The notes under the pieces were generated by a model that saw only the letters and a list, made by a program, of their open reading frames with translations, was not told where the DNA came from and ran no database searches. A stretch of 64,000 bases of DNA, taken from assembly GCA_010356995.1 (NCBI GenBank), contig ML996696.1:498364-562363 (forward strand). The letters run 5' to 3'. Numbering within the stretch: position 1 is the stretch's first letter; each line of letters opens with the position of its first letter. Of the stretch, positions 1 to 64,000 are shown piece after piece. The position numbers were made by a program, and so were the translations under genes. The stretch comes from Trichodelitschia bisporula. Its lineage: Eukaryota.

Positions 1-3000
1 AGTGGAGCATGTCGGTCATCGTTTCTGCGCGAGTTTCTGCGCCTAGATTCTGCAGATGCCAGGGAAGCTTCAATGAGATGACGAGCTAGCCGACAATGCT
101 GCTCTGCAGTCCCCAGCACTCGAGATAGCCAGCCAACAACGCCCTTTCCGTGCTTCGCTGGTGACTGATTCACTTCGGCATGTCTCCTCGCGTTGCGCCA
201 GAGACGCTCTGTCACGTACGCTAAAGGCTTAAGTCCGATTCTTTCGACTAGGGGGCGAAGGGCGGCAACAATCTCATGAGTTGGCATCCAGCATCTGTGG
301 ACTTCCTGTGGGTGAGCGGATCACCTCGCTGATTGTTTCGACGAAACTGCCGAACCGAGAAAGCGATCCCCATCCAGCATGGGCGGTGGGGAAGCGTTGC
401 CCCGCAAAGTTGAGTCTGGTACAACCCATCGTCGGCTCAACGTGCTCTTTACTGGATGTCCGATTTGTGAACCTTGACCGCTCCATGTTCTACTTTCTGG
501 CCTATGGTGAAGTGGCAGCTGTCCTGAATCTGATATTTGCTTCGAAGTTCGGGCCGACCCAGTTCCAAATCTACAAGGAAGCACCGGGGCTGAATGAACC
601 CCCAATGACAACCTGGATCGCATATCAATCGCGAGGTGCTTCCTGTAGACTCCTCTTAGCAATTACGACCTAGGCAATCCAGGGTGAGCTGTTCTGCAAT
701 TCGGGTATCAAGCTTAGCTGAATGGGTAACCCCGATGCTGGTGCTGTTTTGTCCAGACCTTCGTGCGGGTCTATAGGGTACTCAAGGCAACGCGGTATGG
801 TTGAACAGCTGTACCAGTTCAGATCAGCAATGATCGCGCAGAGTCAATGTGCTGTTGCTTCAACTTCTAAGTATTGGATCCGGCCTCCGCCATCAGCCCC
901 CTCTCGTATCACGCGATTTCGTTGAACTCTCAGGCTTTTACCGTAGTTCCTTCGCGATCTAACAAGCAAGTGCGACTCTGGTACCACTTCCGGGTATCGT
1001 ACCGTACTCGATCGGATCTCGGAACTCTCCGTATCTGGCCCCAATGTGCGGAACAGCCTATGTTCCACAAGATCTCAAGCCTCGGGTCCAGCCCAGATAT
1101 AATGTGCAGCAGAAATGTCTAAAGGAACAGACCATTACATCGAAACCCCGGAGAACAGGCCGTCACGAGCGACCTTGCTGGGTGCATTAATTGAACACGA
1201 ACTGTTGTGCTACCACAATATGTGATTATGTGCTGAAAACATGCGCAGTCTCAACCATGAAGCACCTTTGCACCGGACAATGACATATCATTCGCCTGCT
1301 AGAGCCTGAAGATGAACATACTCTTGGTCCATCTCCTTCGGCATTTATTTGGCCACCATGTTAGTTCGAACGCCTCACGAAAGCCTTACAGTTGCCGTTC
1401 TTCTCGATAACTTGCCCAAGTCATCCATCCGCTCTACGGTTGCTGCGATCCAGATGACACAGCATCCGGTCTCGGCCGCAAAGCACCATCATGTCTTATC
1501 CTACGGTTCGTAGGCTGTTTGCTGCGCACGCATACACTGTGGTTAATAACCCATTGTGCTCTTGTGCAAAGTTGTTTGCTCTTATCATCGTCCAGTGCTT
1601 GATGCTTCATCCCATCACGCGCACTTTCGGATCTTGGTATGTTGTACACCGTACAGTCTGTCCTTGCTCAAGGCTGGAGCTGTACTTGCGAGGTGTGGAG
1701 TCCGTAGACTCGAACACTGGCGCGACAATGAGACCGGCTCCGGAGTTGATGTCGAGCCCTCACCATGACAGCTTTCAAGGCCGTATGCGGGTGGCATGAG
1801 GGGCCATGCTTGTTTAGCAACTTGGTATTTCCTGGAGACGAGGGATATGTTTAGATGGAAAAGAATCCTTGGGCCTGAAGATGTCGTACCCTGCGGGTCG
1901 GGAGATCCTGTTCTCTAGCGTCGGAAGGCTTTGCCGACTGGTTGAGGGGTCCGTGAAGACACCGCTAAAACAGAATATGGCGCGGTTGGAGGAAAAGAAT
2001 CGTAGAAGCGGAAACAATTAGCATCTCAATGAACGCGTACCATGAATTCAAATGGAACAACATCCAGGACGACGGGAATGGCACATCATGGTTGGAGTTG
2101 GTATGAGAGCGGCGAAACCAAGGTCTGCCTTCATAAATTATTAGCCTCGAACGTGGGAGATAAACAATACTGAAGATACACCACCAGTTTCGTTATGAGG
2201 CCGCTCAGCGAGCTCTGCCGTGATCACTGAAGCCGAACCAAGTCCATTCGCATGATTAGTGATCCAACATGTCTAGCCCAGTCAACCCACAAACGTCCTC
2301 AATCGCTGCCAGGTCGCTGTTGTGCGCAAAACGCGCTGTCTGAAAACATCTCATGCTTACTGGGGAACTGAAATCGTGAAAGAAGTTGTGTTGTCGGATT
2401 TGAAATCTGCTTTGATTGGGTGTCAGCGCCGTCCGGGATGACCGCCTAACCAGAAAAAGACCTGGCGATATCGGGGAAGTCGGCCACATAGGTCAGAGAA
2501 ACACACCTCAGCAGCGGTTGATGTTTAAGGAATACAGCCCCTCAACGTGGACATTGCCTTCAGACAGCTCCTCGTCGTTAGCGAGGCCATTTTAGATGTT
2601 GGGTTGTATCGCATCATTTCATAGCTGAGTAACTTTGAACCCTGTCCTGACGGTCTTCAGCCCGATTAGGCCAGTACTCTGCGGGACAGAGGTTGTGTGT
2701 CGGAAGCCCACAAAGGCTTCCCTTCCATAGGCGAGACGAGTGTGGCCGGTGCATGTGAATGGGACGTAAGCCAAGGCTTTCGGGGACGAAGTACATGATC
2801 CGGCTTGAAGCCCGTCTGCCCAGCCTCAGGCTACTACCTTGCACAAGGCGAAAATCCATCCCGACAAGCAGAAGCAAGGCCAATGGTCAAGGTCGCCTTC
2901 TCAACGGAAAAGGCTGCGACCCTTTGCCGCCCCCAAACGGGATCTGCGACGTGGAGAAGATGCTGCCACGTCCCCTCACCCTAGGTGAACCCGTTTGCCG

Positions 3001-3452
3001 ACGCCGATGAACCTTCAGGCTGGCAGCAACCCTCTGCTAGCCTGACACAGCCCAAATACTGACAGCGTTTTAACCTGGGGAGCGAATTCGATTGAGGGTT
3101 TGTATGGTGAAACCCAGCACGATTAACGATAAGGTAGAGAGACGTGCAAACCCTGTCGAGGGCGACGACGAACTTCGTCCATGCTTGGATCTGATATCCA
3201 GGCCTGAGGTTAAAAGATGAGTGAAGGCCGTACCCGTATGCGACGACAAGGTGAAAAAGCGGCACAGCCTTACAAAAGGTTAAAGATAGCCACGGTCCGT
3301 CGTCAACATTCTGTCGAATCGTGTTTCCGTCTGGTGGGGAGACCCTAGAACCCCGGTAGAAGCACGAAAGACGTTCCAACTTTGGGGTTTTACCGGGTCT
3401 TCCCTTGCATCAAAGCTCGCTTTGTCAGGCAAAGCGGCTGGCGGACGATAGA

Positions 3453-3539
3453 CCGAGGGCTATCCGAAAAAGTTGTGGCCGCCCTCTCTGGAGGTCTTTG
3501 CCGACGACGGCGTCCACGACTTTTTCGGATGGCCCTTGG
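3453..3539 (+). repeat. Long imperfect inverted repeat / hairpin element (copy 1)
   Basis: Arms 3453-3483 (ccgagggctatccgaaaaagttgtggccgcc) and 3509-3539 (ggcgtccacgactttttcggatggcccttgg): 27 Watson-Crick pairs, 3 G-U pairs, 1 mismatch, 25-nt loop. Confidence 0.9.
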
Positions 3540-6055
3540 ACCAGCCTTCGCATTTCTGTAGATCCCACTGCTTGCTGTCGGGCCTTCAGCGCTCATGCTC
3601 ACCTGGCGACGGTAGAGGCCTCGTCCTTGACCATGTACGGCTCTGTGGGATATGAGACTGCCGTACGGTGGGCGCTGGCGTGAAGCCGGCGAGCGGGGCT
3701 CGTAGGATTGCGTCATGGCGGGGCAAGATCATCGGAGCATACGTAGTGGTCAGTTCTAGGTCTTTAACCCGTTGCAGTAAGCAGGGTACGGATATGTGGA
3801 TGTGGAGAGGGTTCGGCACCATGAGCGAATCTTCGCTGCCGAATATGGAGCGAGCAACCATCTGAATGGTTACTGTAGCAAGCTCCGCGCGGCTTGTACC
3901 ACCAAATGCCGCTCATACATTGTGCAAACGAGGTTGGCCCGCGGGCTCGCTATCCAGCTGCGCCACAGCGATATGCGCTGGGATTGCGAAACACATCCAA
4001 TGCTCGATACTGAGGTCTGCATGCGTCCTGCACGCTTTCCACCCTCTGCCACCATCTGAGACCACCTTCCGCAACTCCGTTACAGACCCGCTATGAGCAT
4101 GTTCAAAGCATCTTAGTGTTAGCCGGTGCTTGATGGCGAAGGGCAAAATACGCTCACGGTACAGCGCGCGAAAGACGGGCAGCCTTAAGTCGAGACACTG
4201 CATCAGTCACCTCGAGAATGAACAAAGCTCGTATGACGGGGCTTGAATGAGGCTGAGAAGGCAACTCATTTACCATCGGAGGCCAGTTTGAGCGGCAAAC
4301 AGTGCTGGAAGTTTTGGGGAGAGTTTGCGCAATCCGCACGCCGTACGAAGTATGGAGGTCAAGATGAGGGATGCTTCGGACGCCCGGTCGCATTTCAGAT
4401 CCCCCAGAAACATAGTCCATTCGAACCCAGTGGTCGTTTTGGTTCGCCTGGAACGAAGGTTAACCATTTAGACGCCGTCATGAAGGCTGAGCATGCGGCA
4501 CAACTTACCCGTCAGTTATCGACAGGGTGGCGCGAGTGGAGAGTGCATCCGCTGCTGCTTTTCGTCGCCGAGAATTCTTCCGCCGGCTGCTCCGCCGCAT
4601 CATTCACACCAATCAAGCCGGGAGTCTCCGGTCAAATTCGTGCGGCTGTGGGTGCCAGAGCCTTCCCAACTGAGCTGGCACCAGTAGCTCAACGACGGCG
4701 TCAAGCGGCATGGAGCTGAAGTTAATCCGCGCGAGGGACGAAGGCGAATATCTTCCCAAACGAGCCAGGAAAATACGAAGCCATTGGAGAGTGGAGCGAA
4801 TTAGCTCCGAAAGGTTTCAAGAATTGTCGTGCTTGTTCCGCTGACTGTGGCAGTCCATGATTCTCGTTGTTGTGTGCGTGGCTGGTGCAGTTGGCTGTTG
4901 TTTGCTGCGGGGTTGTCATAAGCTTCATGCAACGTCCCGCGGGGAGCACCTTTTGAACCAATTGCCCACATGGCCTGCACTGACAAGGACAGGCACTCGT
5001 CCCGAGTGTGCAGTAAGTTCGTCGGAGTGGCTGGAAACCTGTCCCACTGGCTCCCATAGCAGCTGTAGGGTTTATTGGTGGCTGGAGGCAGTGTGTGTTA
5101 TCTGGGAATGGCAGTGCTTTCCCAGCACAGCGAGAGAGGCCTTGCTGTTGACTGAGCAGCTTCAATCCAGTACTGTGATAATCAGCCATCATACTTCAAG
5201 GACGAGATGAAGCTGGGTTGGACTCACGTATCGAGAGCTCAAGTTGGCAAGCTTACGGTTCGATTCCGGTAACTTGCCTGTTATCATCAAGCTATTCTAA
5301 GAAGTCGATGGGGCTGTGGTGGATGGTGATCAAGAAGCAAGATAAGAGAGTCATCGATCCTGAAGTGCGCGGATGCGAACTGACGGTGAACCAAATGAAG
5401 ACCCTAAGCAACGAGGCGGGGTATCATCCGCCACACTTCAACTCTCGGCGGCCAACTCATGATTGCACAGGGGACGATACGGATGTAGATGCTGCCGGCA
5501 CCAAGCGTCGAGCGATGGCGGCTTGTAGTTGACTTCCTACAGACGTACGCCCGGCCTTTGTGCATGTACGCAGTACAACTCTCAACAATCCAAAGGTGAA
5601 ATCATGAGGATTTGGCTGCCGAATCGATGTCAGAGAGGCTCTTAGTCTTCAGTAAATGCACCCCACATTGACCTTAAGACCGACTTGGGGTTAGCCGTCG
5701 GGATCCCGGCACGGAGCAATTATCTGCCATGTGGCCACCTCGTTTATCGTGGTCGCCGGTCGGTCATCACCGAACTTCGTACATGGGTGTTTAGAAGTAG
5801 GACCACCATTGCTACGTAGTATCCAATATCAATGGATGGATGCAGTCTCAAGCCGAAGCTCTGAAGTCGAGGACTGTTCGAAATAAGCGCTAGAACTAGA
5901 ATTGCCCATGACACGGCGTTTAGAGTTCGCTCCTCTATCACCGCGGCTACAGTACTGTACGGTGGTAAGGTCCTGACGGCTTCTCTGCTTCCGAGCCGTA
6001 ACGGGTTTATTGAGGCGGTCTGGCGATACGAGCCGCTGACGCTACCATACAGGTT

Positions 6056-6141
6056 CCAGGGCCTCCCGAAAAAAATCTTGGCCGCCCTGTCTGGGCGTCT
6101 TTGCGGACGGGGGCGACAACGACCTTTTCAGGTAGCCCTTG
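6056..6141 (+). repeat. Diverged second copy of the hairpin element
   Basis: Aligns by eye end to end with 3456-3538 (agggc..ccgaaaaa..tggccgccct.tctgg..gtctttgc.gacg..ggcg.c.acgac.ttttc.g.t.gcccttg). Self-complementarity is partly decayed. Confidence 0.8.
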
Positions 6142-7983
6142 CCTTTTTGCTGGAAGGGATTTTTCTTCCTGCCGAGCTGTCTTCTCGCGCGTGAAAGGGA
6201 GAGACTTGACGTCTGTTTCGCAGCGGTACTTTTTTATGTAGTAGTCGCGTCCTAGAACTAGTACGTTGTACGAACAGCTGTTGGCAAATTGGATGCAGAG
6301 CATCATCTTACCCCCGTTTCTTGGGCACCAGTTGCATCGCTAATCGCATCTCTATCCCGTAGCCAATCATCAAGGCTCAATCCACAGCTCACATTTCCTC
6401 ATTGGGATTTGGTGGACAAATATTCCGCATCTGAGGCCAAGCCTCAAACTCACTCCATTAGTGATCAGTGATCTTGATGTGTGGGCCAGCCTTTGATCTA
6501 TGGATAACTTTGTATTCCTCCATTCTCACCCAAGCATCCTGACTGCTACTCATAACTTCATGAAAGTGGCATCATAATGATTGTTGGGATGCACAGGAGG
6601 CTGACTGACTGTGTTTCTTCTGGGGTTCGACACCAGGGGGCATCGCCTTCAGAATCTAGCCGCCCTACCCGTACCTCAGCCATTGGTCGTTGCGCAAGGC
6701 CTGCTTTGACGCCTTTCTGTCCATGGCCACCACGATCACAGCCCCTGCCGTACCCGTACCGTGCTATCCAGCCCCCGACGCCCTCGATCGAACCGAAAAG
6801 GGTTGCCGTCCATCGGGACGACAAAGCTCATCCCAATTTCCACAATTCCATATCGCTTCTTCTGAAGGCGACATGGCAATGAGTGAGCGGGGGGGAGGGG
6901 GGGAGAATCTATTGTCGCCTTCTCCTCATCCGTTTGTAGACATCACTGGTCAACTGAGCCGGTGGTTGGAAGAAATTGACGGAATGGACGCGCACCATAG
7001 CACATAACGGGCATTTAAGCACTTTCTTACTTTTTTTCTCGTGAAGCGCGGGCCCTTGGTTACAGTGGGTCATATCCCATAACTCCTACAACGTACTACA
7101 TTCACAGTTGCCTGAATGCACAGCTTCGTTGGTACTCGTACGTACAATCAGAGGATGGTGACCGACACCTAAGCAGCGTGTACCACAATACGCACAGAGA
7201 TCTTGCCTACTGTGGGACATGTGTACGATTGGTGTTGATTCGAGCAATGACGGACCGTTCCAGGTTTTGTCTCAAAGTGGCCAGCTGCAACATTCCCCAT
7301 GTGGCTGTGTTTCGACTGCCCCCACAACGCATCGATCCCGAAGTGGATACCTTTCGTCACCAGTTTCGGAGGGCGGGGAAGCTTGAACTCCCGTTGAACT
7401 GGGGAAGGGTGAGAAACAAGGCACAGCTTTCGTTGCGAAAGATGGTGGAGCGAGTGGTAGAGCGGCGCTTGATGAAGCTTCGAGGAGGGAACCCAGTCCA
7501 CTGGCAATGCTCGTGCCTGATGTTTCCCTTTCCTCGACGCCCTGCCGCCCTGTGGAAACAACAGGCCGTAGGGCAGGGTGACGACGGGCCTGCGGGCTTT
7601 CTGCGCAGCCGTGGCGTGCGCCCGCTTGCGCGCTCATGCGCCACCTCGACTAGCTCAGAGTTAGGAACCTCTACGCAGTAGTCTAGTCTACGGGTAGTAG
7701 TCTCGGCGTCATTGAAGCATTCCCGGCCCCCATCTCTCTTTCTACTACCTCGCTACCACTACGGTACCACAGTACCACTGTGGTAGCCTTATCTTCTTCG
7801 ATCACGTCTTCTAAGTTCTCGAACCTACGGACTCAAAACAGGGAAAGTCATATGAGGGCATCGGTCGCCGGCGGGTAAGGGAAGCGATGGGACCCGATTC
7901 CTAAGCATAGGTTAGGGGACACAGCAGCCCACTCTAGATGGGTGAGGGCGCCAATGGTTGCGTTGTTCCAATGATTCAGTAGT

Positions 7984-8076
7984 GGGGGGGGTTTGACAAT
8001 TGCAAAGAAGGGGAAAAGGGCTTAGCTGGGGGGGGGGGGGTTGAGTGGAGAGGAGGGTTTGGTATGGGGGTTGGGG
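7984..8076 (+). repeat. Cluster of poly-G tracts (G-quadruplex-capable)
   Basis: G8 at 7984, G4 at 8010, G3 at 8018, G13 at 8028, G3 at 8055, G5 at 8066, G4 at 8073. Confidence 0.6.
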
Positions 8077-9385
8077 AATTGATGAGAGAAGGAAGCTTGT
8101 TGGAGCTTGCCGAAGGGATAGCTTACGGATTGAGAGAGAGTACAGTACTACGTAGTAGAGAGAGAGAAAGAGAAGGCGTGAGGTTTTCTTACCAGGGTTC
8201 AGCGGGATTTCAGCTGGGCCACTTTGCTGCGTTGGCAGAGGGTTTTGGTGTGAGGCCAAATTTGGATGCAGCGTGGCTGATAGATGGCTGATGGATGGCT
8301 GATGGAGATGGCTGATGTCTTGGCTAGCATAATCTGACCCTTTCTCTTCCCCAACCCTTGCAAAAAGGTAAGAGCTCCTTACCAAACGGCCTCAAGCCAC
8401 TTACGGTTTAGTTCAGAAAACTGGGCCACTACTGGACTGGCCGCCGCACATTGCCCCACCACTCCGCAAGCGGCTCCTGCGCCTTCGCGATCAAGCATGG
8501 GCAGGATCTACCGGCAACCTTGAAAATGTGAAGTTCTGCAAAAAAAAGAAACAGCAAAGCAAAGCAAAATGCTGCATGCAAACCCGCTCAAAGCTTCACC
8601 AGCTCCATGTTTGAGCCCAGATACGTTGTAAAAACGGCCACTTACGCATGTAACTGAAGCCATAACCGCCTCAACTGTTTGTTGGTACATTCATAGGGTC
8701 GAGGCAGAAGGGAAAGAATAGAAGAAGAATAGGTAATGGTTAGGACATGTCGTTGCATTGTTCGAGGTTCGAGTGTTCAAGACCCTGCTGGCCCAGCCGA
8801 GTTATCAGTTCAGGACTGTCACTCAGCCCACCCCATACATACGGTGTATCCCCAGCCCGTATGTTTAGTTCTCCCAATCCATCCCCATCTTTTTTTTTCT
8901 GAACTCTCGTCTCTCCACCCACACCCGCTTTTTCTCCATCAGAAACACATCCACCTTCGTTTTCCTTGCTGCTCGTCCCCGCATTCCCACAAAGCTCGGT
9001 CTCAGTGCTTAACGTACATACATTGTACTCGGCAGCCTACCCCGCCATCCCGCCTTGCATCCAACAATCTGTACTAACTTCATCTCCTCCCCCGCACTTT
9101 CTCACCGTTATTACATATCTGTCGCTTCCGTCTACCACCCCCCCCCCCCACCATCTGAACCTCCTCGCTCTTCTCCCTACACCATCAATCGATCCGGGCA
9201 CTTGTCCTCTTCGCCCGGCGGCGTGAGGCCGGGGAAGTCCAAAATATCAAATCTGAGCTTTAGCTCAAAAGAGCCCCTAGGCGTCTCATCAGCTTCGTTC
9301 ACCCGTGTGTGATCTGACTCAACTTCGTGGACCTTCTCTGACCTAGAAGTTTGGCCAGCCTCCAGTCGGTTCGTTTTTTGTCTTG

Positions 9386-9445
9386 ATGGGCGCAAGGAAA
9401 GCCCATTCACCAAGAAGAGAAGCTGACCTTTCCGCCATTTGCTAG
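9386..9445 (+). promoter_or_regulatory. Candidate uORF (19 codons) in the CMR1 leader
   Basis: Only + strand ATG between 8864 and the CMR1 zinc-finger codons (~9810). Reads MGARKAHSPRREADLSAIC*, out of frame with CMR1. Transcription start unknown. Confidence 0.35.
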
Positions 9446-9774
9446 ATTTGTCCGCTGTTGGTTGCTCACTGCCCGTTTTGGAGTGGAAGGAGCCATCCAC
9501 TACTAATTGAGATCCGAGCCCAGCCATCTTCATTGAAGCCAGTGACGCTACAATCTGTTTTACCCTCAGCCTCGGCAATCGTCCATTGTTCCACGATTCA
9601 GTCTATCAACTCTGCTTTTCGGCAGGTTCTCAAAGGCAGCGTCTTGATCTATCCTCGCCATTGGTGAGCCAACGCAGTCCCATAGCTTGGCCGAATCGCA
9701 CACGTACCGACTTCACTTTCACTACATCCACCATTTCCGCCCCAACTTCCCCAGGTCCGCCCCCAACTGTCAAG

Positions 9775-12700
9775 GTGGCTCCTCCAAAGAGCACCGTAAC
9801 GCCGGGTTACATCTGGTGTCCCTATTGCGGCAACCAGTTTGGCCGGGCGGAGCACTTGGAACGGCACCTGTTAACACGTAGGGGACCTCCGCTAACCTCT
9901 CCGATGCTTTCATGGATACTAACGCTTCGGTAGATACCAACGTCAAGCCATTCAAGTGTTCCCTATGTCATATGTCCTTTGCCCGAAAGTAGGTTGATAC
10001 CATGGCCTGCTGCCCGTACGAGTGCTTATGTTGCTGCAGGGATCTTCGTCAACGGCACCTCAACACCATCCACTCCAACTGCGAGGACACATCCTCATCG
10101 GGTAACGTAAATGCCATGATGAAAACGACCGAACGGAATGCCATCGCATGCGAAAATTGTGCCCGAACTAAGACGAAGTGTGACAAATCTTTCCCGTGCT
10201 CGAGGTGCGAAGCCAAGGGCCTATCGTGTCGAGTTCGTGCTGCAAGGCGAAAGAGCAAGATTGCAAAGCGTGAAGAGCAAAATCATCAGCAACTGCTGAA
10301 CGGCGTCCAACCGGCATCTTCCAATTCGTCACAAGAAGCTTTGCCGAAGGGCGCGGAGGGGTCTCCGCAGCAGTTGCCTCCTGACACGTTCCCAGAGGAG
10401 TACGGCGGCAGCCAATTTCAGTCTCCCAGTTCCAGGTCATCAACGGTCATACTGACTCCAAGGCGGGGAACGGTTGCCAGCAATCCGGAGGAAGTCATGG
10501 TAGCAACGGCTGCCATGACTGGCCCTCTCAACTATACTCCAATGCTCGACCAGCAAATGGGTCCATGGTCATCACCGCAGGCTCAATTCGCCCAACAACA
10601 GCCCCAACCCTTCAATCCTATCGCAAGACCGGACGCAACAATGGCTCCGGGGATGACGGGGTCAATGGGTCCCTTTTTCGAGGCCGAGCGACAAATGGTT
10701 CCCGCCCTGTTCTCGGGCTACAGCCTGGGCAGCAATCCCTCTCTTCAACTTCATACGCCACTGAACACGCCTCCTCTTGCGTCTCCAAACTTCGATGGCA
10801 TCCATCATAGTCCATGGCCTTTGGCTAACGATTCCGCGTATTATTCTGGTGGTGTGGACCATGTCGTCGAGGACAACTCGCCTGACATGGATGCCTCGGG
10901 CAGTACTGAATTGACCCCGACCCCGACTGTTCGTGCGTATGATGGTTGGAACAGTTTCTGTTGCCACAGATTCATCTCCCCAGCCGATTGCCCGAGTACA
11001 GCTCAGTACAATCTTTCGAGTCTCCAGCAATTGCTGCAGGATAAGGGTTTCTGGGAGACTTGGAAGCTGCAGTGCCCGGATGCTGACCTGTCGAATTCCC
11101 AATTGAAAGTGGCACCATTGCAAGAAGACGCTCGAGACATCTTGTTTGCCGTTACGCAAAAGTCGTTTCGCACCGCCTCGAAACGGAGGAAAGATGGCAA
11201 TGTTGATGCAGGCTCCTCGACTGATCTCAAATTTGCTCCCCTTCCGCCAGCCCGAGTCCTGGAAAGGTTTTTGGAGCTGTATGCGGCCAAAGTTGAACGG
11301 CATTTTCCCATGACGCCTTTGGGCTGCCTTGACATCAATCGGCTGCTGAATCGTGCACCCAACAGCGAGCTGGCCAGTATTCTCGTCTTGCTGATGGTGG
11401 CCACCGGCGCTCTAGCGACTCAAAGCATCGACGCACGCTTGCTGAGCTGTGGCCTGACCGAGGCGAGTCGCGTTTGCCTCCGAAGCGTCATCGAGAAGGA
11501 CATCCGTCTCGCCAGGAGCCCAATGACTCACCATGCCGGTCTTCTTTTCATCATGTCGGCAGCGTGGAGCGGTGATAAGTGGCTGATGGACATTGCAATT
11601 GGACAAAGAGGCATGTACCTTGCCATGATGAGAGACACCAGGGTTCCAGAGTCTACTGCAGTGTCTGCGGAACCTATGTCGAGGTTGTCATGGGAGCACT
11701 GGCTGCGGCAGGAAGAGTCGAGCAGGCTGACATATTCGTGGTGCATTCTCGACCTTGAATTGGCGCTGTTCCACGACCAACAGCCCTTGATGACGCTCGA
11801 CGACTTCGTTGTACCGATGCCAACTGACGACAGTTTGTGGGAAGCGACGACTGAGCAGCAGTGGGGGGAAGCTTCCGAACGAGCTTACCCCGCAGGCAAC
11901 GACTGGCCACCGTCTCTTGGTGACCTTTTCGCGACCTTGAAGGAGGCACCCCACAGGATCCGTGGTGAAAGGTTAACCCTCCTCCAACTTCGCCTTTTGC
12001 TCCACCCCATTCTGTCGGAGGTAGGACAGTACAGGTCGTATTTGCGTGGCCTTCAGTCTCATGAATCTGGATCTGCTCGCCAGCGCTGCAGTGAAGTTCA
12101 GACGTTGCTCTCTCAATGGAATACACTCGCGGCACAGCACATCGAGGCGCGCGGTTCAAGTTGTGCGATACAATCGACTCTGGCTCTCTTCCAGCTCATT
12201 AGCCTGGCTGTCGTATCTGACATCAAGGCCATCGAAAAGTTTTCGCGCAGACCCCACCAGCTCAAGCCGTCCCGCTGCCTTGATCATGAGGAGCTCGCTG
12301 TCGTCCATGCATGCCAGGTTTTGCGACATATACGCCTGGTAACGCCATCACTCCGTCCACATTGGTGGGCAGCCGCTGTGTACCGAGCATCGATGACCAT
12401 CTGGTTCTGGACGTACATGCTGCCATCAAAGGTCGAAGCACCGACGTCACCGTCGGGCCGCTTCATGCTTGACAAGGCTCATATGGGTGAAGCCGAAGTG
12501 CAGCACTTTCTCCATTCCAAGGCTGGTGGTCCGATGATTGCACGGCAGGATGGCGTTGTTATCGAAGTGGATACTCCTCCATTGGCGCTGGGGGTTGGTG
12601 TTGAGATTCTTGATGAGGGATTCTTGAATACCTTTGGTGACGGTATCAGATTCAAGTTGGTTAGTATGACAAAGGAATTCCGAGGGGCGCCTGAGCGACT

Positions 12701-12788
12701 AACATCCACTCAGGATCGGTTCCATCAGGAACAGCAACGTATCCACGTGGGAATCGGCCGGCCGCGTGAGGTTGAGGCATGGGAATAA
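9775..12788 (+). CDS. CMR1: Melanin pathway transcription factor, Cmr1/Pig1/Amr1 type (2 C2H2 fingers + Zn2Cys6 + fungal TF domain); start codon uncertain
   Basis: Removing introns 9878-9933 and 9989-10039 gives CPYCGNQFGRAEHLERHLLTHTNVKPFKCSLCHMSFARKDLRQRHLNTIH, then CENCARTKTKCDKSFPCSRCEAKGLSC and WSGDKWLMDIAIGQRGMY. Sits next to a THN reductase. Start placed at GTG 9775 by inference. Confidence 0.92.
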
Positions 12789-15700
12789 GGTTGGGCGGGA
12801 TTGGGCGGACGGAGTTGGGCGGACGAGTTGGCACACTCATGACGGCTGACGAATTATCTTTGCGACCTGCTGCTGCTTCCATCAGTTTGCGGTCTTGAGG
12901 ATCATGAACTTTAAACGACTGGCACGACTCACGACAGCGACATCTTCAACAGCATGCCCTAATAGCTAGTAATATAATGCGGTCTCCGGTGCCGGGTGGC
13001 CGGCGCCCATGGATGGAGGCCATTGGAACGTAATTGATGGAAGTTGTAATTGAGTCTTGGGATCATGATGACAGAGGATGGTGCAGGTCGATAGTATGTG
13101 CAGAGTGGGGCAAAGCGGTTGAAGTGACGATGGAGTCCACGATGGCTTTGTATTTTAGAAACCTGCGCTTCTTTTTGGAGATATTCGGTATAATTCCTAA
13201 TTAATTCAGTGCAATCTTTCCCCTCAGGATGCTTGATGTCGCAACTGATCCTATTCCCTCAGCACGGCCAAAAAAAAAGGTTCGAGTAAAAGTGATTCGC
13301 CGGGGTTGCGGAAATCGGAGAGAAGCCAGAAGCGCGGGAGAATCCTCCACGTTATATCACCACGCCCACCCCATGTCCCGCACCAAGTCTTGTACCGTAG
13401 TCGAGCCCTGCAACACGGGATGACAGGGTGGCTCATAAAAAGAGACATGGGGTAAAGGTCGGGTGGTAACAACTACCGACACCGCAGCGCCATATTATGT
13501 TGATCGGATCCCCAATTCGCCTCCACGTTTCCACCACCACACAACCCCGGTCCATATTTGCATCCTACATTAGCTTAACTCGGCATCGAATACGAAATCC
13601 TGCTCCTGCTCGAACAGTCGCGCTCCATTTGCAGTACAGGCTAGAAGGTCAAACCACATGGGCTCTGGATCAGACAGTTGCCTTAGAAAGTCGCACGTTT
13701 CCTCGCCTTGCTAACTGAACGCGACTGTCATTAGCACAACCTAAAGCTTTCCACATCTAGGAAATCAGGAATGAAGGCGTTTGCTTTAGGGCTGTATACC
13801 ACCGTACGGAAAGGAGGGTCGTCAACCGCTCGGTAGTCATTCCGGGCAAAGTCCGGCAGCACATTAGCCGCCAAGTGTGCCACTATAACCTTTGCTCCAA
13901 CGGGAACATGCACATGCAATGAGTGGTACGCAGACAAAGTTGCATCAGCACCCAGTGCCATCATCCAGAGCTCATGATTGGGCTACCTGGGGCGGCCATC
14001 CACAACACTCTCTCTGACCATACTACCGGTATTGTGGGAACAGGATCGCCTGAATGGAGTGGAGACTGCGCCACCTTTCTCTAGCGTGAAGCAAAGCATA
14101 GTGCTCGACAAGAAAGCAGGTGTTGGTGAGCAGGGTCAGATGCTGCACCGGCCTTCACCCTTGAGACGGAGATTTAGGGCCGGGAAATTGTGCACACCTG
14201 CCCAGCATGGCTGAGTTGTGCGCAATATCAGGGAGCGTGGGGTTTGGTCTGGTTCGTGATCCGCATTACGCACATGGCCGCTTGATCTCGCCCGCAGGTG
14301 AGACAACGGGAGACTGCCGTGGGAGACATTGCGGCATCCAGAACGGTTTTTTGGACATTGACAGGTCAACTTGATAGGCTCCCACCGTTGGAGGTGCGGG
14401 GAAGGCGAGAGAATCTGACTGCCAATGGCCCACTAGCCATGCAGAACGCAGGAGGCCAGAGCTCTACCGGACGCCAGGATGCACGATAGGGAATAGCTGA
14501 ACTAAAATGCGGAGCCGTGCGGCGGGGATTTAAAGAGTGGGGAGGAATGTGGAGCTCGTACCTGGACTTCGAGGGTTGTCATGGATCATGGATCTTCATC
14601 TCCCCGAAAGCTTGGCCATCTAACTCCCATGACAATACAACTGTAAAGCCATCGTATCTCCCCAGGTAGCATATTGCGGGAGGAATGGAAGGGCTTTCGG
14701 GGACACAGTGGTGGAACACAGCAAGGCGAAAAGTAGTCGGCACCTCCTCGAATAGCATCAGGAAGATTTATGTTCGGGGAATCCATTAAACCCCACAGTT
14801 TAGTCCGTTAGGCAGTGGAGATCTCCGATCCGCTGCCGGGTAAAGCCAGGGCGTCCAACACGGCCATAACCCTCGGATACAGCAGTGGCTCGGCAAGGGT
14901 GACCCGAAGTGAGAGCAAGCCCATTAAGCCCAGTTGAAAAAGAAGCAGGAAGAATTCGGGTTGGGGTGAGAGAATCCATTGCACCCAGGGAAGTCGGCAT
15001 TTTCAAAGCCCGGGCGCCGACCTGCGGATGCATGATGCTGGTAAGCCAGTCGAATTTGTCCGGAAGTGGCGCGACGTGGCGTTTAACGATGACGGAACTC
15101 GAGTGGCTTGAGTCGACATACGACGTCCAACGACACTGGGGCTCGTGGAACAGCATATGGTGTTTGGTTTCTATGAGGTGTTAAAAGAAGAGAACGATTG
15201 CATTAGATACGATGAATGAACGAAGTCAGGAGAACGACGATACCAGGCGTCCGTAGCATCTGAATGTAGTTCTTCAGCAAACAAGCCATGAATTTCACTA
15301 CATCTACACTGCGCCAAAATTCGGATGGTATTGACAGTGACCCAACGTGTGTAGCACTGGACGGGAGTGCGGAGTAGCCGAAGACCTGGGGGGCCAGCTA
15401 CAGCCGGCAGATATTGATATGAAGTGAAGCAAAACAGTACGGTATGACAGCAAGAAATTCAATCGCTAGCGATACGACCCATGCACCAAGCACATTTGAC
15501 AGGGTTTAACATCACCGTCTCAGATATTACCAGCTTTCGAGGGAACAGCCCCCGTCCCGAGATAAAGATCGGATGCCATTGTTCGATCGGTAGCGCGTGG
15601 GAGATCTTGGGGGAAGCCGAACGGTATCCGAAGCTTAATCGGCAAAAGCGATGGCTGAGATTGGTCGTAACGTAAGCACAGTGAAATTGGAGAGGAGAGG

Positions 15701-18034
15701 TGAAGGATGCAGAATGGCAGAAGGCCTACGATCCGTAGTGAACATTGAGCGGAGGCAGAGCTGGCGCGGACGTCGGACGTTGGACGTTGATTTCTTTTCG
15801 GAGTCGGACGTGGGGAAAAGTGCCGGTACCGGGGGCCTAGCGTGCCAAGACGGGAGGTACGACCGGGTCAAAGCTTGGCATTCCGTGTCCCCCAGCCTCC
15901 TCCGCTTGTGTGGGGGAAAAAGAGAGTATTCGGACCGCAGTGGGGACCGCATTCCCCCGCTGTCTTCTGCTCAACCCTCACTACCAAAAACTGACCTTCG
16001 GCATCATCCCGACTCTCTCTCAGTCCGCGGCCGCAATGCACGGCTGAAACATGGTATATCAACATCCTCCCTCACTAGTGTGGAATATAGAATTTTCCCC
16101 AATTCGTTGCTGCGTGAAACATTTTGTGCCTGGAAACCGGCCTTGATGGCGGGGGGGAGGGGGGGGGGGTAAGGCGCACGAGCCTGGGGATTACGGATGG
16201 CGGCAACTTTAGCGCTGGTCTGAGGAGCGGGTGCCTGACGCCGGGTTTGATGGATGCATGTCAATGCCGCTTTGGCCAATGCAGGCCCGACCGATGCGCC
16301 ATGGACTCCGTTTGCCAGTCCCGCCCAAGGACTACATCCGTAAGGGACGCTGAATTTGACGAGCAAAGTACATCCGTACTGTACATTAACGACCGTCCTG
16401 GAGTCAGCGCAGTCTCCCTCTCTGTACGACAACACCGCGAGGCTGAGCGGCAGTCTGCCGCCGAGTCAACAGAAAATCACGGATGGATTGCGCCCAAGCG
16501 GAGCGCGTGTGAGCTCAATCAATATTATTCCGAGTCGTTGATGCAGCCGTGGCAACTCGCCACACTTGGGCCTCGGTCTCTTGATCTAGCGTCGCAAGCA
16601 CTGAATGCGGCATAAAGACATCAAGACAACAACTGCATACCGTAGATATCGCGAATGGGAAATCTTGGCATCCGAGCGCCTTCAGTGGAGACATTTCGGG
16701 GTTGATGTTGTGTTGTGCTTATTGCACCGTCACAGCCTCGCGGGCCCCAGCCACCCCCTCATCAGGCCGCCCCTCAATCAACCCCCCACCAAAAGCGGGA
16801 ATCGTGAGGCAACTTAAAATAGTTCAAGCATGGTTACACAGCATCCCTCCAGAATCAATCACCTCAAATGTTAGTCTGAGCCTTTCTGAAGCCATTTTCA
16901 GCTTCAGAATCAAGCGCTGTTCTTGCTGGCCGATCTTTTTACTCAAAACTGCTGCGCCCCTGAGTTATTAGCCCCGGTCTCGTCTAGTCTCATCGCTTTC
17001 CAGGCACCCAGGGTCCTCTCCTTCTGAGGCCCGGATGTAGGCCCCGCCTCTACCCCTCCACCTCCACCTCCGTATCTCCAATACAACATGTCCGAATCTT
17101 TATTGTTTTGCGGCTGTGGGACTAGGATATGTAGGTGGCCGTGGCATCGGCGGCCTGACGAGGCGCTGCTTATTTGCCTTCGTTGACCGCGGGTGATGGA
17201 TAAGCTGAAGGATGGAGTACATCGGATAGTTTGGATTTCCGAAGAACTTGGGAGTTGGTTCGACTCTGGTGCCGATTGCCGTTGCTTTGACTTTGACACG
17301 CTGCGCTGGCCCACCGAGATGGAACACCTGGAACAGACCTTTCTCCACCATCCAAGAAAGCTTTGACCGGTGCTGTCGTGCGCTGCTGGTACTGGGCCTG
17401 TCTCGAAAGTGGGTGCATGGCTGGATCGCAGTCTGCTTCGAAACCCCCTGCTCCTCTCCAAGATGCACTGCCTGCGGTGATAGGGCTGCAAGCCTTGTGT
17501 GCGCGCATTCGCCAGAGCAGAGACTCTAACCTTGTCTCCTGGACTGGTGAGGATGCGCCACAGCCATCGTCTGGCCTCCCATCCGCCGTCTTGCGGTGGA
17601 GCCGCTCTCCCTGTCGGTTTCTTGCCTTTCTTTCTCATTCCATCTCACCTCCAGCTTGATAGACCCCGGTTACAAGCCTGCCCAAACTTATGCGGGTAAC
17701 TGAAGTCAGAGTGTCTAGAGCCCCAGCCAATGCGGCGACACGCCCGTCCCTTCATCTTGGCTTGAGCGGTCGTTCTGAACGAAAATAGAGCGAGCCTATC
17801 GCCGAACCACTACTGTGCGGACTTAGTGGGGCCGCAGGTAAGCCGTACACGCCGCCAACCTGCAGTTCCGCCTCAATGCCTCCTGATTGATGGTGGGGTG
17901 GGGCGCACCGCGGGGCGGTTGCGAGGGCGGAGGTGAGGGGTGGGAGGGGGGCTTGTGCATCCAGCGCAGAGTCCATGCTTTTGCAGAAGGGGGTCCTTTT
18001 CTTCGAACTGGGCAAAGGGTGAGAATCGTAAAGG

Positions 18035-18040
18035 TATATA
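18035..18040 (+). promoter_or_regulatory. Probable TATA box of the reductase gene
   Basis: TATATA about 135 nt upstream of ATG 18173, followed by a CT-rich leader. Confidence 0.5.
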
Positions 18041-18172
18041 GTCCCCCGTCAGTCCCGCCTTCAGCCTTCCTTATCCCATCATCCAATCTTCCAGTCTTCC
18101 AATCTTCAGCTTGCTTTATACCCTCCATTTGTTTCACTTACTTCCAAATCCTACATCTATACCTCCATCATA

Positions 18173-19113
18173 ATGTCCGCCAACACCAACACCTGGAGCC
18201 TGGAGGGCAAGAACGCCGTCGTCACTGGCTCTGGCCGTGGCATTGGCAAGGAGATGGCTCTGGAGCTCGCCCGCCGCGGCGCCAACGTTGTCGTCAACTA
18301 CGCCAACAGCTCCGAAGCCGCTGAGAAGGTGGTCCAGGAGATCAAGGCTATGGGCCGGGACGCCATTTCCGTCAAGGCCAACGTTGCCGATGTGTCCCAG
18401 ACCGTGAAGCTGTTCGAGGAGGCCAAGAAGCACTTCGGCACCCTGCACATCGTTTGCTCCAACTCCGGCGTCGTCTCCTTCGGCCACTTCAAGGATGTGA
18501 CCGAGGAGGAGTTCGACCGTGTCTTCGCAATCAACACCCGCGGCCAGTTCTTCGTGGCCCGCGAGGCCTACAAGAACCTCGAGGTTGGTGGCCGCATCAT
18601 TCTCATGGGCTCCATCACGGGCCAGGCCAAGGGTGTCCCCAAGCACGCTGTCTACTCCGGCTCCAAGGGCGCCATCGAGACCTTTGTGCGTTGCATGGCG
18701 ATCGGTGAGCTACCCAGTCTCTAACCTTCCGCCAATTGGAAGCAATTCTCGCAGAAGTGCAGTTGAGCTAACGTTGGTCCCTAATCAGACAGCGGTGACA
18801 AGAAGATCACCGTCAACTGCGTCGCGCCCGGCGGCATCAAGACCGACATGTACCATGCCGTCTGCAAGGAGTACATCCCCGGAGGCGACAAGATGGACAA
18901 CGACCAGGTCGACGAGTATGCCGCGACTTGGTCCCCGCACAACCGCGTTGGGCAGCCCATCGATGTTGCCCGCGTTGTTGCTTTCCTCGCGTCGCAGGAC
19001 GGCGAGTGGGTCAACGGCAAGGTCATTGGTAAGTCAAGCCATATCTCCTGCACGCAGACACTTTCGAGCTAACCTGCAAAACCACAGGCATTGATGGCGC
19101 CGCCTGCATGTAA
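18173..19113 (+). CDS. BRN1: 1,3,8-trihydroxynaphthalene reductase (3HNR/THR1/BRN1), short-chain dehydrogenase of DHN-melanin synthesis
   Basis: [32 protein letters not shown] catalytic motif, [12 protein letters not shown]-terminal IGIDGAACM. Introns 18705-18788 and 19029-19087. Confidence 0.95.
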
Positions 19114-20894
19114 ATCTCTCGAGCTGGACGATTCTCTGGGGGCACTAGGGCAGCAGAGGTCAGGGATGCTTGCGCATACGACATTGCTTGTTTAATGGCC
19201 ACCCCACCCACCACCACTCCATCCACCTCAACACCTCCCCCGACGCTGTTTGTTTTGTATTTGATATTTGCATTGTGGTCACGCATTGTTATGGTTGAGC
19301 ATGTCGTACGGGACGAAGGTCGGAACCTCTTAACTAAAGGTTAGTTAGAGAAGGCAATGGGAATCTAAAATAAGCCGGTCGCCGGTGTGAAATTACTCTC
19401 TCACCATCGCTTGCCCACAGTGCCCCATCAGCCGAGATGTGCGCACTTTTCACCTTGCCTTTCCTGATGTTCGCTGCTCCAGAGTGTGTGTTGCATGCCG
19501 ATGACAGGTCAGACGCGTCCCAGGACTTCGGCATGCCACAAGCCATGTCTAGCGTGCAGAGGTGAGGTTAAAATATGAGTCAGGTTGGAGTATGCAGGTG
19601 CCGCTTCTTGCATGCGGCATACATTCTGAGCTACGTGGCGGTCTGCGTGAACCCTGAGGTGCTACGCCCAGACGCTTGAGTGCAACTAGAATCGGCGGTC
19701 CACCATCTTCGTTACGACAGTATGTAACTGATGGAAAAGGTAGTTGGGACACATGTCAAGAACGTCTGGCCTGGAGGACTGACACGTCAGTTCTATGAAT
19801 CAGGACAACTGGAGATCTGGTGGTTCCGATGGAAGACCTCTCAAAAACGAACTCCCTTGGTATGCCAGTTTCAGAAAATGCAAACATGCGGTGGGCAGCA
19901 ACGCGCCAGCGCCAAAACGTGACATGAAATGCGTTCCGTAGTCCAGACTTTCCCAAGCTGAAGCGGTGAGGTTGAACTCAGCTTCGCATATCCGGCATTT
20001 TCTTTTTCCTTGCCCGTGCTGTACCGATACAGTGAGAACATCCTGTCACCCCATGACCTCAGAAAGAGCTTCCCACCAGCCATTTCAACTCCGTTCTTCA
20101 CTGTTGAATACATATCAAGCACGGCATACTGGAGACAAATGTACTTCGAAATGGTGGACGTTGCTGATGAAGGCTACTCCTCTTCTTTAGGTCTACCGCG
20201 CAGCGCTCAAATCCTAGGCCCGCATTTTATTCCACTGAGGCTAGTACGTCAGGCCCGCATATTCGGAGAAACCTCAAAGCTCTGCACAGCTGCAAAGAAT
20301 AGCGCCAATCATGTTGACCCGGATACATCATCCAATCGGGGATATTTCAGTTTCTTGGTGCCTTATTCTGGTTCTCCTCTAACTGTAGTCAAGACTTTTC
20401 ATTTTTAAATGCTTTGATGAGATCGAGGAGCATGCTACTGGTATCGGGTGCCTGTATTGAGACGTTCAAGTTGAATCCCTTGAGCTCAGCGGGAAGAGCC
20501 TTCATTTCTTTGAGCTTGACTACCGATGCATAGGCGCAAGTTGTGAGGAAGAGCTCGTCGAGATCATCGATGACACCATGACAAGGAATTAGCAAGACGT
20601 CAAGCCAGGTACCCCATGGGTGCTTCACAGAAGTAGCCGGCCGATAGGTAACGTCCGCAGATGACAGTATTCGTGATGAAAGGAGACCATATCGTCTATG
20701 TGTATCAGGGGCCACACGTTGGTAGATCAGCAGTCACCACCACATTCATTTCCGCAGACCTAGCATATGATATCGCCATAGACGCGCGTGTAGGATGACC
20801 GCAACGAACCCATAGTCTTCTTTCAGGAAGAAAAACCACCTCCTTTCAAACGCCGGGCACCGATTCCAACGCCGAAGACAGCCGTATGAATACA

Positions 20895-21597
20895 CTAGTA
20901 GCCGCGACCACGACCACGCCCTCCCCTCGGAGCAAAACCCCCACGGCCTCCGCTGCTGAAGCCGCCTCCGCGGGAGAAACCACCTCCACGGCCACCACGA
21001 CCTCTAGGCGCACCACGACCACCACCCCGTCCGCCGCGACCACCACCACGCATGGGCCCGCCGCGCGACGCTCCTCCAATCCGCTTGGGTTTCGGCTGGC
21101 CCGGCAGCGGCTTCGGCTTCGGCAGGAACTTCTCCAGGGGAAGCAACTTGTCGGTACCGATGAAGAATTTATCGCCGGATTTGAACGAGGAGGCTACAAT
21201 GCCATCCTGAGGCTTGATCGTGAAGAAGACTTGGTTGACGGGTCCTAGAATCTCATCCACTTTTCCAATCGGCGACTGGGGCTCGTCAGTGTTTGCGCGC
21301 AACTCCGGCCAGGGGCTCTGCCGACCTTGTTTTCGAGGAAGATCGGAGCATTGAAGTATGGTATCTTAGGGTTGACCGACTCGCAGACGAGTTCTCCTTC
21401 GCAAGCGTGTACAAATTTGCCGAGCTCGACAACGGCAGCTGGAGGGCCGGTCTGCTGGAAGCCGCCACGGCCTATGCCAAAATATTAGCCTCTGTGAGCA
21501 ACACAATCAAGATTCATTGGAGCCTACCCCCGCGATTTCCGAAACCCCCAAAGTTCGCACCGGTACCGCGACCGCGACCACCGCCTCGGAATGACAT
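20895..21597 (-). CDS. GAR1: H/ACA snoRNP subunit Gar1
   Basis: MSFRGGGRG start, RGG-rich termini, core PYFNAPI / [20 protein letters not shown] / [13 protein letters not shown]. Two short introns. Confidence 0.95.
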
Positions 21598-22673
21598 TGT
21601 GATTGTTGTGGTTGTGGCTTGGGGACTTGGGTCGTGATCCGTCAGTACTTCTTGAGCTCCGAAAATTTCAAAGCTTTCCCTCCAGACTGGGGTCAGTTTT
21701 CGGAAAAACTTTAATCCTCCCGATGAAGAGCCGCAACTCCAATCAGAAAGTCCAACGATGCCCCACACGGGCACCCACGACACGGTAGGTGCAATAATGG
21801 AGAGCTCCACACAAAGGGTATCAACGTGGAGTCAAGGCTTTCGACTACAGGACAACTTCACCTCCGTCATTTCATTTCCTGAATAGGTTCCCGCAATAAC
21901 TAACCTTAGCTGCTAGGGTAACCATAGTTTATTTATCGTCCCGCATCGCTGCGAATACTCTTCCCTGGGTCGGTACGCTTATCATTGTGTGCCCCTGTTT
22001 CCTTGCTGGCCTGCTATCCAATAATTACTACAGGAATCCTACCCGTTGTTGACGACATGCGCCGGCAAGCATCGTCCTTTCGACCATGGGGCAGCCGAAG
22101 CACGGCATTCATCTACACGTGACAGTTCCCTATAGTCAAACCCCGCATTCGGCGTTGAACTCTCCTCGATCATCTTTTCATGTCATACTGTATTCAAGGC
22201 CCCGAACCGACAAAGGCGCTTCCAGTTTTAGGTTCAGCCATAGGAGTTTCCTGAAGCTGGACGTCCAAGGTCGAGGGTCATATGTGCTTAGCCGTTGCTG
22301 ACGCCGTGTTTCCCGATAGTACCGCTGAATCTTCTTATCTGCCGGCATGTAATGGTGAGGCTGGATGAATTTGCACATATCTGAGTTATGAGGGAGACTG
22401 CATTGTTCTAACCTTCTTTGATTTTAAGGACATGAAAGCAATATCGGAAATCTTTTAGAGATCTGCTCTTTTGGTATACTGCGCCGGCATTCCTTCCATA
22501 ATTGTTTTTGACTCAAGTCCGCTGCTACATGCAAAACCCAGTACCAGTGGGCCATCCGGTTCCTTACCCCGGCCATATCAAGTCTATTGGCAGCTATTTG
22601 AAGGGCATTTCAGGCCCCTAAAGCAGCGCTAAGTCAACACCTAGTTAAGCTTCTCATCTTCCTCGGTATCAAA

Positions 22674-25600
22674 ATGAACATCTTCATCAGTTCCATTCCC
22701 TGTCAAGCCACGCAAGAGCAGCTCGGGAACTTCCTTGCGAATTCACTACTCGGGATCGTCGGTATTCCACCCACGAAATACGACTATTTCAAGCCGAAGA
22801 ACAAGGGGATTGCATTTCTCCACATCCAAGACGAAAAACAGGGAATCAAGTTTCTCACTGCGGTCCGCTTCCTCACCGTGGCATTCCCCGGGCTTCGACA
22901 CCCAGTTCGAATCAAAAAGGACGATTTTCAAGATAATGGGTCCAGAATCAGAGGGATAAAAGAGGAAGCCGCTCTTGCGGCCAAAATGGAGGGTAAGCCT
23001 TGTTTTGTTCGTCAACATTATATTGTAAAAGTGACTCAGATGCAGGCCTGACTGTCAAAACTGCCGACGGCAAATCCATCTTATATTCGCCGTCCCGGCC
23101 TCCCAGCTCCCAGTTTATCAGATATACGCCCGCATGGATAAATAATACAAGGACCTTTGACACCTTCAATCTTCATTGCGGCACCTGGGAATACGAGTGC
23201 GAATCTTGGGGATTCCGTCCCTTCTACAAGGACGAGAGGAGGGGAAAGTTGCTCCTCGGAAAATCTGTCGCCACGATCCTGCTCTATCGGGATTACATGG
23301 AAGTTGAGTGGGAGCATCGTCTTGACTTCCAATACACCAATATCGACGGGATCATTACCGCACGCGGTGCCATTGCGTTCAATTGCTTGAACTCACCAAA
23401 GGTTTTCCGACTCACCGAACCGGCGGAGCTACCAGGAAGCTTCAGTCCCCGACGAAATGACCCGGGGCGTACAAAAGCTCGATCGCCGGGCATCAATTCC
23501 GAACATGCTGCCATTGCGGGGTGTTGTCTCACCTATGTCATATCGCTCTTTAGCGCCAAGGAGACGAATGCGCTCAAGGGACTCCTGGCGACTGGCAAGG
23601 AAATACCCTCTACAATGTCCTACGCGATTTTGCGGCGCCCCATGAAGTCGTTTGAAGATGGTTTCACGGTCCTAGATTGTGCTCTTTCCGATGATGGAGG
23701 TGCATTCGCTAGCATGCCTTACATCGTACGATTCCAAGCACTCAGATTCGCGACGAATGGCAAAATGGGCCCTTGGATGGTCCTCGACATGGTATGCATG
23801 CTTCACCGCCTTCTTAAATCTGGAATAAGCCCCAAAGGATGCGCAGAAGTCCTCCGATACCTCTTCCTCGATCTGAAGCACCCTGCTCCCGATGTCCAGC
23901 CTTCGGATTTCAACATGGACAGAATTTGAAGCGTGATTGTTAACGTTGCCACCTCGCATGCTGAGCGGACGTCTCCGTACGTTCTTGCTCAAAGGCACGA
24001 TCACCTTGTCCTCGTTCACCGGGTAGTGCTGACGCCGGCGGGGTTTTTCCTTGCAGGCCCCGAGGCAGAATCAGGAAACAGAGCGGTAAGATCGTACGTG
24101 GATCGTGTTGAAACTTTCCTCTGGGTGTCGTTCACGGATGAGAACGGTGATCGGTTAGGCATGGATTTTGGTGCAACACTGGATGACATCCACGAGCGTA
24201 TCCGTAAGAGTTTGATCAGTGGACTGCAGGTCTGTGGCAACCTATTCCGATTTCTGGGATTTTCTTCTTCATCCCTCAAGACCTAAAGCGCCTGGTTCAT
24301 GGCGGACTTCCGTACAACATCAGGAGAACTTGTGACTCCCAAGCGAGTCATACGACGCCTCGGAGACTTCGCATCAATCCGCTGTCCTGCAAAGTGTGCT
24401 GCTCAGATTGGCCAGGCATTTACCGACACCAGAAGTTGCGTTGTTGAATTCGAAGAAATGATCAGAGCAAAGGATGTAGAAAGGGATGGGCGAGTGTTCA
24501 GTGACGGTTGTGGGACAATTTCACCTAGTCTTGTCAAGAAGACGGTGGCAAAGTATCCGCACTTGAAGCCAGGCCAGGTCGTTATATTCCAAACCAGATA
24601 CAAAGGCAAGTCGGACTGTAGCGCTTAGATTGTGAGCTAACGACCCTGGGATATTAGGTGCCAAAGGTGTTGTGTCTCTCGACCCCGCACTGGAAGGTGA
24701 TGTTCTCACAATACGAGATTCAATGTGGAAATTCGAGTCCGATGCAACAGAACTCGAAGTTTGTGGGATGGCTGACAAGCCTCTCCCTTTGTTTCTGAAC
24801 CAGCAGACGATCAAGTTGCTGGAAGACCTGGGGGTGCCGCACCCGAACTTTATGGAAGTCCAGGTCGAGGAAATCAGTGTTTTGCAGAAGTCAGTGTCCT
24901 CTCCAGTCCATGCCGCTCTATTTTTTGAGAAGGAGATTGGAGATCAAGCTGGCTTCTCTGGTCTAATTCGCCGCTTGAGTGGCATGGGCCTCGATGTGTC
25001 TCAAGACAGATTCCTGGGGGGTTGATCGAGATGGCAGTTTTCTCAAGATTAAGGGACATGAAATATCGTGGGCGTATTCGCGTTCGAAACGGGGTTAAGC
25101 TCTTTGGCATCATGGATGAGACTGGTTGGCTGAAAGAGGGAGAGGCTTACATTTGCTGGCATTCGGAAACCGGGCGGACTGTCTTGGAGCAGACGGCCGC
25201 GGTCACCAGATCACCCATGATGCACCCTGGTGATCTCCAGCTCGTGAAGGCGGTTCGCCTTCCGGCAGACTCGCCACTCCACGCTCTCCATAACTGCATC
25301 GCATTTTCTCAGAACGGACGATGCCCCTTGCCTAACCAACTGGGAGGCGGAGGTATGCGACCCGAGAGGAGGGAATAACACTCCACATGCTGACATATGT
25401 TCTAGACCTGGATGGCGACCTTTACGACGTGAAATACGACGCACGACTCATTCCATTGACCACTTTTAAGGCTTCGGAATACCCAAAGATGAAGCCCATC
25501 GACATTGGCCGAAAAGTGAAGATTGAGGACCTGGCCAATTAGTTTGTCGAATACATGAAGAACGATACTGTCGGCCTCCTTTCAGTGCTGCACCTGGTGT

Positions 25601-26518
25601 TGTCCGATCAGCGCGAGCGTGGGACCCAGGACCCCGACTGCATACAGCTCGCAGAAATGGTTTCGACTGCTCTCGATTACTGCAAAACTGGAATCAAGGT
25701 ATTCTTCAACCTCAAACAGTTTTTCATCGAAACTGAACCGTTTACAGGTGGACATGAGCAAACTCCCACGGTTTGATAGAAAACTACGGCCGGATTTTCT
25801 CGCACCGAGTCCCAGGGTCAGAATTCACAAGCAGGATGCCACGATTGAGATGTACAAGATTGAAGATGAGCTTAGCGATCCGGTTAAAGTCCTTGACCCT
25901 GAGACTCGACCGACGCAGTTCTACGAGACCCAAAACGTCAACGGGAAGCTCTACAGGAAGATCGACGACAGGGCGTTCTCCGAGAACATGAAAAGGCAAT
26001 CCCATGCCTCCGGCAGCCTTGAAAGCTCGGCGTTGCTGGAAGAAGCTTTGGACCACGTGCTACGGGCAATGAAGGGGATCCAGTGGGAAAACTACGGCAT
26101 ATTCGCCCAAGACGTGAAAAGAGTGTACGAGCGAAACCTGATGGATACGTTGTACACATGCTCTCTTAACAGCGCTCACATGATGCATGAGATAGAGATG
26201 GTTACCGGTTTCCTGTTGGGGATAATCAAGGGGAAGCAGAGGGGGGAGCAAGTGGCCAACATGCGTAGGCGGTTCAGCGAAGACGTGCAGTATACACGTG
26301 ACCACATCAGAATGGGGAACGATGGCGACACCTCGGAGGCACTCCCGAGAAGCATCGCTTGCTTCCATCTTGCCATGCAGGAGCCTGGTCGGGATATGGG
26401 TAAAGAGGGCCGGCTCCTATCATGGAAGTATGTGGCCGCAGCGGTTTGTCTCGAAGAGCTTGAAAAGTTTCCGGGCCCACTGCTGGAGCAAACCAGACGG
26501 GCTAGAAAGGCGGAGTAG
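22674..26518 (+). pseudogene. RNA-dependent RNA polymerase (cellular RNAi RdRP with RRM-like N-terminus), full length but disrupted
   Basis: Motifs FLGFSSSSL, CPAKCAAQIGQAFT, FSDGCGTIS, RYKGAKG, GIMDETGWL, VTRSPMMHPGDLQ, GGGDLDGDLY, DYCKTG, RPDFL. Introns 22993-23045, 24606-24657 (GC-AG), 25353-25405, 25699-25747. In-frame stops TGA 23927, TAA 24284, TAG 25540, and a 1-nt frameshift at the G6 run 25016-25021. Confidence 0.9.
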
Positions 26519-26873
26519 TGTGCTTGAAGATGACTCCAACATATGATTTTGGATATTTCGGGTTTGGTGTCGTAGCAAGTGCGGCTCCCATATACTTATG
26601 AAATATCAGATTGATGTTAGTCTTGATTCAGACGAGTTGTAGTGGCTGTAATTACAGTAGGTGAAGGTGCCCTTGGTCCCAGGGCGTTAACGCTTGACGC
26701 TCTGTGAGATGTCCACTTGTGAGGCTTGGCAGGTACGGCGGCTTTGCCTTGTCGACTGCCACCTCCGGCCCCATCCAGCTCCATCATCTGCAACACCATC
26801 GCCACGCACCTTCAGTCCCCTTTACACACACCCGCAACCCAGCTACTAATATCAAACCTGTGCTCTGGGCGAA

Positions 26874-28239
26874 ATGGCTGAAGTCGAGAATCCCATCAAC
26901 ACCGTCCCGCCACACAAGAAACCTCTCCCGTCTTCCATACCAAATGTGGAGTCGCTAGAGGGCTTTGCGACCGAGGGCAACGACGACTATTCCACCTTCA
27001 AAAAGCTCCAGAGACAGCTTGAGTACATTCAGCTCCAGGAGGAATATATCAAAGATGAACAGAGGTGCTTTGCGCTGCCTGGTAGATGACCCCAAGGGCC
27101 CCAGTACTAACATCGCCGGTAGGAATCTTAAGAGAGAGCTTGTTCGGGCTCAGGAGGAAATAAAACGCATCCAGAGCGTGCCTCTGGTCATCGGCCAGTT
27201 CATGGAGGCCATCGATCAGAAGTATGGCCGTCATACTCGATGTTAAACTTATGCTAACCACTGATGCAGCACCGGTATCGTCCAGTCTTCGACTGGCTCC
27301 AACTACGTCGTGCGCATCCTTTCCACGCTCGATCGTGAACTCCTCAAGCCTTCTTCCTCTGTTGCGCTCCACCGCCACTCTAACGCGCTCGTCGATATTC
27401 TCCCCCCCGAAGCCGATAGTTCTATCGCCATGCTCGGAGCCGATGAGAAGCCGGACGTGACGTACGCTGACGTCGGTGGGCTGGACATGCAGAAGCAGGA
27501 GATCCGGGAGGCTGTCGAGCTGCCGCTGACGCACTTCGACCTCTATAAGCAGATCGGCATCGACCCCCCGCGTGGCGTGCTGCTGTACGGACCTCCGGGC
27601 ACGGGCAAGACTATGCTGGTCAAGGCTGTGGCCAACAGCACGACTGCCAGCTTCATCCGCGTCGTCGGCTCAGAGTTCGTTCAGAAGTATCTCGGTGAAG
27701 GTCCGCGTATGGTCCGCGACGTGTTCCGCATGGCGCGCGAAAACTCACCAGCCATCATCTTCATCGACGAAATCGACGCCATCGCCACCAAGCGCTTCGA
27801 CGCGCAAACCGGCGCTGACCGCGAAGTCCAGCGTATCCTGCTGGAGCTGCTCAACCAGATGGACGGCTTCGACCAGACGAGCAACGTCAAGGTCATCATG
27901 GCTACCAACCGTGCCGACACCCTCGACCCCGCTTTATTGCGTCCTGGGCGCTTGGATCGCAAAATCGAGTTCCCATCCTTGCGTGATCGTCGTGAGCGGC
28001 GCCTCATCTTCGGCACCATCGCCTCGAAGATGAGCTTATCGCCTGAGGTGGACCTGGACTCCCTGATCGTCCGCAACGACCCGCTGTCCGGCGCGGTCAT
28101 AGCGGCCATCATGCAGGAAGCTGGGTTGCGTGCCGTGCGCAAGAACCGATACAACATCATACAGGCGGATCTGGAGGAGGCGTACACAGCCCAGGTCAAG
28201 GGTGCAGCCGAGGCGGACAAGTACGACTTCTACCGGTGA
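26874..28239 (+). CDS. RPT3: 26S proteasome regulatory AAA-ATPase subunit 6B
   Basis: [30 protein letters not shown] Walker A, IIFIDEID Walker [17 protein letters not shown]. Two introns near 27064 and 27222. Confidence 0.97.
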
Positions 28240-29048
28240 AAGGCCGGGGCTGCGGGTAGAAGCCTGCTCGTCTGGAATGCTGTTTCTGTAGCATAATACG
28301 GCGCCTTGGGTTGTGGCTTTGAGAGGGCAGTGGAGCGGGTTTTAGATACCACATTCATTTAACAACTGCACTCATTGCATCCTACGACTTGACAAGTGGT
28401 ATCGTGCAAGGTATTCTACAGTTGGATACTTCTATCAAAGGCGCAAGACCATTCATACACTCTCCAAGGTCTCTGAAGGAGATCGGACGACGCTAGTGGC
28501 TACAAATATAGGGTACACCCACTTCTCAACGTACACGAGAGCAGTAAGCACGCAAAGCAGTACGGTGGAAATGACAGTTAATGGAAATGGAACCGGCAGT
28601 GGTGTCTATGCTCATGTCTCTTTCTTCCGCTTACGTCATATGGCAGAGTGCAGTAACATGCAATTACGAGAAATGAACAGAGAAAAGAGAGCAAATGAAA
28701 AGCAAAGCGGACACCCGTTCACGCCACAACCACGTTTCTAGTTCACGCCGTGGTATAATGCACCCAACCCGTTGCGACAAACCCACACACGCACGCACAC
28801 TAAACTGACATAGTCTTGACAAGGGACTGGTGGAGACGGGATCGAGCCGAAGAACCCTCGGCCCGGCAAAGGGCGGGTGGGATGACTGAGCGGTGTGATT
28901 CCCCTGGTGGTATTCTGCAAGAAAGGGAACAGCAAAGAACGCACAAAGAAACCCATGCACTACAGTTACACAAGCGGGGGAGAACCCGCGGCGCGATAAT
29001 CGATCTTCAGACAAAGTGAAGAAACAGGCAATGCTCCTCTTGCCGATG

Positions 29049-31929
29049 CTATCTCATTTCAAGCTCCCTCGATGAAGGCTCGACGGCTTCAGGTGGCGGG
29101 GGTGGGAGATCTTTTTCGCGAGGATCAAGGTTCACCTTTTCCGCATCCTTCGGAGGCGTCGGAGGGCGAGATGATCTCACGGGGAAATCTTTGGGTGGAG
29201 TTGGGGGTCGTTGCACGTGAGAGTCAACGTCCTTGGGAGGCGTAGGTGGTGGAACGTTCGTCTTGCCGACATGATCCATATTGGGCTGCGGACGCAGCTG
29301 AGGGCTAGGGCTCGGGTTATCGCTCCGGCCACTCCGTCCACCCGTGCTCTGGTTCTCGACAGCCTCTTCCACGACAGGCAACGCGTAACCGGAAGCTTCG
29401 CCACGGTCTGTGGACGTACCACGTGCGTTTTTTAAGACGCGGTCGGGAACACTTGATTCGTTCGTTCCGTGGCGCTGAGAGCGATCGGCTTCAGTGTGGG
29501 CACGCTCCATGATGGCATCGGTCGGGCTCGCTTGTTGCATGTTGCCACCGGACAGATGCGGGTCGTCGATGGATTGTAAAACTCTTTCACGATTCTCGGC
29601 CATTTCCTGTTCAGCCCGCTCCCTCGAATTGGTGATACCACTTATAAAGCGAACGAAGCGGTCACCATATCGATCTGGAGGAATGGGCGAAATTTGGGAC
29701 TCGATGTTGGTAAGACCTTTGAGGAAGTGCTCAACGCGTTTGACGATGCCGTACTATAAATGTCAGTCACTGGGAAACGCAATGCGTCAGTTTCGCCTAC
29801 ATGTGTCAAACAGTCAATGATCCCGAGATAGTATATCACTTCTCCTGGCGAGTTGTCCTCATGTGACGCCCGAAATCCGCCATCGTCTTTGTAGAAGGCA
29901 TGGTCCTTCCGCTCAATAGGCAAATCATCAGGCATCTTACTACCCGTCTGCTCCATCGGGATTGGTTTCTCGGTTCGTAACGTTTGTCGTAATTCCTTTG
30001 CTTTGCGGGCGGTCTCTAGCTTGGAGGGAGTTCTGGTGAGTGTGTTCGACTGAACTGTTTCCACAGCATTGTCTCCGCCGGGTTGGAACACCTGCAGAGT
30101 CTTATCCCGTAACTTGTCTTCGTTGCCACGCTGAAGATCATGTATACCAACCAAGAGGGAATAGTCCATGATCTTTAAGCGCTGCAGGAGGGCTACGTCT
30201 CTTTCCATCTGTTCGATGAACAGATTCCTTTTCCCGGGGCCGAATTCAAGGTGCAAATTCCGACGTAACCAGTTCAGGTCCTTAAGGGTAGCTCGCGGAT
30301 TGCTCTTGAGGTTTTCTTCCTTGAAATCTCTTCCAACAGTCGAACCCTTCAAGTCAAATGTCCGGTGGATGTCGCGATGAGGAGGAAACAGGTTGTTCAT
30401 CACCACAAAGTGTATCTTCCGCCCGTAAGGGATTTTGACACGATGGAGACCGTAGAACTGCGACAAGAGCGTGTTCGGATTCTCAACAACATGGTTGTAA
30501 TACTCCTTGAGCATCCGCCGGAGCGTCTTGTGTTCAGCGTGGTGTATGGTTTTGATGATATATTTGTAATCCCGCGAGAAATAGAAGAAGCTTCCGCTCT
30601 TTCCAGGTGAGCCCAGTTCCGAAAGGATGTACTTGCTGGTAAGGGAGACCAGGTAATCGGCGGGGTCAAGTTTGAAGTTTTGGCGCAGGCGGCGGAAAAC
30701 CCAAGGGGCATAATCCTTGAACTTAAAGTCGTACTTTGCCGACGGTGTTAATTCCGCGCCGGTCCTACAGCTGTCAGCACATCGCCCAACGAGGGGAAGG
30801 TCTACGCTTACACGTCAAAGGAGAACTTGTGTCTGGCCTCAAAATCGGCGTCAGTAAGTTCCCGGTCTAGCTTCGCGTTGGTCCTGGAAACCGTAAACCG
30901 AATCCCCGTAAGCATATTGTAGGCAGTAACATAGTTGACATGATTTTGGTCAACCTTGGTACCCATCAGGACGCGGTCGTCTTCTTCCTCTTCCCTGCGC
31001 TTCCGCTTGCTTGCCCGCTTCTGTCGAATGATCTCCGCCCAGCGCGCCGCTTCATCGTCCTGCGGCACATCGTCTAAATGCAGCTCAGAGTGTATTGACC
31101 GAGTCGTTCTACGAGCCAGAGTAAGAGAGCCTCGTCTTCTATTCGGAGTGCCGGGAGAGAATCGGCCCGTGGCCAGGATTGCTTCGTCGGAGTATGGTAA
31201 TTGCGGTGGCTGCGGCGCGTCTCGCGAGGGTCGAGGTGTAGAAGAGCGAGGAACTTCGAGAGTGTTTCGGTGTTGTAATCGACCGGGTTGAGGTGTGCTT
31301 TGCGATGTCATCTGGCTTCCGAGGGCGACTGCCGAGGCGGAGGTGGATCTAGTAACGGAAGGGATGCGCAGTGAACCGTCTACCGTGCTCGATTCCGAAT
31401 CCCGGGGTGATATGGGTGAGGTTTCCGAGTCGGCCTGCATGGTGTTTAAATTGATGATGGCAGTATCGTCAGGTGGTGGAAGATGGTCGTGCGCTCCATC
31501 TCCATTCACACTTCCAAGCACAACATGTGTGCTAAAGCATCCCTCCTCCGTGCGAGCGAGGTCGGACTGCGCAAAGTACCCGTCATCACGGGCTGCTAGC
31601 CGTTGGGGCATTCTCACCGCCCAAGGCTTCTCCCTCTCAGGACCACCGAAGGAATTCTTCCCGGATGGTGGTTCTAGTGTCTCAGCTTCCCCCAGTGTGT
31701 CCCGGCTGACTGCCTTTTCGTCCATCCGATGGCCGTTGGTGTAAGGCGTCATATTGGGCGACGTCCCGTTTGACAGTCCACTTTTCCGCTTGGTTGTCTC
31801 CGGTCTGAGCATGGCATTGTGAACTCCGTCGGAAGGTCGACTAGGTGCTTCGGACGACGGGCACTTGGTGGCATGTCCTGTGCTGCTCAAGGCGGGAGAG
31901 AGGGTGTCCTCGGCCAAGAACGAGGGCAT
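29049..31929 (-). CDS. MSS4: Phosphatidylinositol-4-phosphate 5-kinase
   Basis: [70 protein letters not shown]. Start at MPSF (31929) is tentative because the frame stays open upstream. Confidence 0.93.
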
Positions 31930-32570
31930 CTCGAGGGAGTGGAGCATGAGAGGACCATGGACCTTCAATGACCCTCCATACCCTGCGATCGCGTCGTGTC
32001 GGCTTTCGGAGTTTGGGGAAGAAGTTGTTTGCGTCCGAAGTTCACCAAGCAGGAAAGACGGGTTGTTTCTTTGCGCTTGCGGGACAATCAAACGGGGACT
32101 GACATGCTGTCGCGAGCCGGTTTTTGGGGGGGATGATGGCTGGAAGGGTGTGGAGGTGCGCAGGGGACGGGATTGGAGGGAGGGTAACAGGATACACAAG
32201 GGGAAAAATCGATGAGCGAAGTTGTGACAAAAGTGAAGATGGTTTTTTGAATGTAGTAGGAAAGTATCCGACGCCTTTCTTTGCTGGGCCTTGGGGTCTT
32301 GTGGACTGAGAGTTGGCAATTGGGGGAGGAGGGGATGAACCGTGGGACACGGCGCAACTGGGAGACTTTGGGGGGGAGGGGGGCGTCGGGTTGTGAGTTG
32401 CGTCTCCATGTGGCTAGTAGATTGTGGCTCAGCTTCCCACTTTCGTCTCCCGGACACCCAAACAGAAGCTCCACACGACTCCAGTCCGAGGCTCACCAGC
32501 CACGTCCGTGCTTCATCAACCACTTGTCTTACAACTTGATCAACTCCAAACAAAAGGATCTGTATCTACG

Positions 32571-32599
32571 AGAGTATCCACAAGAGTATCCACAAGAGT
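32571..32599. repeat. Short 12-bp tandem repeat (agagtatccaca x2.4)
   Basis: Direct reading; lies upstream of MSS4. Confidence 0.8.
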
Positions 32600-33230
32600 C
32601 AGATCTAGCCCTCCAAATGCATCGTAGGATCTCTAGTCATTTTATCCGGTTAAAAGGATACTACATTTGTGCTTCATCCGATTTGTCCGATTTTATGTCC
32701 TCTACAAATGACATCATGTTGAAAGTAAAAATTATACTGTAGGTTCAGCAATTTAACGCTCTCTTCAACTTCACGACTCGAAGTCAAGCGGGTGTGAACT
32801 TTCAAGAATTGACCAGTTATAGACATATAGAATTTTCCGAATGCCCGTATGCATGTCTCTCTTATATTCGTCAATCAAATTTCACGAAGCAACGGAGCGC
32901 AGTTTAAAACAACCATAATGTGTATCGTATACATAGTTCGAAATCTGCATGCAGAATGGCAAAAGGCTCAATTCAAACGCTACCAGCATACTGCCCACTC
33001 GCTGACCAGTATATCCAGGGAAATCCCTTTCCCGAACGCCGAACTCCCAGCACTATCTGGCCTACCCCTCCGAAATCCAGCCCATCCCATTCACATACCC
33101 CACCCAGAACCTGCCGTCATCACAAGAGAAGTGGACATAACATAATCGCCTTTCCGCAAGCCTAGACGCCGTAACACCCCAGCACGCAGGAGTAAATACA
33201 AAGTCATTCACAAGAGGCAAGCAGACCCAA

Positions 33231-34502
33231 TTACTCCGCGGCCGCAGCGGGCTCTGCCTTCTTCTTTGGCGTCGCCTTCTTGGGCGTGGGTTTCTTGGTG
33301 GCGGCGGCTTTCTTGGGCGCGGCGGCCTTCTTTGCCTTTGCCGCCGTTTGAGGAGCCTTAGTCTTGGTGACGCGACCGGACTTGGTCTTGCCGAGCACCA
33401 CGGATGGCTTATCATCGACAGCAGGAGCCTAGGATAAATCAGATCAAGTAATTAAGACCTGGGATAGGACGGACACCCACCGTAGTGGCAGCCTTCCGAG
33501 GCTTGCTGGCATTGGCCTTCGGCTTGGCGGGCTTCTTCGTCTCCCCTTCAGCCTTCTCGGCCTTCTTCTTGGGCGCGGCTGCTTTCTTAGCAGCGGGAGC
33601 CTTCGGGGCCTTGGGAGCAGCAGCCTTCTGTAATGACTGTCAGAAATGCCGAGGACATGGCACACGCGAGGAGCTTTACCTTCTCGGCCTTGGGGGCAGC
33701 GGCCTTTGCCTCCTTCTTCGCCGGGGCGGAAGGCGACGTCTTTGGAGCAGGCTTGGCCGCCTTCTTGAGCTTGACCGGACCAGAAGCGCCTGAAAAATGG
33801 TTAGACACGATAAACAACTGGACTAGGACGGAGAGTGGGATAACAAAACGGGCCGATGGCCCGGGACACAGAAGAGAATGAGGCGATGCAGGAAAATAGC
33901 GCAACGGCGGACTTACCCTTGGGGCGCTCAAAAACACCATTCTCCTCGCCCGTCTTCAGGGCGCGGGAGATGTGGGCGTTGAAGGCATTGTCCGTGAGGC
34001 TGCCAATACTGTTGTTGGCCTGGACATACTTCTTGATGGCTTGCCGGCTACGAAGAGGGGTCAAGTCAGCAAACGAAAGTGCGCAAAGCGGGGGGAGACC
34101 TGAAACAGCGAACAATTTGGACTCGACAGGAAAAATAAATAAATACTGACCTGCTGCCGTTGCGGTCCTTCAACTGCAGGAGGATACGATGTCAGCAATC
34201 AGTCGCAGTACGGGGCGCGCGAGTGGGGTTCCGTTGGGCCACCGGTCGCACGGTCGGAGAACCAAGCGGTCCAGGGAACACGCGATGCGCCAGCAGGAAT
34301 AACTCACGTTGAGGATAGCATCCTTGATCATGTCTTCATACACGCGTTAGCCAGTGCTATGCGACTGAGAAAACACCAAAGGAATGGCAATGCGACACCG
34401 AGGGTGGGTGTTGGGGGCGGGTGCCTTACCTTGGTAGCTCGCATGCTGAGGGGCGGACGCAGCAGCCTTCGGCTTCGCGGCGGTGTCTTTCTTGGGAGCC
34501 AT
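33231..34502 (-). CDS. HHO1: Histone H1
   Basis: MAPKKD start, DMIKDAILN, LKDRNGSSRQAIKKYV, GASGPVKL globular-domain motifs, K/A/P-rich tail. About six introns with very short exons. Confidence 0.93.
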
Positions 34503-34680
34503 TTCGATGAGGGAGTTAGGCCAGAGGGGTGGTGAGAGTTGGATGGGTATGTGATGGTGTGAATAGAGTGTCTCACAGGCGCAGTTTTAAAGAAATGTGA
34601 ATTTGGCGGAGTGAGAGAAGCTGGTAGAGGGATGATGACTTTTTGGCTCGGGCAACGCGCGGGGGAGGAGCTTGGGACGA

Positions 34681-34686
34681 TTTATA
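34681..34686 (-). promoter_or_regulatory. Probable TATA box of histone H1
   Basis: TATAAA on the minus strand about 180 nt upstream of the H1 ATG. Confidence 0.5.
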
Positions 34687-36711
34687 GTCGCGCCCGGGCC
34701 ACTGATGATGCGGGAGGCACAATGTCTGCTGCACACCAAACTGTCTCCTCCGCTCGGACCTCCCACACCAACTGCTTTAGAGTCCCTCCCACTTCTTTTT
34801 CCCCTCCCCCATCCCCTCTCCCTTGTCACCGTCACGTTAGTTCTAGTCCAAGGGTAGCTTAGCGCGCATCGTTTTGCACTCTCCCCATCAACATTTCAAT
34901 CGACTCTTCCCTTAAATACCGCGTCGTCCCATTTCCCCCTCCCTCTCGCATCTCCCTTCTTCTCTCCTCTCTCTCTCTCCTCTCCTCCCTTCTCTTTCCT
35001 TTCACCCTTGCGCTCGTGCCTGCTTGCTGGCTCATGATCGTCCCTTGGTCCCTTCCCAACCCCCCCCATCCTCCTGTCCATCGAGAAATCCTAAATGATG
35101 AAACCTTCACATGATCTTTGTGCCAACTGCCATCGCTCAGCCCCATGAGAGCCGCTGGCGCAGGGCGTGATCCGTGACCGTATCTTCCACGCTGGGTAAA
35201 TCCAAGCGGTCATTGGTCCAGATTGCCCATGTTGTCCTTCGAACGTTAATCACAACCGCCCGGCTGATCTTGATGCGTTGTTCCTCTCCAGGGCGCGTCG
35301 CGTGTGCAGAGACTTGGACCAAACATAACGTCCCGTGTACGGAGGTACTCAAGTCCGTCAATGACGAAGCGTGTTGCGTGCATGATGCACCGAGTGACCT
35401 GTCCATAAACATGATGAAATCGGAGGGAATCTGAGCCACAGCTTTTCTCGTGCCTCTCCTCCATACTGAGCCCTGAGCAACCCTGCACTGCTTTCCTTTT
35501 GTTGATGCTCTTCCAGATAGGGTAAATCCACATCTGTATCATGATATCAATTGGCCCCCGTATCATTGCGTCGTAGACCGAGGTACGCGTCGTTGCGCGT
35601 GAAGTGTTCATGACTGTAAACAATGCGGAGAACAATGATGAGTCTACAGTAAAGAACATGACTGGCTGAACCTTCTGAGAGTACGAGCACTGACAAGGCT
35701 TGATGCCCGACAGGGTCCAAGGGGTCTCGCGGCCTTGCAGGGCCACGCCAGGTGTCAGCGCGCTCTTCCGTCGCCAGGCATCGTCGCCAGGCAAGGCATT
35801 GCACTGTCCAACGTGAACCAGCTACACAGTGTAGACTGCGGAGTAGTAGTCACAGCCCCTTAGAACTTTGGGAAGGCATCGAAGCGAAAGTCCAAGTTTC
35901 TCGCGCAGCACAGAGCATCGTGAGTCATTTCACACTGCCTGGTGCAGCTTAACTGCTCGACTCTCAGCCGAGTCAGGTGACAACGATGGCCGCAGATATG
36001 ATGAGGCAAGCTTGAGGCCCCGCATGAAGCCCCGCTCCAAGTCTTCCATAGCGATGACTCCACACTCCCTGACGTAACGTACTGTATGAATACTTCGCCG
36101 ATTTGCCAGGCGTTGGTTTGAGCGCGTACCGGTACCGTAGTACACGAAAGCTTATCGATTGAGTGTTTCGGCCTTGATGCCTCACCGCCTCTCTGGAGTA
36201 CGGTAGTCTAGACGGCTCACATGCTCGGACAACGTGAGGACGGCACGGATGGGTCTCTGCCAACTGGCCGGCGCACCCGTCAATAACTTTATCCCAAACG
36301 CAAGGCACACACATTTCCACTGTCGCACGTGACGGTAACCTGTATGGGTGAAGTCCGGACGGCGAGGTTGGCTTCCTTGGTAGAGAACGGCACGTTTGAA
36401 GAATATTAAGCTTCAATACGACAGCGTCGACTTCACGGATAGGTTTATTATATGAAATCAGCCTACGAGAGCAGAGAGCACAGCGGGAGGCATTGAACGG
36501 TCAGAGTACCACAGCATTTGAACCTCAAAACAGAACAACTTCTGGGCCTAGCGGATGACCGACCCCTAAGCTCAATCATAAACGCCGATAATTTTCCACG
36601 CCTAGAGGAAATATTGATACAGCTGACGAAGACACGACAGGTGGGGATCGGGAAGAGGTGAGGCACCCAATTTATGAGAGATTTTGGGTCCCTGTGCGGC
36701 GCTTCCACCTG

Positions 36712-38393
36712 CTACTTGCATCTCTTCTCGACAATGTTGGCGCCGTGTTCTTCATACTCCTTCTTCGAGATCCACATCTGCAGCCTTGTGAGCACTATTC
36801 ATAGAGAAATATAATCCCTTCAGACTTGCTTACCTGGTGAAAGGTTCCCAGGCTGCCCAAGATGCTACCACCTATCCAGCTCGCATATTTGCGCTCGACC
36901 GTATTTCCAGATGCGTAGATGCGAACACGGGGACCGGCATACATGGCGACAAGCTCTTGTTCAAGACGCTTCACGAAGTACTGGGTCAAGGAACCAGCGC
37001 CGACCACGACAACATTATTCATCAGAAGTGGGCGGACTTCCGTGTCGCAAGAACCGAGAGCCGACTTAATCAGGTTCGGGATTGTATGTTCAGGCTGTGG
37101 TCGCGGGTGATCAGAGTCCTGCACAATGTCAGTTGGGAAAAACACTCAGGTTCCGTGGGCGGTACCACAAGGGCAGCTTTCTCATCAAAAAGACCCTCTG
37201 CCGGCCGAACCGAATCCAGAGTAAAGTCTTGATTCCATCCGTCCGGCATCTCAAAGATGCGCTTGGACTTGTCCTTGAAAAAATCCTCGCTCAGGCTGAG
37301 AGGCACCCCGTTGCTCAGCCTTCCGGATTCACCCCACAGCTGCACTACCGACTCCTTGAACTCTGTGAGGACTCGCTCCTCCTCCCACCGGCGAAAGCTC
37401 TCCGTCGGCGGCTTCGCAAACTTGCGATAGACGGCTTGCGAAGGTTGACCGACTTCTACAGGGGCCTTGGAGAGAACCATGTAATGGGGTGTGAGGGAGA
37501 CGGGGGTTTGCGAAGAGGCAAACATGAGCCGAATCTGCTGTGAGACGAAGTTGCCAGCTAATGGCGATACTCTCACACCTGTTTCTTCGCATTAGCCATC
37601 AGGCCCAGATGCGGGGCAGCCCAAACTGACCCTTCTTTAACAGCATGCCATCTATGACGGGTGTGACAGTAGTCGTAGAAGCCCCTACATCGACGACAAG
37701 CGCGTTAGACTTGCCAGCGGAGAACCTAGAAAAGCATCAGTACTCCAATCTACGCCACGTCCCCGATGGTCGCACCTACGCTGCCAAAACGCCAGATCGT
37801 CCAAGCCAAAAGGCAGGTACGCCCCAGCCCTCTATCGCGGTTTCAATGGCCCGCTCCCGCGTCTTGGACGAAGTTCTCGAAGGCTCCGTCATGAGGAGAG
37901 GGTTGTCCTCTAGAGCCTTTTCCGCGTCATCCATAGCATCCACATCGACGTCCATCGCATCGTCATTAGGATCGTTGAGCCCATTATTTTTCGGGTCGGT
38001 TGAGCGTCTACCGGCCAGGCGTGAAGTGATGGAGTATTCCCAGAGCTTCGATGCGGTCTCCCAGTCCTCCACCCAGTCTTCGGAGCAATCGCTGAGTAAA
38101 GGGTTGCGAATCTCAAGGCTGGGGACGGGATTGTGCAGGGAGTTTTCGCCGAAGAGCAGCTCAACTTCATTCTCGGACTTGTTGAGCACGCCGTAGTAGG
38201 TCGGCACAACTGATTTGGGAACATCTTCACCGGCGAAGCCGGCGCGTGTGGTAGAATAGCCCGGATCAAGAACTATGGCAGACACTTCATCTGTGAAGGT
38301 GGTTTAGCATAATACGTCAATATAGGGAAAGCCATACATACCACCACCATATTCGGTTGCGTTTGGCACGGTGAACTGATTTGGGGTGGACAT
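36712..38393 (-). CDS. ARP4: Nuclear actin-related protein 4 (NuA4/INO80/SWR1)
   Basis: [67 protein letters not shown], ends VEKRCK*. Confidence 0.95.
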
Positions 38394-38771
38394 GACGGCT
38401 CGAGGGTGCGAAGCTACTGCGAAAAGTACTCCGCTGGGCGCACTCTGAGGGATAAGCGGTGGGGCTTTATGGCAGTCGAATTGCGTGCAATCGAGTCGCG
38501 TCGTGCGGTGGAGGGTACGTAGCTGGTAGAGTCCAGTCGCGAGCTTCGCATGCGGTTGTGTTCGCCAAGGCGCTAGGTCATATCGGGAACCTCCTGGACC
38601 ACGACTCTGCACGACCACTTGCTATGCCACTTGGCCACGCGTGCTGCAACAGCTTGAGGCTGTACTTTGCGCATCGTACAGTATCTAACTAGCTCAAGTG
38701 CACTGAAGCTCCAGAGTCGCAAACCTGAAGGAGTCTGTCTTTTGACATGTTGCCAGTGTAGCACGTCAGTC

Positions 38772-40843
38772 ATGGGGTTTCTCGATTTTTTTTGTAAACT
38801 CTATTCTCTCGACACGTTAGATACCCGCTTCACCACTTCGTCGACTACCCCCCCAAGACCAACCGAACATGAACTGGTCGTTGACCCGAATAGAGCAAGC
38901 CTGGGAGAAACTGAATCTTCTAGCAGTACCAATGCAGCCTCTCAACGGTCAGGCAGTTCGCCGCAGCGGTCATTATGGGGCACGCCCGAATTTTGCCTTT
39001 ACTACCTAGTGCTCGCGTTTGCCATCCCGATGATGTTCAAGGTGTCGTTCGATGTCTCAAAATGTACTATAGACATTTCCATCGTATCGCAGACCATGCT
39101 AATAAGGCAATAGCTTCACATCCTAGTTATGCCTCGTACTCACATCTCCTGTCGGATGGCTGGATACCTGGCCGCAAAGTGGTATGTCACATTCACCGCG
39201 TCTAAACCTTCTAACGGGCATAGGACAACTCGGATGGACAGTACTCTTCCTTTAGGGACAATATCCCTTACCTGGCCATTCTACTTGTTGCGCACCCTCT
39301 CCTACGGGGGATGTATGATGGGTTTTGGCGCACCGGGACGTACACTAACGTTCCATCCTCGACGAAGCGGTCAGACCTTACGTATGGTCTCTCGGCAGCC
39401 GCCGCTGCCGATACGAGACTTGAGCAACGCATTTCATTTGACTACTACTTCGCCTTCATCTTCCTTGTTGCCCTTCATGGGACCTCCGCCATCAAGGTCA
39501 TCATGATACTCTATGTCAACTACAAGATTGCGAAGAGTATCCCGAAGTCGTACATTCCTGCTGCCACTTGGATCTTCGACATTGGCATTCTGTTCGCGAA
39601 CGAGCTTTATCGTGGATACCCCTTTGCTGGTATGCTTCGCCAGATTTTGTCGAATCCAGCCTCTGGCCAGTCCATGCTGGTGAACTGGGGCGTGTGGTTA
39701 GATAATCATGGCGGCTTGATTCCTCGATGGGAAGTACTGTTCAATCTAACGATTCTTCGCCTCATCAGCTTCAACATGGACTACTATTGGAGTCTGAATC
39801 TACGCGGTGGAAGTCCTGTCGAGGTAATATCTCCTTTCACTGAAGATCTCGATGAGTAGGCTGACGCACCAAAGAAGAAGCAGCTAGATCCTGCCAATCT
39901 GTCGGAGCGGGATCGTGTGTCGACCTCAGCGAGAGCAGTTGACTACTCCTTCCGCAACTACATCGCTTATACGCTGTATTCGCCGTTGTACCTCGCCGGG
40001 CCAATAATCACTTTCAACGATTACATCTCTCAGCTGCGGTACAAGACGCCTAGCCTCACACGAGAACGGACGGTCTTGTATGCCATTCGGTTTGCCATAA
40101 CTCTGCTTATGATGGAACTGGTTCTTCACTTCATCTATGTTGTGGCCATTTTCAAGGAGCAACCGAACTGGAACCTTTACACCCCCTTCCAACTCAGCAT
40201 GCTCGGTTACTTCAATCTGCACATCATCTGGCTGAAGCTCCTCATCCCGTGGCGCTTTTTCCGCCTATGGGCACTGATCGACGGAGTCGACCCCCCGGAG
40301 AACATGGTCCGCTGCATGAGTAACAATTACTCGGCGCTTGCCTTCTGGCGCGGTTGGCACCGGAGTTACAATCGATGGATTGTCCGTTATGTCTACGCAC
40401 CTCTCGGTGGGAGCACCACACCTGGTCTATGGGGAAGGGTCAGAAACATCGGCAACTTCTTGATTGTCTTCACTTTTGTCGCTCTCTGGCACGACATCAA
40501 TCTTCGCCTGCTAATGTGGGGCTGGCTTATTACGCTATTTGTGTTGCCCGAAATCATCGCATCGTTCGCGTTTCCCGCCAGGAAGTGGAGAGATCGGCCA
40601 AATGCCTACCGCGTGATATGCGGTATTGGTGCTGTGGCTAATATTCTTATGATGATGATTGCAAACCTTGTTGGTTTTGCAATCGGCGTGGATGGCCTGA
40701 AAGGCCTTCTTCACGGCATCCTTGGAAGCTCTTCCGGTCTCCTTTTCTTCACAACCGCATGTGGTGCTTTATTTGTTGGGGCTCAAGTTATGTTTGAGGT
40801 CAGAGAGACGGAGAAACGAGATGGAGTCCGTTTGAAATGCTGA
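38772..40843 (+). CDS. GUP1: MBOAT-family O-acyltransferase, Gup1-like
   Basis: [74 protein letters not shown]. Three introns. Confidence 0.93.
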
Positions 40844-41573
40844 GCTAGGTGGGAGTATCCCTGCATCTTGTAACATGCCTGTAGACTAATAGCATTTGCT
40901 TTTGTCCCGGATATCATGTTAGCAACCCGACTATCCATCATGTAAGCAGTCCAAGATGAGCAAAGGCACAAGGCTGGTGATCGGGGCAACGTCCACAAGC
41001 CGGAAGAAGAACTGCGTACCGGAGTCACCATGCGGCGCGGGAGTTCTCATGCAGCCGTAATTTTAAGCACTGCATCCGTATGCGACCTACGGTAGATGCT
41101 TTGCGCGCGAAAGCTTGTTTCGGCGTTCCTAAACAAGCATCCCAGAGGCAGACCACAAGGGCATAGGGAATCGACTCAACGATTGGATGTGGTGACGTTA
41201 AAGCCATGAAGTGCAGGGCATCATGTCTCGTCCTTGCGGCCATCGTCCAACATTCTCCGCTTTTTCGCAGCTAGGGCACACAAAGGCCCAATTAACCGCA
41301 TACTTCAGTTGCAATCAGCTATAAAGCCGTCAACATTGAAATGAATCATCTGCTCACTTGGCCGGGACAATTGGCTCCGAAAGCTAGCGGTTAATGCACT
41401 GGCCAGCTTCCAGATGACATTTACTTTGGGAAGCCGTTCAGCGATTCGAGCTAACCGCATAGTGCGGGGAGTTTTGCATATTTGCTCGCATTCCGCAGGA
41501 AGCTTTAATATGGGCGAGCTCCCTTTCTTCGTCTCGTTGCCCTTTGCTCGTCTAAACTGGAGCCACCGGCAAG

Positions 41574-44212
41574 ATGTGCGGTCGGTTGCTGCTTTTGAAC
41601 TCCCTCTACCTCGCAGTTGAGGCATCCTATCTCACCAACCCGATCAATTCAACAGGGGGTTATCGATATGTTGATCCTCTTATTGGGACTGCTGCTGGCG
41701 GTACAATGCAGCATCCATACGTTGTCAAGTGCTGATCGGAATAGGGCATGTGTTCCCCGGCGCCACACTCCCGTTCGGCATGGCGAAGGCGGTAGCAGAC
41801 GTCTTTGGTGACAATCAGGGAGGGTACGCAACCGATGGTGGTGGGGTGTTCGGGTTTTCTCACATGCATGATTCAGGTCAGCTTTCAGAGTCCAGTGCTC
41901 TTCCACTTAGCAAAGCTAATAACTTCCAGGGACTGGTGGGGTAAGCAATTGGTCCATCTCCAAATCAGTCCGTGGTTATCCGTATGGGACTGGAAGCCTT
42001 TCGCTCAGCCTACCATGCCACATCTGACACCTGCGGCAGTCTCCTTCACTGGGCAACTTTCCGATATTCCCTCATGCTGGCTGTCCCGAGGACAATATCA
42101 ACAACTGTCCGCTGCGAAAAGAAGACCGGGTCGCTGCTGTAGAGCAAGGGACCGTTCAGGCGCGTCCGGGGTATTTCGCCCTCAACATCTCGAATGGGGT
42201 GTTTTCAGAGATAACTGTGTCCAATCGGACGGCATTGTATCGCTTCACGTACCCGGAGGTTCCTCCTCTGGGCGGTCCGCTTAGTCCATTCTTCGTGATA
42301 GAGCTTGCAGATTTGCCCACCACTCGACTTGACGGAGCAATCACTGTTGATGGCACCACCGGAAGGGTCACGGGAAACGGGACGTTCAAACCGAGCTTCG
42401 GTATCGGCACCTATACTCTGCATTTCTGCGCAGACTTTTCTGGGGCTCCGATTCGAGACAATGGTGTTTGGATGAACAACCGGGCTGGGAGCAAACCCAA
42501 GACCATGAAAGTTGTGACGGATGGCGTAAATGGGAACAATTCGCCGCCGCTGTCCGCAGGAGCTTGGGTTAGGCTTAAGGCGCCCACAGGGAAGAGGCAG
42601 GTGGTTGTGCGGGTCGGCATGAGTTTCATGAGCACCCAACAGGCGTGCCAAAACGCGGAGCGCGAGATTCCCGCCTTCAGCTTCGACAAGACGCTTAGCA
42701 TTGCCGAAGATACATGGAAGGACAAGCTGAGTGTTGTGGAAATCAAGTCCGGCGGAGTTGAAACTGGGCTCCTTAGGACCCTCTGGAGTGGAATCTACAG
42801 GAGCATGATCAGCCCACAGGATTACACAGGAGAAAATCCACTGTGGAAGAGCAATGAGCCATACTATGACTCCTACTACTGCATCTGGGATTCTTTCAGA
42901 AGCATCCATCAGCTCATCACACTTCTCGACCCGCACTCGCAAACTCTCATGGTGCGGAGCTTGATTGACATTTACCGCCACGAGGGAAAGTTACCAGACT
43001 GCCGAATGTCATTATGCAAAGGCTTCACGCAAGGCGGATCGAACGCTGACACGCTGCTCGTGGACTCCTGGCTGAAGAACATTTCCGCGGAAGTCGATTG
43101 GGAAACTGCCTACAAGGCCATGATCTCGGATGCGGAAGAGGAGCCTCTGAATTGGGCTGTTGAAGGTCGCGGGGGCTTAGAAAGCTGGAAGACTCTGGGT
43201 TACATTCCGCAGGACGACTTCGATCCTTACGGCGCCGGGCCCTTTACTCGCAGCGTGTCCCGAACCGTGGAGTATGCGTACAACGACTTCAACATTGCGA
43301 CCATGGCCAAAATGACAGGCCGACTTGCAGATTACGAAAAGTACATCAAGCGCTCACACAACTGGAAGAACCTGTTCAAGCAAGACCAAACCTCTACGCT
43401 GCGGGATATAAATACTAATTTCACCGGCTTCTTGCAGCCTCGTTATGATAATGGTACTTGGGCATATCAGGACCCATCTGTCTGCTCGTTGGAGAATGAC
43501 TTTGACGGCTGTTATTTGAACCCTACAGGCAAAGAGACGTATGAAGGAAGCCCATGGCTCTACACTCTCTTCGTTCCTGGTATGTATATCGGAAAGTGCA
43601 GTATAGTAGGCTAACAGCCCAGGCGATATGGCTGCACTGATCCAAACCTTGGGCGGACCCGCTTCTTTTGTTGATCGCCTGGACTATTATCACAACACGC
43701 AGCTCGCTTACATTGGCGACGAGCAAGCCTTCCTCATGGTTTTCCTCTACCACTACGCAGGTCGACCAGGGCTCTCCTCAAAGCGGGCGCACTACTACAT
43801 CCCACGGAAGTTTTTCGATAAGCCAGAGGGCTTGCCTGGTAATGACGACAGTGGTGCTATGGGAAGCTTCGCTGCTTTGACTATGCTGGGGATTTTCCCG
43901 AATGCTGGGCAAAATGTTTATTTCATCACGCCGCCGTTCTTCGAGGAGGTCAGTATCATAAGCAGAGTGACCGGAAAGAAGGCCACGATACGAAACATCA
44001 ACTTTGACGCAGCGTATAAGAACATCTACGTCCAGGCAGCGACATTGGACAGGCGACCGTACACGAAGAGCTGGATAGACCACACTTTCTTTTTGAGAGG
44101 AGGCTTACTGGAGCTGACGCTGGGTGCGAACGAGAGCAGATGGGGGACGCAACCTGCAGACTTGCCTCCTAGTTTGTCTACATCAGGTTTCGCAGATAGG
44201 ACTGTAATTTGA
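41574..44212 (+). CDS. Secreted glycoside hydrolase family 92 (alpha-1,2-mannosidase-like)
   Basis: Signal-peptide-like MCGRLLLLNSLYLAVEA, YVDPLIGT, GHVFPGATLPFGM, HMHDSGTGG, WDSFRS, TQGGSNAD, SRTVEYAYNDF, GLPGNDDSGAMGS. Confidence 0.93.
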
Positions 44213-45701
44213 GGTCAAGGGCAAGGAGCCGATGCTCATGCATCCCGTGCTTCCCCGTCCACAGGTTCTGTGAAGTGATGACCGTGGGAACGAGCGAATG
44301 GTGAAAAATTGGCGCCAATTCCTGTAGCCTGACTTCTTGGGGTTCGTAGAAAGCCGACTGAGCAAAAGCATACCACATCCCAGTTGGGTGGTGGCATTCT
44401 TGCCGGGGCTTTGCGGAGTTTTGATTGTTGGTTATATTTAATGTTTCTGCATTTCCCATCGGCGTGCGACGACCTCACTGGATTAACTCCTTGCCTTTTA
44501 CCAGAAGTTACCGTGGGCCGCGCACAACACGCCATTCATCAATCTTTGGAAACACCTTTGGGGTTCAACCCCGGAAATCAACTTTTGATTTTGCTTTTTT
44601 AGTTCCAATGTGGAACATGACTATGAAGCTCCAGTATGCCTTTGTGCTATTTAGAAGCCGTTTTGGGGCTTTGGCAGCGATGAATCGATTGCATTTTGGG
44701 ACGGGACTCATCTGCCTGGAAGCAGGCAGCGACCAGGGGTCACACGAAAAGGTCATGACCCCCCCGTGCACGAAATCACCTATGCAGGGCGGCCATGACT
44801 TTTTCACATGGCTCTTAGACCTCGGGATGAAGGATCCAGGTGCTGAGTCATTGGCTAAGAGTCACTGCCAAGGCACCCAGCACACCCTGACATGGCCCGT
44901 GCGTTGCACGCTGACTGGGTATAAAACGAGCGTCTCCCCTCGAACCTTTTCCAACTCCATCCAAGTGCTCGGGCTTTACGCGTGGCAGTGAAGATTCGTC
45001 TGAGCCCGTGTTATTGCTAGTTGAAAACTACATTCCTGACCTCTCCAGTTGGTCTTCGGATCGGCTGGGAATTTTTGTCACCAGTTGCTTTTATGCTTCA
45101 CCTTTTCATTGACGCTTTTCGCTACATGCGGGAGCTTGAAGAAGTTGGTGATGTGTCCCCTCATTTCGTGACGAACCATTTGCGTTGCTTTTGACGCGCA
45201 GCACGAAGGGGACAGCACAACACACCAGCTTGTCCGCCCCAGAGCTTTGATAAGCATTTATGCGACGCAGACACGATATATTCCTCAGTGACAGCTTGCG
45301 TCAAGTCTTGACGGAGACGCCAACGCCCCTTCACCACGATATCTCTTACTAAGACTCCGGTGCGCGATATTCGGTGCTCACTAATCCCCTTTCTTCCCTG
45401 ATTGCCTGGTCATAGTTGAATCGTATGCTGAACCGCCTTTGCTTCTAGGAACCGGTCGTCGCCGTCCGAAGCCGCCCACCTCACTACCTTTGAGTTCATC
45501 GAGATACGACGCATGATTGTCCCTGGACTAGTTTCCGCGATAGCCCTTGAAGTTTTTGCCGGTAGCATGCCTTCGCTGTGGACGGCGTTCGGAATATTTT
45601 GATGGTTAGAAATTGCATTGATCGAGGCTTTCGTTCTGGTCATCGTTACTGGCAGGAGGCTATGTGAAGCCAGTGCCTCTGTGATTTTGAGGGATCATAA
45701 T

Positions 45702-46728
45702 CTACTGACGAGGCGCAGAGCGGTCCTTCTTCTCCCAGTCCTCATCTCCACCTAGATACCGAAAGACAACCCTCGAGTCCAGGTCCTTGCAGCGCGGATC
45801 GTTCATGGTTTCCGTGTAGACCTCCAATCCCTTCTCGCCCAGAGCAAGCTCGGCCCCCACCCGGTTAGCCGTGTCGACGGCTAGAGCAAAATCTTTCCGC
45901 ATCAACTGAACCTTAAATCCGCCCTTGTACCCTTTGCTCGCCGGAGCTTCTGGACATAATCCGGGAACAGGACACCAGTCGTCGCAGATAGCACTCTGCG
46001 CAGTGCTAGAATGGAACACACTAGCGAGGACGTGAGGGTCCATTCCGGACTTCATGCCGATGTTCATAGCTTCCGAGACCGCAATTGCAATGAGCCCTGA
46101 ACAATAATTGTTGCACAGCTTGGCTGTCAGGCCTAGTGAAGGCCCTCCACACGCTATCAGATGGCGTCCCATTTTCCCCAGTAGGTCTTTCAGAAGAGGA
46201 AGGCTGGGATCGTCTTCGGCACAGCCCATCATGAAGGTGAGCGTTGCCCGCTCGGCTCCCAGGACGCCTCCCGAAACCGGAGTGTCGAAGAAGCGCGTTG
46301 AAGGGGACTGCTGGATCACTGCCTCTCGCACGGCAAGCGATGTCGCAGTGTCGATGGTTGAGCAGTCACATAACAACGCGGCGCCGGGACGCGCTGCTAA
46401 AATGCCCGTCTCTGGCGTCAGATATACAGCTCGTACATGAGCCCCTTCGGGGACCATGGTGAAGATGATATCCTGAGGAACTTCAGCTCTCATCATTGGG
46501 CTTGAGAGACCTCTCCACACGAACCGACTTCTCTGCGACATCGCGCGGATTCTGGCATTGGTGTGTTCTGGCTGGCAGCTCTGCGCAAAGCTTTTCAACT
46601 GGTTCGCTTGCCACATCGTACAGGTAGAACTGGCAATGGTCGTCCGTCTTTTGTATAAGATTTCGGAGCATAGGTACTCCCATAAGGCCGAGGCCGATGA
46701 AGCCAATATGATTGTTGTCGAATGCCAT
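45702..46728 (-). CDS. Beta-hydroxyacid dehydrogenase (3-hydroxyisobutyrate dehydrogenase family)
   Basis: IGFIGLGLMG Rossmann motif, DCSTID, DTPVSGG, AKLCNN catalytic Lys, GGFKVQLMRKD. One intron near 46474-46525. Confidence 0.9.
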
Positions 46729-47103
46729 TGGCCTGATGTTCCCCAAAGTTGCGCCTTGCAGTAAATACAGTCTTACATCCAAGCGCTATCAGCGCATATA
46801 TGGTATCAGTAACCTACCCTCTTGCCAGTCTCTTTGCTTATTCCCGGCATCTCGAGCCCCGCCGGATGCTTTACCCCGCGTGTTCGCTTTCCAAGGCCCC
46901 ATACCCCGCTGCCCCCGCACCAAGTTCCGAAATCGGGGGCACTCCTAACGTTACGCCATGCTGCGGAGTTCGGAGGTAAGCTGCTACATAAATCAGTGCT
47001 GATACCGCAATTTCAAGTTACAATTCTCAATCGCGCTTTCAAAGACGACCCTTCCTCTCAATCACCAATATCAACACATCGGCTCGCTGCTACACTATCA
47101 GCC

Positions 47104-47541
47104 ATGTCCTCCTCAACCCCACAAGACGATCTTGCGGCCGCTCACAAGCTCCTCTTCGACTCGGGCCTGGAGACGCGCATATCAGTGGCGGGCAAGGAAT
47201 ATGTGGAGCGGGCCTTGGCCAATGGGTCGAGCGACTTCTCACGGCCGATGCAAGAGTATGTCACGGAGGCATGCTGGGGCAATATCTGGTCGCGGCCCGG
47301 GCTGGAGCGCAAGCAGCGCAGCTTGCTTAACATTGCCATGCTGTGTGCCCTGAACCGCGGGCCCGAACTTGCGGTCCATGTGCGGGGTGCTGTCAACAAT
47401 GGCGCGAGCGAGATCGAGATTCGTGAGACGCTGTTGCAGGTTGCTTGCTACTGCGGGATGCCTGCCGGGATTGAGGGGTTTAAGGTTGCAGAGAAGGTGC
47501 TGAAAGAGATGAAGGAGGAAGAGAACAAGAAATCGACGTGA
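47104..47541 (+). CDS. Carboxymuconolactone decarboxylase (PcaC/AhpD-like) family protein
   Basis: Intronless. WGNIWSRPGLERKQRSL, ELAVHVRGAVNNG, EIRETLLQVACYCGMPAG match the CMD family pattern. Confidence 0.88.
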   Translation: MSSSTPQDDLAAAHKLLFDSGLETRISVAGKEYVERALANGSSDFSRPMQEYVTEACWGNIWSRPGLERKQRSLLNIAMLCALNRGPELAVHVRGAVNNGASEIEIRETLLQVACYCGMPAGIEGFKVAEKVLKEMKEEENKKST

Positions 47542-48042
47542 GATCGGGTGTACACGGCAACCATAAACATCAAGGAGCCTCAGAAGGTGGAATGCTAGAA
47601 GATGTGAACATTGATGTAACAGGATTGGTCTTCGCCAGATCACATCAACTCATCTCTGAGACACTTACATCCCAAGGCACCAAGCCTGCTATGCCGTCCA
47701 ATATCCCATATCCATATTCTGACAACCATACAGCCGACCACATATGCGATGTCAGTGAAGAAGGCCATATCCACAAGATTAAGGAAATCACGACACGCAG
47801 GAGAGATATGAGAAATATGAAAATGCCCCTAGCCCAAACGCCACAACCTTATGTTCCCATGTGCACCAGAAGTATCCTTCCCTATGCCCAAACGCTGATA
47901 ATGCTGCTAGTAAAGAAGCTGTAAAGAGTAAGATCGTGACAAGCATGGAGAAAAAGACCCGCATATCTAATCCCAAGATGCAATATGCAGATGGAAATGA
48001 AGCACCGACCAAAGAGCGCCGATGGGGACAAAGAAAATCCAC

Positions 48043-48720
48043 TCAAAACCAGATCCACGAGTCCGAATCAAACTTGTTGAGCCCCGGTAAGATGTAGTGG
48101 ACGATGCGGCAGAACTCCTCCAGCTGACCTGCGCGTGGGTTGCGCCCGTCCGGAAGCATGGTGATCTTTATTCGCCGCACAAGGCTCTGGGCCTCTGGAC
48201 TCAGTCGCCGAATGAAGTCAAGAATGGGAAGAAAGTTGGAGCCGATGAAGTGGAAGGCATTCTCCCCATACAAAATGGACAGTGCTTCATAGTAGATGAG
48301 GCGATTCGTGCGCAAGATGGAAAGGGACGGGGATATTCGCTCATGGTGTCTGTGCTTGGAATGACAACTCCACTTCTTGTCTGTGTAGATTAAGTCGTAA
48401 TCGGTATAGACCTTGAACTGTCTCGTGGCACTAGGAAGGAGATATCTCAAAATGATGATACGGAGTTCAGCTGGGAGCTTTAGTAGCCTGGAGGCGGTGC
48501 TTATCGTGCCAGAAGTGGAACCAAGCTTTTCGGATATTGGGCTGTCCATGACCTGGAGCTCGGGTTGCCTTAAGGGTTGCCCTCCGCCAGAGAGCTTCTC
48601 GCGTTGAGACGATCCCGTCCAATGCCTAAAGCTCAGGCCGGGAGGCTTCGGTTGCTGAGGTTTGGGGTTGTTCTCCTCCAGGCCTTGAAGCTTTCGGTAG
48701 GCACGGACCAGTGTGGGCAT
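48043..48720 (-). CDS. Hypothetical protein, F-box-like / DUF7730-like
   Basis: LLKLPAELRIIILRYLL and ILRTNRLIYYEALSILYGENAFHF patterns; 225 aa ORF. Confidence 0.75.
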   Translation of the reverse strand: MPTLVRAYRKLQGLEENNPKPQQPKPPGLSFRHWTGSSQREKLSGGGQPLRQPELQVMDSPISEKLGSTSGTISTASRLLKLPAELRIIILRYLLPSATRQFKVYTDYDLIYTDKKWSCHSKHRHHERISPSLSILRTNRLIYYEALSILYGENAFHFIGSNFLPILDFIRRLSPEAQSLVRRIKITMLPDGRNPRAGQLEEFCRIVHYILPGLNKFDSDSWIWF

Positions 48721-49322
48721 GATAGTGCAAGGCGGCAGAGAGAGGGTTGAATGAGCGGCGGGGGAGGCACAAGCGACAGGGTTTTGGATATCATGAAATG
48801 AGCAGCATCTGTGAACATGGAGCTCGATGTTGATATGCTCCGGATACTGTATGTCGATGCCCAGGAGGAATAGGCTTTTTCAAATGAGTTTTGTGAGTGA
48901 CAAGCTGTACGGGTACAGCAGTATGGGCCACAAGGGGATTGCCTTTGGGAGGAGTGAGTGGTTGGTTATAAGGGTAGTTCTGTACAAGTCTGCACGTGTC
49001 CGACTTGCTGATGGCCGATGGCGTAGACATTTCAATCAGGTGATGGATGATGTTTTGTTCATTGGAGGGAAGCCGTCGGGTCAACTGCCGGGCCGTTGAA
49101 CGCGTTTCCTTCGCGTGAGCTAGTCCTGAAATTATTGCATAGCGCTTTTGCTTTGGCTTGCTCCGACTGAACTACTTGTGATATGCGGGGAGCTTGTGCT
49201 TGATACTCTGAACCTCCTCGATTTCTACTCTGCCCGTTTGATCCTGCCCTTACTCTACCACTCTAACCTTACATCCACACCGCATCATCTCCCACCGTCC
49301 TACCCTACCCCTACCGCCGAAA

Positions 49323-51192
49323 ATGTCGTTTGGTGGACAGACCCCCACCATCGTGGTCCTGAGGGAAGGTCCGTGACCCCGCGGGGTTGATATCACTTCT
49401 TCATCGTACCGAACCTGACTCCGCAATAGGCACCGATCAGTCCCAAGGCCGCGGTCAAGTTTTGTCCAACATAAATGCTTGCCTTGCAGTCCAGTCAACC
49501 GTTAAGGGTACGCTCGGACCCTACGGGGGAGATCTGCTGCTCGTAGACGAAAATGGCCGGCAGACTATCACTAATGACGGCGCTACCGTGATGAAGGTAT
49601 GCGACCTGCTGCAGCCCCGTCTGCGTGCTTACCCAAATAGCTTCTCGACATCGTTCACCCCGCCGCCCGCATCCTGACTGATATTGCCCGCTCACAAGAC
49701 GCTGAAGTCGGAGACGGCACGACGTCGGTAGTAGTTATAGCTGGCGAGATACTTAGGGAGATCAAGGAGCATGTGGAACAAGGAGTCAGCAGCCAAGTTA
49801 TCATCAAGGGCCTGCGGCGGGCTTCAACCATGGCCGTCAACAAGATAAGAGAGATTGCAGTCAACACCGCGGAGGCAAACCAGCGCGACACACTTCTCAA
49901 GCTCGCAGCCACAGCCATGAGCAGCAAGCTGATACATCGCAACGCAGATTTCTTCACTAAGATGGTAGTCGATGCGGTCCTGACGCTTGACCAAGAGGAC
50001 ATAAATGAGGGTCTCATCGGGGTTAAGAAGATCACCGGCGGCGCTCTCCAGGACTCCCTATTCGTCAACGGTGTTGCCTTCAAGAAGACTTTCTCCTATG
50101 CGGGTTTTGAGCAGCAACCCAAGTCTTTCACAAATCCGAAAATCGTCTGCTTGAACGTGGAACTTGAGCTCAAGAGCGAGAAGGACAATGCCGAGGTGCG
50201 CGTGGAGCAGGTATCGGAATACCAGGCTATTGTGGACGCCGAGTGGAAGATTATCTACGACAAGATGGAAGCGTGCTTCAAGACTGGCGCATCCGTTGTC
50301 CTCAGCAAGCTCCCGATCGGAGACTTGGCCACACAGTGAGTTATTCTTTACACCAGTCAGTTATATACTCATGCAGGCAGATACTTCGCCGATCGCAACG
50401 TCTTCTGCGCTGGTCGTCTTGCTTCTGACGACATGGAGCGCGTGTGCCTCGCCACGGGAGCTAAAGTCCAGTCTACTTGTTCCGATATCCGCGAGGAACA
50501 CCTGGGTACTTGCGCTGTATTCGAGGAGCGTCAAATTGGCGGCGAGCGGTTCAATTTCTTCGAAGGGTGTCCGGCAGCGCAGACCTGCACTCTAGTGCTT
50601 CGTGGCGGAGCTGAACAGTTTATCGCCGAAGTTGAGCGCAGTCTGCACGACGCAATCATGATCGTTAAGCGAGCGATTAAGAATCGCAGTATTGTAGCAG
50701 GCGGTGGTGCTTGCGAGATGGAGATCTCAGCATACCTCCATGGCTACGCTGACGAGAAGGTGCCGCACAAGCAGCAGACTATCATTAAGTCTTTTGCCAA
50801 GGCCCTTGAGGTCATTCCGCGCCAGCTGTGCGACAATGCTGGCTTTGACTCCACGGATATCCTCAACCGGCTGCGCGTCGAGCATAGAAAGGGGAACAGG
50901 TGGGCTGGCGTTGACTTTGTCGGCCAGGGTGTCGCGAACAACATGGAGAAGTTCGTATGGGAGCCGGCGCTTGTCAAGATCAATGCCCTCCAGGCGGCGA
51001 CTGAAGCAGCATGCTTGATTCTGAGTGTAGATGAAACGATAAGTAAGTCTTCAGTCCAGAGTTTTGTGGTATTACTGACGCCGTGCAGAAAATCAGGAGT
51101 CGCAGCAGCCGCAAGGCCCCCAGCGGGGCTTGCCGCCTGGTGCTGCGCAGCGTGCTTTGCGTGGTCGCGGACGCGGTATGCCGCGTAGGTAG
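49323..51192 (+). CDS. CCT7: T-complex protein 1 subunit eta (CCT chaperonin)
   Basis: [57 protein letters not shown], ends GRGRGMPRR*. Four introns. Confidence 0.96.
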
Positions 51193-51488
51193 ACACCGAG
51201 GGGTGGCGGGGTCTGATGAGGTTTGACGAAAGAAAATACAGCTAGATATGGAAGTACGAGTAATGTACAAACATGGCAGAGTATGTATGTCATATGTCAG
51301 TCGGACTTCACCATATTTCTCGCAGTGTCCCAGACTGCCAGATACTGGATTAAATAATATCGGCCCTCTCCCTGCTAGGAGGGGCAAGCATCTGAGACGA
51401 AGCGAACCCGCGACAGCACCTTTATTGCTTCCTATGCTGTATGCCAACAGAAAAGAAGTATCTATCATCCAAAAACTGAGGCTCCAAA

Positions 51489-53478
51489 CTACTTGGGCGC
51501 AGTCTTCTTGCTATTGTACTGATCCCTCAAAAATGCCTCCACGCTCCGGTCTCCTGCAGTTGCAGCCGGTCCTTCCTCCGGTGTATTCTCAGACTTATCC
51601 GTCTTCTCGGCATTCTCCTCTCCGTGGCTCCCAGCAACACCCACCTTCTCAGCGACCACCTCCACAGCAGCAGCCACCGCCTCCGCCTGTTCAATCACCC
51701 CCTTCGCTTCTTCCTCACCCCTTGACTTCGGCGCTAAATCCACTGCCTTTCCCCCCTGCCCTACGGTAGACGTCTCTACAGTAGCCGCCTTATCGCCATG
51801 CCCATAGTTCACATCGTGTGGTGTGGCCTTCGTCACTCCGCTCGTTTCCGCATAGGTATCCTCCTGCGCCTCCAGTCTCGAGTTGGAAGTCCCGGTGCGC
51901 GGGGTCGCATCTGAAGGGCTCAGTCCGCTTTCGGCGGACGATGCGACGACCGTACGGTCGGGTAGCGCACCGGGAACGGGCGTAGATACCCCAGACGAAA
52001 GGTCCGCGCCGTACAGCGGATCCCCATCCTCGCTCGGCTGCGTGGCCGTTCCCGTGGTAGTCTGCACGCGCTCAACGGACCAGTCGATAGGCGTGTTGAC
52101 AGGACGGAGTACGCCGTGTATGCCTTGCAGATCGGAGTGCACGGTAGCGATGGGGCGTTTTCGGGGCTTGCCGGCCTCGGAACCCACGGCTGTGGCTTCC
52201 ATGTGGCCGTCCTTAATCTCATGCCACTTGATGGGCCCGGTGGGAATGGTGCGGGCGCCGTTTTGGACGTCGAGGCTGGTGTCAGTTGGAGGGCTGGGCA
52301 ACCAGGTAAGGGCGTCTTGGATGGCAGGCTCGAGGATGGGGAGCATTCCGAATTCGTAGTCCAGAGTGCCGCCGTATTTGCGTGGAATGTTGGCTGGGTC
52401 GATGTACTTCTCCAGGGTGGGCTTCATGTCGGCCGCGGACAGGATGAAGATCTTGGAGACGGTGATAGGGTCGAACCAGCGCTTGATCCAGCTCCAGACA
52501 GTGGGGAAGAAGGACGGCGCGCCGATAATCTTGCAAATTTTAGCGGATAATACGACGGGCAAGTTGGGCAACATACGAAGATCCGATCGAGGGTTTCGGG
52601 ATAATAGGCAGTAGCGAGCTGGCTCGCATCCTGCATGTGAGCTTTCAGGTTCCAGAACTGCCGAAGGCCTACTCTGGAGATGTCGACGATGTTGCTGGAT
52701 TGTGACACTGGCGTCTCCAGGTGAGGCCGGTCCTTGATGGCCGAACACAGAGGCAGGACAAAGCGTGTCAGATTCTCGTACAGCGTGAAGAGATGAAGCA
52801 TCTTGATGGGCACTTTTGAGGAGGCATTTTGCGAAGCAGTGGCACTTTTGGCAAGCGAGGCTTCATAAGCCGCAATGTTCTTGGAGTCCAAATGGGCCAC
52901 TTCAAACACATAGACCTAATTGGAGGTTAGAAGGGAAGTTTCGTAAACAGAAAGGCTTACGGGTATACCGCGCCTGTCCCGACGTCCCGTCCATTGCGGG
53001 TACTAACACGCGTTAACTGGCTGAGCATGAAAAGAGGAATATGAAGGCATACCCGGCGTCGAGTTTCCTCGTAGTCGTGGATATCGATGGTCTCATAGAG
53101 TTCCTCAAGGCGTACCTCCTTCCTCCACTCCTCGGTTTCCTTAAACTGTTTAAACGCCTCACTAGGGGTAAATCTCCGGGCACGGAGGTAGCGCCTGGAA
53201 TATTAGTTCTGGCAAGATAAAAGGGAAAAGACCTGACAGCCCCGCTCGGTGGGCCGAGCCTGGGGGTTAAACGGGCGAACGTACAACATGGTCTCATCGT
53301 CATGACTGGCCCAGACATGGCCGGGTGACCCAGCCGGGTGGTAATAGCCTTCTTCCTCACATATCTTCTTGAATGCGTCCAGCGCTGCCTGCTGGCCTTC
53401 AGTGAGATGGCCCAAATGGGCTGAGGGGTATTGGAAAGAATCGGTGCGGGAGAGGCCAGGCGTGCCAGGTTCCGCCAT
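51489..53478 (-). CDS. SEC14-like CRAL-TRIO lipid-binding protein
   Basis: GHLTEGQQAALDAFK, HDDETMLRYLRARRF, GRRDRRGIP, LATAYYPETLDRIF, WFDPITVSKIFIL, NIPRKYGG. Several introns. Confidence 0.9.
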
Positions 53479-54491
53479 TTTGTACTGGAATGACGTCGGA
53501 GGCTGCACAACAGTGAAGTGAGTTTAAAGATGGGGATATGTACGGAGGTAAAAAGGGTTGAACAACACAAAAACTGGGTCAATTTATCACAGGGACAGCA
53601 TCTATGATTTCTACGATGGCAAAGATGGCGGCTAATGAAGGTTCCGCCGACCCCGAAGGCCCTGGCGCTGAGTATCCGCTATCCGGGGCGCCGAGTATGT
53701 AAGCGGTGTTTATTAGTTCCTTCAACTTCTTGCTTGACCGGACGCCCCACGGCACAGGCCTGACGGCATTGACGAAATGATGCATGGATTTGGTTCCGAC
53801 CCGCTGATGAGGCTATTTTGGAGAGTTCGGCGATACTGGGTCGTGATGAGGCTAGTCAGACGATTAGTTCTAGTGATTACAAAGGAGACTTGCGGTCAGC
53901 GTGGTGTTGCATTTTGGTCGCTTCGCTGTTCTTATTCCGACTCGGGTGACCGACGATGAGGTAAGAATCTCGGACCGACGCACTCTGGGCCTCAGCCATT
54001 TACCCTCTTGTTGCCTGATGCCAAGTTCCTAAATCGTTCTCCACATGTTGGGAAACAATACGGTTTGAAATGCTCTTCCTCCGAAGTACGGATGTAATGA
54101 ACGCCTTCCATCAGTTCAACCCCCCTCTTTCTTTAAGCCGTCACCGCCTCCCCTCCGCCGTGTCGCCAGTTCCTACTCCAACACTGTTCCGACATGGGAA
54201 CCAAGGGGATGGACCTGTCTGGCGAATGCATCAATAATAATGCCTTTGGATGTCACGACTCCCGAAATCAACAGTCGCTGCCTTACTGCCTTATATTCGT
54301 TGGCATTCCCCACATGTCGTCACGCTCGTCACTTTAACCTACTACTACAGTACCCATCATTCGCCGCTGTATTCCATATCAAAAGCCCAACAGCTTAGCA
54401 AATCCAAACCACAACCTGGGAAGTTCTTTTAGTATTGCATCGCCGCCGGCAATCTACCCGACCTCGGCCCCGCTGGACAAGTGCAGAAGCC

Positions 54492-56411
54492 ATGCCTTCT
54501 AATCAGCGACGCCTGGACCAGTTGCCGACGGAAATCGCCTGCAACATCTTCACTTCACTCGACGCAAAATCTCTGCACTCGGTTTCCTTGACGAACCATC
54601 GGCTGCAGGAACTCGCCAATACGCCATATCTCTGGCGCAATCTCTGTCGCTCATGTTACCGGTCTTGGAACCCAGAGCTTAACAAAGACCTCCCTCAGCT
54701 TCCAGTCTCGTCGACAGATTATTACAAAAAGAGATACGGAGATCGCTACTCCATTGACCTCGAGGTTCGACAGTGTCTTGATCATCTTGTGCGCCAACAA
54801 TGGGGCAGGATAGGGGCCATCGAAGAGATCTCCACGTACGGCTTTGATGCGAAGGACGAGCTCTTGCGCCTGTACCATGGGACCCCATTGGACGATGACC
54901 ATTTTCTGGCAAAGACATACTGGAGCCGAGTCATTCTAGAACGTATGCACCGCGAGAAGGCAGTCCAGACATGGCAGTCTATTCCCGCGACCGACTTCGA
55001 GCACATTGTAGACGCCTTGGGGTCTTATGACTTATTTCTTTTTGACGGCGACGGTTACGAGGAGTTGGAGCATATTCAAGCTCGCCTTGCTGACCTGGAA
55101 AAGGCTTTTGTGGAAGAAAACCCATCTTACACCTCCTGGTCGGTCCGTGGGATTGCCCTGGCCCTTTCGAAGTTTCTGTCTTCACGGGAGCTAATGGGCA
55201 TGGGAGATCCCGACGCTTCATACCACCTCCTTCGCAATAGCTTTATTGGTCTTGCACTCAAAAGCCCTGCCCACCGATCCCTTCCACTCATCTGTTCCTC
55301 CATCTACGTCATTCTGGCTCGTAAGCTTGGGCTCACGGCCTGGCCTTGTGCGTTTCCCACACACATCTACGTACGCGTCGATGCCCAGCCATTCGATCTG
55401 GATACGGCTCCTGGAACCTTGGACGGATCCACAATCTCTGATCTGATCAACCATACACTCGCCTTGGAAAACATCAACAGTAAGCAAACCATGTTCCTAG
55501 ACGTGTTTCGTCATGACCAGGAGGTTCCAATCCGACAGCTGCACACACAACTGGCGGCATTTGGGGTGGTAGGCTCAGAAGATGCACGGGATCGCTATTT
55601 CCGCCCGATGAGTACATGGGACTTGGCTATTCGTACGCGCCGTAACATCGAACGTTCTATTGCCGTTTCCCGCACCATACCCGCGACGGATTCATTGCCG
55701 TATACACCTGGAGCCAGGAGACCTCCGTCGTGGAGCCCGTTGATGCCCGAAAACGACGATGCCAACTATGCTGCTGTGTGGGCGAACGTCGCAATCGGCC
55801 TCACCACCAGGCAGGAAGGTGTGCGCATACAAGATCTACACAGCATTCTTAGTCTGTTATGTGAAACCATCGAATGGCAGTACCCTTGGGATATTGACAT
55901 CCTTGAAAAATATGCCGCCCCTCACATATTCAAGGACTTCATTTTGAAGAAGACGGCGGCAATGCGCCGTAATGACGCACGTCGGCCGATGAGCAAGCTG
56001 AGGGTTCTCCCTAACGGTGATGTTCTTCCTGTCTCTTTCAACATCGGTCAGATCATGCGCCATAGGCGATATGGCTACCAAGGGGTCATCATTGGTTGGG
56101 ATGCCTGTGATATTCCGTCTCCATCTGGCGTCCAGGTCATGGCGGAGGACCAGTATCATAGCGCTCGCGGCGTGGCGTTTTATGAAGTTGTGTGAGTAGT
56201 GCTACCTACTGTAGCCGTTGCTGAACTTAACATCTGAAGGGCTGATGACAAAACCATACGTTACATCGCGCAGGAGAACATCGTTCCCGTCCAACCCGAT
56301 GAGCCGCCGAGCTGGAATCTGATGAATGTTGCGGGGAGGTGGTTCAAGCGATACGATCCTTTCAGCAACAGCTTTGTAAGCAACCTGGAACAGGAGTATC
56401 CAGACCGATAG
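54492..56411 (+). CDS. FBXO21-like F-box protein (F-box + transglutaminase-like + YccV/HspQ-like domain)
   Basis: LDQLPTEIACNIF F-box, SLPLICSSIYVILARKLGL..FPTH, FNIGQIMRHRRYGYQGVIIGWD, RYIAQENI, AGRWFKRYD. One intron near 56192-56238. Confidence 0.88.
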
Positions 56412-57050
56412 TGACGGGGCGCCGGTGATACTAGGAGAGACGCTCTGGAAGATAGATACCCCCGAATGAGCAAAGAGATAATGCAAGCCAGACAAGACTA
56501 AGGTTCACAACTTCCACTGGTTGGTTTGCCTGTACCATGGAAACCTGCCTGATACATATGACGTTCTCTTCAAGTACACCACACCAGGACTGTCCCGAGT
56601 CTAGTTGGTAATGGCCTCTGATTGTGATGGACTTACGTTTTGAATCAGAGAATGCACAGTTCGACTGTGGAAGGGCGGATTCGATCACCTTTTACCCGCT
56701 TTTGCTATGGCGTGCGGCTTTGCCATTATCGGCTGTGCTGGGACTCCATGTTGATGGGGCGAGGCTTCTGAGCGAGATATTGTTTATATTTCAACCCGGG
56801 AACTTCTGGGAGCAATGCCGACACTGAAGTCAACCGGCATATTGATCGATATTCGGGGACTTGCTGGTGAAGCCGAGAAGTCGGATCGGGGATTCCGACG
56901 TTTGGTCAGAACCCTCCCGACGCAAACACGGGCCGAAACGTAAAAATCCTTAATGTCAGACAACCTTGAAAGTCAAAGCCGCGCAATTGAAAAGCAATAA
57001 ATACCCGCTGGGTATGAGCAGGTATTCAAAATTTCTCAGCATCCAAGTAA

Positions 57051-57140
57051 CTGTCCTTAGTCTAGTTGGTTATGGCGTCCGGCTGTAATGGTTCCACCTT
57101 GTAAACCGGAAAGTCCCCAGTTCGATTCTGGGAGGACAGA
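57051..57140 (+). tRNA. tRNA-Tyr (GTA) with 16-nt intron
   Basis: Acceptor ctgtcct/aggacag with C1-G72 and A73, anticodon stem tccgg/ccgga with ctGTAa, intron 57089-57104, T-arm cccag-ttcgatt-ctggg, downstream T-run. Confidence 0.95.
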
Positions 57141-57437
57141 GGATCTCTTTTAGTCTCTTTTTGCATATGGGACGATGAGACTTTGAGGCCGAATTGGGAT
57201 ATGCTGGAGTCAAAACCGGCATTTTATTTTGCTATTATACAGATAGATAGCACCAGCATAGGGGGTAGCGTGTAACCTAACTCTATTCCAATGCATCATG
57301 TAAAATCACAGACTATTGCAGAGCAACAAGATAGCTTGTTTTAATGACTCAATGATCAAGTTGCAGTGCGGTAGTTACTTCCATTTGGTCTGAAGTTTTG
57401 AAACGAGGCCGTAAAGGGTCCAACATGATCATATCTT

Positions 57438-57455
57438 ATCTTATCTAGATAAGAT
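57438..57455. promoter_or_regulatory. Perfect 18-bp palindrome with clustered GATAAG sites
   Basis: atcttatctagataagat, about 80 nt upstream of the VPS71 ATG. Confidence 0.5.
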
Positions 57456-57537
57456 TGGACATGCATAATGAATGATGTCGAACCCTCTCAGCACCAACCC
57501 TTTCTGTAGTGTTCCAACCACCACCCACCGCCCAACA

Positions 57538-58230
57538 ATGCCTCAAATCGAACTCCTTCCTACAACAACCAACCCTTCCGTGCCAGGGTGGGCCTACGTC
57601 CTCGACCGCGGCCTGGATCCCTCCCGCACCGCCCTCGCTCCAACAACGGGCCGCAGACCACGCACCCTCCTCCCCGCTGCTGCGGCGTCAGAGCAACTCT
57701 CCACCCGTCAGCAAGCGGCCTTAACGCGACGCCTTCACGATCTCGACCGCGACGGCACGGGCCGCGAAGTTGAGGTCCCGGCGAAATGGAAGGCGCGCAC
57801 CGGCGGCGTCGTCCGCCGCATCCTGCTCTCGGAGAAGGGCTGGTCGCACCATCTTGCGGATGAGGAGGCGAGGATTGCTGCGCTCGCTGGCGGTGCACCG
57901 CCGCCGGTCGAGAGTGGGAAGAGGAGAGTACGGAGTGGGATATCATCAGGCGTGGGGACACCTGGAGGGCCTGTGGGATCTGGTACTGGAGCTGGGACGG
58001 GGGAGCTGGAGGAAGGACTCACCGCGCAGGAGGTTGAGCGCTTGCTGGCTGTGCCGGCGCTGTCATTTTCTGCTGCACGTGCGGGCCCGCCGGGGGAGCG
58101 CGCGGCGAGGACGTTTTGTGAGATATGTGGGTATTGGGGTCGGGCAAGGTGTTTGAAGTGTGGGGCGCGGGTGTGTGGGCTTGAGTGCAAGGAACAGCAT
58201 GATGTGGAGTGTAGGAGGAAATTTGCTTGA
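57538..58230 (+). CDS. VPS71: SWR1 complex subunit Vps71/Swc6 (HIT zinc finger)
   Basis: PGWAYV, VRRILLSEKGWSHHLADE, FCEICGYWGRARCLKCGARVCGLECKEQH. Confidence 0.88.
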   Translation: MPQIELLPTTTNPSVPGWAYVLDRGLDPSRTALAPTTGRRPRTLLPAAAASEQLSTRQQAALTRRLHDLDRDGTGREVEVPAKWKARTGGVVRRILLSEKGWSHHLADEEARIAALAGGAPPPVESGKRRVRSGISSGVGTPGGPVGSGTGAGTGELEEGLTAQEVERLLAVPALSFSAARAGPPGERAARTFCEICGYWGRARCLKCGARVCGLECKEQHDVECRRKFA

Positions 58231-58736
58231 TGGGCGGTTGGACGGGTTTGGCGTTTGACATGTGTGCCCGGTGTTGGCGTGGTATGGGTTACGGTGATAC
58301 CTTCGAAAAGGCGTTGGGCTGTGATGTATGAATTGGCGCTGGATACACGGCATGAACGGTGTTCGAAGCATGATATGGGCAATAGGGTTTCCGCTGGTGA
58401 GTGGCACACCGTCTCTCTGCAAGGTGCTCCTTCCCGGAGCGGTGGTGATAGATCTACGGACCTGAAACTCATACGAATGGACAGTGATGTGGATGGTAAG
58501 ATGAATTTCGGAGGACGCGATGTTTAAATATGTCGCCTTGAGAAAGGAGAGCTACTGTACAAGTAGCCGACGGCTTGATGTCGACTTCCAACTCACAGCC
58601 TGTAGACCTTGACAGGAGGTGGTTTGGTTTTGGACGCCTTACATGAAACACTGCCCATGGTTCGATTCGCTCCCAGCGTGGCCTCGCCATCTCTACCAAG
58701 AACAGGCACAAAAAAATATGAGCCAAAAAGAGATCC

Positions 58737-58826
58737 TCTGTCCTCCCAGAATCGAACTGGGGACTTTCCGGTTTACAAAGTGGAACCATTACAGCCGGAC
58801 GCCATAACCAACTAGACTAAGGACAG
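58737..58826 (-). tRNA. tRNA-Tyr (GTA) with 16-nt intron, inverted second copy
   Basis: Reverse complement is identical to 57051-57140 except one C/T change in the intron. Confidence 0.95.
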
Positions 58827-59106
58827 TCATTGGGATGCGAAAGATACTTGAAACTCTGATTATTAGCTCGTTCAGTGGTCTGATCTGAGCCAGTGGAATA
58901 AATTCCATTTCAACCATTCAATGGAAATCATTCTAGCCACAGATAGCAACACAATGTACCAAGCAGCCTGACGCAGTCCGCTGAATCAACAATTCAGTTG
59001 ATCTATCCTCACACCCCGCCTATGTACGCCGGAGACCCAAGCCTCGGGAAGGTATCAAAAGGACTCCAGCAGAGAAACGCCCGTGTAAATGCCGCCACAA
59101 CCCAAC

Positions 59107-62100
59107 CTAACCGAGCAGCAGCTTTTGCCCCTTCCGATTAGTCTCATCACTGCCCGTCTTGCTAACAGTGCACCATTTGTCGCGCACACTGGTCACCTCG
59201 TATGTTCCCTCTTCGCTCGCCTTAACCGAGTGGCTGAATTCGCTGGTTCGCTCTGTGCGCGTCTCTAGCACAGCCGCCTTGCGACCCCTCTTCGCGTTCT
59301 CGCTCCGGGTGTACGTGAACTCGAAAGGCGGTGTACCGGTAAACTCGAACAGGATCTCGGCCTCGCCGCCCTCGTGGATGTCGACGACGGTTTCGCGGCC
59401 CTTGCTGATCCGCACAGAGGGGAGCGGATGGATGTTCTTCGTGATCTCCACAGAGGCCTTGCAGTCGCTCGCCGCGTCCGACACCCCGGTGATGGTAAAT
59501 ACACCAGGGGATTCTGCCATACGACGGAAAGTGTTTCCAGCGGAGGTTGCTTTGCGATCTGCACCTCGGAAGGTGTAAAAGACGGAGAATGCGGGTGCAC
59601 CCGTGAGGCGGAAGGACAGGCGCTCGCCAACGCAGAAGTCCAGCTTTGAGTCCATTGGCGCGATTGTCGGCGCATCGTGGACAGAGATTTGCACGCGAGG
59701 GGTAATAGCGGGGTCCAGTTTGTTTTGACAGCCGCGAGAGTCGCGCACCTTACGGATAGAAAGATGAGAATGGCCTTGATGGAGGTACCGGTGAGGAATG
59801 CGCAGGCTGTGTGCGTTGTTGGGGATATTCGGGAAATTGAGAACATCGGGCTTGGGCGTCCCGGCGTGCTTAAGCTCGACCTCAAGGTAGAAGGGCGGCA
59901 CGCCGGTAAAGGTTACTGGAACGATCTCATCGGCGGACTCTTCGACAGTACAGAAGCTGTAGATCTTGCCGGGGTTGCTGAAGCGGGCAGATGGCCTCGG
60001 GTTGACGCGCTGTTGAACTACGACTGCCTTTGAGCGTTTGGGATCGCTGTCGTAGTTGCTATCCGAAACCTCGGAGAACCTGTACTCGTACGTGCCAGCC
60101 TTGGTGGTTTCCAGCTGAATGGATGCCACGCCAAGAGCAGCGCTGACTTGCTTCTTCCGCAGTGACTTGGAGCCCTGGTCTGGTTTGGCATGTTCCTCGT
60201 ACTTCAGTTCGAAGGGAGGAGAACCTAGAAGAGTCAGAAACATCTCTAGCGACAGATATTCAACATACCATTGAAAGCGAGCTCGAGATAGTCCTCGTCA
60301 CCCTCGCAAACCTCCTTCTTGGTGAACTTCCCATGAGCCAACTCAAGCGTAGGAGTCTCCGAGAGAACAAGCTCCGGGCGCTTAATCCAGTTGACCGTGA
60401 AGCGGTTTGCGTTCTCATCCACGAAGCCTGGGCAATGTACGTCTCTGACGTTGATCAGTTGATAGGTACCGCGATCGGGAACAGGCAGAACTGCGTTCGC
60501 CGAACTGGCGATGTAGCTTAGAGGACCACGGTCCGGGTCGTCGGTATTGCGATAATCGATTCGCCATGGCGCCTCACCGGTGAGACGCATAGGAATCTCG
60601 ACCCTCTTATTTTCCAGTGTACTGATGACCCGCTTTCCGTCAATCTCAGCAAAACCACCCTTCGGACGTTGATGTCGCACGGAGAATGTAAAGCCTTCTT
60701 TCAAGACCACCTCACACCCCGCAGCTTTCACGCTGGTGAGTGCAATAGTGTACTCACCGCCGCTTTCAAGCGGGTCCGTCCGGATGGTGTACAAGTCATC
60801 GACGATATTTTCGATCTTCTGGCGCTTCCTTGATCCGCTGTGCACCAGTTCATACCCAAGGGTCCATGGACCTTCTCCGAAGAATTTGACCTTGAATATG
60901 GCACGTTCGTGGATGCACAGACTTTTAGGCAGACCGGCAGGGTCAATCTTCGCTGACGCGGTTGGCTTGACGGTCTGCTCAATACGCTCAAATATCGACA
61001 ACCGGTCGTAGTACTTGTCGCTGATAACGGCAAACGTGTAGACATAGTGTCCGGCTTCTTCGGGGGTCAAAGTGACTTGACCTCTAAGCCCAGACACTTC
61101 CACTGTTTTCCAGACGGGATCCTTCCACCCCATTTTCTGTACCATGTATTTGAGCGTGAAAGGAGGGGTGCCAACAAAATCCATGTCAAGCGTTAAGCCT
61201 ACAGGGTTGCCAGCACACTTATCGGTGATATTTGTAGCTGTGATGGCGACCTCTGGCTCAGGTGGATTCTCCAACATGCAAGTCGCCGGCTCCACAACTT
61301 CGCCAGAGCAGAATTTCGTAGAGACGGATTTGAGCGAATACAGGCCGCTTTCGCTAACGTGCAGTCTGTCAAAGTTGTTCTTGAAATCATGCTTAAGCAG
61401 CTTTTGCGCCTCGGGATTGTGTTCGCCATTTTGCAAGACGGATGCTTCCGGAGTGAAGAGGTATTCGACCGTATGGGGGGTGTCTTGAATTGTGCCCTTG
61501 CCGTTGGAGTCGAACAAAATCGGAAGGCTCTTCCAATCGCCTTTCTGGACCTTGAGGGGATGCTGCTGATCGCAACCGCCTTGAGCAAACTTATTGCTGA
61601 AGTAGATTCTCGGCCTCTCGTGAACTGTAAAAACCTGAAGTACCTCGGGGAGCTTCGCCTTCGGCTTCTCAAGGTCGTCCAGATGAGTAGCATAGCTGAC
61701 CACGTTCCCAAGCACGTCCGTGACTTCTTCAATGGCATAAGACCAACGACCGCTACTAAAGAGCTGCTCGCTGACAGGCACCACCACCTTCTGTGCACGC
61801 GCCCAAGAAAAGTCAGCCTCCCCAGACTTGGTAAGCAAGGGAGATTGCTTCTTGGTGAACGGCGACACAAAGTCCTCGGGTTGAATGCTTTGAAAGGACG
61901 CTGCGACAGGATTGTCGTTAACCATCTTGCGGTACTTGACCTGCAAAGGTGGGGTACCGTAAACCTCGAGCGAGATGTCCGAAAGTTCGCCGCGGCACTT
62001 GTTCGCCGAAGCAGGCAAAACGCGAGCCTGAGGACAGGTCACAACCATCACCTCAGACGGGCGAGGCCGAACCTCGAGCTTAGACTCATCGATGATTTTC

Positions 62101-63003
62101 TGAAAGACGTAGCGCCCTGTCTTCTTGACAGGGTACCGCAGCAAAACGGGGCTGCTCGGATCGAGTGCCTTCTTGCCGCCCAACGCCTTGCTCCTCAACT
62201 TCTTAATCTCGGAGCTCTTGATTATAATTGTCTCATTTTCAGCCGTTTCGAAATCTATGCGTTCAAGCTCGATAAGCACGGGGTTCGTCTGGTTGATTTG
62301 AATTGGCAGCTCAATGGAGTACTTCGGCCCACCCAGGCAAAAGGACTCGCGATTGGGGTTGAGAAGGGCAGAACCCTCGGGCAAAATGTGGATGACTTGT
62401 TTCCCCAGAATCAGAGAAGCGGAGTCAAAGTGCGAGGCCTTCACAGGTTTCTCATCGATGGCCATTTCAGTGTCGAACAGCGCTCTAGCAGCGGCTGCGA
62501 ACCAGAAGGTGATTGGGAACTGTAGCCAGTTAGTTCCATTTCTAGGCCGGACTGACAGCACCTACGCCAATCTTGAACATGAGCATGGCATCCAAGACGG
62601 CATGAAGCACGAAGAGGACGGTCATCATGGTGGAGGACCATTCCAACCAAGGCACGCGCAACGTTGGAAGGCCAAAGAGAAAGGTGCCGTCTATCGCAAC
62701 CCATTTCATGAAGAGCCATAATGACTCCGTGTCATCGGACACCAGCCTGTAAAAGTCGGAGAACCGCCATATCCAGAGTATGGTATAGAATGAGAAGACA
62801 ATCAGGCGCTGTGACGCGGCGTCCAAGGTGTTGACGGGGATGAGCGGGGAGGAACCGGCCTTCTTCTGCGATTTGGAGGGAGCCGGGGGAAGCTTCGTGG
62901 GGAAAGGCTTCAGAGGTGTAGACACAGCTCCATTCTGTCGTGCCCCATCTCTCGACTGAGGGGTTGACGGGAACGCGGAGCGAAGGCGCGGAGTACTGTC
63001 CAT
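59107..63003 (-). CDS. POM152: Nuclear pore membrane protein Pom152
   Basis: MDSTPRLRSAFP, DAASQRL, FMKWVAID..FLFGLP, ILGKQVIHILPEGSALLNP, repeated G.PPF Ig-like units. Two introns near 62.5 kb and 60.25 kb. Confidence 0.93.
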
Positions 63004-63855
63004 CGCATCCCGTGGCGTGCAAGAACGGGGGGTTTACGAGAAATGTGTCGCGATCATGGGCGGGCGTACGCCGGCGGCAGGAGGAGATACTGCAGTGGCG
63101 AGCTCGTGGAGTGCGTGTGGGGGAGGGCCTTGTTGTGGTGTTTGTATCCTTTCTCTAGCCTGAACTTTGTTTCTTTGCAAAACGCGTTCGCCAAAAGTTG
63201 AGCATGGGTTGCGGGAGAACGCGTGACGCCCGTCTCGGCTTTTTGGGAGCCTTGGGCGATAAGGCAAAATTTACGGCTGTCGCTTGCGCCTGGGGCGTCT
63301 GGACGCCAAGCAACTTCCTGCCGGTAGAGCATACGTAAAGTTTGTGGCGCATGGTGTTGCATTCACCTCTGTCGGTGCGTCACAATAGCAACGTTTGAAA
63401 GGACTGGTGGACTACATCTGACAATGATATGCAACAGGAAGCCAATTGTGATTCCAGATGTTATAACCCGGACCTAGGATCTTATGTATGCCGAGAATCC
63501 TCATAGAATTATCGCGCCGTTGTTTCCCATCGTCGTACATACGACAGTTTATATACGTAGGTGCCTCAACTCACTAGTTCTAGTTCTACCAAACCTTCCT
63601 CTTTCATACATGCCACGATCCAAATCATCAACACAACCCCTCCTTTCTATGCGTATCGCCTGCCACCGAGTACATACATCAATACCCCCGTTTCCCCAAT
63701 CCTCTGTCAGCCCTTCGCCCACTTCAGCCCGACCCAACTGCCACCCACCTCTTTACCGTCCTTGATAACGCTTTCATTGGTATCTTCCAAAGCTACAATA
63801 TTTGCACAGAAAGGATGTGCTAATTCCTTTCAAGATTCTCCCTTGGATTTTCACC

Positions 63856-64000
63856 ATGGAAACCAAGCCTGCGCCGACAAGCGCTCTGGCAAACAATCGC
63901 GCAACTCCTCCCCGGGACGTTACGCCGGTGGAGGCCCCTGGTTCTTCGAATCCTCGGCGCAGTGGCCGGGCGCGCAAGCGGCCACCCTCCAAGGACCTCT
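63856..64000 (+). CDS. Possible 5-prime end of the next gene (partial, unknown product)
   Basis: caccATGg context; frame open to the window end (METKPAPTSALA...RRSGRARKRPP). Confidence 0.4.
   Translation, partial: METKPAPTSALANNRATPPRDVTPVEAPGSSNPRRSGRARKRPPSKDL

Follow-up and report, generated by a model that had tools for sequence, protein, structure and literature searches.

A probable pseudogene of a putative RRP-3-class RNA-dependent RNA polymerase in Trichodelitschia bisporula

The gene for a cellular RNA-dependent RNA polymerase (RdRP) at positions 22674-26518 (+ strand) of the analysed window, a 64-kb stretch of DNA from Trichodelitschia bisporula (Dothideomycetes, order Phaeotrichales), a fungus that lives on dung, is probably a unitary pseudogene: what would be the species' single, ancestral-locus copy of a putative RRP-3-class RdRP, damaged by point mutations. 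A profile match to the RdRP family (PF05183) and the DxDGD loop are present, but an uninterrupted full-length frame is absent. The locus is a relic of this family without the frame of a working enzyme. The gene comprises five exons and four introns, arranged as follows.

22674..22992, + strand: exon 1, containing the initiation ATG and coding for an RRM-like N-terminal module (MNIFISSIP...KGIAFLHIQ) that aligns with the N-termini of intact homologues
22993..23045, + strand: intron 1, 53 nt, GTAAGC...CAG; its junction MEG/LTVK agrees with annotated fragment P0165
23046..24605, + strand: exon 2, with the PH-like domain (~23150-23623; PF25358), a linker and the first ~198 RdRP profile positions (PF05183 1-84 and 87-198); bears two stops
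24606..24657, + strand: intron 2, 52 nt, non-canonical GC-AG, GCAAGT...GCTAAC...TAG
24658..25352, + strand: exon 3, the central part of the RdRP domain (PF05183 196-319 and 322-434), with the frameshift and the altered RDLPS motif
25353..25405, + strand: intron 3, 53 nt, GTATGC...GCTGAC...TAG; phase 1, splitting the first D codon of DLDGD
25406..25698, + strand: exon 4, with the catalytic DLDGD and the next conserved block (PF05183 435-482 and 485-538); bears the third stop
25699..25747, + strand: intron 4, 49 nt, GTATTC...CAG
25748..26518, + strand: exon 5, the C-terminal region, open until the terminal TAG at 26516-26518 (ORF 25559..26518)

All four introns are retained in the broken gene, and its splice sites look intact, as the earlier note had described them. 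The note's arithmetic was likewise reproduced in the sequence: the introns sum to 207 nt and the span minus introns is 3638 nt, which equals 1213 codons minus one base. Exon 1 is also exon 1 of P0165. On its own it gave no Pfam RRM match, even allowing E up to 1; the RRM-like label rests on the homologue alignment and on PF00076 in one homologue (P0342). The junction of intron 2, YKG/AKGVV, is the sole one preserving both the frame and the homologue alignment, and it also appears in a second annotated fragment, P0219. The first D codon of DLDGD opens with base 25352 at the end of exon 3, so that the motif is encoded by 25352 plus 25406-25419; it aligns to DLDGD in 15/15 displayed homologues.

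That the ORF fragments belong to one RdRP gene is borne out by Pfam tiling and colinear tblastn alignment, which agree. Six fragments of PF05183 tile profile positions 1-84, 87-198, 196-319, 322-434, 435-482 and 485-538 of 582. Five of them score between E 4.1e-31 and 1.6e-13; the sixth, which contains DLDGD, reaches 19.6 bits alone, below the 23.8-bit cut-off. PH_fung_RdRP (PF25358) lies upstream of the RdRP domain (E 3.1e-25). The three homologues used in tblastn (P0003, P0004 and P0008) run colinearly across all lesions and extend to 11-18 residues from their C-termini.

The frame is interrupted by three stops and one -1 frameshift, and every coordinate previously assigned to them was confirmed in the sequence.

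23927..23929, + strand: lesion 1, in-frame TGA (DRI-stop-SV), residue 401, in the variable linker that joins the PH-like domain to the RdRP domain
24284..24286, + strand: lesion 2, in-frame TAA (SSLKT-stop-SAWF), residue 520, within the conserved FLGFSxSSLxxxxWF block
25016..25021, + strand: lesion 3, G6 run minus one base, residue 747, with the frame change between L (25014-25016) and G (25019-25021)
25540..25542, + strand: lesion 4, in-frame TAG (DLAN-stop-FVEYM), residue 904, within the conserved D(I/M)xxFFxxFM block

At lesion 3 the frame passes from ORF 24636..25025 to ORF 24929..25378; exactly one residue is absent relative to the homologues in an otherwise continuous alignment (tblastn query 697 to 699). 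Translation from the first ATG would give at most a 400-residue N-terminal piece, which lacks any polymerase domain. A full-length polymerase cannot be made from this locus.

A functional gene whose lesions are bypassed in RNA, through extra introns, stop read-through or sexual-stage A-to-I editing to Trp, is extremely improbable. Editing of this kind, which turns premature stops into Trp, comes from work on Sordariomycetes. A single A-to-I edit could convert TAG and TGA, two of the three stops, to TGG, and the GC-AG intron in an annotated fragment may hint at transcript support. However, the -1 frameshift is not editable, TAA requires two edits and W occupies the stop columns, all three considered, in 0/53 homologues; on these grounds, assignment to the class of A-to-I-rescued genes was rejected. 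The earlier note had allowed that the lesions might be spliced out. This is unlikely because intact homologues align colinearly through all four: no extra length was found at any of the sites, and the TAA, the TAG and the frameshift lie within conserved blocks, where splicing would remove homologous residues.

It is also highly improbable that the four lesions are assembly or sequencing errors in a gene that is intact in the organism. One lesion does sit in a homopolymer (G6), but the assembly was produced from Illumina HiSeq data with AllPaths-LG (PMC7082219, supplementary table 5) and is not a homopolymer-error-prone long-read assembly. Moreover, substitutions make up three of the four lesions. 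A single 3.8-kb gene contains them all, and none of the other genes examined in the 64-kb window carries an in-frame lesion, which upholds the description of the neighbours as undamaged. Changes at near-invariant residues of the same gene also fit a real relaxation of constraint. We infer that the organism itself carries the lesions; they could be private to the sequenced culture, as the species is represented by one genome in the sources covered.

The missense changes qualify the earlier view that the catalytic core and motifs are intact. DLDGD is kept, but a near-invariant motif adjoining the active site and two near-invariant arginines (R466W and R560Q) are changed.

25322..25336, + strand: altered motif adjoining the active site, RDLPS in homologues and CPLPN here

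The R and D of this motif are kept in 15/15 displayed homologues and the S in 14/15, the remaining one having N as in this gene. RDLPS is present in both Venturiales sisters.

Homologue support for a C-to-T origin differs between the stops. The TAA column contains Q in 28 and H in 16 of the 53 homologues, and a CAA>TAA change would be the simplest origin of lesion 2. The C-to-T origin proposed for both TAA and TGA is therefore backed by homologues for the first and not for the second: the TGA column is rich in I, L and T and has R in only 1/53. The TAG column (F 48/53, H 4/53, S 1/53) requires at least two steps from F or H. Inactivation by RIP (repeat-induced point mutation) or by some other process directed at C-to-T change, such as might follow a transient duplication, is very unlikely. 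In its favour are the TAA, which a single C-to-T change separates from the majority Q codon, and the private departures at conserved sites: of these 11, four or five (R466W, R560Q, R849C, S853N and possibly L716F) can be single transitions, C>T or G>A. The same holds for the GC content of the gene (0.516 against a window mean of 0.534, in the lowest 7% among gene-sized windows). RIP-affected sequence is expected to show TpA/ApT above about 0.89 and (CpA+TpG)/(ApC+GpT) below about 1.03. In this gene the values are 0.50 (the lowest 3% of the window) and 1.28, with CpG observed/expected at 0.93, and no RIP signature was found in it, its dinucleotide indices being far from RIP values. Neither a repeat nor an AT-rich block lies nearby, and a plain transition-biased mutation spectrum accounts for the same few changes.

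To which RdRP class the damaged gene belonged was addressed with an RdRP tree, a step the earlier note had proposed, and the outcome was RRP-3. The gene falls in a clade of 41/64 tips (SH-like support 0.987) with Coccidioides posadasii UniRef100_E9D8K1 (P0362), which stands under RRP-3 in Table 3 of PMC4861493; within the clade it is sister to Venturia and Tothia (support 0.979). The predicted class is RRP-3 and not QDE-1, as judged from one accession match and from the shape of a tree that carries no labelled SAD-1 or QDE-1. Another route to the class, through Magnaporthiopsis poae, gave no link, because its current UniRef accession A0A0C4E499 differs from the older identifiers that Table 3 of PMC4861493 uses. 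Among 43 homologue hits, every named species appears a single time, and the nearest intact relative is 36-40% identical at the protein level. Neurospora crassa QDE-1 (PDB 2J7N) matches weakly (E 6.9e-6), more so than the plant RDR2-type entries PDB 7EU0 and 7ROZ (3.2e-11 and 7.7e-8). QDE-1 and the plant RDR2-type polymerases resemble this gene in superfamily, with the matching segment preceding the catalytic loop, and this gene would lie outside the QDE-1 class. N. crassa RRP-3 and its orthologues are like it in length (~1212 codons), in the PH_fung_RdRP plus RdRP architecture and in the DLDGD loop. The gene differs from the aligned orthologues of N. crassa RRP-3 in having its frame broken four times and several near-invariant residues changed.

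The first 400 codons are undamaged. All four lesions come after residue 400, and the first stop is exactly in the inter-domain linker, as might be expected if the 400-residue RRM-like and PH-like piece were still used while the polymerase half decays. Such a truncation with retained function is nevertheless very unlikely, since the chance of four random lesions all falling in the last two thirds is ~0.2, or (812/1212)^4, and their placement is not significant. In favour of it stands Cryphonectria parasitica rdr4, described by its authors (PMC4182546) as a non-functional RRP-3-class RdRP pseudogene with premature stops; without an intact RdRP domain, it is still induced ~20-30-fold by virus (PMC4182546 and PMC7648066). 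On a wider reading, RRP-3-class genes might do a polymerase-independent job through the RRM-like and PH-like module at their N-terminus; rdr4 and the Trichodelitschia gene, in two unrelated fungi, would then both have shed the catalytic half while an N-terminal protein went on being expressed, possibly inducible by stress or virus. We regard this as very unlikely. The two loci differ. The rdr4 products lack DXDGD and arise from alternatively spliced transcripts, whereas here DLDGD is encoded and the lesions are point lesions. Expression of rdr4 has been measured, whereas the Trichodelitschia locus is known here from its sequence. The two losses are independent because they occurred in Sordariomycetes and Dothideomycetes, respectively.

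For the preferred reading as a unitary pseudogene, the comparison with intact sisters gives a sense of timing. Measured from the common node, this gene has a branch length of 1.010, Venturia 1.011 and Tothia 0.826. Where conservation is 85% or higher, the gene has 11/192 private departures, against 19 and 12 along the paths leading to the two intact sisters; where it is 95% or higher, the gene has 8/105, against 6 and 4, a small excess that is not significant. The broken RdRP gene shows no rate acceleration relative to the intact Venturiales sisters. Given that a fraction of 0.031-0.038 of random mutations creates a stop, three stops correspond to ~78-98 substitutions, or d ~0.021-0.027, an estimate from three events with a Poisson 95% range of 0.62-8.77 events, or d ~0.004-0.08. 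The loss would thus date to about 2% neutral divergence. The earlier description of the loss as recent holds in a relative sense, decay being slight against the long constrained history of the gene. In the proposed course of events, the gene would have retained its full architecture (an RRM-like N-terminus, the PH-like domain and a DLDGD-bearing RdRP domain, together with its four short introns) and evolved under purifying selection through nearly all the time since the Venturiales split. Constraint would then have been lost, and a few ordinary point mutations would have followed: nonsense changes at three codons, the loss of one base by slippage in the G run, and the R466W, R560Q and RDLPS>CPLPN changes. 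The loss was presumably neutral because RRP-3 is dispensable.

Neither a repeat family nor a transposon was found in 20000-29000. One 27-nt inverted pair with 74% complementarity occurs in the same interval and was taken as chance. The other strand carries five antisense ORFs (102-140 aa) without a Pfam match, and no Rfam family was found in 21000-28000. One ORF of the window, for POM152, shares 100% identity with a named T. bisporula protein, which identifies the organism. Placement beside a melanin locus was supported by a trihydroxynaphthalene reductase orthologue ~4 kb upstream, but this one gene alone could be confirmed. In the public annotation the locus is represented by the fragments P0165 (364 aa) and P0219 (224 aa), both 99% identical, and a splice is annotated at 23792-23846. 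Among 1948 hits from 1.84 billion representatives, the next best match is 40% identical and nothing lies between 40% and 99%. No close intact paralogue is therefore annotated.

The biological reading depends on the class. The earlier note had held that RdRP classes including RRP-3 drive quelling, meiotic silencing and antiviral RNAi, and that this lineage may be losing a silencing branch. The first statement fails for RRP-3, which has no established role of this kind: none in quelling, MSUD or antiviral RNAi is shown in the available parts of PMC4182546 and PMC7648066, which call the function of RRP-3 unknown and all three N. crassa RdRPs dispensable for antiviral RNAi. The second is an overreach for an RRP-3-class gene and is unsupported because this class is without an established silencing role. 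RRP-3 decay is already known in other fungi, and the Trichodelitschia relic adds an independent case. Other Ascomycota have lost the class too, namely 3/37 species in PMC4861493: Penicillium chrysogenum, P. digitatum and Claviceps purpurea. In contrast to these reported absences, the relic here is readable end to end, and the loss is therefore seen at an early stage. Broader decay of core or accessory silencing genes has been described in Aspergillus nidulans, with truncated Dicer and Argonaute (cited in the Discussion of PMC4182546), and is reported for Cryptococcus deuterogattii (literature entries PMC4778953 and PMC8022950). In those fungi the decay spans several pathway members, whereas one gene was examined here.

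Because the split annotation gives pieces of the locus separate protein entries, one under the name of an RdRP-domain protein, surveys of gene content could score a working RdRP that is not there. Being readable end to end, the relic would also be a usable marker of when the loss took place, as soon as sequences of other Phaeotrichaceae become available. Of the three classes of RdRP that filamentous ascomycetes have, RRP-3 is understood least, and an early-stage pseudogene in a free-living dung saprobe would be a further data point for RRP-3 as a dispensable and repeatedly lost gene.

The RdRP gene lies on the forward strand among housekeeping genes. Its five exons are separated by introns of 53, 52, 53 and 49 nt (207 nt in total), and the spliced length of 3638 nt equals 1213 codons minus one base. 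The single gene with three stops and a one-base loss described in the earlier note was confirmed in the sequence, coordinates included.

RdRP locus and flanking genes (window positions)
20895–21365, minus strand, GAR1
22674–22992, 23046–24605, 24658–25352, 25406–25698, 25748–26518, plus strand, RdRP gene, five exons
23927–23929, plus strand, in-frame stop TGA
24284–24286, plus strand, in-frame stop TAA
25016–25021, plus strand, frame change within G6 run
25540–25542, plus strand, in-frame stop TAG
27265–28239, plus strand, proteasomal AAA ATPase

Introns 1, 3 and 4 are GT-AG. Intron 2 (24606–24657) is GC-AG with the donor GCAAGT, the only junction there that preserves both the frame and the homologue alignment. 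It could be a working intron, since the same junction is used in P0219, a public T. bisporula protein model covering part of the locus, or a fifth, subtle lesion (GT to GC). The coding region also contains a 27-nt inverted pair (24777–24803/25122–25148; 74% complementary, 318 nt apart), probably by chance. Pfam and Rfam searches of the other strand revealed no feature at the locus.

The ORF pieces cover the 582-position Pfam RdRP profile PF05183 gaplessly across the breaks (1–84, 87–198, 196–319, 322–434, 435–482 and 485–538), and the fungal RdRP PH-like domain PF25358 lies upstream of the RdRP domain (E 3.1e-25). In tblastn, all three intact homologues used as queries, from Venturia inaequalis (P0003), Lepidopterella (P0004) and Pseudovirgaria (P0008), were colinear with the locus from about residue 109–127 to within 11–18 residues of their C-termini. 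The alignments cross both exon 2 stops and the exon 4 stop uninterrupted; at the G run the query residues step from 697 to 699. When the conceptual translation, with an X at each break, was aligned with 26 homologues, all four lesions fell in aligned columns and none of the sites carried extra length; splicing any of them out would therefore delete homologous residues. For the TAA, the TAG and the frameshift, the surrounding blocks are strongly conserved. Exon 1 alone had no Pfam match and aligns with the RRM-like N-termini of the homologues.

When the N-terminal half of the RdRP was searched exhaustively against 1.84 billion representatives with HMMER, 1948 sequences matched. Only P0165 and P0219 were close; the third-best was 40% identical. 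These two T. bisporula models have neighbouring accessions at NCBI, one labelled 'hypothetical protein' and the other 'RdRP-domain-containing protein'. P0165 (364 aa, 99% identical) ends in a 9-residue out-of-frame tail, which arises from a modelled 55-nt intron (23792–23846) upstream of the TGA and meets a stop at 23874–23876. Homologues have coding sequence at these 55 nt; the splice could be either genuine and cryptic or a workaround of the gene caller. P0219 (224 aa, 99% identical) runs from the first Met past the TAA to a stop made by the frameshift. The fragment models and the 40% next match indicate that the lesions are present in the deposited assembly and were bypassed by the annotation pipeline, and that a close intact paralogue is absent from the annotation. 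The assembly was made from Illumina HiSeq data with AllPaths-LG (genome paper supplementary table 5, PMC7082219), which makes it very unlikely that a single gene would collect three erroneous substitutions as well as an error in a short homopolymer.

Class labels were taken from Table 3 of Qian et al. (PMC4861493). A search with the Microsporum homologue P0012 led to a Coccidioides cluster, one member of which, UniRef100_E9D8K1, is listed under RRP-3 in the table. The tree proposed in the earlier note for assigning the class was built with FastTree from 64 sequences and rooted on two animal RdRPs. UniRef100_E9D8K1 and the Trichodelitschia gene fall in one clade of 41 tips (SH-like support 0.987), and the gene is taken to be of the RRP-3 class, in a tree that holds no labelled SAD-1 or QDE-1 sequence. 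Its sister group is Venturia plus Tothia (support 0.979), in agreement with the species relationship, and each named species occurs once among 43 homologue matches. For the segment preceding the catalytic loop, plant-type RDR structures are the better matches (E 3.2e-11 to 8.3e-8, versus 6.9e-6 to 8.7e-5 for QDE-1 structures). A search with an Onygenales RRP-3 member gave 55 matches, including Paecilomyces and Elaphomyces and no Aspergillus or Penicillium; rather than a real absence, this may be an effect of the word index on which the search relied. On the sequence evidence, the locus is probably a real, well-preserved and independently arisen RRP-3 pseudogene. In the titles and abstract openings of papers mentioning T. 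bisporula, nothing on RNA silencing was found, and no description of the RRP-3 pseudogene came to light.

The TAA and TGA had each been proposed to lie one C-to-T change from CAA and CGA. Among 53 homologues the TAA column holds Gln in 28 and His in 16, and a CAA-to-TAA origin is well supported by this alignment; the TGA column is mostly Ile, Leu or Thr, with Arg in a single homologue. The TAG column holds Phe (48/53) or His (4/53, including both Venturiales sisters), requiring at least two steps. Trp occurs at the three stop columns in none of the 53. Repeat-induced point mutation (RIP) was rejected: the indices carry no RIP signature (TpA/ApT 0.50; (CpA+TpG)/(ApC+GpT) 1.28; CpG observed/expected 0.93; GC 0.516 versus a window mean of 0.534), and no repeats or AT-rich blocks were found near the gene. 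Single C-to-T or G-to-A transitions are possible for 4–5 of the 11 private departures from conserved columns, and the changes need no explanation beyond ordinary transition-biased mutation.

No rate acceleration was measurable. Measured from the common node with the two Venturiales, branch length is 1.010 for this gene, 1.011 for Venturia and 0.826 for Tothia. Private departures in the 192 columns that are at least 85% conserved among 50 other homologues number 11 for this gene and 19 and 12 for the paths to Venturia and Tothia; in 105 columns at least 95% conserved the counts are 8 versus 6 and 4. The gene was constrained for almost its whole history since the old split from the Venturiales. 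Stop-creating changes make up 0.031–0.038 of random point mutations in its coding sequence (transition/transversion weights 4 to 1), so three stops correspond to about 78–98 substitutions, or d of about 0.021–0.027, a widely uncertain figure (Poisson 95% interval for three events 0.62–8.77). Codon-position GC (0.56/0.41/0.59) remains typical of a gene and resembles that of the neighbours. Given the low d and unaccelerated rate, calling the loss recent is fair in relative terms. The motifs are less pristine than had been claimed. DLDGD is encoded, with intron 3 splitting its first Asp codon, but private departures include R466W in FLRV and R560Q in CAARIGQ, and directly before the catalytic loop (25322–25336) C-P-L-P-N replaces R-D-L-P-S by three changes. 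All fungal RRP-3 homologues shown have R-D-L-P-S or R-D-L-P-N. The single plant-type RDR alignment shown has R-P-H-P-N, so the Pro and Asn states occur elsewhere in the superfamily; the arginine kept there is lost here.

Further neighbours are PIP5K, MBOAT, GH92, a CCT chaperonin subunit and POM152. The neighbours checked are undamaged, as the earlier note held, and two apparent breaks are introns: the TGA parting same-frame CCT ORFs (50335–50378) lies inside a GTGAGT...CAG intron, and the apparent GH92 frameshift (ORFs 42028–43614 and 43610–44212) is a 44-nt intron (43580–43623; GTATGT...GCTAAC...CAG). The 771-residue POM152 ORF is 100% identical to a named T. bisporula protein; Venturia, Verruconis and others follow at only 50–57% identity, marking the lineage as isolated among sequenced fungi. 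A short-chain dehydrogenase (18032–18724, plus strand) matches Magnaporthe trihydroxynaphthalene reductase structures (1DOH, 1YBV; E 5.9e-81). The supposed melanin locus therefore comprises at least one DHN-melanin gene, about 4 kb upstream of the RdRP gene; no polyketide synthase turned up in the 64-kb window. An ORF for a Zn2Cys6 transcription factor occupies 9993–12788.

In the parts of PMC7648066 consulted, N. crassa RRP-3 has no known function and responds to dsRNA and viruses with strong induction, and RRP-3, QDE-1 and SAD-1 are described as dispensable for antiviral RNAi. The proposed loss of a silencing branch in this lineage is not supported, because no silencing role is demonstrated for the RRP-3 class and one gene of the machinery is seen here. 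RRP-3 is absent in 3 of 37 surveyed Ascomycota (PMC4861493), and the C. parasitica orthologue rdr4 is called a non-functional pseudogene, yet is virus-induced, in the consulted portion of PMC4182546. Decay and loss of RRP-3 are already known in other fungi, and Trichodelitschia adds an independent case.
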